Part shown: positions 1-27,624 of the stretch, piece by piece
How positions within the stretch are numbered: the stretch's first letter is position 1
How the letters are laid out: every line of letters starts with the position of its first letter
DNA from: a virus
Lineage: Duplodnaviria > Heunggongvirae > Uroviricota > Caudoviricetes
Length of the DNA stretch: 27,624 nucleotides
Strand: one strand, 5' to 3'
Virus record (IMG/VR): IMGVR_UViG_2565956708_000008
Notes under the pieces: model-generated
Databases searched by the model: none
The model's input: only the letters and a program-made list of their open reading frames with translations
What the model was told of the DNA's origin: nothing
Made by a program: the position numbers and the translations under genes

Positions 1-1
1 C

Positions 2-95
2 GTTGACGGACTTCGGGGGAAAAACGAGTATTTTTAGTCATCCTGTTTACCTCTTTCTCAGGAAGTTTAGTCTCCAGGATTCCCGGGGCGGTTCA
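2..95 (-). mobile_element. IS3-family insertion sequence, left end (terminal inverted repeat plus start of orfA reading leftwards out of the window)
   Basis: Positions 2..95 are the exact reverse complement of 27531..27624. The element end is TGAACCGCCCCGGG... and the minus-strand ATG at 41 opens MTKNTRFSPEVRQ, which I recall as an IS629/IS1203-type OrfA N-terminus. Confidence 0.7.
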
Positions 96-304
96 ATACG
101 TTGATCTTGTTTGTATATGACCCGGATTGCTACATAAATAATCCTTTGGGCGTGAAAACCGATCTGGAATCTAAAGACGCGGAAGGAAAAGTGAAGGTTG
201 TTATTGCGCAGTTCTGACACGCTTAAGTGTCACCTTACAGGATTAGGTTTGCGGCCGTGCCAGCAGGACGAGCATGAAAAAGGCCGCTGGCACGGCCGGA
301 TTTG

Positions 305-598
305 TCATCTTTGCCAGGTCAAATCAAAATCTACGTGAAAATCCGCAGGCTTAAGCTCGCAACTGCCACCACGCCCAATTAACGACGTTATGTTTACAAC
401 GTTTGAACCTGTTGAGATGGCAAGTTGAGTGTCATCTGTAAACGTGATGATTAGCATTTCAGTCTGATGAACCTGTACTCCAGTTTTCTGAAAACCAATC
501 TGGACAGATTTCACCGTTTTCCCAACCATTTCACGGGCTTGATTGATAGAGTAATTAGCTTCAACTTGTAGGTCATTCCTGAACTTGGGTAGTGTCAT
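305..598 (-). CDS. hypothetical protein, 97 aa, no recognisable motif
   Basis: ORF from the six-frame track; same strand as and downstream of the GIY-YIG gene; followed by a 12-bp perfect-stem hairpin at 253..297. Confidence 0.45.
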   Translation of the reverse strand: MTLPKFRNDLQVEANYSINQAREMVGKTVKSVQIGFQKTGVQVHQTEMLIITFTDDTQLAISTGSNVVNITSLIGRGGSCELKPADFHVDFDLTWQR

Positions 599-808
599 TT
601 TACATCCTCTTTAGTGAAGTTTTCGCTATTTAAATCAGCAGCATTCCTTTTAAATCACTGGCATGTCAGCAGTGGATAGTCTGAGTGTAACGTCCAGTGA
701 GGGGAATAAATATTGGTCAGACTTTGCACAAAAGAGCCAACTATCGCGGGCTCTCTCTCATCATGTGCGAAAATTGACCACAATATGAAATCCAGTTCCA
801 TTCCGAAA

Positions 809-1633
<825 letters not shown>

Positions 1634-1742
1634 TCAATTGACAACTTATAATCCCTACTAGTTAGCATTATGATTTCCAGAGTGAGGAATATAAAAATCT
1701 CTGTTTCTGGCACATAACAGCCCTTAAGATCGTAGCTCGCCA

Positions 1743-1789
1743 TCATGGGGTGTCGGGGGGCGGAGGTTCAAATCCTCTCGTGCCGACCA
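1743..1789 (+). other. 3' fragment of tRNA-Pro (T-arm, acceptor 3' strand, CCA); probable att core repeat, not a complete tRNA gene
   Basis: TCATGGGGTGTCGGGGGGCGGAGGTTCAAATCCTCTCGTGCCGACCA matches the 3' ~47 nt of enterobacterial tRNA-Pro(GGG) as I recall it, with one mismatch. The 30 nt upstream do not match the tRNA 5' half. Confidence 0.6.
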
Positions 1790-1803
1790 AAAATCCCTTA
1801 AGA

Positions 1804-1829
1804 ACCAGCCTATTATGGCTGGTTTTTTT
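1804..1829 (+). terminator. rho-independent terminator directly after the tRNA-Pro fragment
   Basis: Stem ACCAGCC / GGCTGGT with loop TATTAT, followed by a run of seven T. Confidence 0.65.
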
Positions 1830-1969
1830 ATGATTGTTTTTTATGCGGAGAAATACCGGGGAATAATTGGGGTAAAACACCTTTAGGCTATTCACTTAGC
1901 CTACCACCATCAAAATCTTTCCGAATGTATCCATCTCTTTTTTCTTATGCAGCTAAAACGAAGTCTTGA

Positions 1970-2017
1970 TACTGTTTATTTACACAGATAAGAATAATAC
2001 TGTCTACAAACGCAGTA
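1970..2017. promoter_or_regulatory. two tandem LexA (SOS) boxes upstream of the DinI-like gene
   Basis: Box 1 at 1970..1989 is TACTGTTTATTTACACAGAT (CTGT-N8-ACAG). Box 2 at 1998..2017 is TACTGTCTACAAACGCAGTA (CTGT-N8-GCAG, one mismatch). Confidence 0.55.
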
Positions 2018-2030
2018 CAAAAGAAGTGTT

Positions 2031-2209
2031 ATGCGTATTGAGATCTCCATAGCCAAAGACAAAATGACCAAATGCCAAACGGCGCTGTGGACGCGTTAAA
2101 GGAAGAATTAACCCAACACATTGGCAAGCGTTATGACGATGTGGAGATGATCGTAAAAGCCACCAGCAACGATAGTTTTTCAGTTAGACATACTGCAGAT
2201 AAAGATTGA
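2031..2209 (+). pseudogene. DinI-like protein, frameshifted
   Basis: Frame 1 gives [14 protein letters not shown] then a stop. The next frame continues (M)[44 protein letters not shown]. Together these align to DinI (MRIEVTIAKTSPLPAGAIDALAGEL...) as I remember it. The shift lies near 2066..2074. Confidence 0.5.
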
Positions 2210-2573
2210 GCTAAAACTTTCGTTCAGGAAACTCTGAATGATACCTGAGAGTCTACTGAAGAGTTGTTTGTTCACTAGTTAGCACGTAGGAAATCATTCA
2301 ATACTCGCACTATCGGAAGTTCACCAGCCAGTCGTAGCACGTCCTTGCAAACGACGTGCCTACGGTTTCAATCACCTCTCACCATCAATTCTATCAATAA
2401 TAATTAAACAGCGCCTAGACAAAATAAATAACAACAAGTCAACAACCTCGACAGGATGCCGATGGGATGATGAAGAGATAAGAAAGAATAACCAGTAAAG
2501 CCCTAAAACGTCAGCGTTCAGACGCGTTTTTTACTTAATCGGTAACAAATACGTTGTATCATAGCAAAATAAA

Positions 2574-4523
2574 ATGATTGTTCTAAATCAGATTAACTCC
2601 TCACTTTTGTACAATGTCGCTTACAGGTATACCATGAAATCCGAGACGCTAACTGTCCAACAACTTTTTCAAGACCGCCGACAATACTGTGTTCCATTCT
2701 ATCAACGTGCCTATGTATGGACTCAGCAAGACCAGTGGTCAGCTCTACTGGAGGATATCCTAGAGAAAGTACAATCCCGGCTCTCGGGTACAAAACCAAC
2801 TCCCCATTTCCTTGGTGCGGTTGTACTGGAACCTCAATCAAAAAAAGGATTATTAGGTGTAGATTCCATACATATTATTGATGGTCAGCAACGATTGACC
2901 ACTCTTCAATATGTTCTGGCATCCATCCGATTAGCATTACGTGCTACGGATCTTTCCAGCTTAGAGGCTCTCATTTCGCCTTGCCTGAAAAACTCAAACG
3001 AAGACACAATGCGAAATAAAGAAGTAGAACGCTTCAAACTGTGGCCAACTTTTCGGGATCAAACTCATTTTATTCAAAGTTTTAATGTTGAAAATATTGA
3101 CGATCTCCGGGACGTATTCTCTGATAGTTTCACGCAGCATGGTACGTTGCGTAAGCATTTTAATCACCCGCCATCACTAGAAGCATTATGTTTTTTTACT
3201 GAAGCCTTTATAAAATGGATTAAAATAGAAAACCACTCACCACAAGAAAATGCTGTAGCTCTAATTGAGGCTGTCTTAACAGATCTGAAACTGGTAAGCA
3301 TATTTCTCGAAGCTGAAGATGATGCCCAAATAATTTTTGAAACATTAAATGGGCGAGGGGCGGAACTTCATGCTACGGATCTTATTCGCAACTATATCTT
3401 TATGTGCGCTGAGCATGAAAATATTAATGCTATTGAATTATATGAAAATGAGTGGAAGAGCTTTGAAGATAAATACTGGTCGGAAAAACAACGCCGTGGA
3501 CGTATTAATAAACCACGCATGGAGTGGCTAGTACATGCGACATTGCAATCAGAAAGGCAACGTGAAATTGATCTGTCTCGCCTTTACAATGAGTATCGTG
3601 ATTATGTAAGTAAGGACTTGTCTTCACAACGAGCAGATCTGCAAGTAAAGCGCCTCAAACAATATGCATCACAATATAAAGAATTGGTTGATGGTTTTGG
3701 CACAACCCCCATCTCACACTTTGGATATCGCATCGCAGACTATGATGTGACGACACTTTATCCGCTTGCTTTGTTCATTTCGATAGCTAACATCGCTGAT
3801 GATGAGAAAGCAGCCATGTATAATGATCTTGTCTCCTACGTAGTACGAAGAGCCGTATGTGGCCTGACGCCAAAGAATTACAACAATGTATTTATGAATG
3901 TATTGCGGCACTTGGCTAAAACGGAAATTTCCAGTGTTGAGTTACGTAATATCCTCAATAACTTAAATGGCGAAGCCTCACGTTGGCCTGGTGACTCAGA
4001 ATTTCTCAACGCTTGCATCAATGCTCCACTTTATCCTGGCAGGCTCGACGCACCGAAAATGCGCTCAATGTTAACGGAACTTGAAAGAGAACTTTGTCGC
4101 CAAGTAAAGACAGAAAAGCCTGATGTTCCAAATCTTTCTAATCTCGATATCGATCATCTTATGCCTCAAAGTTGGTATTCCTGTTGGCCTCTCGAAAATG
4201 GTCGTATGGTGACAAATTCAGATGCTACGGTATTGAACCAAATTGTTCTGTCTGGAACCGATCTTACCCCTGAACAGCTACTGGTAAGGAAACGGCAACA
4301 AGCGATATCTACTTTGGGAAATCTAACTTTGCTTAACCTTAGCGTAAACCGTTCTGTTCAGAATGCTGTATTTCTGAAAAAACGTGATGCTCTCATCGTC
4401 CACACCAATCTACGACTGAACATTCCACTTATAGTTAAGGATAAATGGGATGAGGATGAAATCCTGGAGCGGGGTAAAAAGTTGGGGGAAATTGCATTGA
4501 AAGTATGGCCAAAACACGATTAA
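2574..4523 (+). CDS. GmrSD-like type IV restriction / defence protein (N-terminal DUF262 domain, C-terminal DUF1524 His-Me finger nuclease domain)
   Basis: N-terminal FYQRAYVWT and IIDGQQRLTTLQYVL (DGQQR signature of DUF262). C-terminal DIDHLMPQSW with downstream LGNLTLLNLSVNRSVQN. The start is more likely the internal ATG at 2634 (MKSETLTVQQLF...), which has an AGG 9 nt upstream. Confidence 0.8.
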   Translation: MIVLNQINSSLLYNVAYRYTMKSETLTVQQLFQDRRQYCVPFYQRAYVWTQQDQWSALLEDILEKVQSRLSGTKPTPHFLGAVVLEPQSKKGLLGVDSIHIIDGQQRLTTLQYVLASIRLALRATDLSSLEALISPCLKNSNEDTMRNKEVERFKLWPTFRDQTHFIQSFNVENIDDLRDVFSDSFTQHGTLRKHFNHPPSLEALCFFTEAFIKWIKIENHSPQENAVALIEAVLTDLKLVSIFLEAEDDAQIIFETLNGRGAELHATDLIRNYIFMCAEHENINAIELYENEWKSFEDKYWSEKQRRGRINKPRMEWLVHATLQSERQREIDLSRLYNEYRDYVSKDLSSQRADLQVKRLKQYASQYKELVDGFGTTPISHFGYRIADYDVTTLYPLALFISIANIADDEKAAMYNDLVSYVVRRAVCGLTPKNYNNVFMNVLRHLAKTEISSVELRNILNNLNGEASRWPGDSEFLNACINAPLYPGRLDAPKMRSMLTELERELCRQVKTEKPDVPNLSNLDIDHLMPQSWYSCWPLENGRMVTNSDATVLNQIVLSGTDLTPEQLLVRKRQQAISTLGNLTLLNLSVNRSVQNAVFLKKRDALIVHTNLRLNIPLIVKDKWDEDEILERGKKLGEIALKVWPKHD

Positions 4524-4547
4524 TGCAATTAATAAAATGATTATAGT

Positions 4548-4567
4548 GGCCTTACATTAGTAAGGCC
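4548..4567 (+). terminator. hairpin downstream of the GmrSD-like gene, possible terminator
   Basis: Stem GGCCTTAC / GTAAGGCC with loop ATTA; no clear T-run follows, so this is weak. Confidence 0.3.
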
Positions 4568-5644
4568 GCTACTCACTATTAAATACTTTAATTTGCATCA
4601 AGAACAGCAGTGTCAGCCCTAGGTCTCGGACTTTGTACCGCTTATCTTGTCTTCAAAAATCAGCTCGCATCCTGCACAGTTCAGCGCATTACGTTGTAGA
4701 TCTGTGTTCTGGTCATTTGTTGACACACGTACATAGCCAATAAGCATGGTAGATCTCCCTGACAAAAGCAGGAATGATGCCATTTGCTCGTTATTTCTGC
4801 ATTTTCATAAACGTTGGTTTGGGAGAAGGGGCAGCATGGCCTGTTGGTGAGGCTGAACAACAACCTCCAGACACGTCGCCCTCAAGCGGTCCTGGATGCA
4901 ACGGTAATGTTGTTATTGCTGAAGCTGACGCGGTACTGACACAGGTTGATACGGCAAATATATGCCCCGCATTACGTGTTAAGGGAATTCGTGGCAATGA
5001 TGATGCGCTCAGCGTTTCTAAAAAGTCTGATATGCCGTCAGCAAAAGAGCCATTTGTAGTTCCTATTTATGTGCTGGTAGCTATCATCCCGGTATCTTTG
5101 ACCGCTTAAGGTGGTGAATCTAGCGATACAGCAGGTTCTGGCTCGACCACTGTTAGCATTTCTGCCACTGTCGGTGGTAACAAGACCGTGGCGTGTACAG
5201 TGGCCGATACACTGATCGATACCTTTCCTTCAGACATCGCCTTTAACTCGATCGTGAGAGCAGGATAATGGATAACGCAGTATTAAATAGTGGCGTAAGT
5301 ACAAGTATTTCACTGCATAAAATGTTTTCTGAATATGATGGTGCAACAAGGGTTCATGTTGCCACTATAAGAGAATCTCGTGCCACTGGTGAGGGATTTC
5401 CGGCATTGCCTCCTCAGGGGAAACAAGTTGTACCTAAGGGTTCTGAACCTATATGATGGACTAATAATCCAACTCCTTCAAAATAGGTGGAAGAGCAGAG
5501 GGCTGAAATGAACTAAAAAACTTTAGCGTCAGAATCAAAAAACATCACCAAAACCCATGAGTACCCCGGCAATACAACCACTAGTCCCCTAATAAGCGAA
5601 TAACTTACGTAGGATGATTCGTGGCTGGAGTATCAGGCCGAAGT

Positions 5645-5916
5645 GCAGCAGAGCGACACTGTCTGTGCGGCAGAAGTACAGCGTCCGTCGCTTATTGATG
5701 CTCCGGTCAGATGCAATGCTCTGCTTTAGCGGAAATTGTTGGCGTGACCGCGGCAATGGCATGCAGAAAAGAGCTAACTCAACTCTTTTCTGCCTGCAAC
5801 TGATGCGGTCAGGGCAACAATTACAACTGAAGCGGAGGGAGGGATCTGACCGCAACTTCAAGCAGCGTATGACGCTCTATTTCTGCCGCACATGCTGTGT
5901 CGACATGCTCTGCTGC
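5645..5916. repeat. long imperfect palindrome of about 270 bp, two roughly 75 percent complementary arms around a perfect central hairpin
   Basis: GCAGCAGAGC at 5645..5654 is the reverse complement of 5907..5916, and the arms share blocks such as TGTGCGGCAGAA and GGTCAGAT. The central hairpin at 5763..5793 is GCAGAAAAGAG, loop CTAACTCAA, then CTCTTTTCTGC. Confidence 0.6.
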
Positions 5917-6287
5917 GTCCTGAGACACCAACTACGAATTATACTATGCAACGTCTTCGCTTTTTAGGCGAACAGTAGCTGTTTTTTCGGGCCACTGATC
6001 CGTTTTTGTGAATTTATTGAATTCTGAAACTACAGTGATTTTTACGATTTCACCCGTAAGCACCGCCACATCTTTCGAAGGAGGTAAGTTAACAGACCGT
6101 CAGGGACGTCAACCACCCTCAGCTCCAACTGCTGCCCCTAGTGGGTAAAAAGCCAGAAATCCATCACATGCTTCTATGTTTACATCAATAATGTCAACAG
6201 GAAGCCTTCTCGCACCATCATAGTCTTGAAACATTATTTGCAGAGCATATGTTTTAATACGTCGACAAATTAATACTGAGTTCACTA

Positions 6288-6485
6288 TTACCGTGCAATG
6301 ACGAAATATTTAACTGCAGTGTTTCGTGGAAGGGTTTCGATGAGGTGTTTGTCGACTTTACCCAACATGGAATGATTCTTACCGTCGGCAACAAAAATGC
6401 AACCCGCGGTCGCGTAAATCCCTGTTGAATTACTGAATATAGCACCATAGCCGCTCGTTGATCCCAAAAGGATAGCGCCCAGCAC
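6288..6485 (-). pseudogene. tail fibre distal segment, in frame with the upstream tail fibre gene but separated from it by an amber codon
   Basis: Same frame as 6486..7031 and continues immediately after TAG at 6486..6488; encodes GSTSGYGAIFSNSTGIYATAG, typical Gly/Ser/Thr-rich fibre sequence. Confidence 0.4.
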
Positions 6486-7031
6486 CTAAATAGTACCTAC
6501 AGAGGGCAATTTTGTTGAGAGCATATAAGACTTATAATCACCGCCGCTGGCATCAGCCCAACCAGTCATTCCATCCACCGGTAATTGACCCCATATATTT
6601 GCAGGAACAGTCTGAGCCATTTGCGCGTCAGGTTGACCAATCAAAACATCTCCGTTGCCTTTCGTCAACGTTGATAACGACGTGGCAGAGATTCGTGTTT
6701 CCGGCACGCCCACAGTTCGTTTTGCGGCTTCTCCCAAACCAAGGTTTTCGAGAGCCGTTTTCACCGTGCCGTCCGATTTGATATCGCTAAACGGATTCTT
6801 GCGGCTTAACAGCAGCGCACGAAGCGCGGTAAGCAGCTGGTCGTGCCGCGCCTTCTCCAGACTGGCACCGGATGCCTCCACCACGCTGCAGAGTTCTTCC
6901 TGCAACATGTCAAAGTAGTCATCATCCAGATCGGTGGCAGGCGTGCCTGTCTGGGGGTTACCACGGGTAAAACCGTTCTTACCCGCGCCGAACTTATCCT
7001 TCTGCGCGGTTTTCGTGTCTATACGATGCAT
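6486..7031 (-). CDS. tail fibre protein, N-terminal (constant) part; apparently truncated by an in-frame TAG
   Basis: Position directly after the baseplate genes; Mu S / e14 StfP-like N-terminus ([21 protein letters not shown]...) by recollection. Confidence 0.6.
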
Positions 7032-7034
7032 GGA

Positions 7035-7619
7035 TTACTCCGGATATTTAAAAATTACGTAGGTATGCGAAGGGCAGAGTTTGTTAAGCACACATTCGAC
7101 GACGGTGTCGCCCCAGATACGCAGCGCGGAATCACAGGGATCGCCACATGTCATCCAGGTGCTGTTGGTGGCGGCTGGCATGTTGACCTGCCAGTAATAC
7201 CGCCATTCCGGCGCATTCACCGCGTCAGTACAGGCCGATGAGCAGGTGAACGTGCTTTTGTCGTATCGCGTGATGGTGGCGTCTGGTCTGCCCAGGGCAG
7301 CAAGCTGTGCAAGGTAAAAATCCTCATTGATGCCGCCCGCCAGGTTAACCTTCGCATCCAGTCGTTGCTGACGCTGGCGAAGGGTCTGTGTTCCTGCGGG
7401 AATACATTCATCCGGCAGGCCGCACAGACGCTCCCAGCGATTTATCAGTTCGGTGGTGGTGCGCGGATCCAGCTCCCGCATCAGGGCATCCGCACGCTGA
7501 TGAACGCGGGTTAATGACTGTGCCGCACCGGCAATCGCCGGATCGCTGGCTGACCACGCCGGACCGGGCGGCAGCAGTGCCGACAACAGACGGATGTAAT
7601 CATCGTTTGTCACGCCCAT
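7035..7619 (-). CDS. tail protein, Mu gp48 / YmfQ-like (DUF2313)
   Basis: 194 aa, the same length as e14 YmfQ; sits between the baseplate J-like gene and the tail fibre gene. Confidence 0.55.
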
Positions 7620-8668
7620 GAAATCGTCCCCAGAACCGCCAGTTCATTTTTTGCAATGGAGATATTTTCCGCCGGTGCAAGCAATTGATGGCTGTATTCC
7701 CCGTTCGCACCGGAAATCGCTTCACTGATACGCGACACCTTCAGTTCTCCCTGCGGATAACCATCACGCAGCAGGAACGAACGCAACTCCGCGGTGATGG
7801 CAGCCCGTATTTCCGGTGTATCCGGCGTCACACGGATATGAAAATCCACCGTATGCGCCACCGGCCTGAACACATACAAATCAGAGCCTGCCACCGGGGC
7901 CAGTGGCCCGATATGTTGTCTTGCCGCCGTTTCCGTTGATTCTTCCGGAATGGGATTAATCAGGTCACTGCTGGCAATCATCACACCGACAGTCCCCGTT
8001 CCCATCCAGTGACGGTATGCCCATGCGCGGGTAATGCCGGGCAATTCTTTAGCCCAGACAACATAGTCCCCGTCAGCCCCGCCCTGAGGCGTCCAGTAAT
8101 ACCGCTCAATGACGCGGGCGCGCCACGTTTCCAGCTCTTCAGTATCAAATCCACCTGTCAGAGTGTCTGCCACGCCGGAAGACGGCAGACCATTAACCGG
8201 CGTGACCAGGATTAATGACGTACCGTCGTCAGCGTTACCGACCGCGCCTGCACTTGAGCAGGCGATCGGCACGCGCAGGACACCACCGGCGCTGGTTGCA
8301 TCGGCAGTTGCCGTGTACTGAATCAGGTCATCGCGCTGAATAACACTCCCGGCGGTCACCTTCAGGCCATCGCTGACGCCTTCCCAGCGCATATACCCGC
8401 TGGCAGTCGTGGCCCCCTTGCGCGGACACCGTTTCATCGCAGCATGTCGCGCCAGCCAGGACTCATCGCACAGGTCAGGCAGCATGTTCATTGCCAGATA
8501 ATCGATGTACCCGTAAACCGTATGCAGCGCCGCCGCATACACCTTTGCCCGCACGTCTTCATCCATGCGCCGGAGCGTGTCGCTGACGTCCAGCCTGGCG
8601 AATAAATCGTTACGGAGCATACTGATATTTTCTGCCAGCGTCGGGCGCTGAAATTCACTGTCCGCCAT
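7610..8668 (-). CDS. baseplate J-like protein (Mu gp47-like)
   Basis: 352-aa ORF overlapping its neighbours in a translationally coupled baseplate block; size and position fit baseplate J. Confidence 0.65.
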
Positions 8669-9083
8669 GCGTTATCGCACTCCACAGATCATCTAAAGAA
8701 ATCATTACCGGTCCGTCACGACGCCAGAGAGTGATACTGTTACCCAGTTCATTAATCCCGGTGCGGAGGATATCCAGATCAATACGGGACACCACGCCGT
8801 CATCAATCATCCATTGCAGGCATTCGCGGATATACCCCCTTACCGTCTGCACCAGCTGATTGGTCAGTTTGCTGCGCTGAAGCAGCCACAGTCGGGAGCC
8901 GTAACGGTCATTCTGTACCGCAGGCCAGGTATCCCCCCACCATCCCATCGGGACGTCGGCGTTGTCATCAGGCTCCGCCCGCCGCCAGGTAAACAGGGAA
9001 ATCACCACGGCGCGGGTCAGCGGATCCAGCGGTGCGCTGGCGCAGGTGCGTTTACCGTTCACCGTCAGCCACAGTTCCATCAT
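8655..9083 (-). CDS. baseplate protein, Mu gp46-like / GPW-gp25 family
   Basis: 142 aa, between the spike-like and J-like genes; overlapping start and stop with both neighbours. Confidence 0.55.
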   Translation of the reverse strand: MMELWLTVNGKRTCASAPLDPLTRAVVISLFTWRRAEPDDNADVPMGWWGDTWPAVQNDRYGSRLWLLQRSKLTNQLVQTVRGYIRECLQWMIDDGVVSRIDLDILRTGINELGNSITLWRRDGPVMISLDDLWSAITHGGQ

Positions 9084-9628
9084 GCCTCCATCGCTTTATC
9101 AGGTTTGTCGGTGTTACTGCCCTGACCGTTCTCTCTGTGACGATGCCCGTTATAGGCAAGCCGCATCGCTGACATGGTGGTGCCGCTGGAGTCGCACAGG
9201 TCTTTCACCTGTCCTGTCACTTCCAGGTCCATTTCAAAACGTGCTTCAGGTGCATTGCGAAACGTGATCGTTTTACCTGCACCGTCCACCACGATCCCCT
9301 CCCGGGTCAGCGTCACAGACTGCCCCTGATCGTCATAGACCGCCACCTCACCCGTCTGCAGCCCTTTCAGGCGGTAGCGCCGGTCCGACACCGTAACAAC
9401 CACCGCATGAGAACGGTCACCATCCGGAAACAACACCACCGCTTCCGCACCGCTGTTTGCCCTTGCGGTAAAACCGTAGGGTTCAAGATGTTCAACCCCG
9501 GCTTTGGGTTCACCGGCAATCAGGGACACATCCACGGTCTGACATTTCGTGGCGGCACTGATGCTTTTCACCACTGCCCGCCCAATCAGGCCGAGGAGTT
9601 GTCGCTGCATGGCTTCAATCGTACTCAT
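9080..9628 (-). CDS. baseplate assembly protein V / spike (Mu gp45-like)
   Basis: 182 aa; N-terminal LLGLIGRAVV pattern typical of gpV-like proteins; sits in the baseplate block. Confidence 0.6.
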   Translation of the reverse strand: MSTIEAMQRQLLGLIGRAVVKSISAATKCQTVDVSLIAGEPKAGVEHLEPYGFTARANSGAEAVVLFPDGDRSHAVVVTVSDRRYRLKGLQTGEVAVYDDQGQSVTLTREGIVVDGAGKTITFRNAPEARFEMDLEVTGQVKDLCDSSGTTMSAMRLAYNGHRHRENGQGSNTDKPDKAMEA

Positions 9629-10707
9629 CAGAACGGGTCCTCCTGTACTCTGGCTTTTTTCTTTTTCCGCGCGCCGGGGGCTTCGGGTTCAGGCAGATAA
9701 GCATCAGGTGGGCCGACACGGATTTCCGTCAGGGTGCCGTTCTGGTCCTGAGTAAACGTGACTTCCGAGACAAGCAGTTCGGTATTGTCGAAACCACAGA
9801 CCGGATCGAAGACAATCACCCGCTGGTTGGGCTGCCACAGCGTACCGTTACCCTGTCGCCAGCCCTGCACCACATAGGTGGTTTCATCCGTCCGCGCCGC
9901 CCGTTGTCGGGCTTCAAAGTCAGCACGCGCAATACAGCCTGCCCCCGTAGCCTGCCCTGTCTGCCTGATATACATCGGACGGTAACGGGCAATAAATGCG
10001 TCCTCTGTGCGGGCCCGCAGCGCGCTGGTGGTGGCCTCACCGAAATCATCGTCGTTTCCAGCACGCTGCCCCGCCACCTGGTAAACAGAAAACCGCTCCC
10101 GGATACTCTTCTCCGTATCGCAGGAAAGGATGTTTTCCCCGAGTACCAGCGCAGTATGTGCCCGCGTTGAGCCAATACCGCCAATCACCAGCCTGCCGTG
10201 TGGGTCGTCGTAAGCCAGTGCCTGCTGCTGACCGAGTATTTTGTTGATTACCTCAATCACCGTTTCACCGTGATCGGGCTGGACGTCAGGAATAACACCC
10301 GACGGCGCACCGTTGTTCACCACCTCAATGCCGAAAGGCGCAGCAAGCGCCTGCGCAATCTGTACCAGCGATCGTCCGTTAAACTGTGTCGGTTCGGCTG
10401 CACAGTCAATCAGGTCAGCGGTCAGACTGCGTCCGGCAATACCGGTGCTGACCGAACGGGCATCGTAACGAACGGGCGTCGCCTCCACCCAGCCGGTGAT
10501 CACCAGCTCATCACCAATCAGCACCTCCACTTTTGAACCGTTTTTAATGCGCGGCTGAAGCGTGGTGATACCCTCATCACCCGGCCACTGGCGGGTGATC
10601 TCCACACTGAAATCCCGCGCCAGCCGTTCAATACCGGCACCGATGCGCACCGATGTCCAGCCATTCCACTCCCGGCCATTTACCCGTAGCGTGACGTTAT
10701 CGTTCAT
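9628..10707 (-). CDS. tail protein, Mu gpP-like / P2 gpD-like
   Basis: 359 aa, directly downstream of the Mu N-like gene and upstream of the baseplate genes. Confidence 0.6.
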   Translation of the reverse strand: MNDNVTLRVNGREWNGWTSVRIGAGIERLARDFSVEITRQWPGDEGITTLQPRIKNGSKVEVLIGDELVITGWVEATPVRYDARSVSTGIAGRSLTADLIDCAAEPTQFNGRSLVQIAQALAAPFGIEVVNNGAPSGVIPDVQPDHGETVIEVINKILGQQQALAYDDPHGRLVIGGIGSTRAHTALVLGENILSCDTEKSIRERFSVYQVAGQRAGNDDDFGEATTSALRARTEDAFIARYRPMYIRQTGQATGAGCIARADFEARQRAARTDETTYVVQGWRQGNGTLWQPNQRVIVFDPVCGFDNTELLVSEVTFTQDQNGTLTEIRVGPPDAYLPEPEAPGARKKKKARVQEDPF

Positions 10708-11039
10708 TGCACTGGCACCTTCAGAGGGATCACCGGCACAAAGCCGGGATGCGTAATGGCATTACGCCGGATAATGTCCGCGTCACGCGCCGCGTTATCA
10801 AACCAGGTCGCCGCCAGCACCAGCGCGGGTAAAACCTCATCCGGTGTGCGCTGAATGATCCGTGCAGACTGTTCAAGGCGCGTGTTGATATCCGCATTCA
10901 GATCTGCTTTCACCCGGCGCAGCGCCAGAAACAGCACATCACTGGTTGTACGGGACAACTCCTTATCAATTGCCGTATTCAGTGTGTCGCGAATGTCGGT
11001 CAGTTCTTCCCACGTTGGCAGGTCAACCGTGTTTTTCAC
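10704..11039 (-). CDS. hypothetical tail protein
   Basis: 111-aa ORF with a 4-nt overlap onto the downstream gene (translational coupling) inside the tail operon. Confidence 0.4.
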   Translation of the reverse strand: MKNTVDLPTWEELTDIRDTLNTAIDKELSRTTSDVLFLALRRVKADLNADINTRLEQSARIIQRTPDEVLPALVLAATWFDNAARDADIIRRNAITHPGFVPVIPLKVPVQ

Positions 11040-11108
11040 CGCCGGTGCATTGTTCAGTGCCGGATGCGTGACAGAAGGCCAGCCGGTGCTCTGCGCGGGT
11101 GTTGTTGA

Positions 11109-12074
11109 CTACCCCACTGTGGCATTCTGCATCACCGCGGAAGTTGTGGGCGCAGGCAATCGTGTGACGGCATACGCCGCTTCGCTGATTGCGGTCGTAC
11201 GAAGGGTGCTGGCAACCACGTTACGCTGCTGCGTCGCCGTGGCGGTGGTTTTACTGTCCGTTTTCCAGACGCCGCGCGGTTGCAGATCGCTGCCGAGGCT
11301 GACACCGGAAAGCGTTTTGATCATGGTGACCAGGTCGCTGGCGTTACCATAAAGGCGTTTCCCGGTACGCCACATTTTCTGCACCTGCTCAACGAAATTT
11401 TTGCCTGACGATGGCGGCGGCAGAAGTACCGAGATATCCCCCTGCAACAGCCTGGCGGCATCCGATACGGCAGAATCCACCACTTTCATCGCATCAGAAA
11501 CATACCCAAGCATTGTGCTGGCATTACCGACGACGTCGTTCTGCACAAAATCTGCCACGCCATCGATACTGAAACCACTGAAGCTGTCACTGATGCAGTC
11601 ATCCAGTGCAGAACAGGATGACATCAGCGTCTGCGCCGTCGCCGCACCTGAAGTGGGGTAAGAGAGTTCTCCCGCTTCGACAAACTTCAGGTCAAAGCGG
11701 ACAATACGCCCTTCACTCTTCGATGTGCTGACCCGAACTTCCCCGTCAACACAGACTTTCAGCTCACCGTAAGTCGGATGGACAAGCGTGCCGGGACCGG
11801 GTTTATTCAGCGCGTCAATCAGGCGATCGCGCTGGTCAAAGCAGTCATCTCCCACCACATAAGCTGTGATGGACGGGCGGAAAGTGATTTTCCCCAGGTC
11901 TTCGGTATAGGGTTTGTCGCGGTTCGGGTATTCGTGCGTTTCCACACGACGACCGGTTCCCGCACTTTCTTCTTCAACCTTAAACGGCACACCGCGAAAT
12001 GACGCGTCCTGAAGTCTGTCTTTCCACGTCATATAAACTCCGTACATAAAAAATCCCACCGGAGTGGGACTCAT
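11109..12074 (-). CDS. DNA circulation protein, Mu gpN-like
   Basis: Contains MTWKDRLQDASFRGVPF near the N-terminus, which matches the Mu N family start as I recall it; located just after the tape measure gene. The true start is probably the internal Met. Confidence 0.65.
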   Translation of the reverse strand: MSPTPVGFFMYGVYMTWKDRLQDASFRGVPFKVEEESAGTGRRVETHEYPNRDKPYTEDLGKITFRPSITAYVVGDDCFDQRDRLIDALNKPGPGTLVHPTYGELKVCVDGEVRVSTSKSEGRIVRFDLKFVEAGELSYPTSGAATAQTLMSSCSALDDCISDSFSGFSIDGVADFVQNDVVGNASTMLGYVSDAMKVVDSAVSDAARLLQGDISVLLPPPSSGKNFVEQVQKMWRTGKRLYGNASDLVTMIKTLSGVSLGSDLQPRGVWKTDSKTTATATQQRNVVASTLRTTAISEAAYAVTRLPAPTTSAVMQNATVG

Positions 12075-12092
12075 TAACAGATTAATTTTTCA

Positions 12093-13928
12093 TTACCTGC
12101 CAAAGCGCGTATAGCCAACATCATGGCTGACATCAAAACCGCTGGATCGCGTTTCCATAACCCGCATACCCGGAGGTGAATTCACAAAAGAGACCTTGAT
12201 CTCACCATCAACTTTTGGCGCAGAAGCTTTGTTAATCATGAAGGGATTCGGGCCTGTGGCACCGGAGGCGTTGTTTGACTGAGCCGGATCCACCGCCTGA
12301 TAAGGTGTGTATCCCCGTGCCGGTATTCCCGTCCCATAAGCATCATAAGCACCCGCGCCCCACTGCGCAGAGTTAATGGCATCGACCGTGTCACCGGAAC
12401 TGTCGGTAAACCACTCAATAATTGGCTTCAGCTTGTCCCACATATCCTGAAACCACTTAACAACCGGTCCCCAGTTATTGATTACCATCCCCAGCGGCGA
12501 CCAGGCAAAAACCTTCTTCAGAAGTTCCCGGCCAGCCTCAAAATAAGGACCAATGGTTTCCCAGAGCTTCTTGAAATAAGGTCCGACAACATCCCAGTTA
12601 GTGATAATTAATCCCGCAGCCAGGGCTATCGCCGTCGCAATCATGCCAATCGGCGTCATCGACATGATCCTGCTGACAATACTGATGGCACCGCCAACGC
12701 CCATCAATCCCAGTTTCAGAATCGCAAGACCGGCAGCAAGCCCGACGACGCCGCGAATAACCCGGGGATTTTCATCCGCAAACTTCGTGAATTTCTCCCC
12801 CAACTCCCCCAGCCATTGCGTGATATTTTTAGCGTCACCAGAAAATGCGCCGCCAATAGCCGCAAGGCCGTTAGTTGCGGTCCCTGTCATTGCCTCCCAC
12901 AGGTTGGACAGCGTACCAAGCTGTGCCTGAACACGTTTATTCAGACTGGCCTGTTTATTCATCTTCTGCTGGATCTGGTCGTAGCCATCCTTTCCTTTAT
13001 CGATTAGTGCATTGACCACCTGAAGGGTTTCGGCATCATCACCAAATATTGCCTTAAGTACACCAGTTCGCTTAACGTCGGTCAGTTTTCGCAGCTTTGC
13101 CAGTTGCCTGAACATGTTATCAAGACCGCCAAAACTCCCTTTGCCGTCAGTAAAATCGAGCTGTACCCCGAGTTTCTGGCGGGCCATGACTTTATTGACG
13201 TCCCTGATTTTCTTAACGCTTAATCCGGACTGGATAACTTTTCGCAGGGCGTTACCTGCCGACTCCCCGTTCATCCCCATCTGATCCATCATGACGCTGA
13301 TGGGGGCAAGGCTCTGTGCAGCCTGAAGACCGTCCTTGTTCACCATCTTCAGAACAGAGCTGGTTTTAGTGAAGAAGGACAACATGTTGGTATCGTCAAC
13401 GCCCAGATAAAACGCCTTCTGGATAGTGTCGAACAGCCCCATCATGTCTTCTGACGCCGTTCCGGTAGCATCCTGCATCTTTGCGGCAAACTCGGCAGCC
13501 GCTTCCGGTGTTTTTTTCAGTTGTACCGCAAGATAAGCTGTCGCTTTACCCACACCGCCAAGAATGTTTTCTGCCGGGATCCCCTGACGCACCAGCATCT
13601 GCATCATGTTCTGGAAATCAGCCGTTGTACCGGGTAGCTGGTTACCCAGACCAATAGCCAGTTTATTGATGTCCTGAAAGCGCTTTCCGACCTCACCGTT
13701 CGCATCCATCATGGCAACTTTCAGCCCGGTGGCGGCGTTTTCCTGATCGGCATAAGATTTCAGGGAAAGCGTCAGACCCGCAGCCAGTCCGCCACCAAGC
13801 GCCAGCCCACCCTGTGACGCTTCTTCCGCCTGGCGTTTAAATCCCCGGATTTTCTTTTGCATTTTCGACAGCGCGGGAGAAAGCCTGTCGACACCGGTGA
13901 TCAACGCCTTAAGCTCAAATTCAGCCAT
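12093..13928 (-). CDS. tail tape measure protein
   Basis: 611 aa, Ala/Gly-rich with hydrophobic segments; positioned after the chaperone frameshift pair as in other contractile-tail phages. Confidence 0.8.
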   Translation of the reverse strand: MAEFELKALITGVDRLSPALSKMQKKIRGFKRQAEEASQGGLALGGGLAAGLTLSLKSYADQENAATGLKVAMMDANGEVGKRFQDINKLAIGLGNQLPGTTADFQNMMQMLVRQGIPAENILGGVGKATAYLAVQLKKTPEAAAEFAAKMQDATGTASEDMMGLFDTIQKAFYLGVDDTNMLSFFTKTSSVLKMVNKDGLQAAQSLAPISVMMDQMGMNGESAGNALRKVIQSGLSVKKIRDVNKVMARQKLGVQLDFTDGKGSFGGLDNMFRQLAKLRKLTDVKRTGVLKAIFGDDAETLQVVNALIDKGKDGYDQIQQKMNKQASLNKRVQAQLGTLSNLWEAMTGTATNGLAAIGGAFSGDAKNITQWLGELGEKFTKFADENPRVIRGVVGLAAGLAILKLGLMGVGGAISIVSRIMSMTPIGMIATAIALAAGLIITNWDVVGPYFKKLWETIGPYFEAGRELLKKVFAWSPLGMVINNWGPVVKWFQDMWDKLKPIIEWFTDSSGDTVDAINSAQWGAGAYDAYGTGIPARGYTPYQAVDPAQSNNASGATGPNPFMINKASAPKVDGEIKVSFVNSPPGMRVMETRSSGFDVSHDVGYTRFGR

Positions 13929-14103
13929 GTGTGCGTTTCTCCTGCTCTATCCTGTTTGCCTGACTGACCAGCAAGGGAATTTCACTGATCGGCATATTCA
14001 GCAATTCGAAGGGATTAATGCGCCAGTAGCTGGCGCAGTCAAAGAAGCGATCAGTGAGGTATTCAGCCGTCAGGCCTGGAGGAAAAAACCAGCCACAAGC
14101 CAC
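13921..14103 (-). CDS. frameshift extension of the tail assembly chaperone (GT-like product made by -1 slippage)
   Basis: The -1 frame ORF overlaps the 3' end of the chaperone ORF; a slippery heptamer T TTT TTC lies on the minus strand (plus-strand 14082..14088) just before the chaperone stop. Confidence 0.55.
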   Translation of the reverse strand: MACGWFFPPGLTAEYLTDRFFDCASYWRINPFELLNMPISEIPLLVSQANRIEQEKRTHG

Positions 14104-14339
14104 GCCGCAGCATTCAGGTCTGCCGGAGACATCTGGTCGACAGAGTTTTGCGGCACTTTCGCCAGCCGCACAATGTATTTCGATACCACATGCGCCAGAA
14201 GTCTGACGGACTCATCCTGATTCATCTGGTAGGGATACCCCAGCTCGCGGACATCTTTCCCGGTGGGCTCATCAAACTCCAGTACGGAGAGTGTCTCGCC
14301 ATGAGCGGTAATCGGTTTCTTTAACTCAAGCTCTTTCAT
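14070..14339 (-). CDS. tail assembly chaperone (G-like)
   Basis: 89 aa, between the tube and tape measure genes; ends ...WLVAGFFLQA with the slippery site inside the last codons. Confidence 0.6.
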   Translation of the reverse strand: MKELELKKPITAHGETLSVLEFDEPTGKDVRELGYPYQMNQDESVRLLAHVVSKYIVRLAKVPQNSVDQMSPADLNAAAWLVAGFFLQA

Positions 14340-14695
14340 TACTGGTAATCCCCTTCTTCACCGTGGAACTCAAGATCAACCGTCCCTTCTTCGGCATTAT
14401 GGTTCGCTTCGCCGTGCAGCCAGGCAGACGACAGTACATAGACCTGACCGTTCGCCAGCTCGGCAGTGATGGTCATCTCATCAGACGAGGTGATTTTGCT
14501 CACCGGAAAATTCTTCGGCACCTTGAAGGTCCCTTTAACATAAGGCGCACGGTGAGTTTCCTTGCGGTCCACTGAACCGTCCAGGCCGATGATGTCATCA
14601 TTGACCGTCCTGTTCATGGGCACCTCAATGCCGCCGGTCAGCGATAGCTGCTGACCGTCAATTTTGAAATAACAGGTTCCCCCGATACGGGCCAT
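14339..14695 (-). CDS. tail tube protein
   Basis: 118 aa, immediately downstream of the sheath gene with overlapping stop and start. Confidence 0.7.
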   Translation of the reverse strand: MARIGGTCYFKIDGQQLSLTGGIEVPMNRTVNDDIIGLDGSVDRKETHRAPYVKGTFKVPKNFPVSKITSSDEMTITAELANGQVYVLSSAWLHGEANHNAEEGTVDLEFHGEEGDYQ

Positions 14696-16191
14696 TATGC
14701 GGACTCCTCTGAATACTGAAGACGGAACTGGTTAACCACGGCAAAGACACGCAACTGGTTAACATAGTCAGGCGGGAACAGCGTGTTCAGGCGGTTCGGA
14801 TCGCTGGCATCACGCTCCACAACCAGGTACTGCTTAAAAAGTTCGTAGTTTTCCACGATCCCCGCACGCTCAAGCTGACGGTAGGTTGCCAGCAGTTCCC
14901 CTTTGATCACCGCCGGGGTGACAATCGCCTGACCGGGACCAAAGCGGGTACCGTCGCTGGCAAGCTTGTGACGCCCGTACTTACTGGTAATGACGGATTT
15001 CAGTTTGCGCAGTACATACGCACTGGTATGCAGCGTCTCGCTGTCGAGGTAGCTGTTATCCGCAACCCCGTAAGCGTTTTTCCTGTACGTGGTGACATCA
15101 CGCTGAATGCGCAGTACCCCGCTTTCGACATACGCCGTTGCCACGCCATGAGACAGCAGGGTCTTTTGTTCGGTCATCGTGAACCGTTTCCCCTTCGGCG
15201 CAGGCAGCATACCCACCAGCTCACCGGTCTGCGTGGGACGTGCCGGATCGTTGCGGATAAACACCGCTGCGCGGGCGGTACGGCTTGCCGCCAGCTCGTC
15301 GGCAGGCGTCTGGGTGTCTTTTTCGTACCCCGCCAGGGTAATGTGCTGCTGGTTAAACTGGTCACCTGCGGTCACCAGTTCTGACAGCGTGCCGGTCTTT
15401 GCCGTATACACATGACCATACAGCTGACGCGCATAGCTCCAGCGACCGCTGGTATCGTTCATCTCGGTCACCAGCGTGTTAACGGAGGCCGTGTCGTTGA
15501 ACGGCAGGCCGATATAATCAAACGGCTCATCCGCCATTGCAGCCACAGCGCCGGTGAGAACCGGAGCACCCGTTCCGGCGGTACCCGTCACCACGGCAAT
15601 CTGTACGCCCGCTGGCAGCACTTCGCCCCCACCAAAGCCGTAGTAATTGAGGCTGACAGGAATTTCATTCCCGCAAAGCCCCTTATGACGCGCGGTCAGT
15701 GTGACCACGCCTGCCGAAGATGAAGCCGTAAACGGCAGGGTCGGAACGGCATTGATGGCATCCTGGATACTGCTGGCAATCATCGTAACGTTATCGCCGT
15801 TAGTCACCGGTACCTGCACGCGGGTACGTCCCACATACACATTCACCGTGCCGGTTTCGGTTGCCGCCCCGGTCACCGTCAGCGTAACCGTTGCCGCCGC
15901 GCCTGTGGATTCAGGAACGGCAATCACATACAGCTCGCCAAACGGGTCAGTCTGGCGATAAGCCTCGACCATACGCGCCAGCTGACTTCCCGCACCACAA
16001 ATCTGGCGTGCATAGTCTGCCGACGGCATCAGTACCAGACTGTTGGCAACAATCTCTGCACCGTTATTGGCATGACCAATCAGCAGCGATGCTCCGCTGT
16101 CCTGTGCAGTATTCGCAGCCTGGTTATCCATTTCCGCATAAAACAGCGGAACCAGCGTATTCGACGGAATGGTGTTAAAGCTTATCGTCAT
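14695..16191 (-). CDS. contractile tail sheath protein
   Basis: 498 aa; size and position (before the tube gene) fit a Mu gpL / P2 FI-type sheath. Confidence 0.8.
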   Translation of the reverse strand: MTISFNTIPSNTLVPLFYAEMDNQAANTAQDSGASLLIGHANNGAEIVANSLVLMPSADYARQICGAGSQLARMVEAYRQTDPFGELYVIAVPESTGAAATVTLTVTGAATETGTVNVYVGRTRVQVPVTNGDNVTMIASSIQDAINAVPTLPFTASSSAGVVTLTARHKGLCGNEIPVSLNYYGFGGGEVLPAGVQIAVVTGTAGTGAPVLTGAVAAMADEPFDYIGLPFNDTASVNTLVTEMNDTSGRWSYARQLYGHVYTAKTGTLSELVTAGDQFNQQHITLAGYEKDTQTPADELAASRTARAAVFIRNDPARPTQTGELVGMLPAPKGKRFTMTEQKTLLSHGVATAYVESGVLRIQRDVTTYRKNAYGVADNSYLDSETLHTSAYVLRKLKSVITSKYGRHKLASDGTRFGPGQAIVTPAVIKGELLATYRQLERAGIVENYELFKQYLVVERDASDPNRLNTLFPPDYVNQLRVFAVVNQFRLQYSEESA

Positions 16192-16345
16192 CGGTGTTCA
16201 CCTTTTTATTCACGCGCCGGATATCACCCGCTGCTTCACGGCGCAGCCAGTAGTTGTTCTCATCAACATTTCGCCCTTCGGCGGGCAAAAGGTCGCCGCG
16301 GGCAGGGTCAGGCACTGACCGCCCTTTAACAGGTTTCACAAACAT
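16175..16345 (-). CDS. small hypothetical protein, 56 aa, not in the ORF track
   Basis: My own translation (MFVKPVKGRSVPDPARGDLLPAEGRNVDENNYWLRREAAGDIRRVNKKVNTDDDKL) fills the gap before the sheath gene; its stop overlaps the sheath start. Confidence 0.3.
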   Translation of the reverse strand: MFVKPVKGRSVPDPARGDLLPAEGRNVDENNYWLRREAAGDIRRVNKKVNTDDDKL

Positions 16346-16353
16346 GATGATCC

Positions 16354-16914
16354 TCAGGAAGGAAGGGGTATTTCGGTGTGATGTTCGATATCGCCGTCAG
16401 ACCCGTTACCGGGATCGAGATAATCAACATCAATCGCCAGCGTTCGCAGTTCATCCAGACTGTTCAGGTCATCCTGCTGGCGGGTATCGTCTTCGGTCAG
16501 CTCTCTGATGACCGAAAAATCGAACTGATAAATCAGCTCATGACGATTCAGATCCAGCAGCGTGCCGCCGTCATAGGTAATCGGGTTACCGCACGCTTCC
16601 GGGTTCCAGCCCAGCAGGGCCTTAAAGAGCATCTGCCGGACATCGTCCACCACATCATACGAGGCAAACTGACCGCGCTCATCACGTCCGTTACTCAGTA
16701 TGACAACCACGGAGAAGCCCTCTTTCAGCTCCTGCCAGTAGTCGGTCTGGCTTTTGTTTTCTCCCGGAGAGTCATCACCCGGTACCACATATGCCGCCGG
16801 GAGTCTCAGCTTTCCGACCTCCGGCAGATTTTTGAACTGTGCCGCGCCTGCCACCCGGTTTTCAAAATACGGGCAGCGGGCACGCAGCGCAGCAATAACA
16901 GGCGTCAGTTTCAT
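16354..16914 (-). CDS. tail-associated protein (possible sheath terminator / tail completion protein)
   Basis: 186-aa ORF between the head-completion genes and the sheath gene, stop overlapping the upstream gene. Confidence 0.45.
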   Translation of the reverse strand: MKLTPVIAALRARCPYFENRVAGAAQFKNLPEVGKLRLPAAYVVPGDDSPGENKSQTDYWQELKEGFSVVVILSNGRDERGQFASYDVVDDVRQMLFKALLGWNPEACGNPITYDGGTLLDLNRHELIYQFDFSVIRELTEDDTRQQDDLNSLDELRTLAIDVDYLDPGNGSDGDIEHHTEIPLPS

Positions 16915-17417
16915 CTGCGTCGTCGCTCCGGCTTCAGTGATTTACGTAATTCCCGCGCCAGAAAATAGCGTGTCCAGCTGCGGTTCTTTTCAAGCGTTTC
17001 CACCATAAAGTTATTACGTGGAGCCAGTCGCCAGCCGCTGCCACCGGATGCACCACGATGATGGCTGCGACGACGCTTTGCCCCTCGCCTCACGCCATAG
17101 AACAAAAAAGCCGGATAAAAATCACCGGTGATACGGCGGTTTCCCTCTCCATTACGCTGGTTAGGGGCTATACGTGCCATAAAACCAGGGCGATGTTTAC
17201 TGGCTCTGGGTACCATGTAACCAATCGAACGAGCCAGGCGTCCGGTCTGATAACCGGGGTTTTCACCCGGTGCCGACCGCGCACGGCGCATCACCAGCCG
17301 ACGGGCATCACGCATATGACGCTGACCAATCGTGACAAACGCCCGCCGGACACGGGCGCGGTTAAAGCGCATCTCCGCGGGCTGCTGAAAATCAACGTGC
17401 AAAAAGGAAGTCGTCAT
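16911..17417 (-). CDS. HK97 gp10-like head-tail joining protein
   Basis: 168 aa, strongly basic; position after the head closure protein. Confidence 0.45.
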   Translation of the reverse strand: MTTSFLHVDFQQPAEMRFNRARVRRAFVTIGQRHMRDARRLVMRRARSAPGENPGYQTGRLARSIGYMVPRASKHRPGFMARIAPNQRNGEGNRRITGDFYPAFLFYGVRRGAKRRRSHHRGASGGSGWRLAPRNNFMVETLEKNRSWTRYFLARELRKSLKPERRRR

Positions 17418-17802
17418 TGTTGCCTCCGTGACTCTGCCTACATTCGCCCAGCTCCGTACACTCCAGCAGCAGAAAGCGCCGCGCCCCGTTCAGATCGCGC
17501 TGACGTTTCACCCGGTACACACTGTCACCGCAGACCACCTCATAATCAGCGGTAATCCCCCGGCGGTAACGAATGGTGATGTAATGGGTGATGGCGTCCC
17601 CGGTCTGCGCGGTTTCCTGCCAGGTGGTGGCACTGGTCTGGATAACCTTCGCCCATGTCCGGAACGTAATCAGGTATTGAGGCTCCACGCCAAAGTTATC
17701 CGCGGGCATATCCACCCGCAGGCGGATCAGGACGCGTTTATTCAGTTCACCGGGGTCCGGCAGAATGTAGGTTGCGCTGGTCTGCGCCTGACGAATTTTC
17801 AT
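17392..17802 (-). CDS. head closure / head-tail adaptor protein
   Basis: 136-aa ORF between the gp6-like connector and gp10-like genes. Confidence 0.5.
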   Translation of the reverse strand: MKIRQAQTSATYILPDPGELNKRVLIRLRVDMPADNFGVEPQYLITFRTWAKVIQTSATTWQETAQTGDAITHYITIRYRRGITADYEVVCGDSVYRVKRQRDLNGARRFLLLECTELGECRQSHGGNNDDFLFAR

Positions 17803-18122
17803 TGCGGAAAGTACCTGTACGGGCCGACAAGCCAGCCAAAACTCTGCGGCATGTCGAGTTTCTCCACTTCCGTAACCGACGAGCGGTTTTCGTAAAAATG
17901 GCTGATAAGCATCAGCATCCCCAGACGAATATCATCCGGCAGGTGCAGCCCGTCCGGATCGCTGTCCGGAATGGTTTCATCCGGTGCATAGAGCTTCCGG
18001 TTCAGATACGTTTCCGTCCGCTTTTGTGCCGCACAGGCCAGCAGTTGCAGATGGCGGTCATCAGCATCGAAATCCTCATCCAGCCGGAGTTGGGCTTTAA
18101 TCTCTTCCATTGTCAGAAGCAT
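17799..18122 (-). CDS. gp6-like head-tail connector protein
   Basis: 107 aa; N-terminal MEEIKAQLRLDEDFDADD...LL pattern typical of gp6-like connectors; follows the capsid gene. Confidence 0.6.
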   Translation of the reverse strand: MLLTMEEIKAQLRLDEDFDADDRHLQLLACAAQKRTETYLNRKLYAPDETIPDSDPDGLHLPDDIRLGMLMLISHFYENRSSVTEVEKLDMPQSFGWLVGPYRYFPQ

Positions 18123-18124
18123 AC

Positions 18125-18325
18125 TCAGCCCTCTTTACTGGTCGTGGCTTTTTTCTCTTTTGCCGCTTTACTGCTTTTTGCACTGATTCCGCGCTCTGCT
18201 AACCCGGCCTGAAGTGCAATCTCCTGCACCCGGGCAGGAAGCGCCCCATCGTCATACTCACCGGCCCGAATGACCTCAACACGCATACCGTCCGGTGACC
18301 ATTTCAGATCTTGTTTCAGGATCAT
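18125..18325 (-). CDS. small hypothetical head-region protein
   Basis: 66-aa ORF between the capsid and connector genes with a Lys/Ala-rich tail. Confidence 0.35.
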   Translation of the reverse strand: MILKQDLKWSPDGMRVEVIRAGEYDDGALPARVQEIALQAGLAERGISAKSSKAAKEKKATTSKEG

Positions 18326-18374
18326 GATTCTTCACCCGTCAGAACAGGGGGCGCGGTTCCGCGCCCCTGAGTGA

Positions 18375-19580
18375 TTACGCCGCTGCAATCTTCAGCAGTT
18401 TGATGGCCTGCGAATCGACCAGCATCCCGCCGGTGCGCTTGGTGGTATAAAAACCGACAAACGGTTTATTGGTGTACGGGTCACGCAGAATGCGGGTGCC
18501 GATACGGTCAACGATGGTGTAACCCCGTTTGAAGTTACCAAATGCAATGGCTTTCGCATCAGCGGCGATATCCGGCATCTGTTCGTTTTCAGCGATACCG
18601 TAACCCGCCAGAGAGGACGGCTGCCCCAGTTCCAGCCCCGGACGCCACAGATAGTTACCCTCGCTGTCTTTAAGCAGACGGATGGCAAACAGGCTGTTGT
18701 TGTTCATCATGAACTTCGCGCCAGTGCGGTGTGCCTTACGCAGCGTGTAAATCAGTTTGATAATGGCGTCTGCGGTCACCGCCGTCGCTTCGCCGGATAC
18801 AATATGCTGAAGTTTGCCGAACGCCCGGACCTTATCGGTTTCATCAGTGGATTCATACGCCAGGAACCCTTTCGGCTTCTTGGTACCATCGCCGGTGGTA
18901 AAGGCAATTTCTTCCTGTTCGGCAAATTCGGTTGCCAGCTCGCTGTTGATCCATGCTTCCACGTTGAAAAAGGCATCATCCAGCATTTTCTGGGTGGCCT
19001 GCGGGTTACCGTAGATTTCCCCCATGAAAGGTTCAATCAGGCCCAGTTTTGAGGTGGCAGTCTGGGAGCGCGCGTCAGTCTCGCCAACCCATCCGGAAGC
19101 CGTGCCGCCCAGATTCACCAGTTTTTTGTAGTCGGAACCACCAACGGTGATCACCGTGGCTTCCTGGCGCATCACCACTTCATCTTTCAGCAGGGTGAGA
19201 ATGTTGCGATCCAGTGCTTCCGGCACGGCATAGCCGCCGTCTTCATCGGTGCCCACCTGCAATGCCTTGCGCTCCAGATCGCGCAGACCATCTTCACGGC
19301 CTTTACGCAGGAAGCCCACAAACGCTTCTTTATGCTCGGTGGCCAGTTTATTTTGCGCACCACCTGCCGGACGTTTCAGCTCAAGCAGCTCTTTTTCAAG
19401 ATCGCTTTTGAGGTTTTCCAGCTCGCTGAGTTTCCCGTTCAGGGTTTCCACCTGCCCGGCAAGTTTGCCTTTTTCCTGCTCAATCGCATCCACGCGCTTG
19501 TCGTTCTTTGCTTTGAAGTCGTCAAACTTCTGCTGCAGCTCCTGCGCGACCTGTTCGACATCTTTAATATCAACCGCCAT
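18375..19580 (-). CDS. major capsid protein, HK97 family
   Basis: 401 aa with an N-terminal coiled-coil delta (scaffolding) domain (EQEKGKLAGQVETLNGKLSELENLKSDLEKELLELK), followed by the capsid body; sits after the protease gene. Confidence 0.85.
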   Translation of the reverse strand: MAVDIKDVEQVAQELQQKFDDFKAKNDKRVDAIEQEKGKLAGQVETLNGKLSELENLKSDLEKELLELKRPAGGAQNKLATEHKEAFVGFLRKGREDGLRDLERKALQVGTDEDGGYAVPEALDRNILTLLKDEVVMRQEATVITVGGSDYKKLVNLGGTASGWVGETDARSQTATSKLGLIEPFMGEIYGNPQATQKMLDDAFFNVEAWINSELATEFAEQEEIAFTTGDGTKKPKGFLAYESTDETDKVRAFGKLQHIVSGEATAVTADAIIKLIYTLRKAHRTGAKFMMNNNSLFAIRLLKDSEGNYLWRPGLELGQPSSLAGYGIAENEQMPDIAADAKAIAFGNFKRGYTIVDRIGTRILRDPYTNKPFVGFYTTKRTGGMLVDSQAIKLLKIAAA

Positions 19581-19594
19581 CGTATTTCTCCTGA

Positions 19595-20281
19595 TTAGAA
19601 GTTCAGATTTTTCAGTGCATTCAGTGCAGAGCCCACATCCTCAGCGTCGCGCAGGGACAGTGCGCCATAGCCCCCGGCCATGAATGCTTTGGCCTGGGTA
19701 CGGGAGAGTCCGACATCACGCAGGACTCTTTCGATTTTTTTCTGTTCGGGGATTTCCCCGCGGGCCAGTGCGTTCTTGACGTCGCTGATCCGCGCCTCGT
19801 CGTTAGACGGGAACGTCACCAGGCTGACTTCCCAGAGGTCGATTTCTTTCAGCAGAAAGGCTTCTTTGCTCCGGTCGTATTCCCAGTCTTTCAGGACGTA
19901 CCCAATAGAAAGGCCGGTTAACGAACCGGCCTTCATGTGTGCATGTGCGCGTTTTGCGAGGGGATCATCATCAATAAGCAACCGTCCCCTGACGTAAAGC
20001 CCGACATCGTCTTCCTTCATTTCGGTGTAAACACCGATGGGTTCATCCATGCGGTGCTGCCAGAGCAGCGCAGGTAACGCTTTTCTGTCACTCCACGCCC
20101 GCAGGGAAGCAGCAAATGCCCCGGACATCACCACATCATCGTGGCTGTCCTTTACACCAAAGACGGAGCCATACCCTTCAAACTCACCGGAGTCACTGAC
20201 AGATTTCAGACTCAGCGGTACATCAAGACGTTGTTTCGTCTGCATTGGCGTTATCCTTCTGCTTACCGGCTTTACTGCCAT
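19595..20281 (-). CDS. prohead protease, HK97 family
   Basis: 228 aa between the portal and capsid genes. Confidence 0.75.
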   Translation of the reverse strand: MAVKPVSRRITPMQTKQRLDVPLSLKSVSDSGEFEGYGSVFGVKDSHDDVVMSGAFAASLRAWSDRKALPALLWQHRMDEPIGVYTEMKEDDVGLYVRGRLLIDDDPLAKRAHAHMKAGSLTGLSIGYVLKDWEYDRSKEAFLLKEIDLWEVSLVTFPSNDEARISDVKNALARGEIPEQKKIERVLRDVGLSRTQAKAFMAGGYGALSLRDAEDVGSALNALKNLNF

Positions 20282-21464
20282 CGGAGGGTTTCGTGGTCAT
20301 GTTCATCGGTGTGAGATAGACATCCCCACCGGGACGGGGATTCATATCTTCCAGGTCGCGGCAGTCATTGGGAGAGTAAATTCCCCAGTTAATCCCGGTG
20401 GCGTAGGCTTCAAAACGGGACTTCATATCCCCGCGCAGTAACGCCCCGGCGTTAAATTTGGCGTAATAAACGCCCTGCTTACTTTTTCGAACCAGTCCGG
20501 TGTTGATCCGCTGCTCGATGCGGGTCAGATACGGCACCAGTGAATAGTTGATAAATCCCAGCCCCAGCTCTTCAATATTGTTGAAGGTGGCGCGATCGGT
20601 GTTCTGCACCATGTGCAACGGCACCCGGAACAGACGACAGATTTCTTCAAGCTGAAACTTGCGGGTTTCCAGGAACTGGCTGTCCTCGGCGTTCAGCGCC
20701 ATCGACTTCCAGTCCAGCCCCATCTCAAGGATCATCGGGCGGTGAGCATTACCAAGCCCGGTGTGACGCTCCTCAAAATCTTTCTTCAGGCGCTCGTAAG
20801 CCTGATCTGACAGCGTCTGCTCTGTACGCAACACACCCGACGTCACCGCACCATTGCTGAACAGTCTGGCCCCGTGCTCTTCGGTCGCAGCTGCCAGCGA
20901 TATTGCCTCGCGAGCATAGGCGATGGGATTCAGCCCCACCAGACCGTCCAGCGTCAGCGTGCGCACATGCCAGATATCTTCCTGGCTCAGCACATCCGTG
21001 GAGCCGTCCGAGAATGTGACCTGATAGACCGGCTCCCAGCTACTGTTAAGCTTCGGTACCACACAGCCAGGATCGACGGGCAGCAGTTCAGCCACTTCGC
21101 CAAATGCTTTCACTTTGTAGGCGTAAAAGTTTCCCCGCAGGCACAGACAGGTGACCACCAGCTCCCAGAACTCCTGCGGCGTCATATAGCCATTGGGATG
21201 CGTGGAGATCAGCTTATGCAGACGTTCGCCGGTGGCCCTCTGTTTCAGGCTGCCGTTCAGGTGATACAGATTGCAGGGCAACATCCCGACCGACTCTGCC
21301 AGCACCCTGACGCAGGAAAAAACCGCCGTCAGTCGCATGGCCCGCTGGCTGCTGATCTGCTTTCCGGTATAGGTGTCGTATGACAGCCCGATAGCCTCCG
21401 CCAGCTCTGCTGGCGTGGTCACCGGCGCGTCACTTTTTCGTTGAAATAATCCCGAAAAGAACAC
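20223..21464 (-). CDS. portal protein, HK97 family
   Basis: 413 aa immediately downstream of the terminase module. Confidence 0.8.
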   Translation of the reverse strand: MFFSGLFQRKSDAPVTTPAELAEAIGLSYDTYTGKQISSQRAMRLTAVFSCVRVLAESVGMLPCNLYHLNGSLKQRATGERLHKLISTHPNGYMTPQEFWELVVTCLCLRGNFYAYKVKAFGEVAELLPVDPGCVVPKLNSSWEPVYQVTFSDGSTDVLSQEDIWHVRTLTLDGLVGLNPIAYAREAISLAAATEEHGARLFSNGAVTSGVLRTEQTLSDQAYERLKKDFEERHTGLGNAHRPMILEMGLDWKSMALNAEDSQFLETRKFQLEEICRLFRVPLHMVQNTDRATFNNIEELGLGFINYSLVPYLTRIEQRINTGLVRKSKQGVYYAKFNAGALLRGDMKSRFEAYATGINWGIYSPNDCRDLEDMNPRPGGDVYLTPMNMTTKPSDGSKAGKQKDNANADETTS

Positions 21465-21646
21465 TATTTACCTCCGCCGACAGACAGCTGTGTACGATCG
21501 AGATATCGCGCCACCAGCCACGACCAGAACAGGCACAGCGCCCCGGCAACAACAAAACCCGCCGGGGGATAAATCAGCCAGGCACCATATGCCAGCAAAA
21601 GCGCACCCAGCACGCCCACCAGAGGCGCGAGAATCAGCATGATCAT
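21464..21646 (-). CDS. small hydrophobic (membrane) protein, 60 aa
   Basis: ORF between large terminase and portal; the sequence is almost entirely hydrophobic ([23 protein letters not shown]...). Confidence 0.35.
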
Positions 21647-21657
21647 AATTACCTCAG

Positions 21658-23391
21658 TTAAAGCGAGCGGATCCCGTAGGACTCAATGTGGTCAGACAGC
21701 GTGTCTTCTTTCTCGTACAACATGGCTCTGCCAACCGCCATAATCAGCGCAACTGCACCATCGATTTTGTTTTCCGCCTGCTCTTTGACGGGTTTCACCA
21801 CATCATCGTTACCCGGAATGGTTTTGCCGACCACGTTGCCGATACACCAGGTCATGATGGGATTGCCATCATGATGAAAGCGCCCCGATTCAATTGCCGC
21901 TTCCAGCTCTTTCATCGGGTCGGACATGTTGGTGTAGTTCTGAATGATAGTGATGGGGTTCAGGTCTTCATCAGCAAGGTCATGTGACAACCCGGTCGCC
22001 CCGAAGGGGTCGATGGGTGACTCACTGACCGGGCTGATTTTGTTCGCCGCTTTGGCCTCCTCGAGGATGTAGCGATAATCCACCTCCGCACCATCGGTAA
22101 CGGTCAGAACGCCCATTTCCACCCATTTCTGAAAGCGTTCGGCTGTCCGTCGATCTTCATTTTTCTCGACGCTGTACACCGTGTCATACGGTACCCAGAA
22201 ACGCGGGGCCACACTGTAGTAATGCGTTTTACCGTCAATCTCGCGGGTATAAAGTCGCGCCATGCTGTTCATATCCAGCTTACGCGCCAGGTCAAAGGCC
22301 AGAATGCACGGCTGCCCCTCGAACTGCTCAAGGGTCAGTGATTTATCCTCGCAGCTCTGCCAGCTCACCAGGTTGAAATACGCCGAACGCGCCGACACCC
22401 AGATATTGAGGTGTTTTGTTTTAAAGACGTTTGCCAGACGGGCGTTATTTTTCGCACGCTGCTGCTGACTTAACAAAAATTCGCGATAAACCGACACGCC
22501 AATATTTGGATTGGCTTTTTCCAGCACCTGCGGGTCGGTCCAGTCGTCACCTTCATCAACGGTATAGATGATCCCGAACAGTTCATCGTTAGGCACCGAG
22601 CCATTGAGCATCTCGATGACTTCCCGCCGCTTGTCGTAGCACGGCCCCTCAATGTTGTACCCGGCGGTGGTGATAGCCCACATCAGTGGCTGACGTCGCG
22701 CCCCCATCCCGGTAAGCATCGTGGTGTAAAGCGCATCGGTGGCGTGCTCGTGATATTCATCCACCACCGCACAGTGGGGTGATGAACCATCACCGGGGTT
22801 ACCGATCAGCGGTTCAAACCGCGCGCCATCCTCCGGACGGTTCATGTTTGAGGCGTTAACCTCAATCCCGAACGCTTCCGTCAGCATGGGTGTGCGTTTA
22901 CACATCAGTCGAGCCGGGCGAAAGACTTCCCACGCCTGTTTCTCTGTCGTGGCACCGGAATACACTTCCGCGCCAAACTCGTTATCACAGGCAAAACAAT
23001 ACAGGGCAACACCGGCAGAGATTGCCGATTTGCCGTTCTTACGGGGGATTTCGGTATACACCTCCCGGAAGCGGCGCAGCCGGGAGCCTTTATTGACCCA
23101 GCCAAACGCGCAGCAGATCACAAAGAGCTGCCACGGCTCCAGCGTGATGGGCATCCTCTTAAATGCCCACTCACCCTTGGTGTGCGGCAACAGCTGAATA
23201 AATTTGGCGGCCCGTTCAGCCAGGTCCTTGTCGAAGCGGTAACGAAACGACTTACTTTTTTCCGCCATCAGGTCATCAAGATGGCGCTGGCAGGCCTGAA
23301 TCACAAACTGGCAGGCCACAATCTTTCCGCGCACGACATCCCGGGCATACTGATTGGCAGCATTTACGTTGGGGTAAGATTTCCGGCTCAT
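21658..23391 (-). CDS. terminase large subunit
   Basis: Walker A-like IPRKNGKS and Walker B-like AVVDEYHE; 577 aa; follows the small terminase gene. Confidence 0.85.
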
Positions 23392-23891
23392 GATTCGATG
23401 ATTTTCAGAAACGGGTTAGTGGCTTTCTTCTGCCCCGCTAGGCCAATCAGACGCTGACGGCTGCTGGGGTCGAGTCCGAGCATTGCCCCCGTGCTGCTCA
23501 TCTCGGACTCCTGTTCTTTTTTGGCTGTCAGCTCCGGATTTTTGACCCTGCCGCCCATTGCGCCGGTGATGGTATTGCCCTGTATGGCAATATTTTTCAC
23601 AGCACGTCGCCAGAACTCATAGGCCACGCACCACCGCTCAAGCACCGCGAGGTCAGTCACGCACAGCAGGCCCTGACCGCAGAGTTCTTTGGTTGTCAGT
23701 TGCCACATGATCGTGGCGAGAGGGAGATCTTCTTCAGCGAACCACTCCGGTGGCTCAACACCTTTGATGGGCGTAAAAACAGGTTCATCTTTGTTCAGGG
23801 CTCGCTTGCCGGGGTTTCCGGCCAGCGCCTTGCGCGCCGTTGGCTTGGGGCGACGCCCGGAACGCCCCGCCGTTCCAGCCATATGCGGCAC
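23388..23891 (-). CDS. terminase small subunit (P27-family-like)
   Basis: Basic N-terminus ([29 protein letters not shown]) typical of P27-family small terminases; overlaps the large terminase start. Confidence 0.7.
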
Positions 23892-24007
23892 TCCTGGTTA
23901 AATTTCATTTTTCGCGGGTATAAAAAAACGATGGGGCGGGCAGTCCGGAAGACGTCAGGTCACAGGGATTTGACCCGCCCCTCCCCTCAGAAAGTTGAGA
24001 ATTATTA

Positions 24008-24358
24008 TCACTTCAGTCGTTCACGGGCCGTCTTCGCCTTATGACACGGCCAGCACAGGCTCTGCAGATTGCAGTCTGCATCAGTGCCGCCATGCGCTTT
24101 AGGGATGATGTGGTCAACGGTTTTCGCCTCACGCACCACACCGACATGCAGGCACAACTGACACAGGCCTTTGTCACGCTTCAGCACGCGCGCGCGGATA
24201 ACATCCCACTTCGAACCGTAGCCGCGCTGGTGACGGGATTGTCCTGGCTTGTATTGTTTCCAGCCTTCGCTTTTGTGGCTTTCACAATAGCCTGACGGAT
24301 CAGTGGTGGTTTGGCGGCAGCCGCGAACGCGGCAGGCTTTTGGGGTTCGTGGGGGCAT
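24008..24358 (-). CDS. HNH endonuclease (packaging-associated)
   Basis: CxxC...C...H zinc motif and HIIPKAHGGTDADCNLQSLCWPCHKAKT (HNH catalytic motif); lies directly upstream of the small terminase gene as in HK97-like phages. Confidence 0.8.
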   Translation of the reverse strand: MPPRTPKACRVRGCRQTTTDPSGYCESHKSEGWKQYKPGQSRHQRGYGSKWDVIRARVLKRDKGLCQLCLHVGVVREAKTVDHIIPKAHGGTDADCNLQSLCWPCHKAKTARERLK

Positions 24359-24460
24359 TTAAAGTGGGATCTAACTCTAATAATTTAAAAAATTTAATTG
24401 GGTCTTGATATTAATCACATAGACTCAATGCTCTTTAGTTCTTACATAGGTGGTTGTATT

Positions 24461-24901
24461 ATGAGTATCCCCAGTTTAGATGTTCATAAAGTTGTTAAGT
24501 GCGCAGAGCATAAAAAGGCTTTAGATGCAATATCTCTCAAACTTAAGAATAACATTATTGACTCAAGCTCTGAATACGATTTTCTTGGCGACACAATAAT
24601 TTTCAATAAAGATAAAAAAAATAGGTTAACCCTCAAACTTTCAACATATGAACTAGAACTTATTTTCAAAGAAACACTGCTAGTCATTGATGAAGCTCCT
24701 GTATTGAAGTTTGCTGCCATTGACCCAACCGATGAAAATAACAACGAGCTGATTGATTTATTTTTATCCAAAGGTGGATTTATTTATATTAGAGAATACA
24801 AATCCGAGCCACATTATGAGTATGGCGACACTTCTCTATTTTTACATATACTTGACGCTACTCTTAAAGAGCTTAAATCTGCAAACAAAATATCCTATTA
24901 A
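24461..24901 (+). CDS. hypothetical moron protein, AT-rich, on the strand opposite to the phage late genes
   Basis: The track ORF is 24398..24901; AGGTGG sits 8 nt upstream of the ATG at 24461 (MSIPSLDVHK...). No recognisable motif. Confidence 0.45.
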   Translation: MSIPSLDVHKVVKCAEHKKALDAISLKLKNNIIDSSSEYDFLGDTIIFNKDKKNRLTLKLSTYELELIFKETLLVIDEAPVLKFAAIDPTDENNNELIDLFLSKGGFIYIREYKSEPHYEYGDTSLFLHILDATLKELKSANKISY

Positions 24902-25007
24902 ATAAATTTTTGCTAACATAGCCCCGCGCCATGACAAGATTTTCTGTTCTAGATGCAAGGGCTATGTGTGAATATCTATAAACAAAAACCCCATCCGGTG
25001 ATTTTTG

Positions 25008-25259
25008 TCATTTTTTAGCCATCTCAATTGCGGCATCAAAAAGTCGTTCAAGAATAAAATCAGGGTACTGTAATTTTTCTTGCTCGATATGAAGCTCATA
25101 AATTTTCCCTTCCCACTCCCATTTAAAATTAAATCCAGAAGCAGAAGGTGCGAAATGTGTTTTAGCTTTAGGGTTAGCGTAACCAGCAACAGTCAACACA
25201 TCAAACTTAAAATCTTGAGGTTTAATACGCATAATCATATCCTTTGCCAAGTTCATCAT
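25008..25259 (-). CDS. hypothetical small moron protein (74 to 83 aa)
   Basis: AT-rich ORF convergent with the 24461..24901 gene; the likely start is the internal MRIKPQ with AAGGA upstream. Confidence 0.4.
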   Translation of the reverse strand: MMNLAKDMIMRIKPQDFKFDVLTVAGYANPKAKTHFAPSASGFNFKWEWEGKIYELHIEQEKLQYPDFILERLFDAAIEMAKK

Positions 25260-25329
25260 TATTCTTCGCGATTATAAAACAATGAATAAAATCATTAAAG
25301 CATAGACGTTAAATATCCTCAAAATGTGA

Positions 25330-25767
25330 TTAGTTGGGACATTGCGTCCTGATATACTCCTGCAAGTAATTGACCTGTGAGGTTATCTTGTCGATTCCAC
25401 TTCGGAGACGGTAATAATGGAGTTCAGCATCTGCTGTAAGTCTAGGGCTTTCTCCATCGCCCATGCCGCTGGCTCCGGTCGTTGACTTTGTACAGGTGGC
25501 GGCGACTTGCAGGCGCTTATGCCCAGCAGAAACATCAGCACGAAGACTTTCGATAGTCGCATTAGCATCAGCAAGCTCCTTTGTATATCTGGCATCGAGT
25601 TCAGCTACATTACGTTGACGCTTCTGCATATCAGCGATGATGGATGTGGCTTTATCGCGCTGTACTTTGTAGACGATGGCGTCATCACGGTAATTATCAA
25701 CAGCCCATGACAAGCAGACGATGATGCAGATAACCAGAGCGGATATAATCACCGTTACTCTGCTCAT
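25330..25767 (-). CDS. Rz: i-spanin Rz
   Basis: [23 protein letters not shown]... closely matches lambda Rz as I recall it; sits directly after the endolysin gene. Confidence 0.85.
25383..25568 (-). CDS. Rz1: o-spanin Rz1, embedded in the +1 frame of Rz
   Basis: Lipobox LLGISAC followed by a Pro-rich stretch ([12 protein letters not shown]), entirely inside Rz. The start is chosen at an internal Met; the track ORF runs to 25595. Confidence 0.65.
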
Positions 25768-26240
25768 ACCTGAATCTCTTTGACCGTTCCGCCGGCTTCT
25801 TTGAATTTTGCAATCAGGCTGTCAGCCTTATGCTCAAACTGACCATAACCAGCTCCCGGCAGTGAAGCCCAGATATTGCTGCAACGGTCGATAGCCTGAC
25901 GAATATCACCGCGATCAATCATCGGTAAAGCACCACGCTCTTTAATCTGCTGCAGTGCAACAGCATCCTGGCTTTTTGGAGAGAAGTCTTTCAGTCCAAG
26001 CTGTTTACGGTATGCATCCCACCAGCGGGAAAGAAGCTGGTAGCGCCCGGCAGCCGTTGATTTGAGTTTTGGGTTTAGCGTGACAAGTCTGCGAGGGTGA
26101 TCGGAGTAATCAGTGAATATTTCTCCGCCCACAATGACGTCATAACCATGATTACGTGTCGGTTGTAGCCCATTATCCGTTCCTTCTGACCAGGCCACCA
26201 TATCGAGGAAAGCTTTACGCTGAGGATTAAGATTTTGCAT
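25764..26240 (-). CDS. R: endolysin R, lambda-type lytic transglycosylase
   Basis: 158 aa; [18 protein letters not shown]...[10 protein letters not shown]... matches lambda R nearly residue for residue by recollection. Confidence 0.9.
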
Positions 26241-26631
26241 TTTTCACCCCTGTCAGTCGTTCCCAGAAGTACGTCAGTGCAACCGAACCCATCGCACCAC
26301 TAATCCCCGCAGTTGCGAGAATCATGTAAATACTGAATCCACTTTCGATACTGATTAGGCCACCAATAACACCGGTGAATCCTGATACAACTATCTGAGC
26401 GAGGGCATTTATCCAGCTCCACGTTGCTTTACTCTGCTTCACATCAATCAGGTAACGGACAAGCCCCCCCCAACCTGCGATGATCAGCAAAACAAGCCAG
26501 AACGCTCCGGCAAGATTCTCTTTTTCGTGCATATGAATAGCCGCAGTTTCGCCTCCGACAGAAAATCGGAGCGTGAAATGATATGTTGATTTATTATTAA
26601 TTCGAAAATTACATTCTAATTCATCAGGCAT
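26227..26631 (-). CDS. putative holin
   Basis: Overlaps the start of R; hydrophobic segments (AFWLVLLIIAGWGGLV, IVVSGFTGVIGGLI, ILATAGISGAMGSVAL). Not lambda S-like. The likely start is the internal Met MHEKEN. Confidence 0.6.
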   Translation of the reverse strand: MPDELECNFRINNKSTYHFTLRFSVGGETAAIHMHEKENLAGAFWLVLLIIAGWGGLVRYLIDVKQSKATWSWINALAQIVVSGFTGVIGGLISIESGFSIYMILATAGISGAMGSVALTYFWERLTGVKNAKS

Positions 26632-26683
26632 TGATGATTTTATAATAATAAAGGCCGTTCGTTACGGCCTTTATTATTGATAT

Positions 26684-27019
26684 TTATTTTACATCCCAAG
26701 GTAGTTCCTCAAGAGAGAAGACTAATTCATTATCAATAATTTCGTATTCTGCATAACCTTCAACCTCTCCTGAGAAGTTATTGTCAACGCATCCTTCATA
26801 ATAGCTATATGGTGCTATAAAGTGAAACCCATATTCATCTATCTCTGTGATTTCAAAATTGTAGTAATCGTAAGAATATCGAATATCATCATCAGAAATA
26901 GAACTAAGTACATAGTTATTAAATTTATCGGAATGCTTAACGATAAGTTCTGACAACGCGTCAAGATTCTCTGGAGAGATATTTCCTAACGGTAATCTGT
27001 ACTCAACGGCATTAATCAT
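26684..27019 (-). CDS. hypothetical acidic protein, 111 aa, moron between Q and the lysis genes
   Basis: AT-rich ORF with AAGGAGG before the ATG; very rich in D, E and Y; sits just downstream of the tR'-like terminator. Confidence 0.5.
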   Translation of the reverse strand: MINAVEYRLPLGNISPENLDALSELIVKHSDKFNNYVLSSISDDDIRYSYDYYNFEITEIDEYGFHFIAPYSYYEGCVDNNFSGEVEGYAEYEIIDNELVFSLEELPWDVK

Positions 27020-27073
27020 ACAACCTCCTTTTTAACTGATATGAGGTTATATAATGTGTTTCAGTACAAGTAA

Positions 27074-27096
27074 ATAAAAACCCGCTCAACAGCGGG
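27074..27096 (-). terminator. rho-independent terminator (tR'-like) on the minus strand
   Basis: Minus strand reads CCCGCT-GTTG-AGCGGG followed by TTTTT. Confidence 0.55.
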
Positions 27097-27144
27097 TTCG
27101 TGAAAATTATCAACGGCAGACATACAAAGCCCATCGTTGAGAAA

Positions 27145-27173
27145 ATCTTATCCATATTTTTTGAAAAATGCAA
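27145..27173 (-). promoter_or_regulatory. putative late promoter (pR'-like) downstream of the Q-like gene
   Basis: Minus strand TTGCAT, 17-nt spacer, TAAGAT, placed between the Q-like stop and the terminator. Confidence 0.3.
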
Positions 27174-27204
27174 GCTTCATGTCACTATCTTCGGCGAAAA
27201 TCAC

Positions 27205-27528
27205 TTATCTCGTCACCTTTCTCAATTGTGTTTCAGCATATGCTTCTTCCTGCCAGCACTTTGTTACTAGTTTATCAATTACGTCTGCATATCCTTTGTA
27301 CCACTGATAATCAGTCAGGTCTGGAACCAGCTTCTGGACATGACGTCGTGCCAGTGTAGTCGGTAAACGGCTAAACCGGTTTCCATTGCAACGCCCACAA
27401 GTCTTATAAACAGGCGTGCCATGAAGCCGGGTTCTTTTTTCATCCAGGACAATACCTTTACCCTTACACCCTCTGCACGCCGTGCTGACTTCTCCCTTGC
27501 CATGACAATGCTGACACAGTTCCTTCAC
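27205..27528 (-). pseudogene. Q-like late antiterminator candidate (zinc-ribbon protein), 5'-truncated by the IS insertion
   Basis: CxxCxGxG repeats (CQHCHGKG, CRGCKGKG) and CGRC; the frame stays open to the IS boundary at 27530 with no ATG (the first codon is GTG); sits upstream of the promoter, terminator and lysis genes. Confidence 0.35.
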
Positions 27529-27530
27529 CC

Positions 27531-27624
27531 TGAACCGCCCCGGGAATCCTGGAGACTAAACTTCCTGAGAAAGAGGTAAACAGGATGACTAAAAATACTC
27601 GTTTTTCCCCCGAAGTCCGTCAAC
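27531..27624 (+). mobile_element. IS3-family insertion sequence, left end (terminal inverted repeat plus start of orfA reading rightwards out of the window)
   Basis: TGAACCGCCCCGGGAATCCTGGAG... then ATG at 27585 opening MTKNTRFSPEVRQ; exact reverse complement of 2..95. Confidence 0.7.

Follow-up and report, generated by a model that had tools for sequence, protein, structure and literature searches.

The stretch of DNA analysed here (27,624 nucleotides in full, hereafter the window) is, with high probability, a piece of an E. coli prophage integrated at ssrA and lying between two identical IS629-type copies that arrived by separate events. On the left, a plain insertion with an ATA duplication would have split a 262-aa accessory nuclease gene after codon 223, leaving the last 39 residues of the nuclease stranded at positions 98-217 and its 5' part fused to 53 IS-encoded residues. 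On the right, the second copy would sit in the antiterminator gene Q, with its far side joined to DNA that IS-free relatives have 13,884 bp further on; because of this junction the lineage would now be without the integrase, the early-region genes for immunity, replication and recombination, and the N-terminus of Q. What was left may be described as a locked-in remnant of late genes together with a small defence-gene cluster. The features on which this account draws are collected in Table 1.

Table 1. Features at the two ends of the window and beside the invertible tail-fibre segment (window coordinates).
Feature	Position	Strand	Source or remark
Left IS629-type copy, terminal 95 nt	1..95	-	Mirrors 27531-27624; full IS in SCU-116
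Parts of the left copy	25-bp imperfect IRL 95..71 (terminus at 95); 54-nt leader; orfA ATG 41..39	-	orfA runs leftward off the window
ATA, inner target-site duplication copy of the left IS	96..98		SCU-116 versus UTI89 junctions
3' remnant of the 262-aa nuclease gene	96..217	+	Intact homologue in UTI89
GC-rich hairpin, ~13-bp stem	252..298		Lies where the nuclease gene and the 97-aa gene converge
97-aa hypothetical gene, WP_000174562.1, intact	305..598	-	Annotated in SCU-116 and UTI89
LEM-3-like GIY-YIG nuclease gene, PD-T4-3 defence model, intact	809..1615	-	PADLOC, Pfam
GmrSD-like (DUF262/DUF1524) type IV methyl-directed restriction enzyme gene, intact	2574..4523	+	Pfam, PADLOC
Recombinase gene, 41-codon stump	4625-4747	-	Adjoins the invertible segment
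Antiterminator Q, C-terminal 107 codons	27205..27530	-	Pfam Antiterm, E=3.4e-32
Right IS629-type copy, first 94 nt	27531..27624	+	IRL 27531-27555 (terminus starts at 27531); orfA ATG 27585, rightward off the window

The window itself holds only 94-95 nt of each IS copy and none of the outer flanks, and the target-site duplications and the deletion were read in finished genomes. Megablast of window positions 1-2500 and 25100-27624 against 5,426 complete E. coli genomes placed both ends, IS parts included, at 100% identity in SCU-116 (NZ_CP051719), MS20673 (NZ_CP082067) and Eco_23-2678 (NZ_CM176498), with the two ends exactly 27,624 bp apart in each. Position 1 also belongs to the IS, and the match of 1-2500 to SCU-116 runs at 100% across the IS junction. 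All four junctions co-occur at 100% identity solely in these three genomes, and none of the 5,426 carries an IS at one junction only or displays one of the two events only. The window was not cut from any of these three records; its segment at about 4829-6727 matches no complete genome. Because the three genomes share the inner junctions of the window to the base, their duplications and deletion can probably be carried over to the genome from which the window came. UTI89 served as the IS-free reference for junctions, gene content and orientation. More than 100 genomes (UTI89, S88, APEC O1, IHE3034 and others) match the window in IS-free form from position 96 onward, and IS-free genomes match its right end exactly as far as 27530. 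FDAARGOS_1302 and MS8345 reached 97% coverage at the left end but do not have the left junction: in both the nuclease gene is uninterrupted, and another IS copy nearby supplies the IS end that they match. Coordinates given below under L001 and L003 are those of SCU-116, L002 and L004 those of UTI89, L005 those of MS8345 and L006 those of FDAARGOS_1302.

A repeat search over the whole window found a single inverted pair, with arms at 2-95 and 27531-27624 (94 nt, 100% complementary, 27,435 nt between them), and a perfect match of 94 nt in 27.6 kb cannot have arisen by chance. The first-pass annotation had described the two ends as exact mirror images with their transposase-proximal ends pointing inward, and the repeat search and direct reading of the letters agree with it; its assignment of them to inverted IS3-family ends around a prophage interior is borne out by the full copies in the finished genomes. 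Each arm belongs to a 1310-bp IS3-family element and comprises its IRL end, its leader and 13 codons from the start of orfA; the right arm begins with the IS terminus TGAACCGCCCCGGG, which the left arm mirrors on the minus strand. The IRL (transposase-start) ends of both copies face the interior, and both elements run outward off the window. The limits of the window most probably reflect a break of the source assembly at the repeated IS. Inverted IS ends that bound a window, when met in a scan, usually signify an assembly break and not a transposon.

The full copies in SCU-116 (L001 4786..6095, minus strand; L003 5720..7029, plus strand) are each 1310 bp long, within the ~1.2-1.55 kb of the IS3 family, and are identical to each other across all 1310 bp. 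Their termini are TG...CA, and the IRL (TGAACCGCCCCGGGAATCCTGGAGA) and IRR (TGAACCGCCCCGGGTTTCCTGGAGA) form an imperfect inverted repeat matching at 22 of 25 positions. Domain searches found HTH_Tnp_1 in orfA and HTH_21, rve (the DDE core) and rve_3 in orfB; the two frames overlap, the ALIL -1 frameshift pseudoknot RF01497 is present (120 bits), and RefSeq records a 'programmed frameshift'. Stx-phage features with the annotation 'IS3 family IS629' match the element at 99.5% over 1310 bp, and a copy from a phage 21 int record matches it at 100%. The left copy carries a duplication of the 3-4 bp expected of the IS3 family, and the right copy lacks one owing to the adjacent deletion. Judged by these sequence features, the element is an IS629 isoform of the IS3 family and should move by the copy-out-paste-in route. 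It resembles the IS629 of E. coli and Shigella in length, termini, -1 frameshift with ALIL pseudoknot, DDE (rve) domain and 3-bp duplication, with no substantive difference; here it occurs in UTI89-related strains, whereas IS629 has been best studied in O157:H7. PMC3271280 names IS1203 and IS3411 as isoforms of IS629 and reports that IS629 generates 3-4 bp duplications, of which a matching pair was kept in only 21 of 47 O157 copies.

At the left junction, SCU-116 reads ...GACTGCGATA[IS]ATACGTTGATC... where UTI89 has the uninterrupted GACTGCGATACGTTGATC, and the blast blocks of the two genomes around the IS overlap by exactly 3 bp (L002 6001-6003). By this comparison the left copy is a simple insertion after codon 223 of the 262-aa gene, with a matched 3-bp duplication, ATA/ATA, and the junction expected in the source strain is ...GACTGCGATA[IS]ATACGTTG.... 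The intact gene in UTI89 (L002 5334..6122, WP_000183405.1) has its last base at window position 217; positions 96-97 are the last two nucleotides of codon 223, 98-214 are codons 224-262 and 215-217 are the stop codon TGA. The open frame 98-217, which translates as TLILFVYDPDCYINNPLGVKTDLESKDAEGKVKVVIAQF followed by the stop, had been suspected in the first-pass annotation to be the 3' remnant of a disrupted gene, to be checked by comparing its peptide with an IS-free homologue. That comparison confirmed the suspicion, since the uninterrupted 262-aa WP_000183405.1 continues the frame in UTI89 and in many other genomes.

The 262-aa protein matches PF18742 (REase_DpnII-MboI, PD-(D/E)XK) over residues 117-261 with E=9.5e-49 and a score of 165 bits against a cut-off of 27, which places it in this nuclease family by profile. 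PADLOC matches it to the nuclease part of the Aga_Helical-REase models, and the EcbAgaN chain in the PDB gives a weak match (E=2e-4). Its N-terminal 116 residues match no profile, and NCBIfam has no model for the gene. The likeness to the AgaN, Aga_Helical-REase and REase_DpnII-MboI family thus lies in its C-terminal 145 residues; in contrast to AgaN and Aga_Helical-REase, the protein is only 262 aa long and is encoded by a stand-alone gene next to other defence genes; its nuclease activity is a prediction. No Argonaute gene is annotated in the region of UTI89 examined. A candidate D...EVK motif (RQDFLL...IVIEVKK) precedes the IS cut, and the 39 residues lost to the IS start with the hydrophobic strand LILFVYD. 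SCU-116 annotates the 5' part as a 276-aa fusion of 223 native and 53 IS-encoded residues (WP_021532124.1), and nuclease function would presumably have been lost through the cut. SCU-116 also has a third IS outside the window, at L001 2743-4073, which is flanked by a 5-bp duplication, CGCAC, and whose ends, TAGACTGGCCCCC...GGGGCAAATCCA, are IS2-like; it is placed between ssrA and the cut nuclease gene, 43 bp upstream of the start of that gene.

The nuclease remnant and the 97-aa gene converge on the GC-rich hairpin. The fold of 215-320 has a free energy of -46.3 kcal/mol (z=-4.4), which none of 200 shuffles equalled, and terminator-like sites occur on both strands at 252-298, so that the hairpin is likely to be a bidirectional terminator. 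For the 97-aa gene, Pfam, PADLOC and NCBIfam returned no match. The next two genes are recognizable defence genes: the product of 809-1615 is matched by the PADLOC model PDLC04031 for PD-T4-3 (E=8.6e-137) and by Pfam PF22945, and that of 2574-4523 by Pfam GmrSD_N and GmrSD_C and by the PADLOC mREase_IV model (1415 bits). The PD-T4-3 and GmrSD-like genes adjoin the cut nuclease gene, and the cluster of defence genes that they form with it is situated between attL and the tail-fibre genes. The target of the IS was therefore a small group of defence genes at the prophage's tail-fibre end.

At the right end, the remnant of Q lacks the N-terminal 142 codons and is labelled in SCU-116 'antitermination protein, incomplete, missing N-terminus'. 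The intact 250-aa gene in UTI89 occupies L004 2399..3151, and identity ends at L004 2724. In SCU-116 the flank inside the right copy is ...CTTCACCC (CCC) and that outside it is CGTAAGGTTCG... (CGT), with no duplication; these flanks map to UTI89 L004 2724 and 16609, and the copy replaces L004 2725..16608, that is 13,884 bp, as in an IS-associated deletion. The right copy is without a duplication because it abuts this 13.9-kb deletion, and neither this nor the truncation of Q had been part of the first-pass annotation. The Q side of the junction reads GGGTGAAGGAA..., and the junction expected in the source strain is CTTCACCC[IS]CGTAAGGTTCG. The missing DNA contained the first 142 codons of Q, the early region in full (with genes for DUF968, KilA-N, RusA, a methyltransferase, YfdN, a replication-type HTH protein, the immunity genes YmfL/T/K, and YfdP/Q/R), the integrase, a STAS-like gene and the C-terminal part of WP_000154254.1. 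A 197-bp direct repeat, 89.8% identical (L001 2159-2353 and L003 7546-7735), which contains the 3' end of ssrA, flanks the island on either side; these att-type repeats have been retained at both borders in the deleted lineage though the integrase was lost.

For the inverted pair as a whole, the first-pass annotation had proposed either an IS-mediated inversion or a composite transposon, and had pointed to the duplications at the IS ends as the means of deciding. Those of the left copy are matched (ATA/ATA) and not swapped, and those of the right copy (CCC against CGT) are unmatched. Outside the tail-fibre segment, the window interior (96-4833 and 6728-27530) follows UTI89 collinearly at 99.98% identity; SCU-116 and UTI89 share the gene order ssrA, nuclease gene, tail, head, lysis, Q, glaH, and in all three finished genomes the interior lies between ssrA and glaH in the UTI89 orientation. 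Recombination between the inverted copies could in principle have flipped the 27.4-kb segment, as the copies are perfect 1310-bp inverted repeats and a good substrate for RecA, and the right copy does lack a matching duplication. However, an inversion would have separated the ATA pair that the left copy still holds, the 13,884-bp deletion suffices to explain why the flanks of the right copy do not match, and the ancestral orientation together with the matched ATA flanks rules out an inversion as the fixed arrangement; we regard this history as very improbable. The transposition of both copies and the intervening 27.4 kb as one unit into this site is exceedingly unlikely. Two identical inverted copies around a DNA segment do recall Tn5 and Tn10, but the likeness in layout is coincidental: the outer flanks, ATA on the left and CGT on the right, supply no duplication of the unit, both outward-facing ends are IRR, and the interior and its flanks are contiguous at ssrA in the IS-free UTI89 apart from the deleted 13.9 kb, so that no empty target is found. 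The unit also occurs at one genomic site only, in three of the 5,426 complete genomes searched, and the missing unit duplication and ancestral locus rule out a composite transposon as its origin.

It could further be asked whether the inverted arrangement is real at all, given that the window starts and stops 94-95 nt inside an IS, as is typical of the edges of short-read contigs that collapse a repeat, and that the segment at about 4829-6727 is demonstrably a consensus artefact. Three independently finished chromosomes nonetheless show both junctions 27,624 bp apart with full inverted IS copies, which rules out an assembly artefact at the junctions and leaves that explanation scarcely credible. 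There was thus no inversion and no composite transposition, as follows from the matched left duplication and from the ancestral locus and orientation of the unit. What the pair of copies records is one insertion and one deletion, independent of each other, in a prophage undergoing decay. A more elaborate reading would have the left insertion favoured by selection, since it silenced a costly or self-toxic nuclease and spared the PD-T4-3 and GmrSD-like neighbours, and would make the 27.4-kb remnant a segment that now inverts in the population in a RecA-dependent manner; taken jointly, these proposals seem to us improbable.

Two separate IS events remain the reading that we prefer, and two routes may have led to the loss at the right copy: a deletion adjacent to the IS, or recombination between two direct IS copies. 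In the latter case, copies in Q and in the WP_000154254.1 gene would have recombined, deleting the DNA between them and one copy, to the exclusion of a transposase-driven adjacent deletion. We hold this variant to be possible and would advance it tentatively. CCC and CGT may come from two different duplications, as the left half of the one and the right half of the other, and MS8345 has an independent IS ~100 bp off in the same outer gene, which indicates that this gene is repeatedly targeted. The MS8345 copy was considered as an intermediate and rejected, as it is ~100 bp away and independent. Against the variant, an IS flanked by an intact duplication occurs at neither exact site in any of the 5,426 complete genomes, and the data are equally compatible with an IS-adjacent deletion.

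The tail-fibre region of the window has to be read separately. Its segment at about 4829-6727 has no close match in any complete E. coli genome, and the flanks of this segment are nearly identical to UTI89. In a three-way alignment of the window segment with its UTI89 counterpart in both orientations (forward and reverse complement), 582 of the 1,954 window bases agreed with both orientations, 649 with the forward orientation only, 723 with the reverse only and 0 with neither. Of the 1,359 columns informative for the choice of orientation, 636 followed the forward orientation, 723 the reverse and 0 neither. The rate of switching from base to base was 0.495, where independent choice would give 0.498. 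The possibility that the tail-fibre segment is simply inverted was rejected, as the sequence matches neither UTI89 orientation and is a per-base mixture of both. Crossover-type inverted sites of 20 bp, AAACGTTGGTTTGGGAGAAG (4810-4829) and CTTCTCCCAAACCAAGGTTT (6727-6746), bound the segment; together with the recombinase stump they form the layout of a Gin/Pin/Cin-type invertible tail-fibre segment. As the recombinase is reduced to a stump of 41 codons, the invertase presumably acts in trans and is encoded elsewhere. From the alignment, the mosaic is best explained as a consensus artefact, or as one that arose when ambiguity codes were resolved, in sequence from a culture with both orientations in roughly equal amounts. 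The ORFs in this segment are meaningless and its sequence is unusable.

The same IS629-type element has entered the same prophage independently, at other positions, in FDAARGOS_1302 and MS8345. A parallel copy without a duplication replaces UTI89 2903611-2933496 (29.9 kb), a loss that begins downstream of the DinI-like pseudogene and the GmrSD gene, takes in the late genes and ends within the early region. A second parallel copy has a 3-bp duplication at 2936297-2936299, the two copies again forming an inverted pair, and MS8345 has a further copy at 2942707-2942709. PMC3271280 and PMC9943667 describe prophages as a frequent target of IS629 in O157, and the inactivations and deletions that they report in E. 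coli O157 prophages likewise combine insertion into a prophage gene with a duplication-less IS beside a multi-kb deletion, although the lineage and the prophage differ from ours.

Insertion and deletion by an IS629-type element are ordinary, already known and annotated forms of prophage wear. The present case has little consequence beyond bookkeeping, in that it shows such an element disabling and trimming a prophage in UTI89-related strains. The outcome is that an accessory nuclease was knocked out, that the integrase, the immunity genes and Q were removed, and that the late genes and two intact defence genes became fixed in the chromosome. With the complementary half of the same prophage trimmed independently elsewhere, it makes a tidy example of recurrent IS-driven prophage decay.

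Follow-up and report, generated by a model that had tools for sequence, protein, structure and literature searches.

Does the DinI-like reading frame near one end of an E. coli prophage encode a working protein, is it the remnant of a decaying accessory gene, or has a sequencing error merely made an intact gene look broken? The question is raised by the IMG/VR virus record IMGVR_UViG_2565956708_000008, whose 27,624 nucleotides were analysed at full length and are referred to here as the window. The answer is that the locus is an already annotated dead copy of a phage-borne gene for the RecA modulator DinI, which has retained two LexA sites. It is a feature of a known kind: the pseudogene is flagged in RefSeq, and LexA-controlled prophage dinI genes are documented for Gifsy-1/2/3 of Salmonella. 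The features on which this answer is based are listed in Table 1.

Table 1. Features of the dinI module and its flanks, in window coordinates (HI, heterology index).
Feature	Position	Strand	Basis and details
3' 58 nt of tRNA-Pro (proL), attachment-site remnant marking the prophage end	1732..1789	+	54/58 identical to the full tRNA-Pro in locus L002
Intrinsic terminator after the tRNA fragment, predicted to insulate the dinI promoter from upstream transcription	1800..1827	+	11-bp stem, T-run; -16.8 kcal/mol, z -5.8
Sigma-70 promoter-like site	1966..1995	+	Promoter scan: -35 TTGATA at 1966-1971, 18-nt spacer, -10 AAGAAT at 1990-1995
LexA box 1, TACTGTTTATTTACACAGAT	1970..1989		Within the -35/-10 spacer; HI 6.72, top matrix score in the window
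LexA box 2, TACTGTCTACAAACGCAGTA, degraded	1998..2017		Covers the presumed start of transcription; HI 9.64, ranked second among the 20-mers of the window
DinI-like pseudogene, ancestral ORF of 82 codons	2031..2280	+	Alignment to intact 82-aa homologues, Pfam DinI match, RefSeq annotation
1-bp deletion (A4 to A3), frameshift	2070..2072	+	Alignment to intact alleles
Nonsense codon TGA, codon 60 (TCA, Ser, in intact copies)	2207..2209	+	Private C to G at 2208
Nonsense codon TGA (TGG, Trp73, in all homologues)	2246..2248	+	Private G to A at 2248
dinI terminator hairpin, retained	2332..2365	+	-15.2 kcal/mol, z -3.6, then GGUUUCAAUC
GmrSD-family (DUF262/DUF1524) type IV restriction gene, outside the dinI module	2574..4523	+	Pfam GmrSD_N 118 bits, GmrSD_C 72.6 bits

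Membership in the DinI family is evident from profile and structure comparisons. Against the Pfam profile PF06183, which has a cut-off of 24.2 bits, the conceptually repaired protein scores 37.8 bits, the fragment of 45 amino acids alone 31.9 bits and an intact homologue 67.7 bits. The score of the repaired translation confirms a proposal of the first-pass annotation, namely that two reading frames jointly align to DinI: frame 1 from the ATG at 2031 and the subsequent frame 3 (the +2 frame) both do so. Over its full length, the intact homologue can be aligned with E. coli DinI (PDB 1GHH; E 2.9e-12), and this homology suggests that the intact proteins bind RecA filaments.

The lesions of the reading frame were mapped by aligning the window to intact copies from the O157:H7 prophage at ssrA, a dusA prophage and phage mEp460. 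Intact alleles read GACTAAAATGCC where the window has GACC-AAATGCC at 2067-2075, and the alignment to the prophage dinI homologues thus places the frameshift, which had been suspected in an A-rich run near 2066..2074, at a single deleted base within codon 14. Inactivation had been ascribed to this frameshift, which was indeed found; however, the gene carries three disabling lesions, as the two TGA codons further downstream had been overlooked, and a second conserved tryptophan is lost by a G to T exchange at 2265 (Trp79->Leu, W79L). The interval first marked out also ended at 2209, but the remnant runs through both nonsense codons to the ancestral stop codon at 2278-2280. An uninterrupted ORF of around 80 amino acids containing the C-terminal helix and the W..SAD.WF motif is absent. 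Because of the frameshift at codon 14, the TGA codons at positions 60 and 73 and the Trp79->Leu exchange, the locus is, judged by its sequence, a pseudogene of the DinI family and not a functional member. Between 2115 and 2278, 22 substitutions are private to the window, and their distribution over the three codon positions is 5:6:11. The pairwise dN/dS between the window and intact alleles is 0.22-0.25, compared to 0.03-0.13 among the intact copies.

Expression of such a gene could in principle persist, either through programmed frameshifting or in the form of a truncated peptide of 45 amino acids starting from an ATG at 2072. This start codon directly follows the shift, the short ORF matches the Pfam DinI family by itself, and some frameshifted relatives retain an otherwise intact 3' half. 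In the window, however, the C-terminal helix is lost to the two TGA codons in frame, a Shine-Dalgarno sequence is absent before 2072 and degraded before 2031, and the substitutions are spread over all codon positions, all of which argues strongly against continued expression and makes it highly improbable. The C-terminal helix is reportedly the negatively charged, DNA-mimicking part of DinI that contacts RecA (Voloshin et al. 2001, as cited in PMC3121763).

A homopolymer error introduced during sequencing or assembly would leave the gene truly intact, and an indel within an A-run lies at a typical site for such errors. Yet the identical sequence is present in 17 independently assembled strains among the matches listed, and 173 records are at least 99% identical. 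IMG/VR contigs and diverged sub-alleles share the same deletion, and two further nonsense codons as well as the loss of a conserved tryptophan are due to substitutions. Sequencing error is therefore excluded, because many independent assemblies show the same lesions, two of which arose by substitution; with next to no probability left, this explanation is refuted. The first-pass annotation had left the choice between a decaying prophage accessory gene and a sequencing error. The former holds, and the latter is contradicted by the identical independent genomes and by the stop codons of the substitution type.

The allele is widespread. A query of 1,001 bp around the dinI locus is 100% identical in 20 complete E. 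coli records among the matches listed, which correspond to 17 strains, as UTI89 is counted four times; these strains include UTI89, APEC O1, S88, IHE3034, NU14 and the type strain ATCC 11775. At a threshold of at least 99% identity, the same query matches 117 records, while the 331-bp core matches the 173 records mentioned above; the allele is also present in IMG/VR contigs. In RefSeq, the UTI89 locus (corresponding to 2031-2248 of the window) bears the annotation 'DinI-like family protein; frameshifted; internal stop'. The window stems from a close relative of UTI89 and not from UTI89 itself: the dinI region is identical in both, and the remainder is essentially identical except for positions 1-95, positions 4834-6727 and a 1-bp offset beyond about 24.6 kb. 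Neither of the two divergent segments has a megablast match in UTI89 on either strand, and they show 30-44% mismatches at the same offset. Segment 4834-6727 contains a cassette for a tail-fibre C-terminus and an assembly protein that adjoins the dead invertase described below. Since this segment differs from UTI89, alternative host-range cassettes seem to be present among strains; inverted repeats were searched for around the tail-fibre segment (4400-7600), and none were found.

What remains of the regulatory region? The tandem LexA boxes postulated upstream of the DinI-like ORF are the two best matrix matches of the window. They had been placed 15-60 bp upstream, and their exact distances from the ATG at 2031 are 44-59 bp and 16-31 bp, within the sequence cTTGATACTGTTTATTTACACAGATAAGAATAATACTGTCTACAAACGCAGTA at 1966-2017. 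In the 27.6-kb window, the motif CTGT-N8-RCAG occurs at 1972-1987, where it is palindromic and thus present on both strands, at 2000-2015 and in one further match at 10005. Each box matches the LexA consensus TACTG(TA)5CAGTA (PMC6590174) at 15 of 20 positions. For scoring, a heterology-index (HI) matrix was derived from an unverified list of 30 E. coli LexA sites, reportedly those of Fernandez de Henestrosa et al. 2000. The index was used for ranking, chance expectation and the comparison of alleles only, as its absolute values appear to lie below published ones and are not comparable to them. Among all 55,210 20-mers on both strands, box 1 ranks first (6.72) and box 2 second (9.64), and the best unrelated 20-mer in the window has an HI of 13.85. 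The number of sites expected by chance per window is 0.005 at HI <= 6.72 and 0.07 at HI <= 9.64, given as the mean over 200 simulated 27.6-kb sequences that match the window in length and dinucleotide composition. The two boxes differ in quality. Box 1 has an exact CTGT-N8-ACAG core, and its HI lies within the range of the training sites of the matrix (1.3-9.8). Matrix scoring is less favourable for box 2 despite its rank: its core is CTGT-N8-GCAG and its HI lies at the weak end of the known sites. Intact alleles carry ACAG in this position, in TACTGTATACAAACACAGTA or near variants, with HI values of 3.3-4.9. At box 1, intact alleles reach HI values of 3.5-5.6, and the CTGT/ACAG arms are invariant across the homologues.

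The promoter module is well conserved among relatives. In seven homologues, the farthest of which has about 69% identity over the locus, the CTGT/CAG arms of both boxes are almost invariant, and in the -35 hexamer CTTGA is invariant and the fifth base is C or T. Both boxes are also near-invariant across 103 copies of the promoter module, which were collected by an IMG/VR pattern scan and from fetched loci, and the equivalent site of phage mEp460 carries a promoter annotation. The -10 region of the window allele has a private A to G exchange. With box 2 at the weak end of the range and this private change in the -10 region, the promoter may be weak or just partly repressed.

An intact ORF of 82 amino acids is found in 78 of the 103 promoter-module copies, in which box 1 and box 2 have the HI values given above for intact alleles. 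In contrast, the ORF is broken in 17 of 17 copies that share the promoter allele of the window (14 records, the window itself and two UTI89 loci). The A to C and A to G exchanges in box 2 are found only in this frameshifted allele, and the Shine-Dalgarno sequence is changed from GAGGG to AAGAA. Three other alleles are independently broken, with ORFs of 28, 42 and 72 amino acids; about one fifth of the sampled phage dinI cassette copies are pseudogenes, which trace back to at least four separate lesions. Different records combine the frameshifted 5' half with differing 3' halves. In loci L002 and L103, the downstream part resembles that of intact copies, and the 3' half seems to be intact and selectively constrained (dN/dS 0.08-0.11). 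The varied 3' halves are interpreted as a probable result of recombination among prophage copies.

Decay extends to the 3' end of the module. The retained terminator hairpin of the window is weaker than that of the intact O157 copy (-19.0 kcal/mol, followed by UUUUUCUUU), the U-tract is shortened to UUU exactly where the homology to other dinI cassettes breaks, and a stretch of 15 nt 3' of the stop codon is deleted. By comparison with the 78 intact copies, the module is thus decayed as a whole, since box 2, the -10 region, the Shine-Dalgarno sequence and the U-tract of the terminator are all degraded. The 3' UTR of prophage dinI (around 100 nt; 2281-2365 in the window and 4316-4425 in locus L003) is highly conserved among otherwise mosaic prophages. 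In light of the DinR precedent from Klebsiella, a small RNA derived from the 3' end is conceivable where copies are intact.

Damage at the terminator raises the question of whether the orphaned LexA promoter has been kept for another purpose, either to drive read-through into the downstream GmrSD gene or to produce a regulatory RNA from the 3' end, such as DinR of Klebsiella. The scan for promoters and terminators revealed no strong plus-strand terminator from 2017 to the start of GmrSD, and the dinI terminator lacks a full U-tract. A candidate second terminator hairpin at 2505-2535 was rejected, as it is insignificant (-4.6 kcal/mol, z -0.06). In addition, the 3' end of a dinI mRNA has been described as a functional sRNA (PMC10907235). 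On the other hand, a cassette of GmrSD, pin and tail-fibre genes is located at the e14 site (icd) in locus L009 without any dinI, and GmrSD also occurs without the dinI promoter elsewhere. GmrSD must therefore have its own promoter and is independent of that of dinI, and its assignment to a dinI operon was rejected as the main reading. Furthermore, box 2, the -10 region and the 3' UTR, with its 15-nt deletion and the loss of the U-tract, are degraded and not conserved in the window allele, and the segment 2275-2575 folds with no excess structure (z -0.14). Retention of the promoter for either purpose is therefore improbable, although slightly less so than continued expression of the protein. 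It is likewise unlikely, if a little less remote, that GmrSD is partly SOS-inducible through the orphaned promoter and the terminator without its U-tract, or that the RNA of the dead gene has been retained as a non-coding, SOS-induced transcript. The favoured reading of the locus remains that of a dead module.

The position of the module is typical of its kind. At prophage ends, intact cassettes directly follow ssrA, a dusA-type integrase or proL, and in phage mEp460 dinI lies between int and the convergently oriented side tail-fibre gene stf. In the window, the tRNA-Pro fragment has no similarity to tRNA-Pro to the left of 1732. ARAGORN detected no tRNA and Rfam at gathering thresholds no match in the window; a permissive Rfam scan of 1500-2700 resulted in sub-threshold chance matches and a weak tRNA match of 15.5 bits, which reflects the tRNA-Pro fragment. 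In UTI89, the whole island of approximately 43 kb is situated between ssrA and a duplicate of around 180 bp of the ssrA 3' end and the sequence downstream of it (518-697 versus 43641-43814 in locus L005). The presence of a tRNA-Pro fragment inside an ssrA-flanked island suggests that the island is composite or that recombination brought in the prophage end from a proL-integrating phage. Between ssrA and this end lies an islet of three genes, one of which encodes a LEM-3-like protein of 268 amino acids with a GIY-YIG domain (809-1615, minus strand; Pfam PF22945, 48.4 bits).

On the other side of the module, the GmrSD gene starts at about 2634 according to RefSeq. It is followed by the N-terminal stub of a Pin/Hin-type invertase, which comprises 54 amino acids and is encoded on the minus strand at 4619-4783. 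Since the cassette of GmrSD and the stub (2574-4783) is found again at icd and further prophage ends (L009-L011), the tail-fibre end seems to offer a slot for defence genes; the cassette presumably occupies the place where e14 carries mcrA. Genes for tail, head, terminase and lysis proteins are located further downstream. By the UTI89 annotation, the tail genes are similar to their e14 counterparts (ymfQ, tfaE, baseplate J/gp47).

The closest known counterparts are the dinI-like genes of lambdoid phages, such as mEp460 gp21 and those of phage cdtI, Stx-converting phages and O157 prophages (WP_001217542.1), which form the same cassette with a DNA identity of 82-86%. They likewise possess the promoter, both LexA boxes, an ORF of 82 codons, the terminator and a position at the att or tail-fibre end; in contrast to these, the copy of the window is frameshifted, contains two nonsense codons and has a weaker operator, -10 region, ribosome-binding site and terminator. 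The Salmonella prophages Gifsy-1/2/3 also carry a DinI-family gene with a box near the ATG and a terminator upstream, and their copies are directly LexA-repressed and damage-induced (PMC3121763, PMC8072944). The LexA box of these homologues is found 19 bp from the ATG, and nalidixic acid leads to a 4.6-23-fold induction (PMC8072944). Gifsy dinI heads a LexA-controlled operon together with an antirepressor gene (gfoA/gftA) and irsA (PMC3121763). While Gifsy has one annotated box and an operon with an antirepressor, the window has two boxes and a dead gene, and no antirepressor ORF follows: no plus-strand ORF of more than 20 amino acids that could correspond to a Gifsy-like antirepressor or irsA is present between 2280 and the GmrSD gene. 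According to the UTI89 annotation, the prophage has a gene for a LexA-family (CI-type) repressor.

More distant relatives differ further. Chromosomal DinI of E. coli (PDB 1GHH) has the same family and length, and the intact prophage homologue aligns with residues 1-81 including the WxSADxWF motif. Chromosomal dinI is also regulated by LexA, but it occupies a non-prophage locus and is a distant relative, as the alignment is gapped and its E value is the one given above. Coliphage 186, with Tum, and the phages PSP3 and Fels-2, with split tum/dinI genes, likewise have LexA-controlled genes that include a DinI-like portion (PMC3121763). However, Tum is a fusion protein of 146 amino acids with antirepressor activity from P2-like phages, and there is no sign of an antirepressor domain in the window. 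For the DinR sRNA of Klebsiella pneumoniae, the transcript of an SOS-induced dinI has a 3' end that can function independently of the protein (PMC10907235). The seed of DinR lies in a Klebsiella-specific 3' UTR of chromosomal dinI, whereas the 3' UTR of the window is damaged, and the parallel is one of precedent, not of homology or of complementarity to ftsZ.

Taken together, the locus is very probably the dead remnant of a self-contained, LexA-repressed dinI cassette, whose residual transcript would be controlled by LexA but untranslatable. The intact cassette is carried by lambdoid coliphages beside the attachment site. At its promoter, LexA dimers at two sites, within the -35/-10 spacer and across the start of transcription, would block RNA polymerase. 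Upon DNA damage, the RecA-stimulated cleavage of LexA would lead to a burst of the DinI-like protein of 82 amino acids, which, by homology, would bind RecA filaments. While the features of the sequence are observed, binding by LexA, induction by the SOS response and a role in RecA binding are extrapolated from homologues and from the Gifsy prophages. The promoter of the window, together with box 1, probably continues to yield some LexA-controlled RNA that cannot be translated. Damage-inducible transcription is thus plausible, but it is probably weaker and leakier than that of intact copies, because box 2, the -10 region, the ribosome-binding site and the terminator are degraded, and it cannot yield DinI.

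The significance of the locus is small, as it is a routine prophage pseudogene that is already flagged by RefSeq. If read-through into GmrSD were to occur, a defence gene would thereby have been wired, by accident, into the DNA damage response. The locus is nevertheless a clean example of a regulatory cassette whose operator, -10 region, ribosome-binding site, reading frame and terminator decay together. Furthermore, the finding that around one fifth of the copies are broken suggests that phage dinI is readily dispensable to lysogens.

What the first reader, a model, noticed from the sequence alone, without database searches (positions are those of the whole stretch)
2574..4523. Intact GmrSD-like type IV restriction gene in the tail-fibre-distal hotspot
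DUF262 (DGQQR) and DUF1524 (DHxxP ... N ... N) signatures are both present in one 649-aa protein. It is the only clearly intact accessory gene in a region where the tail fibre and the DinI-like gene are degraded, which suggests selection for a defence function against modified-DNA phages. It occupies the same relative position as the type IV enzyme gene mcrA in prophage e14, as I recall that map.
Basis: partly seen in the sequence, partly recalled or inferred. Interest (0 to 1): 0.5.

Follow-up and report, generated by a model that had tools for sequence, protein, structure and literature searches.

The report
Known prophage GmrSD restriction gene (UTI89)

Summary
The ORF at 2574..4523 is real and intact. 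It passes both Pfam GmrSD profiles (N-terminal domain 7e-34, C-terminal domain 4e-20).

The true start is almost certainly the ATG at 2634, giving 629 aa rather than 649. A diverged allele has a stop codon inside the 20-codon extension.

The 629-aa protein is identical, residue for residue, to the published UTI89GmrSD (UTI89_C2960, the "UT enzyme"). It is 93.0% identical to the biochemically characterised Eco94GmrSD. All residues shown there to be essential are kept (D507, H508, N522, DGQQR).

The gene sits at the end of an SfII/e14-like prophage, just beyond a truncated pin invertase gene.

Purifying selection is supported by dN/dS of 0.12-0.16 between alleles. The "degraded tail fibre" does not support it. 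Window 4829..6727 is a base-by-base mixture of the two orientations of the invertible tail-fibre segment. That is an assembly or consensus artefact, not decay.

Caveat from the literature: the purified UT protein was inactive in vitro, and UTI89 carries a second, uncharacterised GmrSD paralog.

Verdict: correct identification of an already known gene; low interest.

The parts
2634..4523 (+). gmrSD coding sequence, 629 aa plus stop. Equals UTI89_RS14420 / WP_000834402.1 / UTI89_C2960, the 'UT enzyme'.
   Evidence: The DNA is 100% identical to UTI89 and many related strains. RefSeq CDS coordinates agree. The protein is identical to the UTI89GmrSD sequence in He et al. 2015 Fig. S1. PADLOC mREase_IV scores 1415 bits over residues 21-649 of the long ORF, which covers model positions 1-629 of 629.
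2574..2633 (+). In-frame upstream extension of 20 codons. Most likely 5' leader, not coding.
   Evidence: The allele in L004 has an in-frame TAA here. An AGGT lies about 7 nt before ATG 2634, and there is no Shine-Dalgarno-like sequence before ATG 2574.
2655..3401 (+). N-terminal GmrSD_N / DUF262 domain (ParB-like NTPase), with DGQQR at 2880..2894.
   Evidence: Pfam PF03235, E = 7.2e-34, covering profile positions 1-199 of 199. Motif position. The role of the motif in NTP hydrolysis was shown for BrxU (PMC8565348).
3984..4490 (+). C-terminal GmrSD_C / DUF1524 HNH (His-Me finger) nuclease domain. D507-H508 lie at 4152..4157 and N522 at 4197..4199.
   Evidence: Pfam PF07510, E = 3.8e-20. D507, H508 and N522 are conserved in register with Eco94GmrSD, where changing any of them to alanine abolishes cleavage.
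4625..4747 (-). Remnant of the pin (Din-family DNA invertase) gene: the first 41 codons only.
   Evidence: RefSeq calls it 'recombinase family protein, missing C-terminus'. It is 95% identical to the 5' end of e14 pinE, and homology stops inside pin. The same junction is present in 306 genomes, the same number as carry gmrSD.
4809..4828 (.). Left crossover-site inverted repeat of the invertible tail-fibre segment. Its partner is 6728..6747.
   Evidence: 19 of 20 bases are complementary to the partner, about the symmetry centre x + y = 11556.
4829..6727 (.). Invertible tail-fibre segment. As given in the window it is a per-base mosaic of both orientations, that is, an artefact.
   Evidence: All 1890 tested positions equal either the UTI89 forward base or the inverted base. 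At the 1359 positions where the two differ, 636 are forward and 723 inverted, with geometric run lengths. There is no megablast match in 5426 genomes. Both pure orientations exist at 100% identity in complete genomes.
2031..2248 (+). DinI-like pseudogene upstream of gmrSD.
   Evidence: RefSeq marks it 'frameshifted; internal stop'. Stops are visible in the sequence.
1740..1797 (+). 3' fragment of a tRNA-Pro gene, followed by its terminator hairpin at 1800..1827. Probably an att-type scar marking the end of this prophage arm.
   Evidence: 96.6-98.2% identical to annotated tRNA-Pro genes. ARAGORN finds no complete tRNA. Terminator-like hairpin.

Best explanation
The gene is gmrSD of the UTI89 type (EcoUTI89GmrSD, the 'UT enzyme'). 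It encodes a stand-alone, single-chain type IV restriction endonuclease that depends on DNA modification. It is carried as cargo at the far end of an SfII/e14-like prophage.

Inferred mechanism, from family members:
- The N-terminal DUF262 / ParB-like domain binds and hydrolyses a nucleotide through its DGQQR motif.
- This drives a conformational or oligomeric cycle that licenses the nuclease.
- The C-terminal DUF1524 HNH nuclease (D507-H508, N522) then cleaves phage DNA carrying hydroxymethylcytosine with sugars attached.
- No methyltransferase partner is needed, because host DNA lacks the target modification.

Reported phenotype: it excludes T-even phages such as T2, T6 and RB69 but not T4, and it is immune to the T4 inhibitor IPI*.

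Shown here: sequence identity, domains, motifs, genomic position, distribution and purifying selection.
Taken from papers: the restriction spectrum and the catalytic residues.
Inferred: that the BrxU-type reaction cycle applies to this protein.
For: - Pfam GmrSD_N 7e-34 and GmrSD_C 4e-20, both full length.
- PADLOC mREase_IV scores 1415 bits end to end.
- The protein is identical to the published UTI89GmrSD and 93.0% identical to Eco94GmrSD. It keeps DGQQR, E271/E273/E278/K280 and D507/H508/N522.
- Eco94GmrSD is an ATP-stimulated nuclease acting on glc-5hmC and 5hmC DNA, and it is dead when D507, H508 or N522 is mutated. The UT enzyme is reported to restrict T2 and T6, not T4, and to be insensitive to IPI* (PMC4437046). 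It is also reported to restrict RB69 (PMC6024577).
- BrxU mutagenesis shows NTP binding and hydrolysis must precede HNH cleavage (PMC8565348).
- dN/dS is 0.12-0.16 between three alleles.
- 300 of the 306 copies found in 5426 complete genomes are full length.
- No BREX, Ssp or Dnd genes lie nearby.
Against: - Purified UTI89_C2960 protein was monomeric and showed no cleavage of T4, T2 or T6 DNA under any buffer, NTP or metal condition tried (He et al. 2015 supplement).
- UTI89 carries a second, uncharacterised GmrSD paralog, UTI89_C5048. The primary paper that assigns the in vivo phenotype to this gene (Rifat et al. 2008) could not be read here.
- No promoter stands out above background upstream of the gene.
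Confidence: 0.88

Rival explanations
1. The gene is intact but is not itself an active restriction enzyme. It may need a partner or an activating signal, and the T-even restriction seen in strain UTI89 may come from the paralog UTI89_C5048.
For: The purified UT protein was inactive in vitro under all conditions tried, and the second paralog is uncharacterised. A two-gene GmrS1/GmrSD2 system that needs both proteins exists in ECOR17 (PMC12373910).
Against: All catalytic and NTPase residues are kept. dN/dS of about 0.15 indicates a constrained protein. No second DUF262 gene lies next to it. Secondary sources attribute IPI*-insensitive restriction to the 'UT enzyme' itself. The 93% relative Eco94GmrSD works alone.
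Confidence: 0.08
2. It is a GmrSD-fold accessory nuclease of another defence system, such as a BrxU-like component of BREX or an SspE-like sensor of phosphorothioate, rather than a stand-alone type IV enzyme.
For: PADLOC also gives weaker hits to Orf5, HEC-06 and SspE models: 262 bits and below, with SspE at 58 bits and below.
Against: The best model is mREase_IV at 1415 bits over the full length. Its neighbours are a dinI pseudogene, a pin remnant and tail-fibre genes, with no brx, ssp or dnd genes. The SspE hits cover only the first 120 or so residues of the shared DUF262 domain.
Confidence: 0.02
3. The protein is the 649-aa form read by the first stage, with a functional 20-residue N-terminal extension.
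For: ATG 2574 is in frame with no intervening stop in this allele or in L005.
Against: The L004 allele has an in-frame TAA within the extension. RefSeq, the published protein and the PADLOC model all start at Met-21. A Shine-Dalgarno-like AGGT precedes 2634, and nothing similar precedes 2574.
Confidence: 0.04

Closest known systems
EcoUTI89GmrSD (UTI89_C2960, 'UT enzyme'; WP_000834402.1)
   Same: Identical 629-aa sequence, identical DNA and the same prophage context.
   Different: Nothing in the gene itself. The window comes from another assembly: it has IS3-family ends at both termini and a scrambled invertible segment.
Eco94GmrSD / EcoCT596GmrSD (E. coli STEC_94C and CT596)
   Same: 93.0% identical, the same length, the same catalytic residues, and also carried on an SfII-like prophage next to tail-fibre genes.
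   Different: There are 44 substitutions, 28 of them in residues 1-160. This first part of the gene is a more deeply diverged block: 74-90% nucleotide identity over roughly the first 540 nt, against 96-100% over most of the rest. The reported spectrum also differs. The CT and Eco94 enzymes restrict T4 lacking ip1 and are blocked by IPI*. The UT enzyme ignores T4 and is immune to IPI*.
BrxU (GmrSD-family enzyme of the Escherichia fergusonii plasmid BREX island; first solved structure of the family)
   Same: Same two-domain architecture, DUF262 with DGQQR plus DUF1524 with a DHxxP HNH motif. It supplies the mechanistic model in which NTP binding and hydrolysis precede cleavage.
   Different: The sequence is too distant for a phmmer hit. 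BrxU is embedded in a BREX locus, while this gene stands alone on a prophage. BrxU is an intertwined dimer that ATP splits into monomers, whereas the UT protein was reported monomeric as purified.
McrA of cryptic prophage e14 (E. coli K-12)
   Same: It occupies the same cargo slot, after the tail-fibre inversion module and pin and next to the prophage end, in a related prophage. Both are type IV enzymes with an HNH nuclease (the HNH nature of McrA is from general knowledge).
   Different: The protein is unrelated outside the HNH motif and has no DUF262 domain. mcrA runs in the same direction as an intact pinE, while gmrSD converges on a truncated pin.
PDB 9jfl, 'DUF262 domain-containing protein' (596 aa)
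   Same: The only solved structure detectable by sequence. E = 3.5e-8 over the N-terminal domain, including the DGQQR region.
   Different: Only a distant relative. The C-terminal match is not significant.

Membership tests
GmrSD family of type IV restriction endonucleases | N-terminal DUF262 / GmrSD_N (ParB-like) domain with the DGQQR motif | tested here: met
   PF03235 scores 118.1 bits against a cut-off of 33.2, over the full profile. DGQQR lies at residues 83-87.
GmrSD family of type IV restriction endonucleases | C-terminal DUF1524 / GmrSD_C HNH domain with the (I/L/V)(E/D)H(I/L/V)xPQ motif and a downstream catalytic Asn | tested here: met
   PF07510 scores 72.6 bits against a cut-off of 23. 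IDHLMPQ starts at 506, and D507, H508 and N522 align with the residues essential in Eco94GmrSD.
GmrSD family of type IV restriction endonucleases | Both domains in one polypeptide, joined by a linker of 200-400 residues (the single-chain form) | tested here: met
   The domains lie at residues 8-256 and 451-619 of one 629-aa ORF. The linker length fits the description in PMC4619093.
GmrSD family of type IV restriction endonucleases | Cleaves modified DNA (hmC or glycosyl-hmC) but not unmodified DNA; stimulated by NTP | not testable with these tools
   From the literature only. This is shown in vitro for the 93% relative Eco94GmrSD. For this exact protein, in vivo restriction of T2, T6 and RB69 is reported, but the purified protein was inactive in vitro.
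GmrSD family of type IV restriction endonucleases | Stand-alone gene with no cognate methyltransferase | tested here: met
   Its neighbours are a dinI pseudogene and a pin remnant. The nearest methyltransferase is the prophage N-6-adenine methyltransferase about 26 kb away in the early region.
   e14 has mcrA there. The UTI89 type has gmrSD. Three prophages with an intact pinE have a LEM-3-like GIY-YIG gene. One has nothing, with pinE abutting the host gene pphA. This is a small sample of 6 loci.

The most novel reading that the evidence does not exclude
The first 180 or so codons of gmrSD, within the DUF262 domain, behave as an exchangeable block. Between the UT-type and CT/Eco94-type alleles this block has dS of about 0.65, against about 0.10 for the rest of the gene. 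It also holds 28 of the 44 amino-acid differences. A third allele (L005) pairs a UT-like N-terminal block with a stretch around nucleotides 540-900 that differs from both other alleles. If this block determines immunity to injected Ip inhibitors, or the sugar specificity, then GmrSD alleles diversify by swapping modules rather than by point mutation. That would give a simple, testable rule for predicting which T-even phages a strain excludes.
Probability: 0.3. Interest if true: 0.35.

Novelty: already known. Interest (0 to 1): 0.1.

Why it matters
The gene matters as a working example of prophage-borne defence against T-even phages with hypermodified DNA. It is also one side of the arms race between GmrSD enzymes and the internal-protein (Ip) inhibitors that these phages inject. 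All of this is already in the literature for this exact sequence.

The practical value of this check is twofold. First, it corrects the gene model to 629 aa. Second, it shows that the neighbouring 'decayed tail fibre' is an artefact: the invertible segment was present in both orientations when the consensus was made. That region therefore cannot be used as evidence of prophage decay or of differential selection.

Tried and rejected
- NCBIfam gave no hit for the protein.
- ARAGORN found no tRNA or tmRNA in the window.
- Rfam gave only a chance snoRNA match below its threshold, inside the ORF.
- The sigma-70 promoter and terminator scan of 1700-4850 was at background level: 9 promoter-like sites against 7.6 expected. 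No promoter could be assigned to gmrSD.
- I searched for a direct repeat of the tRNA-Pro fragment at the integrase end of the UTI89 prophage, to define attL and attR. Only chance matches of 10-12 nt turned up.
- phmmer against PDB sequences, even at E = 10, found only 9jfl and not BrxU.
- tblastn against 50,697 phage records found only distant relatives, at most 28% identity over long matches. No sequenced free phage carries this allele.
- The primary papers on the UT enzyme (Rifat et al. 2008, PMC2255585; Bair et al. 2007, PMC1868451) are not held. The in vivo spectrum is therefore cited second-hand.
- I first considered that 4829..6727 was natural divergence, a simple inversion, or random in-silico mutation. 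I rejected all three. The substitution spectrum is uniform, with no indels and no codon-phase bias. The reverse complement is not identical. Every base equals one of the two orientations.
- I did not run the large homology searches or a structure prediction, because the identity of the gene was already settled.

Full report
**Observation**

An uninterrupted ORF runs 2574..4523 on the + strand. It contains DGQQR and DIDHLMP. Pfam scores:
- GmrSD_N (PF03235, formerly DUF262): 118.1 bits, E = 7.2e-34, over the whole profile.
- GmrSD_C (PF07510, formerly DUF1524): 72.6 bits, E = 3.8e-20.

The PADLOC model 'mREase_IV' matches residues 21-649 to model positions 1-629 of 629, at 1415 bits.

**Gene model**

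The real start is the ATG at 2634, giving 629 aa.
- RefSeq annotates that start in UTI89.
- The published protein starts MKSETL.
- An AGGT lies about 7 nt upstream of 2634, and nothing similar precedes 2574.
- In a 93.5%-identical allele from strain 82.0312, the 20-codon extension contains an in-frame TAA.

**Identity**

Window 2400-4700 is 100% identical to E. coli UTI89, S88, IHE3034, NU14 and many related strains. The 629-aa translation equals, residue for residue, the 'UTI89GmrSD' sequence printed in Supplementary Fig. S1 of He et al. 2015 (PMC4437046). That sequence is UTI89_C2960, the 'UT enzyme'.

It differs from Eco94GmrSD at 44 positions, so it is 93.0% identical. It keeps every residue that paper found important:
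- D507, H508 and N522, where alanine mutants have no nuclease activity.
- E271, E273, E278 and K280.
- DGQQR at 83-87.

**What the literature says about this exact protein**

- The UT enzyme is a fused single-chain GmrSD. It is insensitive to the T4 inhibitor IPI*. It does not restrict T4 or T4 lacking IPI, but it restricts other T-even phages such as T2 and T6 (PMC4437046). It also restricts RB69, whose DNA carries arabinosyl-hmC (PMC6024577).
- The prophage could not be induced.
- A second paralog, UTI89_C5048, is uncharacterised.
- I could not read the primary 2008 paper that assigns the phenotype to the gene. This keeps a small rival alive, in which the gene is intact but not sufficient on its own.

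**Mechanism (inferred from the family)**

Eco94GmrSD is an ATP-stimulated nuclease that needs Mg2+ or Mn2+. It cuts DNA containing glc-5hmC or 5hmC, preferring long substrates, and cuts between two modified cytosines 17-23 bp apart.

For BrxU, mutagenesis showed three things (PMC8565348):
- The DUF262 domain binds and hydrolyses nucleotides through the DGQQR motif.
- This step must come before cleavage.
- The DUF1524 DH...N residues do the cutting.

Machnicka et al. place DUF262 in the ParB/Srx fold and DUF1524 in the HNH (His-Me finger) superfamily (PMC4619093). I infer the same order of events for this protein. No methyltransferase is needed, because the host lacks the target modification.

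**Context**

The window is the late region of an SfII/SfV/e14-like prophage. Tail, head and terminase genes are 97-98% identical to SfII and SfI, and UTI89 annotates a full gene set.

Read away from the tail genes, the order is:
- ymfQ
- tail-fibre gene
- invertible segment
- pin remnant of 41 codons (4625..4747, - strand)
- gmrSD (+ strand, converging on pin)
- dinI pseudogene (2031..2248)
- a 58-nt 3' fragment of tRNA-Pro with its terminator (1740..1827)

**Comparison with e14**

In K-12, e14 reads ymfQ - stfP - tfaP - tfaE - stfE' - pinE - mcrA - attR. The UTI89 prophage shares several blocks with e14 at 95-98% identity. These include the first 122 nt of pinE and the crossover site upstream of it. 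Homology ends inside pin.

In three other prophages with an intact pinE, the slot holds a LEM-3-like GIY-YIG gene. In one, nothing follows pinE. This is a variable cargo slot, although I sampled only six loci.

**Distribution and selection**

- The gene is present in 306 of 5426 complete E. coli genomes, always on the chromosome. 300 copies are full length.
- They fall into three identity bands: 147 genomes at 99% or above, 75 at 95-99%, and 84 at 90-95%.
- The 305-nt stretch spanning the gmrSD 3' flank, the pin remnant and the crossover site is found at full length in the same number of genomes, 306. This fits a single ancestral acquisition.
- A 93.5% allele sits in the same module at a different chromosomal site.
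- dN/dS between three alleles is 0.12-0.16. This is direct evidence of purifying selection.
- Differences cluster in roughly the first 540 nt: 74-90% nucleotide identity there against 96-100% over most of the rest, and dS of 0.65 against 0.10 for codons 1-160 versus the remainder. dN/dS is no higher there. This looks like a recombined, older block rather than local positive selection.
- No phage record carries a close relative.

**The 'degraded tail fibre'**

Window 96-4833 and 6728-27530 match UTI89 at 99.98% with the same offset. The 1.9 kb between them is only 62% identical in register, with no indels.
- Substitutions are spread evenly over all 12 types and all three codon phases.
- The segment has no megablast match in any of 5426 genomes.
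- The window segment resembles both the UTI89 segment and its reverse complement, while the UTI89 segment does not resemble its own reverse complement.
- With the symmetry centre at x + y = 11556, all 1890 tested positions equal either the forward base or the inverted base.
- Where the two differ, the choice is a coin flip: 636 forward and 723 inverted, with geometric run lengths.
- The mosaic starts and ends exactly at a 20-bp inverted repeat (4809..4828 and 6728..6747), which is the invertase crossover site.
- Both pure orientations exist at 100% identity in complete genomes. The forward junction is found in 160 genomes, including NU14 and ZJ3920 (UTI89 itself supplied the forward reference). 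The inverted junction is found in 171, including PMV-1, IHE3034 and APEC O1.

So the segment as written cannot exist in a cell. It is a consensus of a mixed population, or was otherwise constructed. In real relatives the tail-fibre genes are intact. The argument 'intact gene among decayed neighbours' therefore fails for the tail fibre. It holds only for dinI and pin.

**Verdict**

The gene is already named, cloned and studied, so novelty is 'already known' and interest is low. The least-explored point is the exchangeable N-terminal block and whether it sets inhibitor immunity or sugar specificity.

Noticed in passing
window 4829..6727: The invertible tail-fibre segment is written as a per-base 47:53 mixture of its two orientations. 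Every base matches one or the other, with no indels, and all ORFs in it are broken. This is an assembly or consensus artefact, or a constructed sequence. It is not biological decay.
   Followed up: yes
window 4625..4747 with 4809..4828 and 6728..6747: The pin gene next to the segment is only a 41-codon stump. Even so, closely related complete genomes carry the segment in either orientation (160 forward, 171 inverted). Inversion must therefore be catalysed in trans by a Din-family invertase encoded elsewhere.
   Followed up: partly
window 1..95 and 27531..27624: Both ends of the window are the same IS3-family terminal sequence, in inverted orientation. They interrupt UTI89_RS14400 on the left and the antitermination gene on the right. 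No complete E. coli genome has this arrangement, which looks like a draft contig bounded by IS copies.
   Followed up: partly
window 809..1582 (- strand): An intact LEM-3-like GIY-YIG nuclease gene. It is 85% identical at protein level to the gene that occupies the slot beyond pinE in O157:H7 and other prophages. It is a possible further defence or cargo gene, and its function is unknown.
   Followed up: partly
window 1740..1827: A 58-nt 3' fragment of tRNA-Pro with its terminator hairpin. It lies between the GIY-YIG gene and the dinI pseudogene, although the locus is next to ssrA in UTI89. It is probably an att scar from a tRNA-Pro-integrating element. No matching repeat was found at the integrase end.
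   Followed up: partly
window 2634..3170 (gmrSD codons 1-180): This part of gmrSD is a far more diverged block between alleles: 74-90% nucleotide identity and dS of about 0.65, against 96-100% and about 0.10 downstream. dN/dS is similar in both parts, so alleles appear to be recombination mosaics.
   Followed up: partly
E. coli MS20654 (NZ_CP082083.1) and APEC IMT5155 (NZ_CP005930.1), same gene: In these genomes the gmrSD gene is split by an insertion sequence: IS3-family in MS20654 and IS66-family in IMT5155. Occasional natural knock-outs therefore exist.
   Followed up: no

Follow-up and report, generated by a model that had tools for sequence, protein, structure and literature searches.

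The window, that is, the whole stretch of 27,624 nucleotides that was analysed, corresponds to the public record KI538675.1 from the draft assembly GCA_000494955.1 of E. coli HVH 12, with which it is identical across 17,031 compared bases. The prophage that it belongs to appears complete and has Mu-like tail genes, and its E. coli host is extraintestinal. The locus under study is made up of the following features, given in the coordinates of the window.

2634 to 4523, plus strand: GmrSD-type (DUF262/DUF1524) type IV restriction gene (GmrSD_N at 6.8e-34, GmrSD_C at 3.5e-20), flanking cargo.
4625 to 4747, minus strand: remnant of a pin invertase gene, codons 1 to 41, within the ORF 4619-4783 and with the catalytic-serine motif YVRVSTNDQ.
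4663 to 4726, no strand: possible Fis-bound recombinational enhancer inside the retained 123 bp of pin, with Fis-like 15-mers at 4712-4726 and 4663-4677.
4777 to 5268, plus strand: position of the unexpressed alternative C-terminus of the fibre, chimeric and unreadable here, containing an artefactual TAA.
4802 to 4827, minus-strand reading TTCTCCCAAACCAACGTTTATGAAAA: left 26-bp crossover site, central dinucleotide at 4814-4815, identical at 26 of 26 positions to the e14 site adjoining pinE.
4830 to 6726, no strand: chimeric stretch whose bases derive, one by one, from the forward or the inverted orientation of an invertible segment.
5268 to 5870, plus strand: position of tfaE, a tail-fibre assembly gene (200 aa in the forward parent, Caudo_TAP at 4.4e-30), chimeric, with 9 stops.
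5842 to 6285, minus strand: position of a second tail-fibre assembly gene (147 aa in the forward parent, Caudo_TAP at 5.9e-28), chimeric, with 4 stops.
6288 to 7031, minus strand: tail-fibre gene of 247 codons, with a constant head from 7031 to about 6742 and an exchangeable end from 6741 to 6288, chimeric from 6726 downward.
6729 to 6754, reading TTCTCCCAAACCAAGGTTTTCGAGAG: right 26-bp crossover site, central dinucleotide at 6741-6742, identical at 26 of 26 positions to the e14 site within stfP/ycfK.

As deposited, the coding part of this region is broken throughout. The minus-strand fibre frame, which runs from 7031 to 6288, is interrupted by a lone in-frame TAG at 6486-6488, beyond which it continues into "...VLGAILLGSTSGYGAIFSNSTG..." and stays open for 65 further codons, the total of 247 codons being the length of an intact fibre. 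Its 181-aa truncated product occurs a single time in the protein collection, as 'phage tail protein [Escherichia coli HVH 12 (4-7653042)]' on scaffold KI538675.1. On the plus strand, the frame at 4774..5265 carries an internal TAA at 5107-5109 in addition to its terminal TAA at 5266-5268, and with the nine plus-strand and four minus-strand stops of the two middle frames (5268-5870 and 5842-6285, respectively), all four frames of the segment are interrupted. A preliminary description of this DNA had taken the region, which it placed at 4570-6485, for the remains of a decayed invertible fibre segment of the type found in e14, Mu and P1.

The assignment of the position to that class is borne out by the gene order, which reads ymfQ - fibre - tfa - tfa' - alternative fibre end - pin, and by the 26-bp crossover sites, whose presence had been proposed as a check and which were indeed found at 4802-4827 and 6729-6754. 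The two sites contain the published e14 repeat TTGGTTTGGGAGAAGG (Kirigo et al. 2025, PMC12529663), are inverted relative to each other with the central AA/TT common to both, and mirror each other about a centre at 5778. The right site lies within the fibre gene at the codons for ENLGLGE (fibre codons about 93-101), and the distance between the two crossover centres gives a segment of about 1.93 kb.

The statement in the same description that no invertase is present needs amendment, since the N-terminal remnant at 4625-4747 on the minus strand is identical to K-12 PinE in all 41 of its residues, the DNA homology to e14 pinE stopping at 4626. The remnant matches positions 2-48 of the 145 positions of the Pfam Resolvase family and, in the Gin structure 4m6f, residues 1-41 of 193 (34 of 41 identical); it lacks the remainder of the catalytic domain as well as the DNA-binding domain of an enzyme whose full length is about 185-193 codons. 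A functional invertase adjoining the segment is thus absent; the same truncation of pin is found in the annotations of IHE3034, PA45B, and PMV-1, and in IHE3034 RefSeq annotates the stretch as a recombinase missing its C-terminus. The place of the missing 3' part of pin is occupied by the GmrSD gene, where e14 has pinE-mcrA. The remaining 123 bp of pin may keep a Fis-bound enhancer, as judged from two Fis-like motifs centred at distances of 95.5 and 144.5 bp from the middle of the left crossover site, a motif as relaxed as this being common by chance; the geometry used for this assignment is that of the Hin enhancer, which is 65 bp long and located about 100 bp from hixL (PMC3798978).

The limits of the anomaly become apparent from a comparison with the colinear 8.7 kb of E. 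coli IHE3034 (NC_017628.1), which served as the reference. The flanks (1400-4829 and 6727-10100 of the window, 6.8 kb) are 100% identical to it, and all 636 mismatches fall, evenly distributed, into 4830-6726, a stretch of 1,897 bases that aligns at 66% identity with zero indels and that is bounded exactly by the two inverted 26-bp sites. The affected region is therefore 4830-6726 and not 4570-6485, and within the fibre gene it reaches upstream of the TAG by 240 bases. The same limits are seen at the level of the proteins, of which the GmrSD/DUF262 protein, the pin remnant, and YmfQ are each 100% identical to those of IHE3034, as are fibre residues 1 to about 102, whereas the products of the four genes between the pin remnant and YmfQ, although colinear, are just 37-67% identical. 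The 636 differences have a transition to transversion ratio of 220:416 (1:1.9) and no codon-position bias, and a substitution spectrum this flat is unlike natural divergence.

The origin of these differences is revealed when each position is compared both with the IHE3034 orientation (forward) and with the same segment reverse-complemented (inverted). Among the 1,897 positions, 540 match both orientations, 721 match the forward one only, 636 match the inverted one only, and 0 match neither, which means that every single difference from IHE3034 is the base of the inverted orientation. A simple inversion relative to IHE3034 was considered and ruled out, the stretch being 66% identical to the forward orientation and 62% to its reverse complement, and 100% identical to neither. 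For the IHE3034 segment compared with its own reverse complement, the identity is 28%, as expected by chance, and the fit is lost when the mirror axis is moved by as little as one base, leaving 440-473 positions unexplained. The deposited sequence is thereby shown to be a base-by-base mixture of the two orientations of an intact e14-type segment. An anomaly of this size far exceeds what chance would produce, but it is not decay, each of the 1,897 bases being accounted for by one orientation or the other of a known intact segment.

A genuinely decayed segment, in which point mutations and stops would have accumulated since the loss of the invertase, is what the stop-interrupted state of all four frames and the truncation of the invertase would seem to indicate, and this is how the region had been described at first. 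Such a history is nevertheless very improbable: mutation would have had to arrive 636 times at the base of the inverted orientation and never at another, without a single indel in 1.9 kb at 66% identity, at a transition to transversion ratio of 1:1.9 and without codon-position bias, next to flanks that are 100% identical over 6.8 kb; the pure orientations are open in 150 complete genomes, a second strain (see below) holds the same two parents in another random mixture, and the stretch is resembled by none of 50,697 phage records. The 'decayed' fibre region with its in-frame stops is an assembly artefact and not a real feature of the organism.

The choice between the two sources behaves as if made independently at each position. 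Along the 1,357 informative positions it forms 671 runs, compared to 677 expected (z = -0.3); no base is preferred, and the choices at mirror-image positions are independent of each other. A deterministic rule for the choice of base was likewise ruled out: no base is favoured, neither clustering into runs nor mirror symmetry is seen, and the picks made in one chimeric assembly do not correlate with those made in the other.

The two stops on which the preliminary description had been built are thus present in the sequence as stated but are not biological, both of them being mixed codons. The TAG at 6486-6488 is a plus-strand CTA composed from forward CTT and inverted ATA, which on the fibre strand are AAG (Lys) and TAT (Tyr), and the TAA at 5107-5109 is composed from forward TCA (Ser) and inverted TAT (Tyr). 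Independent picks would create this TAG about 1 time in 4, and it is missing from the 150 complete genomes with pure orientations. Its being a sequencing error, which had been named as an outcome that would speak against decay, is in effect what was found, two orientations having been mixed in one codon. It could still be argued that the TAG is real and is read through, by means of an amber suppressor or by programmed readthrough, to give a full-length fibre, given that the frame remains open for 65 codons after it and that the total of 247 codons corresponds to the intact fibre. In addition to the mixed Lys/Tyr codon, however, the chimeric residues on either side of the TAG match no family in a Pfam search, whereas both parental ends do, and the search for a suppressor that had been suggested yielded neither a tRNA gene nor an Rfam match within the window, so that readthrough has next to no probability.

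In contrast to the mixture, each of the two pure orientations contains four intact genes. The fibre is open in either of them, at 247 aa, with the head of about 100 residues in common and one of two 150-residue ends, of which one matches the Pfam Collar family (1.2e-15) and the other Gp53-like_C, at 22.9 bits and hence below the cutoff of 24.9. At 4777..5268 on the plus strand, the forward parent has an intact ORF of 163 aa with the collar-type end, and the inverted parent has an intact ORF with the other end. The parents are therefore composed of two opposed sets, each consisting of an alternative fibre end followed by its own Caudo_TAP chaperone. Flipping joins the constant head of about 100 residues to one of two alternative receptor-binding ends, each with its own chaperone. 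Taken as a whole, the best explanation, which can be held with high confidence, is that the strain carries at this position an intact invertible segment for the tail fibre, of the same type as the P segment of e14 and an ordinary member of the known e14/Mu/P1 class. Both orientations exist in complete E. coli genomes, 110 of which are inverted relative to IHE3034 (including UTI89, S88, NU14, and ATCC 11775) and 40 of which are forward (including IHE3034 and APEC O1), as determined with a query that takes in the truncated pin as well as the end of the GmrSD gene, and with a match over at least 80% of the query length, every listed match in fact having 100% coverage at at least 99.9% identity.

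A sharp onset of divergence at the conserved crossover sites would also be expected if a natural, divergent allele of the module had been exchanged by recombination at these sites, and variants of the module with intact genes do exist, in PMV-1 and IMT5155. These two genomes, which had been considered as further chimeras on account of their odd scores, were ruled out as such and are natural variants. An allele of this kind would, however, keep its frames open and show indels and a third-position bias, nor would the two orientations of a single other allele account for each of its bases. Neither was a relative found: no place in 5,426 E. coli genomes covers 80% of the chimeric query, and in the 50,697 phage records the matches are of just 52-177 bp. 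The probability of a natural allele is accordingly negligible.

The mixture of the two orientations is not confined to HVH 12. A second 181-aa fibre product is found in E. coli UMEA 3893-1 (GCA_000461775.1), where the segment is another chimera of the same two parents, with 661 forward, 696 inverted, and 0 other positions. Between its picks and those made in the window there is no correlation (2x2 table 347/374/314/322), which identifies it as an independent chimera. A different form of damage is present in the 'complete' genome of PA45B, in which 106 of the 107 differences from IHE3034 over 8.7 kb are located inside the segment; most of them are one-base deletions, and RefSeq therefore annotates frameshifted pseudogenes there. 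In all three strains the damage is confined to the invertible segment.

These observations also bear on whether a mixed population is needed at all, since two copies of the prophage region in HVH 12, each fixed in the orientation opposite to the other and merged during assembly, would yield the same pair of equal-length alternatives, and parts of the region do find similar sequence at more than one place in some related genomes. Such a collapse is nonetheless improbable, in view of the fact that the 2.7-kb region is single in IHE3034, UTI89, and most of the listed close relatives, that the flanks hold no mixed positions in the 8.7-kb comparison outside 4830-6726, that the same anomaly occurs in two further strains, and that cultures with a mixture of orientations are known for e14-type segments (PMC12529663).

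In the mechanism proposed here for the mixed sequence, the DNA that was sequenced would have held both orientations of the segment, as suggested by the consensus, and the assembly pipeline merged the two alternatives of equal length into one by picking one base independently at each differing position, the per-base picks themselves being visible in the sequence. Tools of the ALLPATHS/Arachne family replace ambiguity codes by random compatible bases. What came out of this merging is a sequence that no cell ever contained, with artefactual stops and broken frames. Literature searches on the assembly of the HVH and UMEA genomes or on the flattening of ambiguities by ALLPATHS-LG returned nothing usable, and no published description of the per-base form of chimera at phase-variable inversions was found in the literature searched.

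With its own invertase cut to 41 codons, the inversion of this segment would have to come in trans, presumably being catalysed by another small serine invertase of the host. A precedent is provided by PinQ of the prophage Qin, which inverts the e14 P segment, both orientations being present in culture and wild-type K-12 cultures being about 30% inverted (Kirigo et al. 2025, PMC12529663); it differs from the present case in that PinE is also available in cis there, while here action in trans alone would be possible. Full-length pinE-like genes are present in 2,521 of 5,426 E. coli genomes. Among the genomes that have this prophage, IHE3034, UTI89, NU14, and PA45B contain another place that resembles the 3' part of pinE, the evidence for the first two being counts of similar places only; a pinQ-like gene is present in S88 and MS7163, and the invertase of a P2-like prophage was located in FDAARGOS_1303, SF-173, and GN04979. 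In several related complete genomes, e.g. ZJ3920, ExPEC XM, and SF-166, no pinE-like or pinQ-like gene was found on the chromosome at the DNA level, and among the genomes compared there is no clean link between the orientation of the segment and the presence of a second invertase. It may be suggested, tentatively and as something rather less probable than its opposite, that the segment lost its invertase to the insertion of the defence gene, kept both crossover sites and probably the enhancer, and still flips by way of the invertases of other prophages often enough in ordinary cultures of several extraintestinal E. coli strains to spoil their assemblies, and that it may be kept by the host for a phase-variable function and not for switching the host range of a phage. 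By analogy, the function retained in this case may comprise e.g. surface or anti-phage effects such as those reported for the e14 product StfE2.

The biological weight of these findings is small, the real locus being an ordinary invertible fibre segment. Their consequence lies in the databases, in that a public GenBank record and the proteins derived from it in nr, e.g. the 181-aa 'phage tail protein' of HVH 12, hold a sequence that never existed, and that damage at this locus extends to at least two further genomes, one of them a 'complete' RefSeq genome with frameshifted pseudogenes. Scans for pseudogenes, for stop-codon readthrough, or for fast-evolving fibre tips would pick up such places. 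They can be detected by a simple test, which consists in asking whether, between inverted repeats, every base matches either the reference or its reverse complement. Chimeras of this kind also point out segments of which the sequenced culture contained both orientations, in this case one without an invertase of its own.

Among the known systems, the closest is the P segment of e14 in K-12, which has the same gene order (ymfQ-stfP-tfaP-tfaE-stfE-pinE-mcrA) and with which the locus shares 95% DNA identity from ymfQ into the fibre head, both 26-bp sites, the location of one site within the fibre gene, two alternative ends each with a Caudo_TAP chaperone, a type IV restriction gene after pin, and the occurrence of both orientations among sequenced genomes (PMC12529663 for e14). 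It differs from e14 in that pin is cut after codon 41, leaving no invertase in cis, in that the neighbouring gene is of the GmrSD type and not mcrA, and in the length of the segment, which is about 1.93 kb compared to the published 1,797 bp. The variable ends differ as well, with only short DNA matches of 66-69% beyond the constant part and the end of pin, and while e14 is a 15-kb remnant, the prophage here looks complete and has a Mu-like tail. The G segment of Mu (Gin) and the C segment of P1 (Cin) are likewise fibre host-range switches with a small serine invertase and inverted 26-bp sites, one of them within the fibre gene, but they have a functional invertase in cis and are larger, at 3 and 4.2 kb, respectively (PMC12529663). 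In the phage collection, the DNA similar to the segment is limited to short tfa stretches. As regards the damage to consensus sequences at phase-variable inversions, it takes the form of a per-base chimera in HVH 12 and UMEA 3893-1 and of a cluster of indel errors in PA45B, in all cases between the recombination sites.

In the window, a truncated pin is followed by a type IV restriction gene of the GmrSD type, with the retained 5′ end of the invertase gene carrying two Fis-like 15-mers:

2634-4523, plus strand, GmrSD-type (DUF262/DUF1524) type IV restriction gene
4625-4747, minus strand, pin remnant, cut after codon 41
4663-4677 and 4712-4726, the two Fis-like 15-mers in the retained 5′ end of pin

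This differs from e14, in which pinE and then mcrA are found at the corresponding place; one slot at the prophage end has therefore been taken by different defence genes, and in the window the invertase was lost through insertion of such a gene. The two Fis-like 15-mers are spaced 49 bp apart, and they are as far from the crossover site as is expected of a Hin-type enhancer. With both of them retained at such a distance, the invertible segment may still be a full substrate for an invertase working in trans.

Switching within one lineage despite the truncated cis invertase is suggested by a single series of isolates with complete E. coli genomes, in which, among the matches listed, N1, N21, N31, N41, N56, N61, and N63 carry the segment in the forward (IHE3034) orientation and N66 in the inverted one, its chromosomal coordinate being nearly equal across isolates of differing orientation.

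The draft assembly of E. coli UMEA 3893-1 (GCA_000461775.1, scaffold KE702650.1) is the second to contain a per-base chimera of the invertible segment; this chimera is independent and base by base matches the forward orientation at 661 positions, the inverted one at 696, and neither at 0; a shortened 181-aa “phage tail protein” in nr also stems from it. In PA45B (NZ_CP021288.1), 106 of the 107 differences from IHE3034 over the 8.7 kb compared fall in the invertible segment, most of them being one-base deletions, in the following stretch:

4829-6697 (3430-5298 of the PA45B locus, L002), damaged in comparison with IHE3034

RefSeq, where this genome is labelled “complete”, annotates frameshifted pseudogenes here, and the segment looks like a long-read consensus spoiled by reads from both orientations.

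In relatives, the annotation gives the fibre end that is not expressed as a “phage tail protein” of 163 aa, whose N-terminal start, MPFARYFCIFINVGLGE, is located upstream of the crossover site:

4777-4829, plus strand, start of the unexpressed fibre end (annotation in relatives)

Its counterpart in e14 is stfE, the inversion product of which, StfE2, reportedly blocks adsorption of phage T2 (PMC12529663).

Window bases 1-95 have no match to IHE3034. Farther out, the HVH 12 source scaffold (16815-20420 of locus L005) carries an IS3-type transposase as well as DpnII/MboI-like ORFs that are split, pointing to an insertion beside the prophage end in HVH 12. Two features annotated in IHE3034 are situated between the tail genes of the prophage and the chromosome, possibly as additional accessory cargo:

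809-1615, minus strand, LEM-3-like GIY-YIG nuclease gene
~2031-2248, plus strand, DinI-like pseudogene

Follow-up and report, generated by a model that had tools for sequence, protein, structure and literature searches.

Long palindrome in an Escherichia coli prophage sequence: an almost certain consensus artefact over an invertible tail-fibre segment

An imperfect palindrome of about 270 bp, set around a perfect central hairpin, occupies positions 5645 to 5916 of a 27,624-nucleotide stretch of caudoviral DNA (IMG/VR record IMGVR_UViG_2565956708_000008), called here the window in its full length. It is not a non-coding RNA, a retron, a MITE or a decayed duplicate, and it is not a real feature. 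We hold it to be almost certain (probability of about 0.97) that the palindrome is a consensus artefact in the draft assembly of E. coli HVH 12, formed over an invertible e14-like tail-fibre segment. The direct observations behind this reading are a per-base mosaic of two orientations, its boundaries, its presence in public records, its recurrence in a second draft genome and the occurrence of both true orientations in other genomes.

The palindrome and the segment around it

The palindrome is present in the window letters as the preliminary description gave it. Its central hairpin (5763-5793) has a perfect 11-bp stem, 5763-5773 paired with 5783-5793, around a 9-nt loop; 72% of the 135 innermost mirror pairs are complementary and a perfect 10-nt pair closes the structure at its outer end (5645-5654 with 5907-5916). 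The statement that only mirror-image ORFs cross it is also borne out, these being readings of 117 aa on the + strand and 90 aa on the - strand. Neither these readings nor the short ORFs within the segment match a Pfam family, and public records do not contain the 117-aa product. The symmetry, previously followed to about 5610 and 5945, is there, but its extent had been underestimated: without gaps it spans 4829-6727 (1.9 kb) about position 5778, with 64.8% of the mirror pairs complementary. A repeat scan detects an inverted pair of 56 nt (5313-5368 and 6188-6243) whose midpoint is also 5778, and the local alignment of the left half to the reverse complement of the right half extended to the edge of the supplied sequence.

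The symmetry of 4829-6727 reaches, on both sides, exactly to crossover sites that bound an invertible segment. A search for crossover cores of the Gin/Pin/Hin type finds AAACGTTGGTTT at 4809 and AAACCAAGGTTT at 6736. These cores lie in two 26-bp sites, a pix-like left site at 4802-4827 (TTTTCATAAACGTTGGTTTGGGAGAA), and a right site at 6729-6754, which reads CTCTCGAAAACCTTGGTTTGGGAGAA on the - strand and is inverted with respect to the left one; the mosaic starts just inside the left site and stops just inside the right one. Both are equidistant from 5778, the midpoint of the palindrome. Judged from these sequence features, the palindrome sits at the exact midpoint of an invertible tail-fibre segment of the e14 type (Pin/Gin family).

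The arrangement resembles that of the e14 P segment, inverted by Pin and related to the Gin/G system of Mu, the Cin/C system of P1 and the Hin system of Salmonella. Here the two inverted 26-bp sites that bound the segment have AAACNNNNGGTTT-type, AAACC-NN-GGTTT-like cores, and a tail-fibre gene runs with its constant part over one of them. The segment holds two alternative C-terminal cassettes in opposite orientations, both accompanied by an assembly gene, an invertase gene adjoins it, and both orientations are found in nature. Unlike in e14, the invertase is reduced to N-terminal codons with a GmrSD-like gene beyond it, and the window letters are not those of the true segment.

The pin-like serine DNA invertase remnant (4619-4783, - strand) matches the Pfam Resolvase family PF00239 with E = 6.5e-9 over 54 aa. 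What adjoins the segment is this 54-codon stump and not an intact invertase gene; the identical sequence is annotated in RefSeq as "recombinase family protein, incomplete, missing C-terminus". In the Gin and Hin systems the Fis-dependent recombinational enhancer lies in the 5' part of the invertase gene, and the 165 bp retained here may hold such an enhancer.

On the other side, the constant N-terminal part of the tail-fibre gene (6755-7031, - strand) is 100% identical to E. coli genomes. The gene crosses the right crossover site into the segment, and the first 101 residues of its product are those of the tail protein of strain ATCC 11775; in the ORF list of the window it appears as an N-terminal ORF of 181 aa (6486-7031, - strand). 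The next prophage genes code for a Mu Gp48/YmfQ-like protein (7035-7619, - strand) and for baseplate J (7610-8668, - strand). Beyond the truncated invertase, the prophage end is occupied by genes for a GmrSD-like type IV restriction protein (2574-4523, + strand, PF03235 and PF07510) and, at the left prophage end, for a LEM-3-like GIY-YIG protein (809-1615, - strand). These two genes look like swapped defence cargo at the spot where e14 of K-12 carries mcrA. A single base of the GmrSD-like gene, at window position 2987, differs from ATCC 11775; it is an ordinary strain SNP, and other strains match the window at 100% across this position. A tRNA scan of the window found none.

Gene content of the segment and per-base mixing of its orientations

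The locus of E. coli ATCC 11775, offset by -2956 on both sides of the segment, serves as the reference. It has the same neighbours and is fully coding, with four genes. The "otherwise non-coding" setting attributed to the palindrome is thus a consequence of the artefact. Placed on the window, the variable C-terminal part of the 247-aa tail-fibre protein covers 6288-6754 (- strand; reference annotation 3332-4075 shifted by +2956), followed by tfaE, which codes for a 200-aa tail-fibre assembly protein (5686-6288, - strand). A second tail-fibre assembly gene, for 148 aa (5271-5714, + strand), is convergent with tfaE with a 29-bp overlap, and 4777-5268 (+ strand) holds an alternative C-terminal cassette for the tail fibre, with the annotation of a hypothetical protein of 164 aa. 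This cassette joins the constant part after inversion, and genomes with the inverted orientation annotate a "phage tail protein" there. All four genes are scrambled in the window, the cassette from 4829 onwards and tfaE with its frame kept and in-frame stops.

Their frames can still be followed. A sensitive DNA search matches the segment centre, at about 66% identity, to the place where two tail-fibre assembly genes converge in many E. coli genomes, and the four reference proteins give gap-free, single-frame tblastn alignments through the apparently non-coding region, with fibre-assembly-like frames running through both arms of the palindrome. The reference frames contain many in-frame stops in the window, of all three codons, and zero frameshifts. 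One of them, the TAG at 6486-6488, is built from a forward TAT and an inverted AAG and cuts the tail-fibre ORF to 181 aa.

The flanks at 2400-4800 and 6760-9000 match many complete B2-type E. coli genomes (among them UTI89, S88, NU14 and ATCC 11775) at 100.0% identity. Megablast of a 1,201-bp query from within the segment (5200-6400), by contrast, finds nothing among 5,426 complete E. coli genomes and 50,697 phage records. The segment is exactly as long as the reference, with no indels, and an ungapped comparison gives 100% identity before 4829 and again after 6727, the first and last positions that differ from the reference, and about 62% between them. The substitution spectrum is flat over all 12 types.

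These substitutions are fully accounted for by the inverted orientation. Without gaps, 61.9% of the segment positions agree with the reference and 66.5% with the reverse complement of the reference and, with 28.4% of the reference segment self-complementary, the identities sum to 0.619 + 0.665 - 0.284 = 1.00. Counted over the 1953 positions of 4802-6754, the base is that of the forward orientation only at 646, that of the inverted orientation only at 723, the same in both at 584 and neither at 0. The absence of any exception in the 1369 informative sites has a chance below 1e-400 for a sequence that is unrelated or no more than homologous. The lengths of runs with one choice follow a geometric distribution with a mean of 2.03, as given by a coin flip at each base, and each base-pair type splits about 50:50 with no favoured base. 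In the outer half-sites of the crossover sites the forward base is found throughout, as a true inversion at the site centres requires. Self-complementarity is 0.6475, compared with 0.650 +/- 0.013 in 5,000 simulated coin-flip mosaics. The 31-mer GCAGAAAAGAGCTAACTCAACTCTTTTCTGC is an example of a word specific to this mosaic, and the artefactual stretch as a whole (4829-6727) is a per-base forward/inverted mosaic, about 65% self-complementary around 5778.

Several other relations to the reference were rejected. A simple inversion is ruled out since megablast covers both strands and gave no match, while transforms that only reverse or only complement the reference reach 11% and 14% identity, respectively. 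Stop-codon reassignment and deaminase- or RIP-like hypermutation are ruled out by the occurrence of all three stops together with the flat 12-type spectrum, and a rule that picks the alphabetically first base is ruled out by the even split of the base-pair types.

The preliminary description had also considered a diverged tail-to-tail duplicate from an old invertible segment. Its invertible segment is there, centred on the palindrome, as are the fibre-assembly-like frames that it named as a sign of such a remnant; its duplicate is not, the reference being 28% self-complementary with different genes in its two halves. As a full alternative, a real ancient duplicate of tail-fibre and assembly genes in a frozen segment decaying to pseudogenes would agree with the assembly frames in both arms, the truncated invertase and the many in-frame stops. 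Such decay would not leave zero indels in 1.9 kb, a flat spectrum and flanks at 100% identity, nor does it account for the confinement of every base to one of two reference letters. The true segment, with its two different gene pairs, is asymmetric, and a second strain (see below) shows a different random mix. We regard this alternative as highly improbable.

The predicted fold of the palindrome is, as far as the letters go, very stable. Whichever strand is folded, region 5600-5960 forms a single long hairpin (+ strand, -192 kcal/mol, z = -12.7; - strand, -181 kcal/mol, z = -13.0; z against dinucleotide-preserving shuffles). This stability on both strands is what speaks for a long structured RNA, retron msr/msd-like or of another kind, or for cruciform-forming DNA. 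The same 361 nt of the forward reference reach -143 kcal/mol with z = -4.6 and do not form the long hairpin; the fold is the arithmetic outcome of combining a sequence with its reverse complement, and the true sequence lacks it. The sole Rfam match in 4000-7500, obtained at a permissive threshold, is at chance level (E = 0.41, a Mycobacterium sRNA model), and no reverse transcriptase was found among the neighbouring ORFs scanned. The counterpart in E. coli UMEA 3893-1 differs from the window at half of the informative sites with the same 65% symmetry, which is the mark of random mixing and not of the compensatory evolution in the arms that had been proposed as a check. A structured RNA, one of the readings first put forward, or a cruciform-forming DNA element is in our judgement extremely improbable.

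A MITE-like mobile element between convergent genes, another of these early readings, is more improbable still. The palindromic shape and the apparently non-coding setting suit such an element; yet there is no second copy in the 5,426 complete E. coli genomes or the 50,697 phage records, and the segment has the length of the reference, hence nothing was inserted. Retron msr/msd regions, long-hairpin non-coding RNAs and MITEs are like the window in one respect, the shape of a long imperfect inverted repeat. Unlike them, the window palindrome matches no family, is found in no further copies and does not stand for a real molecule.

The central hairpin at 5763-5793 is a chance run of complementary choices, one of several along the axis. 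In a three-line comparison with the two reference orientations its letters switch between forward and inverted bases. Other complementary runs of 11-15 bp occur at distances of 103-114, 434-444, 814-824 and 950-964 along the axis, and 5% of simulated mosaics have a run of at least 11 bp within 30 nt of the centre. Among the inner 250 mirror pairs (window 5528-6028), opposite orientations were chosen in 108 of 180 cases (0.60 vs 0.50 expected; p = 0.009, uncorrected and for one of four bins), whereas beyond 250 nt from 5778 opposite choices are not above chance. This excess is small and unexplained; it may reflect the way in which the consensus was made, or be noise. The reported palindrome (5645-5916) lies at the heart of the mosaic, where the symmetry is slightly higher, which is probably why only the centre had been noticed.

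Public records of the mosaic and its proposed origin

The window corresponds to the GenBank draft scaffold KI538675.1 (GCA_000494955.1), with an exact match over 12.5 kb. The truncated 181-aa "tail protein" ESP17083.1, named for E. coli HVH 12 (4-7653042), is a singleton among about 15 billion proteins and is encoded on one public contig, KI538675.1. The exact scaffold match and the singleton protein indicate that the mosaic was part of the draft when it was deposited and is not a later addition.

A homology search retrieved a second 181-aa singleton "phage tail protein", from E. coli UMEA 3893-1 (KE702650.1, GCA_000461775.1). Over the same 1953 positions this draft has the forward base at 707 informative positions, the inverted base at 662 and neither at 0, with a mosaic symmetry of 0.6465. 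Its choices agree with those of the window at 49.7% of the informative sites; the mosaic of UMEA 3893-1 is therefore independent of that of the window. That a second draft is affected suggests that the artefact arises systematically in a pipeline. Both mosaics carry the same TAG codon that ends the 181-aa ORF, an agreement with a chance of 1 in 16 if the coin flips are independent.

The complete genome of strain PA45B (NZ_CP021288.1, locus 5602-7460) has a different kind of damage at this place. Relative to the inverted-orientation reference, 94 bases are deleted and 11 are mismatched, all of them within the segment, whose genes are all annotated as frameshifted or partial, and the 500 bp to the left match the window exactly. 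In the PA45B segment, mixed orientations have probably corrupted a long-read consensus. The window resembles such collapse artefacts at phase-variable inversions, of which PA45B is the long-read example, in that the corruption lies only between the inverted repeats. Unlike in PA45B, the corruption in the window is gapless, with a clean per-base 50:50 split, and mimics a long hairpin.

In the explanation that we favour, the real locus is an invertible tail-fibre segment of about 1.9 kb in an e14-like prophage, lying between inverted 26-bp crossover sites. We infer that the sequenced culture held both orientations of this segment and that an assembly step merged the two versions, equal in length and identically flanked, into a single locus, each column taking its base from either orientation, in effect by chance. 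If any sequence is combined in this way with its reverse complement, its self-complementarity around the midpoint is necessarily about (p + (1-p)/2), where p is the fraction of columns in which the two share a base; with p of 0.28-0.30, as here, this gives about 0.65. Such mixing also produces the long imperfect hairpin, the mirror-image junk ORFs, the in-frame stops without frameshifts and the apparently non-coding DNA.

Three observations stand against this explanation. One is the small excess of opposite choices among the inner 250 mirror pairs over a pure coin flip. Another is that an ordinary alignment-based consensus of reads in opposite orientations would be expected to give indels, as in PA45B, and not a clean mosaic. 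Furthermore, the neighbouring invertase is truncated, so inversion needs an enzyme encoded elsewhere.

The HVH 12 and UMEA 3893-1 genomes are Broad Institute drafts that were presumably assembled with ALLPATHS. The ambiguity-aware output of this assembler would then have been flattened to plain FASTA. A literature search on ALLPATHS-LG "efasta" returned only a table entry naming efasta as the output of that assembler; searches for the HVH 12 assembly or its scaffold accession found nothing, and no description of a gapless per-base 50:50 mosaic signature was found in the literature searched.

The two orientations could also have come from two prophage copies in one genome, collapsed by the assembler, instead of from a mixed culture. 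Some E. coli genomes match the junction query at several places, in line with this possibility, while the flanks (GmrSD-like gene and truncated invertase) are found at a single place in most of the genomes listed. The recurrence of the artefact in a second strain and the documented inversion of this type of segment in culture (PMC4272514) argue further for a mixed culture, and we consider a two-copy collapse very unlikely. The palindrome is an artefact under a two-copy collapse too.

Inversion of the segment and significance

Both orientations exist in nature beside the same truncated invertase, in different complete genomes. The forward junction query has 100% full-length matches next to it in ATCC 11775, NU14 and MS7163, and the inverted junction query has such matches in IHE3034, APEC O1 and PMV-1. 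For K-12, clonal cultures in which the e14 segment inverts are documented (PMC4272514). Both orientations must have been in the sequenced DNA to give the mosaic, so the segment probably still inverts in HVH 12 and UMEA 3893-1; the neighbouring invertase being a stump, the inverting enzyme would act in trans.

The palindrome itself is biologically meaningless, and no such molecule is expected. The case means that draft genomes can hold fictitious stretches, free of indels, between inverted repeats, which imitate hairpin RNAs, pseudogenes with many stops or hypermutation and bring unique fake proteins, ESP17083.1 being one, into protein databases. A simple test is whether, in a segment bounded by inverted repeats, every base is that of the reference or of its reverse complement and the symmetry about the midpoint is about 65%. 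This test exposes the artefact and also flags loci that invert in culture. We lean towards the hypothesis that the segment still flips in the ExPEC strains HVH 12 and UMEA 3893-1, with a Pin-family invertase of another prophage acting in trans on the orphaned tail-fibre switch. Mosaics of a sequence with its reverse complement could, separately, be mined from draft assemblies as a read-free detector of active inversions.

Follow-up and report, generated by a model that had tools for sequence, protein, structure and literature searches.

The 27,624-nt stretch of viral DNA analysed here (the window) very probably comes from a 43-kb prophage that integrated at ssrA in E. coli, of which it represents the late-gene half; it carries a headless copy of the antiterminator gene Q that was left by an IS629-associated deletion of 13,884 bp. 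The parent would be an e14/SfV-like mosaic prophage whose control region is lambdoid, whose head is of HK97 type and whose tail is contractile, and the deletion would run from codon 143 of Q and stop within a cargo gene shortly before attR, with a copy of IS629 sitting at the joint. The product would be a remnant incapable of induction, excision, replication or activation of its own late genes.

At the right end of the window, on the minus strand, lies an open reading frame of 107 aa (27205-27528) whose earliest possible start in the list of open reading frames is a GTG. The frame continues without a stop past 27530 and for nine more codons into the adjoining insertion sequence, to a TAG at 27556-27558, and a search of the frame as far as that TAG found no ATG. 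The insertion sequence begins at 27531, so the boundary at 27530 and the open frame lacking an ATG that an earlier note on this DNA had reported are both exact. The ORF matched the Pfam family PF03589 ‘Antitermination protein Q’ with 110.9 bits (E = 3.4e-32) against a cut-off of 26.7 bits, and contained the whole of the 87-position Antiterm domain. Aligned with full-length members of the family, it covered positions 148-252 of 253 in PHROG 127 ‘anti-termination protein Q-like’ (E = 9.8e-46) and residues 116-207 of Q-lambda, which bears out the claim that the gene is truncated at the IS.

The intact counterpart is found in UTI89 as a 753-bp gene encoding 250 aa (WP_001047143.1), with DNA that runs uninterrupted across the position corresponding to window 27530. 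Up to that position the window agrees at 100% identity with UTI89 and about 128 other genomes, where the frame leads on to the 250-aa protein; the 107-aa ORF is residues 144-250 of WP_001047143.1, and its GTG is the internal codon Val144. What is left in the window (27205-27530, minus strand) is a pseudogene fragment of a Q-lambda-family antiterminator made up of two nucleotides of codon 143, codons 144-250 and the stop codon. RefSeq labels the same fragment in the E. coli genomes SCU-116, MS20673 and Eco_23-2678 as ‘antitermination protein, incomplete, missing N-terminus’.

The insertion sequence at this end is the left end of an IS629 element (27531-27624, plus strand), with its left inverted repeat starting at 27531. 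Its first bases read TGAACCGCCCCGGG... and, taken further, TGAACCGCCCCGGGAATCC...; an ATG at 27585 opens the transposase gene (orfA), and the window stops inside the element. The complete Q-side copy in SCU-116 is 1,310 bp long, is bounded by the TG...CA inverted-repeat ends TGAACCGCCCCGGG and CCCGGGGCGGTTCA, and is 99.5% identical over positions 1-1310 to LC567824.1, described as ‘IS3 family IS629’ and found among Stx-phage records. Its transposase is given in RefSeq as ‘IS3 family transposase, programmed frameshift’, with two overlapping ORFs. A second IS629 left end, in inverted orientation, occupies the other end of the window (1-95, minus strand) and is 100% identical to the Q-side copy, and both window ends (94 and 95 bp) are 100% identical to the complete copy in SCU-116. 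The second copy entered the homologue of UTI89_RS14400 by simple insertion and is flanked by a 3-bp target duplication. At the Q-side copy, comparison of the flanks with UTI89 revealed no target-site duplication; the sequences that abut the element, ...CACCC on one side and CGTAAGG... on the other, are separated by 13,884 bp in UTI89. Judged from these flanks, the missing duplication is the signature of a rearrangement and no argument against the identification as IS629, an element documented as inactivating genes and causing genomic deletions (PMC9943667).

The nature of the rearrangement became apparent from complete genomes. Over its last 1,025 bases the window matches three complete E. coli chromosomes at 100% identity, those of SCU-116, MS20673 and Eco_23-2678, while about 128 further genomes (UTI89, S88, IHE3034, APEC O18, NU14 and others) match at 100% only as far as 27530. 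Beyond the Q-side IS the three chromosomes carry 1.28 kb of flank followed by glaH-lhgO-gabD; in all three complete genomes with the junction, this flank starts in the interior of a cargo gene and passes through attR to glaH. The 5' part of Q, which the earlier note had suggested looking for beyond the other end of the IS, is absent from that position in each of the three.

Placed on the corresponding UTI89 segment (in its own numbering), the flanks of the SCU-116 element fall at 724 on the left and 14609 on the right, leaving 13,884 bp missing between them. The stretch that is present in UTI89 and deleted in the three genomes holds codons 1-143 of Q, the DUF968, KilA-N and RusA genes, genes for a LexA-family regulator, a methyltransferase and a PerC-like regulator, a helix-turn-helix gene in the replication-gene region, ymfL, the Cro-like ymfT, the CI-like ymfK, yfdP, yfdQ, yfdR, the integrase gene, and two and a half cargo genes. 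Past the deletion (UTI89 segment 15136-15218) the ssrA 3' end is repeated, which marks the retained attR, and because this repeat lies beyond the deleted stretch we regard the 43-kb element as a single ssrA-integrated prophage and the deletion as internal to it.

The left junction, the Q-IS junction and the junction on the right of the IS each occur in 3 of 5,426 complete genomes, always the same three, and the inner junctions lie 27,624 bp apart in all three, exactly the length of the window. Given that the same three genomes hold every junction at window length, we accepted the source genome of the window as sharing the deletion, and infer that the far side of its IS is arranged as in these chromosomes.

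A different arrangement could be imagined, in which IS629 simply inserted into Q, with the 5' part of the gene and the rest of the prophage intact beyond the element and Q the sole casualty. That the window takes in 94 bp of the IS and stops there is by itself compatible with such an insertion, and so is the frequency with which IS629 inserts into prophage genes (PMC3271280). We nevertheless consider it very improbable, given that all three junction genomes have glaH-proximal DNA beyond the IS and lack the 13.9 kb, that the target duplication is missing, that not one of the 5,426 complete genomes holds a junction without the deletion (IS629 simply in Q or simply in the cargo gene), and that the same three genomes share the left IS junction at the exact window length. 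The earlier note, in ascribing the loss of the 5' part of Q to the insertion, was right about the loss and mistaken about its cause: there was no simple insertion but a 13,884-bp deletion that left no target duplication and brought glaH-proximal DNA to the far side. A contig that ends inside an IS must not, then, be read as a simple insertion.

The IS629-associated deletion itself could have arisen in one step, as an adjacent deletion by the IS, or by recombination between two directly repeated IS629 copies; no intermediate occurs among the 5,426 complete genomes. Outside positions 4829-6727, three substitutions and one single-base indel in 25.5 kb are all that separate the window from UTI89, and with so few differences the decay of the remnant must be very recent. 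We also asked how many places in each of the three genomes match the IS end joined to the Q fragment, and counted 11, 13 and 13, the same as for the IS end joined to an unrelated flank; the equal counts are an indirect hint against a second close copy of this Q 3' region and late promoter in these chromosomes.

The interval between integrase and attR in UTI89 (segment 13114-14984), outside the window, contains a cargo block of three genes, encoding a hypothetical protein, a STAS-like domain protein and another hypothetical protein. Two of the three were lost in the deletion and the third was truncated. This block may be a defence locus.

The nearest known relatives of the truncated gene are lambda Q (PF03589; PDB 4MO1 and 7UBM) and the YdfT/QuuQ-type 250-aa homologues of E. 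coli prophages. Like lambda Q, with which it aligns end to end (E = 4.2e-39 against PDB 7UBM; residues 1-120 with lambda 1-125, 159-250 with lambda 116-207), the UTI89 allele has the zinc-ribbon cysteines; unlike lambda Q, it has, between the two aligned blocks, an insert of ~40 residues with extra CxxCxGxG knuckles, four in all. In Q-lambda, residues 1-44 refold with NusA to form a torus that narrows the RNA-exit channel, residues 61-113 and 153-207 form the body and residues 114-152 the zinc-ribbon arm, and removal of residues 1-38 abolishes antitermination (PMC9388147). The fragment lacks the counterparts of both the torus (lambda 1-44) and the body segment 61-113; its zinc-ribbon cysteine pairs are kept (CRGC and CGRC, aligning with CRDC and CGRC of Q-lambda); with residues 144-250 of 250, it falls short of the full-length architecture of torus segment, four-helix body and arm. 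Because the N-terminal nozzle segment and half of the four-helix body are gone, the Q remnant, as far as its sequence can tell, is a dead pseudogene consisting of the arm and the second half of the body. Antitermination activity is predicted to be absent, since loss of residues 1-38 suffices to abolish it in Q-lambda, and unlike the lambda gene the window copy, without its torus N-terminus and first body half, would provide no working Q.

Members of the family also have, 3' of the Q gene, a late promoter, its promoter-proximal pause element and a terminator, and all three are present here. Alignment of the reverse complement of 27215-27020 with lambda 44499-44759 assigned a putative pR'-like late promoter at 27145-27173 on the minus strand (TTGCAT-17-TAAGAT, against TTGACT-17-TAAATT in lambda), followed on the same strand by a pause element, CTCAACGATGGG, at 27130-27141 that matches the first bases of the lambda pR' transcript exactly. 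Within it is a -10-like AACGAT, which we take to be the site of the sigma-dependent promoter-proximal pause needed for Q loading in lambda. An intrinsic terminator with a 9-pair stem and then a T run occupies the tR' position (27072-27099, minus strand). The UTI89 allele resembles lambda Q in this respect too, lying directly upstream of the pR'-like promoter with its identical CTCAACGATGGG and then the terminator. A scan with consensus promoter sequences did not pick out the pR'-like pair and gave fewer sites than shuffled sequence; the same kind of scan found no promoter-like site directed out of the 94-bp IS end, and Rfam had no match anywhere in the window.

Between the tR'-like terminator and the holin gene sits an intact, AT-rich ORF of 111 aa (26684-27019, minus strand; 33% G+C) with a strong ribosome-binding site and a second hairpin terminator after it at 26643-26679. 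It belongs to PHROG 13663, a family of unknown function, and had no match in Pfam or PADLOC; the stx genes of Stx phages occupy this same position. The lysis cassette (25330-26532) lies downstream of the late promoter on the minus strand and comprises intact genes for a holin (26227-26532), a GH24 endolysin (25764-26240) and an Rz-like lysis protein (25330-25767), all three taken from the RefSeq annotation of identical DNA; in RefSeq the terminase, portal, head and contractile-tail genes come next, and these too have been kept.

With no cognate Q made, transcription from the pR'-like promoter would stop at the tR'-like terminator, and we infer that the late genes are silent. Induction and excision should be impossible as well, because the repressor, integrase and replication genes are gone: the CI-like ymfK, the Cro-like ymfT, the replication region and the integrase gene are all present in UTI89 and absent from the three genomes. 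No relevant induction data for the UTI89 ssrA prophage turned up in a literature search. That the prophage is defective, as the earlier note had proposed, stands. Of the grounds it gave, a tail fibre amber stop and a DinI frameshift fall away, and the Q truncation is only part of the defect: the repressor, Cro-like, replication, RusA and integrase genes have all been deleted with the rest of the early region.

Both additional clues were compared with complete genomes. The same DinI-like pseudogene is frameshifted in the full-length UTI89 prophage, so that it predates the deletion and has no bearing on it. The amber codon of the tail fibre frame (TAG at 6486-6488) lies within the stretch 4829-6727, which differs by 38% from all complete genomes. 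Comparing the 1,894 positions of this stretch with the genomic segment in both registers, we found that 633 match the direct register, 722 the inverted one, 539 both and none neither; with every base matching one register or the other, the stretch is explained as a consensus in which the two orientations of an invertible segment are blended. Pix-like inverted repeats, AAAC-TTGGTTTGGGAGAAG, flank this segment at about 4805-4828 and 6727-6750, and its inverted orientation occurs at 100% identity in IHE3034, APEC O1 and others. This points to a sequenced culture that held both orientations and to a consensus artefact, and on the same comparison the ORFs and stops inside 4829-6727, the tail fibre amber included, are to be regarded as artefacts and not as real features. 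We had considered whether 4834-6727 had been artificially randomised, in view of even, unbiased substitutions at 38% and the lack of indels, and rejected this because the bases fit the two orientations. The invertase gene adjoining the segment is a 123-bp remnant, for which reason a recombinase from elsewhere would have to act in trans.

A genuine amber codon does exist, in the baseplate region. Codon 308 of a ‘DNA circularization protein’ gene (11109-11111, minus strand) has changed from CAG to TAG, one of the three substitutions relative to UTI89 in 25.5 kb. The gene is intact in UTI89 and broken in SCU-116, MS20673 and Eco_23-2678, and the codon is a second inactivating lesion of the remnant.

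As for the accessory genes, the claim that intact ones were retained held up well. Two anti-phage defence genes are located at the tail-fibre end of the remnant: one for a GmrSD-type type IV restriction enzyme of 649 aa (2574-4523, plus strand; PADLOC mREase_IV, 1415 bits) and one for a PD-T4-3 GIY-YIG protein (809-1615, minus strand; PADLOC E = 8.5e-137). Both are intact.

One might also suppose that the Q fragment itself has been put to use. Translation of the 107-aa fragment could in principle occur given a transcript reading out of the IS, the GTG having a weak G-rich stretch 9 nt upstream, and one may picture a fragment expressed at a low level that keeps partial activity, such as binding to the Q-binding element or to RNA polymerase by way of its zinc-ribbon arm and C-terminal helices, and acts as a decoy against the Q of related incoming phages. 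The parts that remain are those that in Q-lambda, as arm (114-152) and body part (153-207), touch DNA, sigma region 4 and the polymerase zinc-binding domain (PMC9388147), which speaks for this reading. Half of the four-helix body is gone, however, making stable folding doubtful, neither a recognisable promoter nor a good ribosome-binding site is present, and the remnant is already gathering nonsense mutations, and we give the decoy very little credence. It is just as hard to credit the broader notion that the remnant is kept because it is useful, with either the decoy or the lysis cassette at work, the latter as a tripwire for a matching phage Q. The tripwire would consist of the Q-responsive late promoter, pause site and terminator, all intact, ahead of an intact lysis cassette in an element that has no Q itself. 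Were it true, the matching Q of an infecting phage would switch on the resident holin, endolysin and spanin and cause early lysis of the cell, and a tripwire or decoy function would accompany the GmrSD and PD-T4-3 defence genes at the other end.

Some phages do have short C-terminal Q-like ORFs annotated, as the family PHROG 19003 indicates: its members, phage proteins of 114 aa, match Q in the C-terminal part alone (positions 9-114). That the 107-aa ORF is likewise a complete and functional short Q-like gene, for which this family, the whole Antiterm domain inside the ORF and the available GTG could be cited, is scarcely credible when identical DNA in UTI89 and about 128 genomes encodes 250 aa with the GTG as an internal valine codon, when the homologues in Q-lambda and PHROG 127 are 207-253 aa long, and when the torus segment is absent and no promoter-like sequence reads out of the IS.

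Returning to the deletion remnant with its headless Q, we compared it with known cases. IS629 events in the prophages of E. coli O157 provide the closest setting, involving the same IS in prophages; IS629 is described in the literature as a major source of polymorphism, and here it is retained at a deletion joint without target duplication. Most IS629 copies (62%) lie inside prophages (PMC3271280, PMC9943667). Unlike in the O157 cases, the host here belongs to an extraintestinal B2-type lineage close to UTI89.

A further comparison can be made with events of the IS-excision enhancer (IEE) type. In most of these the IS is itself excised, but here it is still found at the joint.

The remnant also resembles the cryptic lambdoid prophages of K-12 (e14, Qin, DLP12 and Rac), being locked in the chromosome with part lost and some genes intact; several of the genes here bear e14 names (ymfK/L/T/Q/R and tfaE), and a pix-like invertible tail-fibre segment is present. 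It differs from them in being very young, with three substitutions in 25.5 kb relative to a full-length prophage, and in having kept the entire late region while losing the entire early region.

The event is ordinary prophage decay of a well-known kind, its pseudogene already entered in RefSeq, and it has little significance beyond careful bookkeeping. It does show, in a clean and very recent case, a 43-kb prophage reduced by one IS629 event to a locked late-gene remnant of 27 kb. In prophage surveys the element should not be counted as inducible, although its defence genes and lysis cassette are still intact, and the amber codon together with the three IS junctions can serve in strain typing as markers of a small clone, known from a human gut carrier, a human CSF isolate and a monkey.

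Two minor observations concern this clone. A 146-aa ORF (24461-24901, plus strand) had no match in Pfam or PADLOC, nor did an 82-aa ORF; the 146-aa frame is intact in the window and in SCU-116, and UTI89 lacks one A in it (base 24614) and has no gene annotated in the region. In SCU-116 the interval from ssrA to the left IS629 holds a different IS3-family element of ~1.3 kb (segment numbering 2937-4261), near ssrA/attL and outside the window; with this third insertion and the two IS629 copies, the clone carries three IS elements within one prophage.
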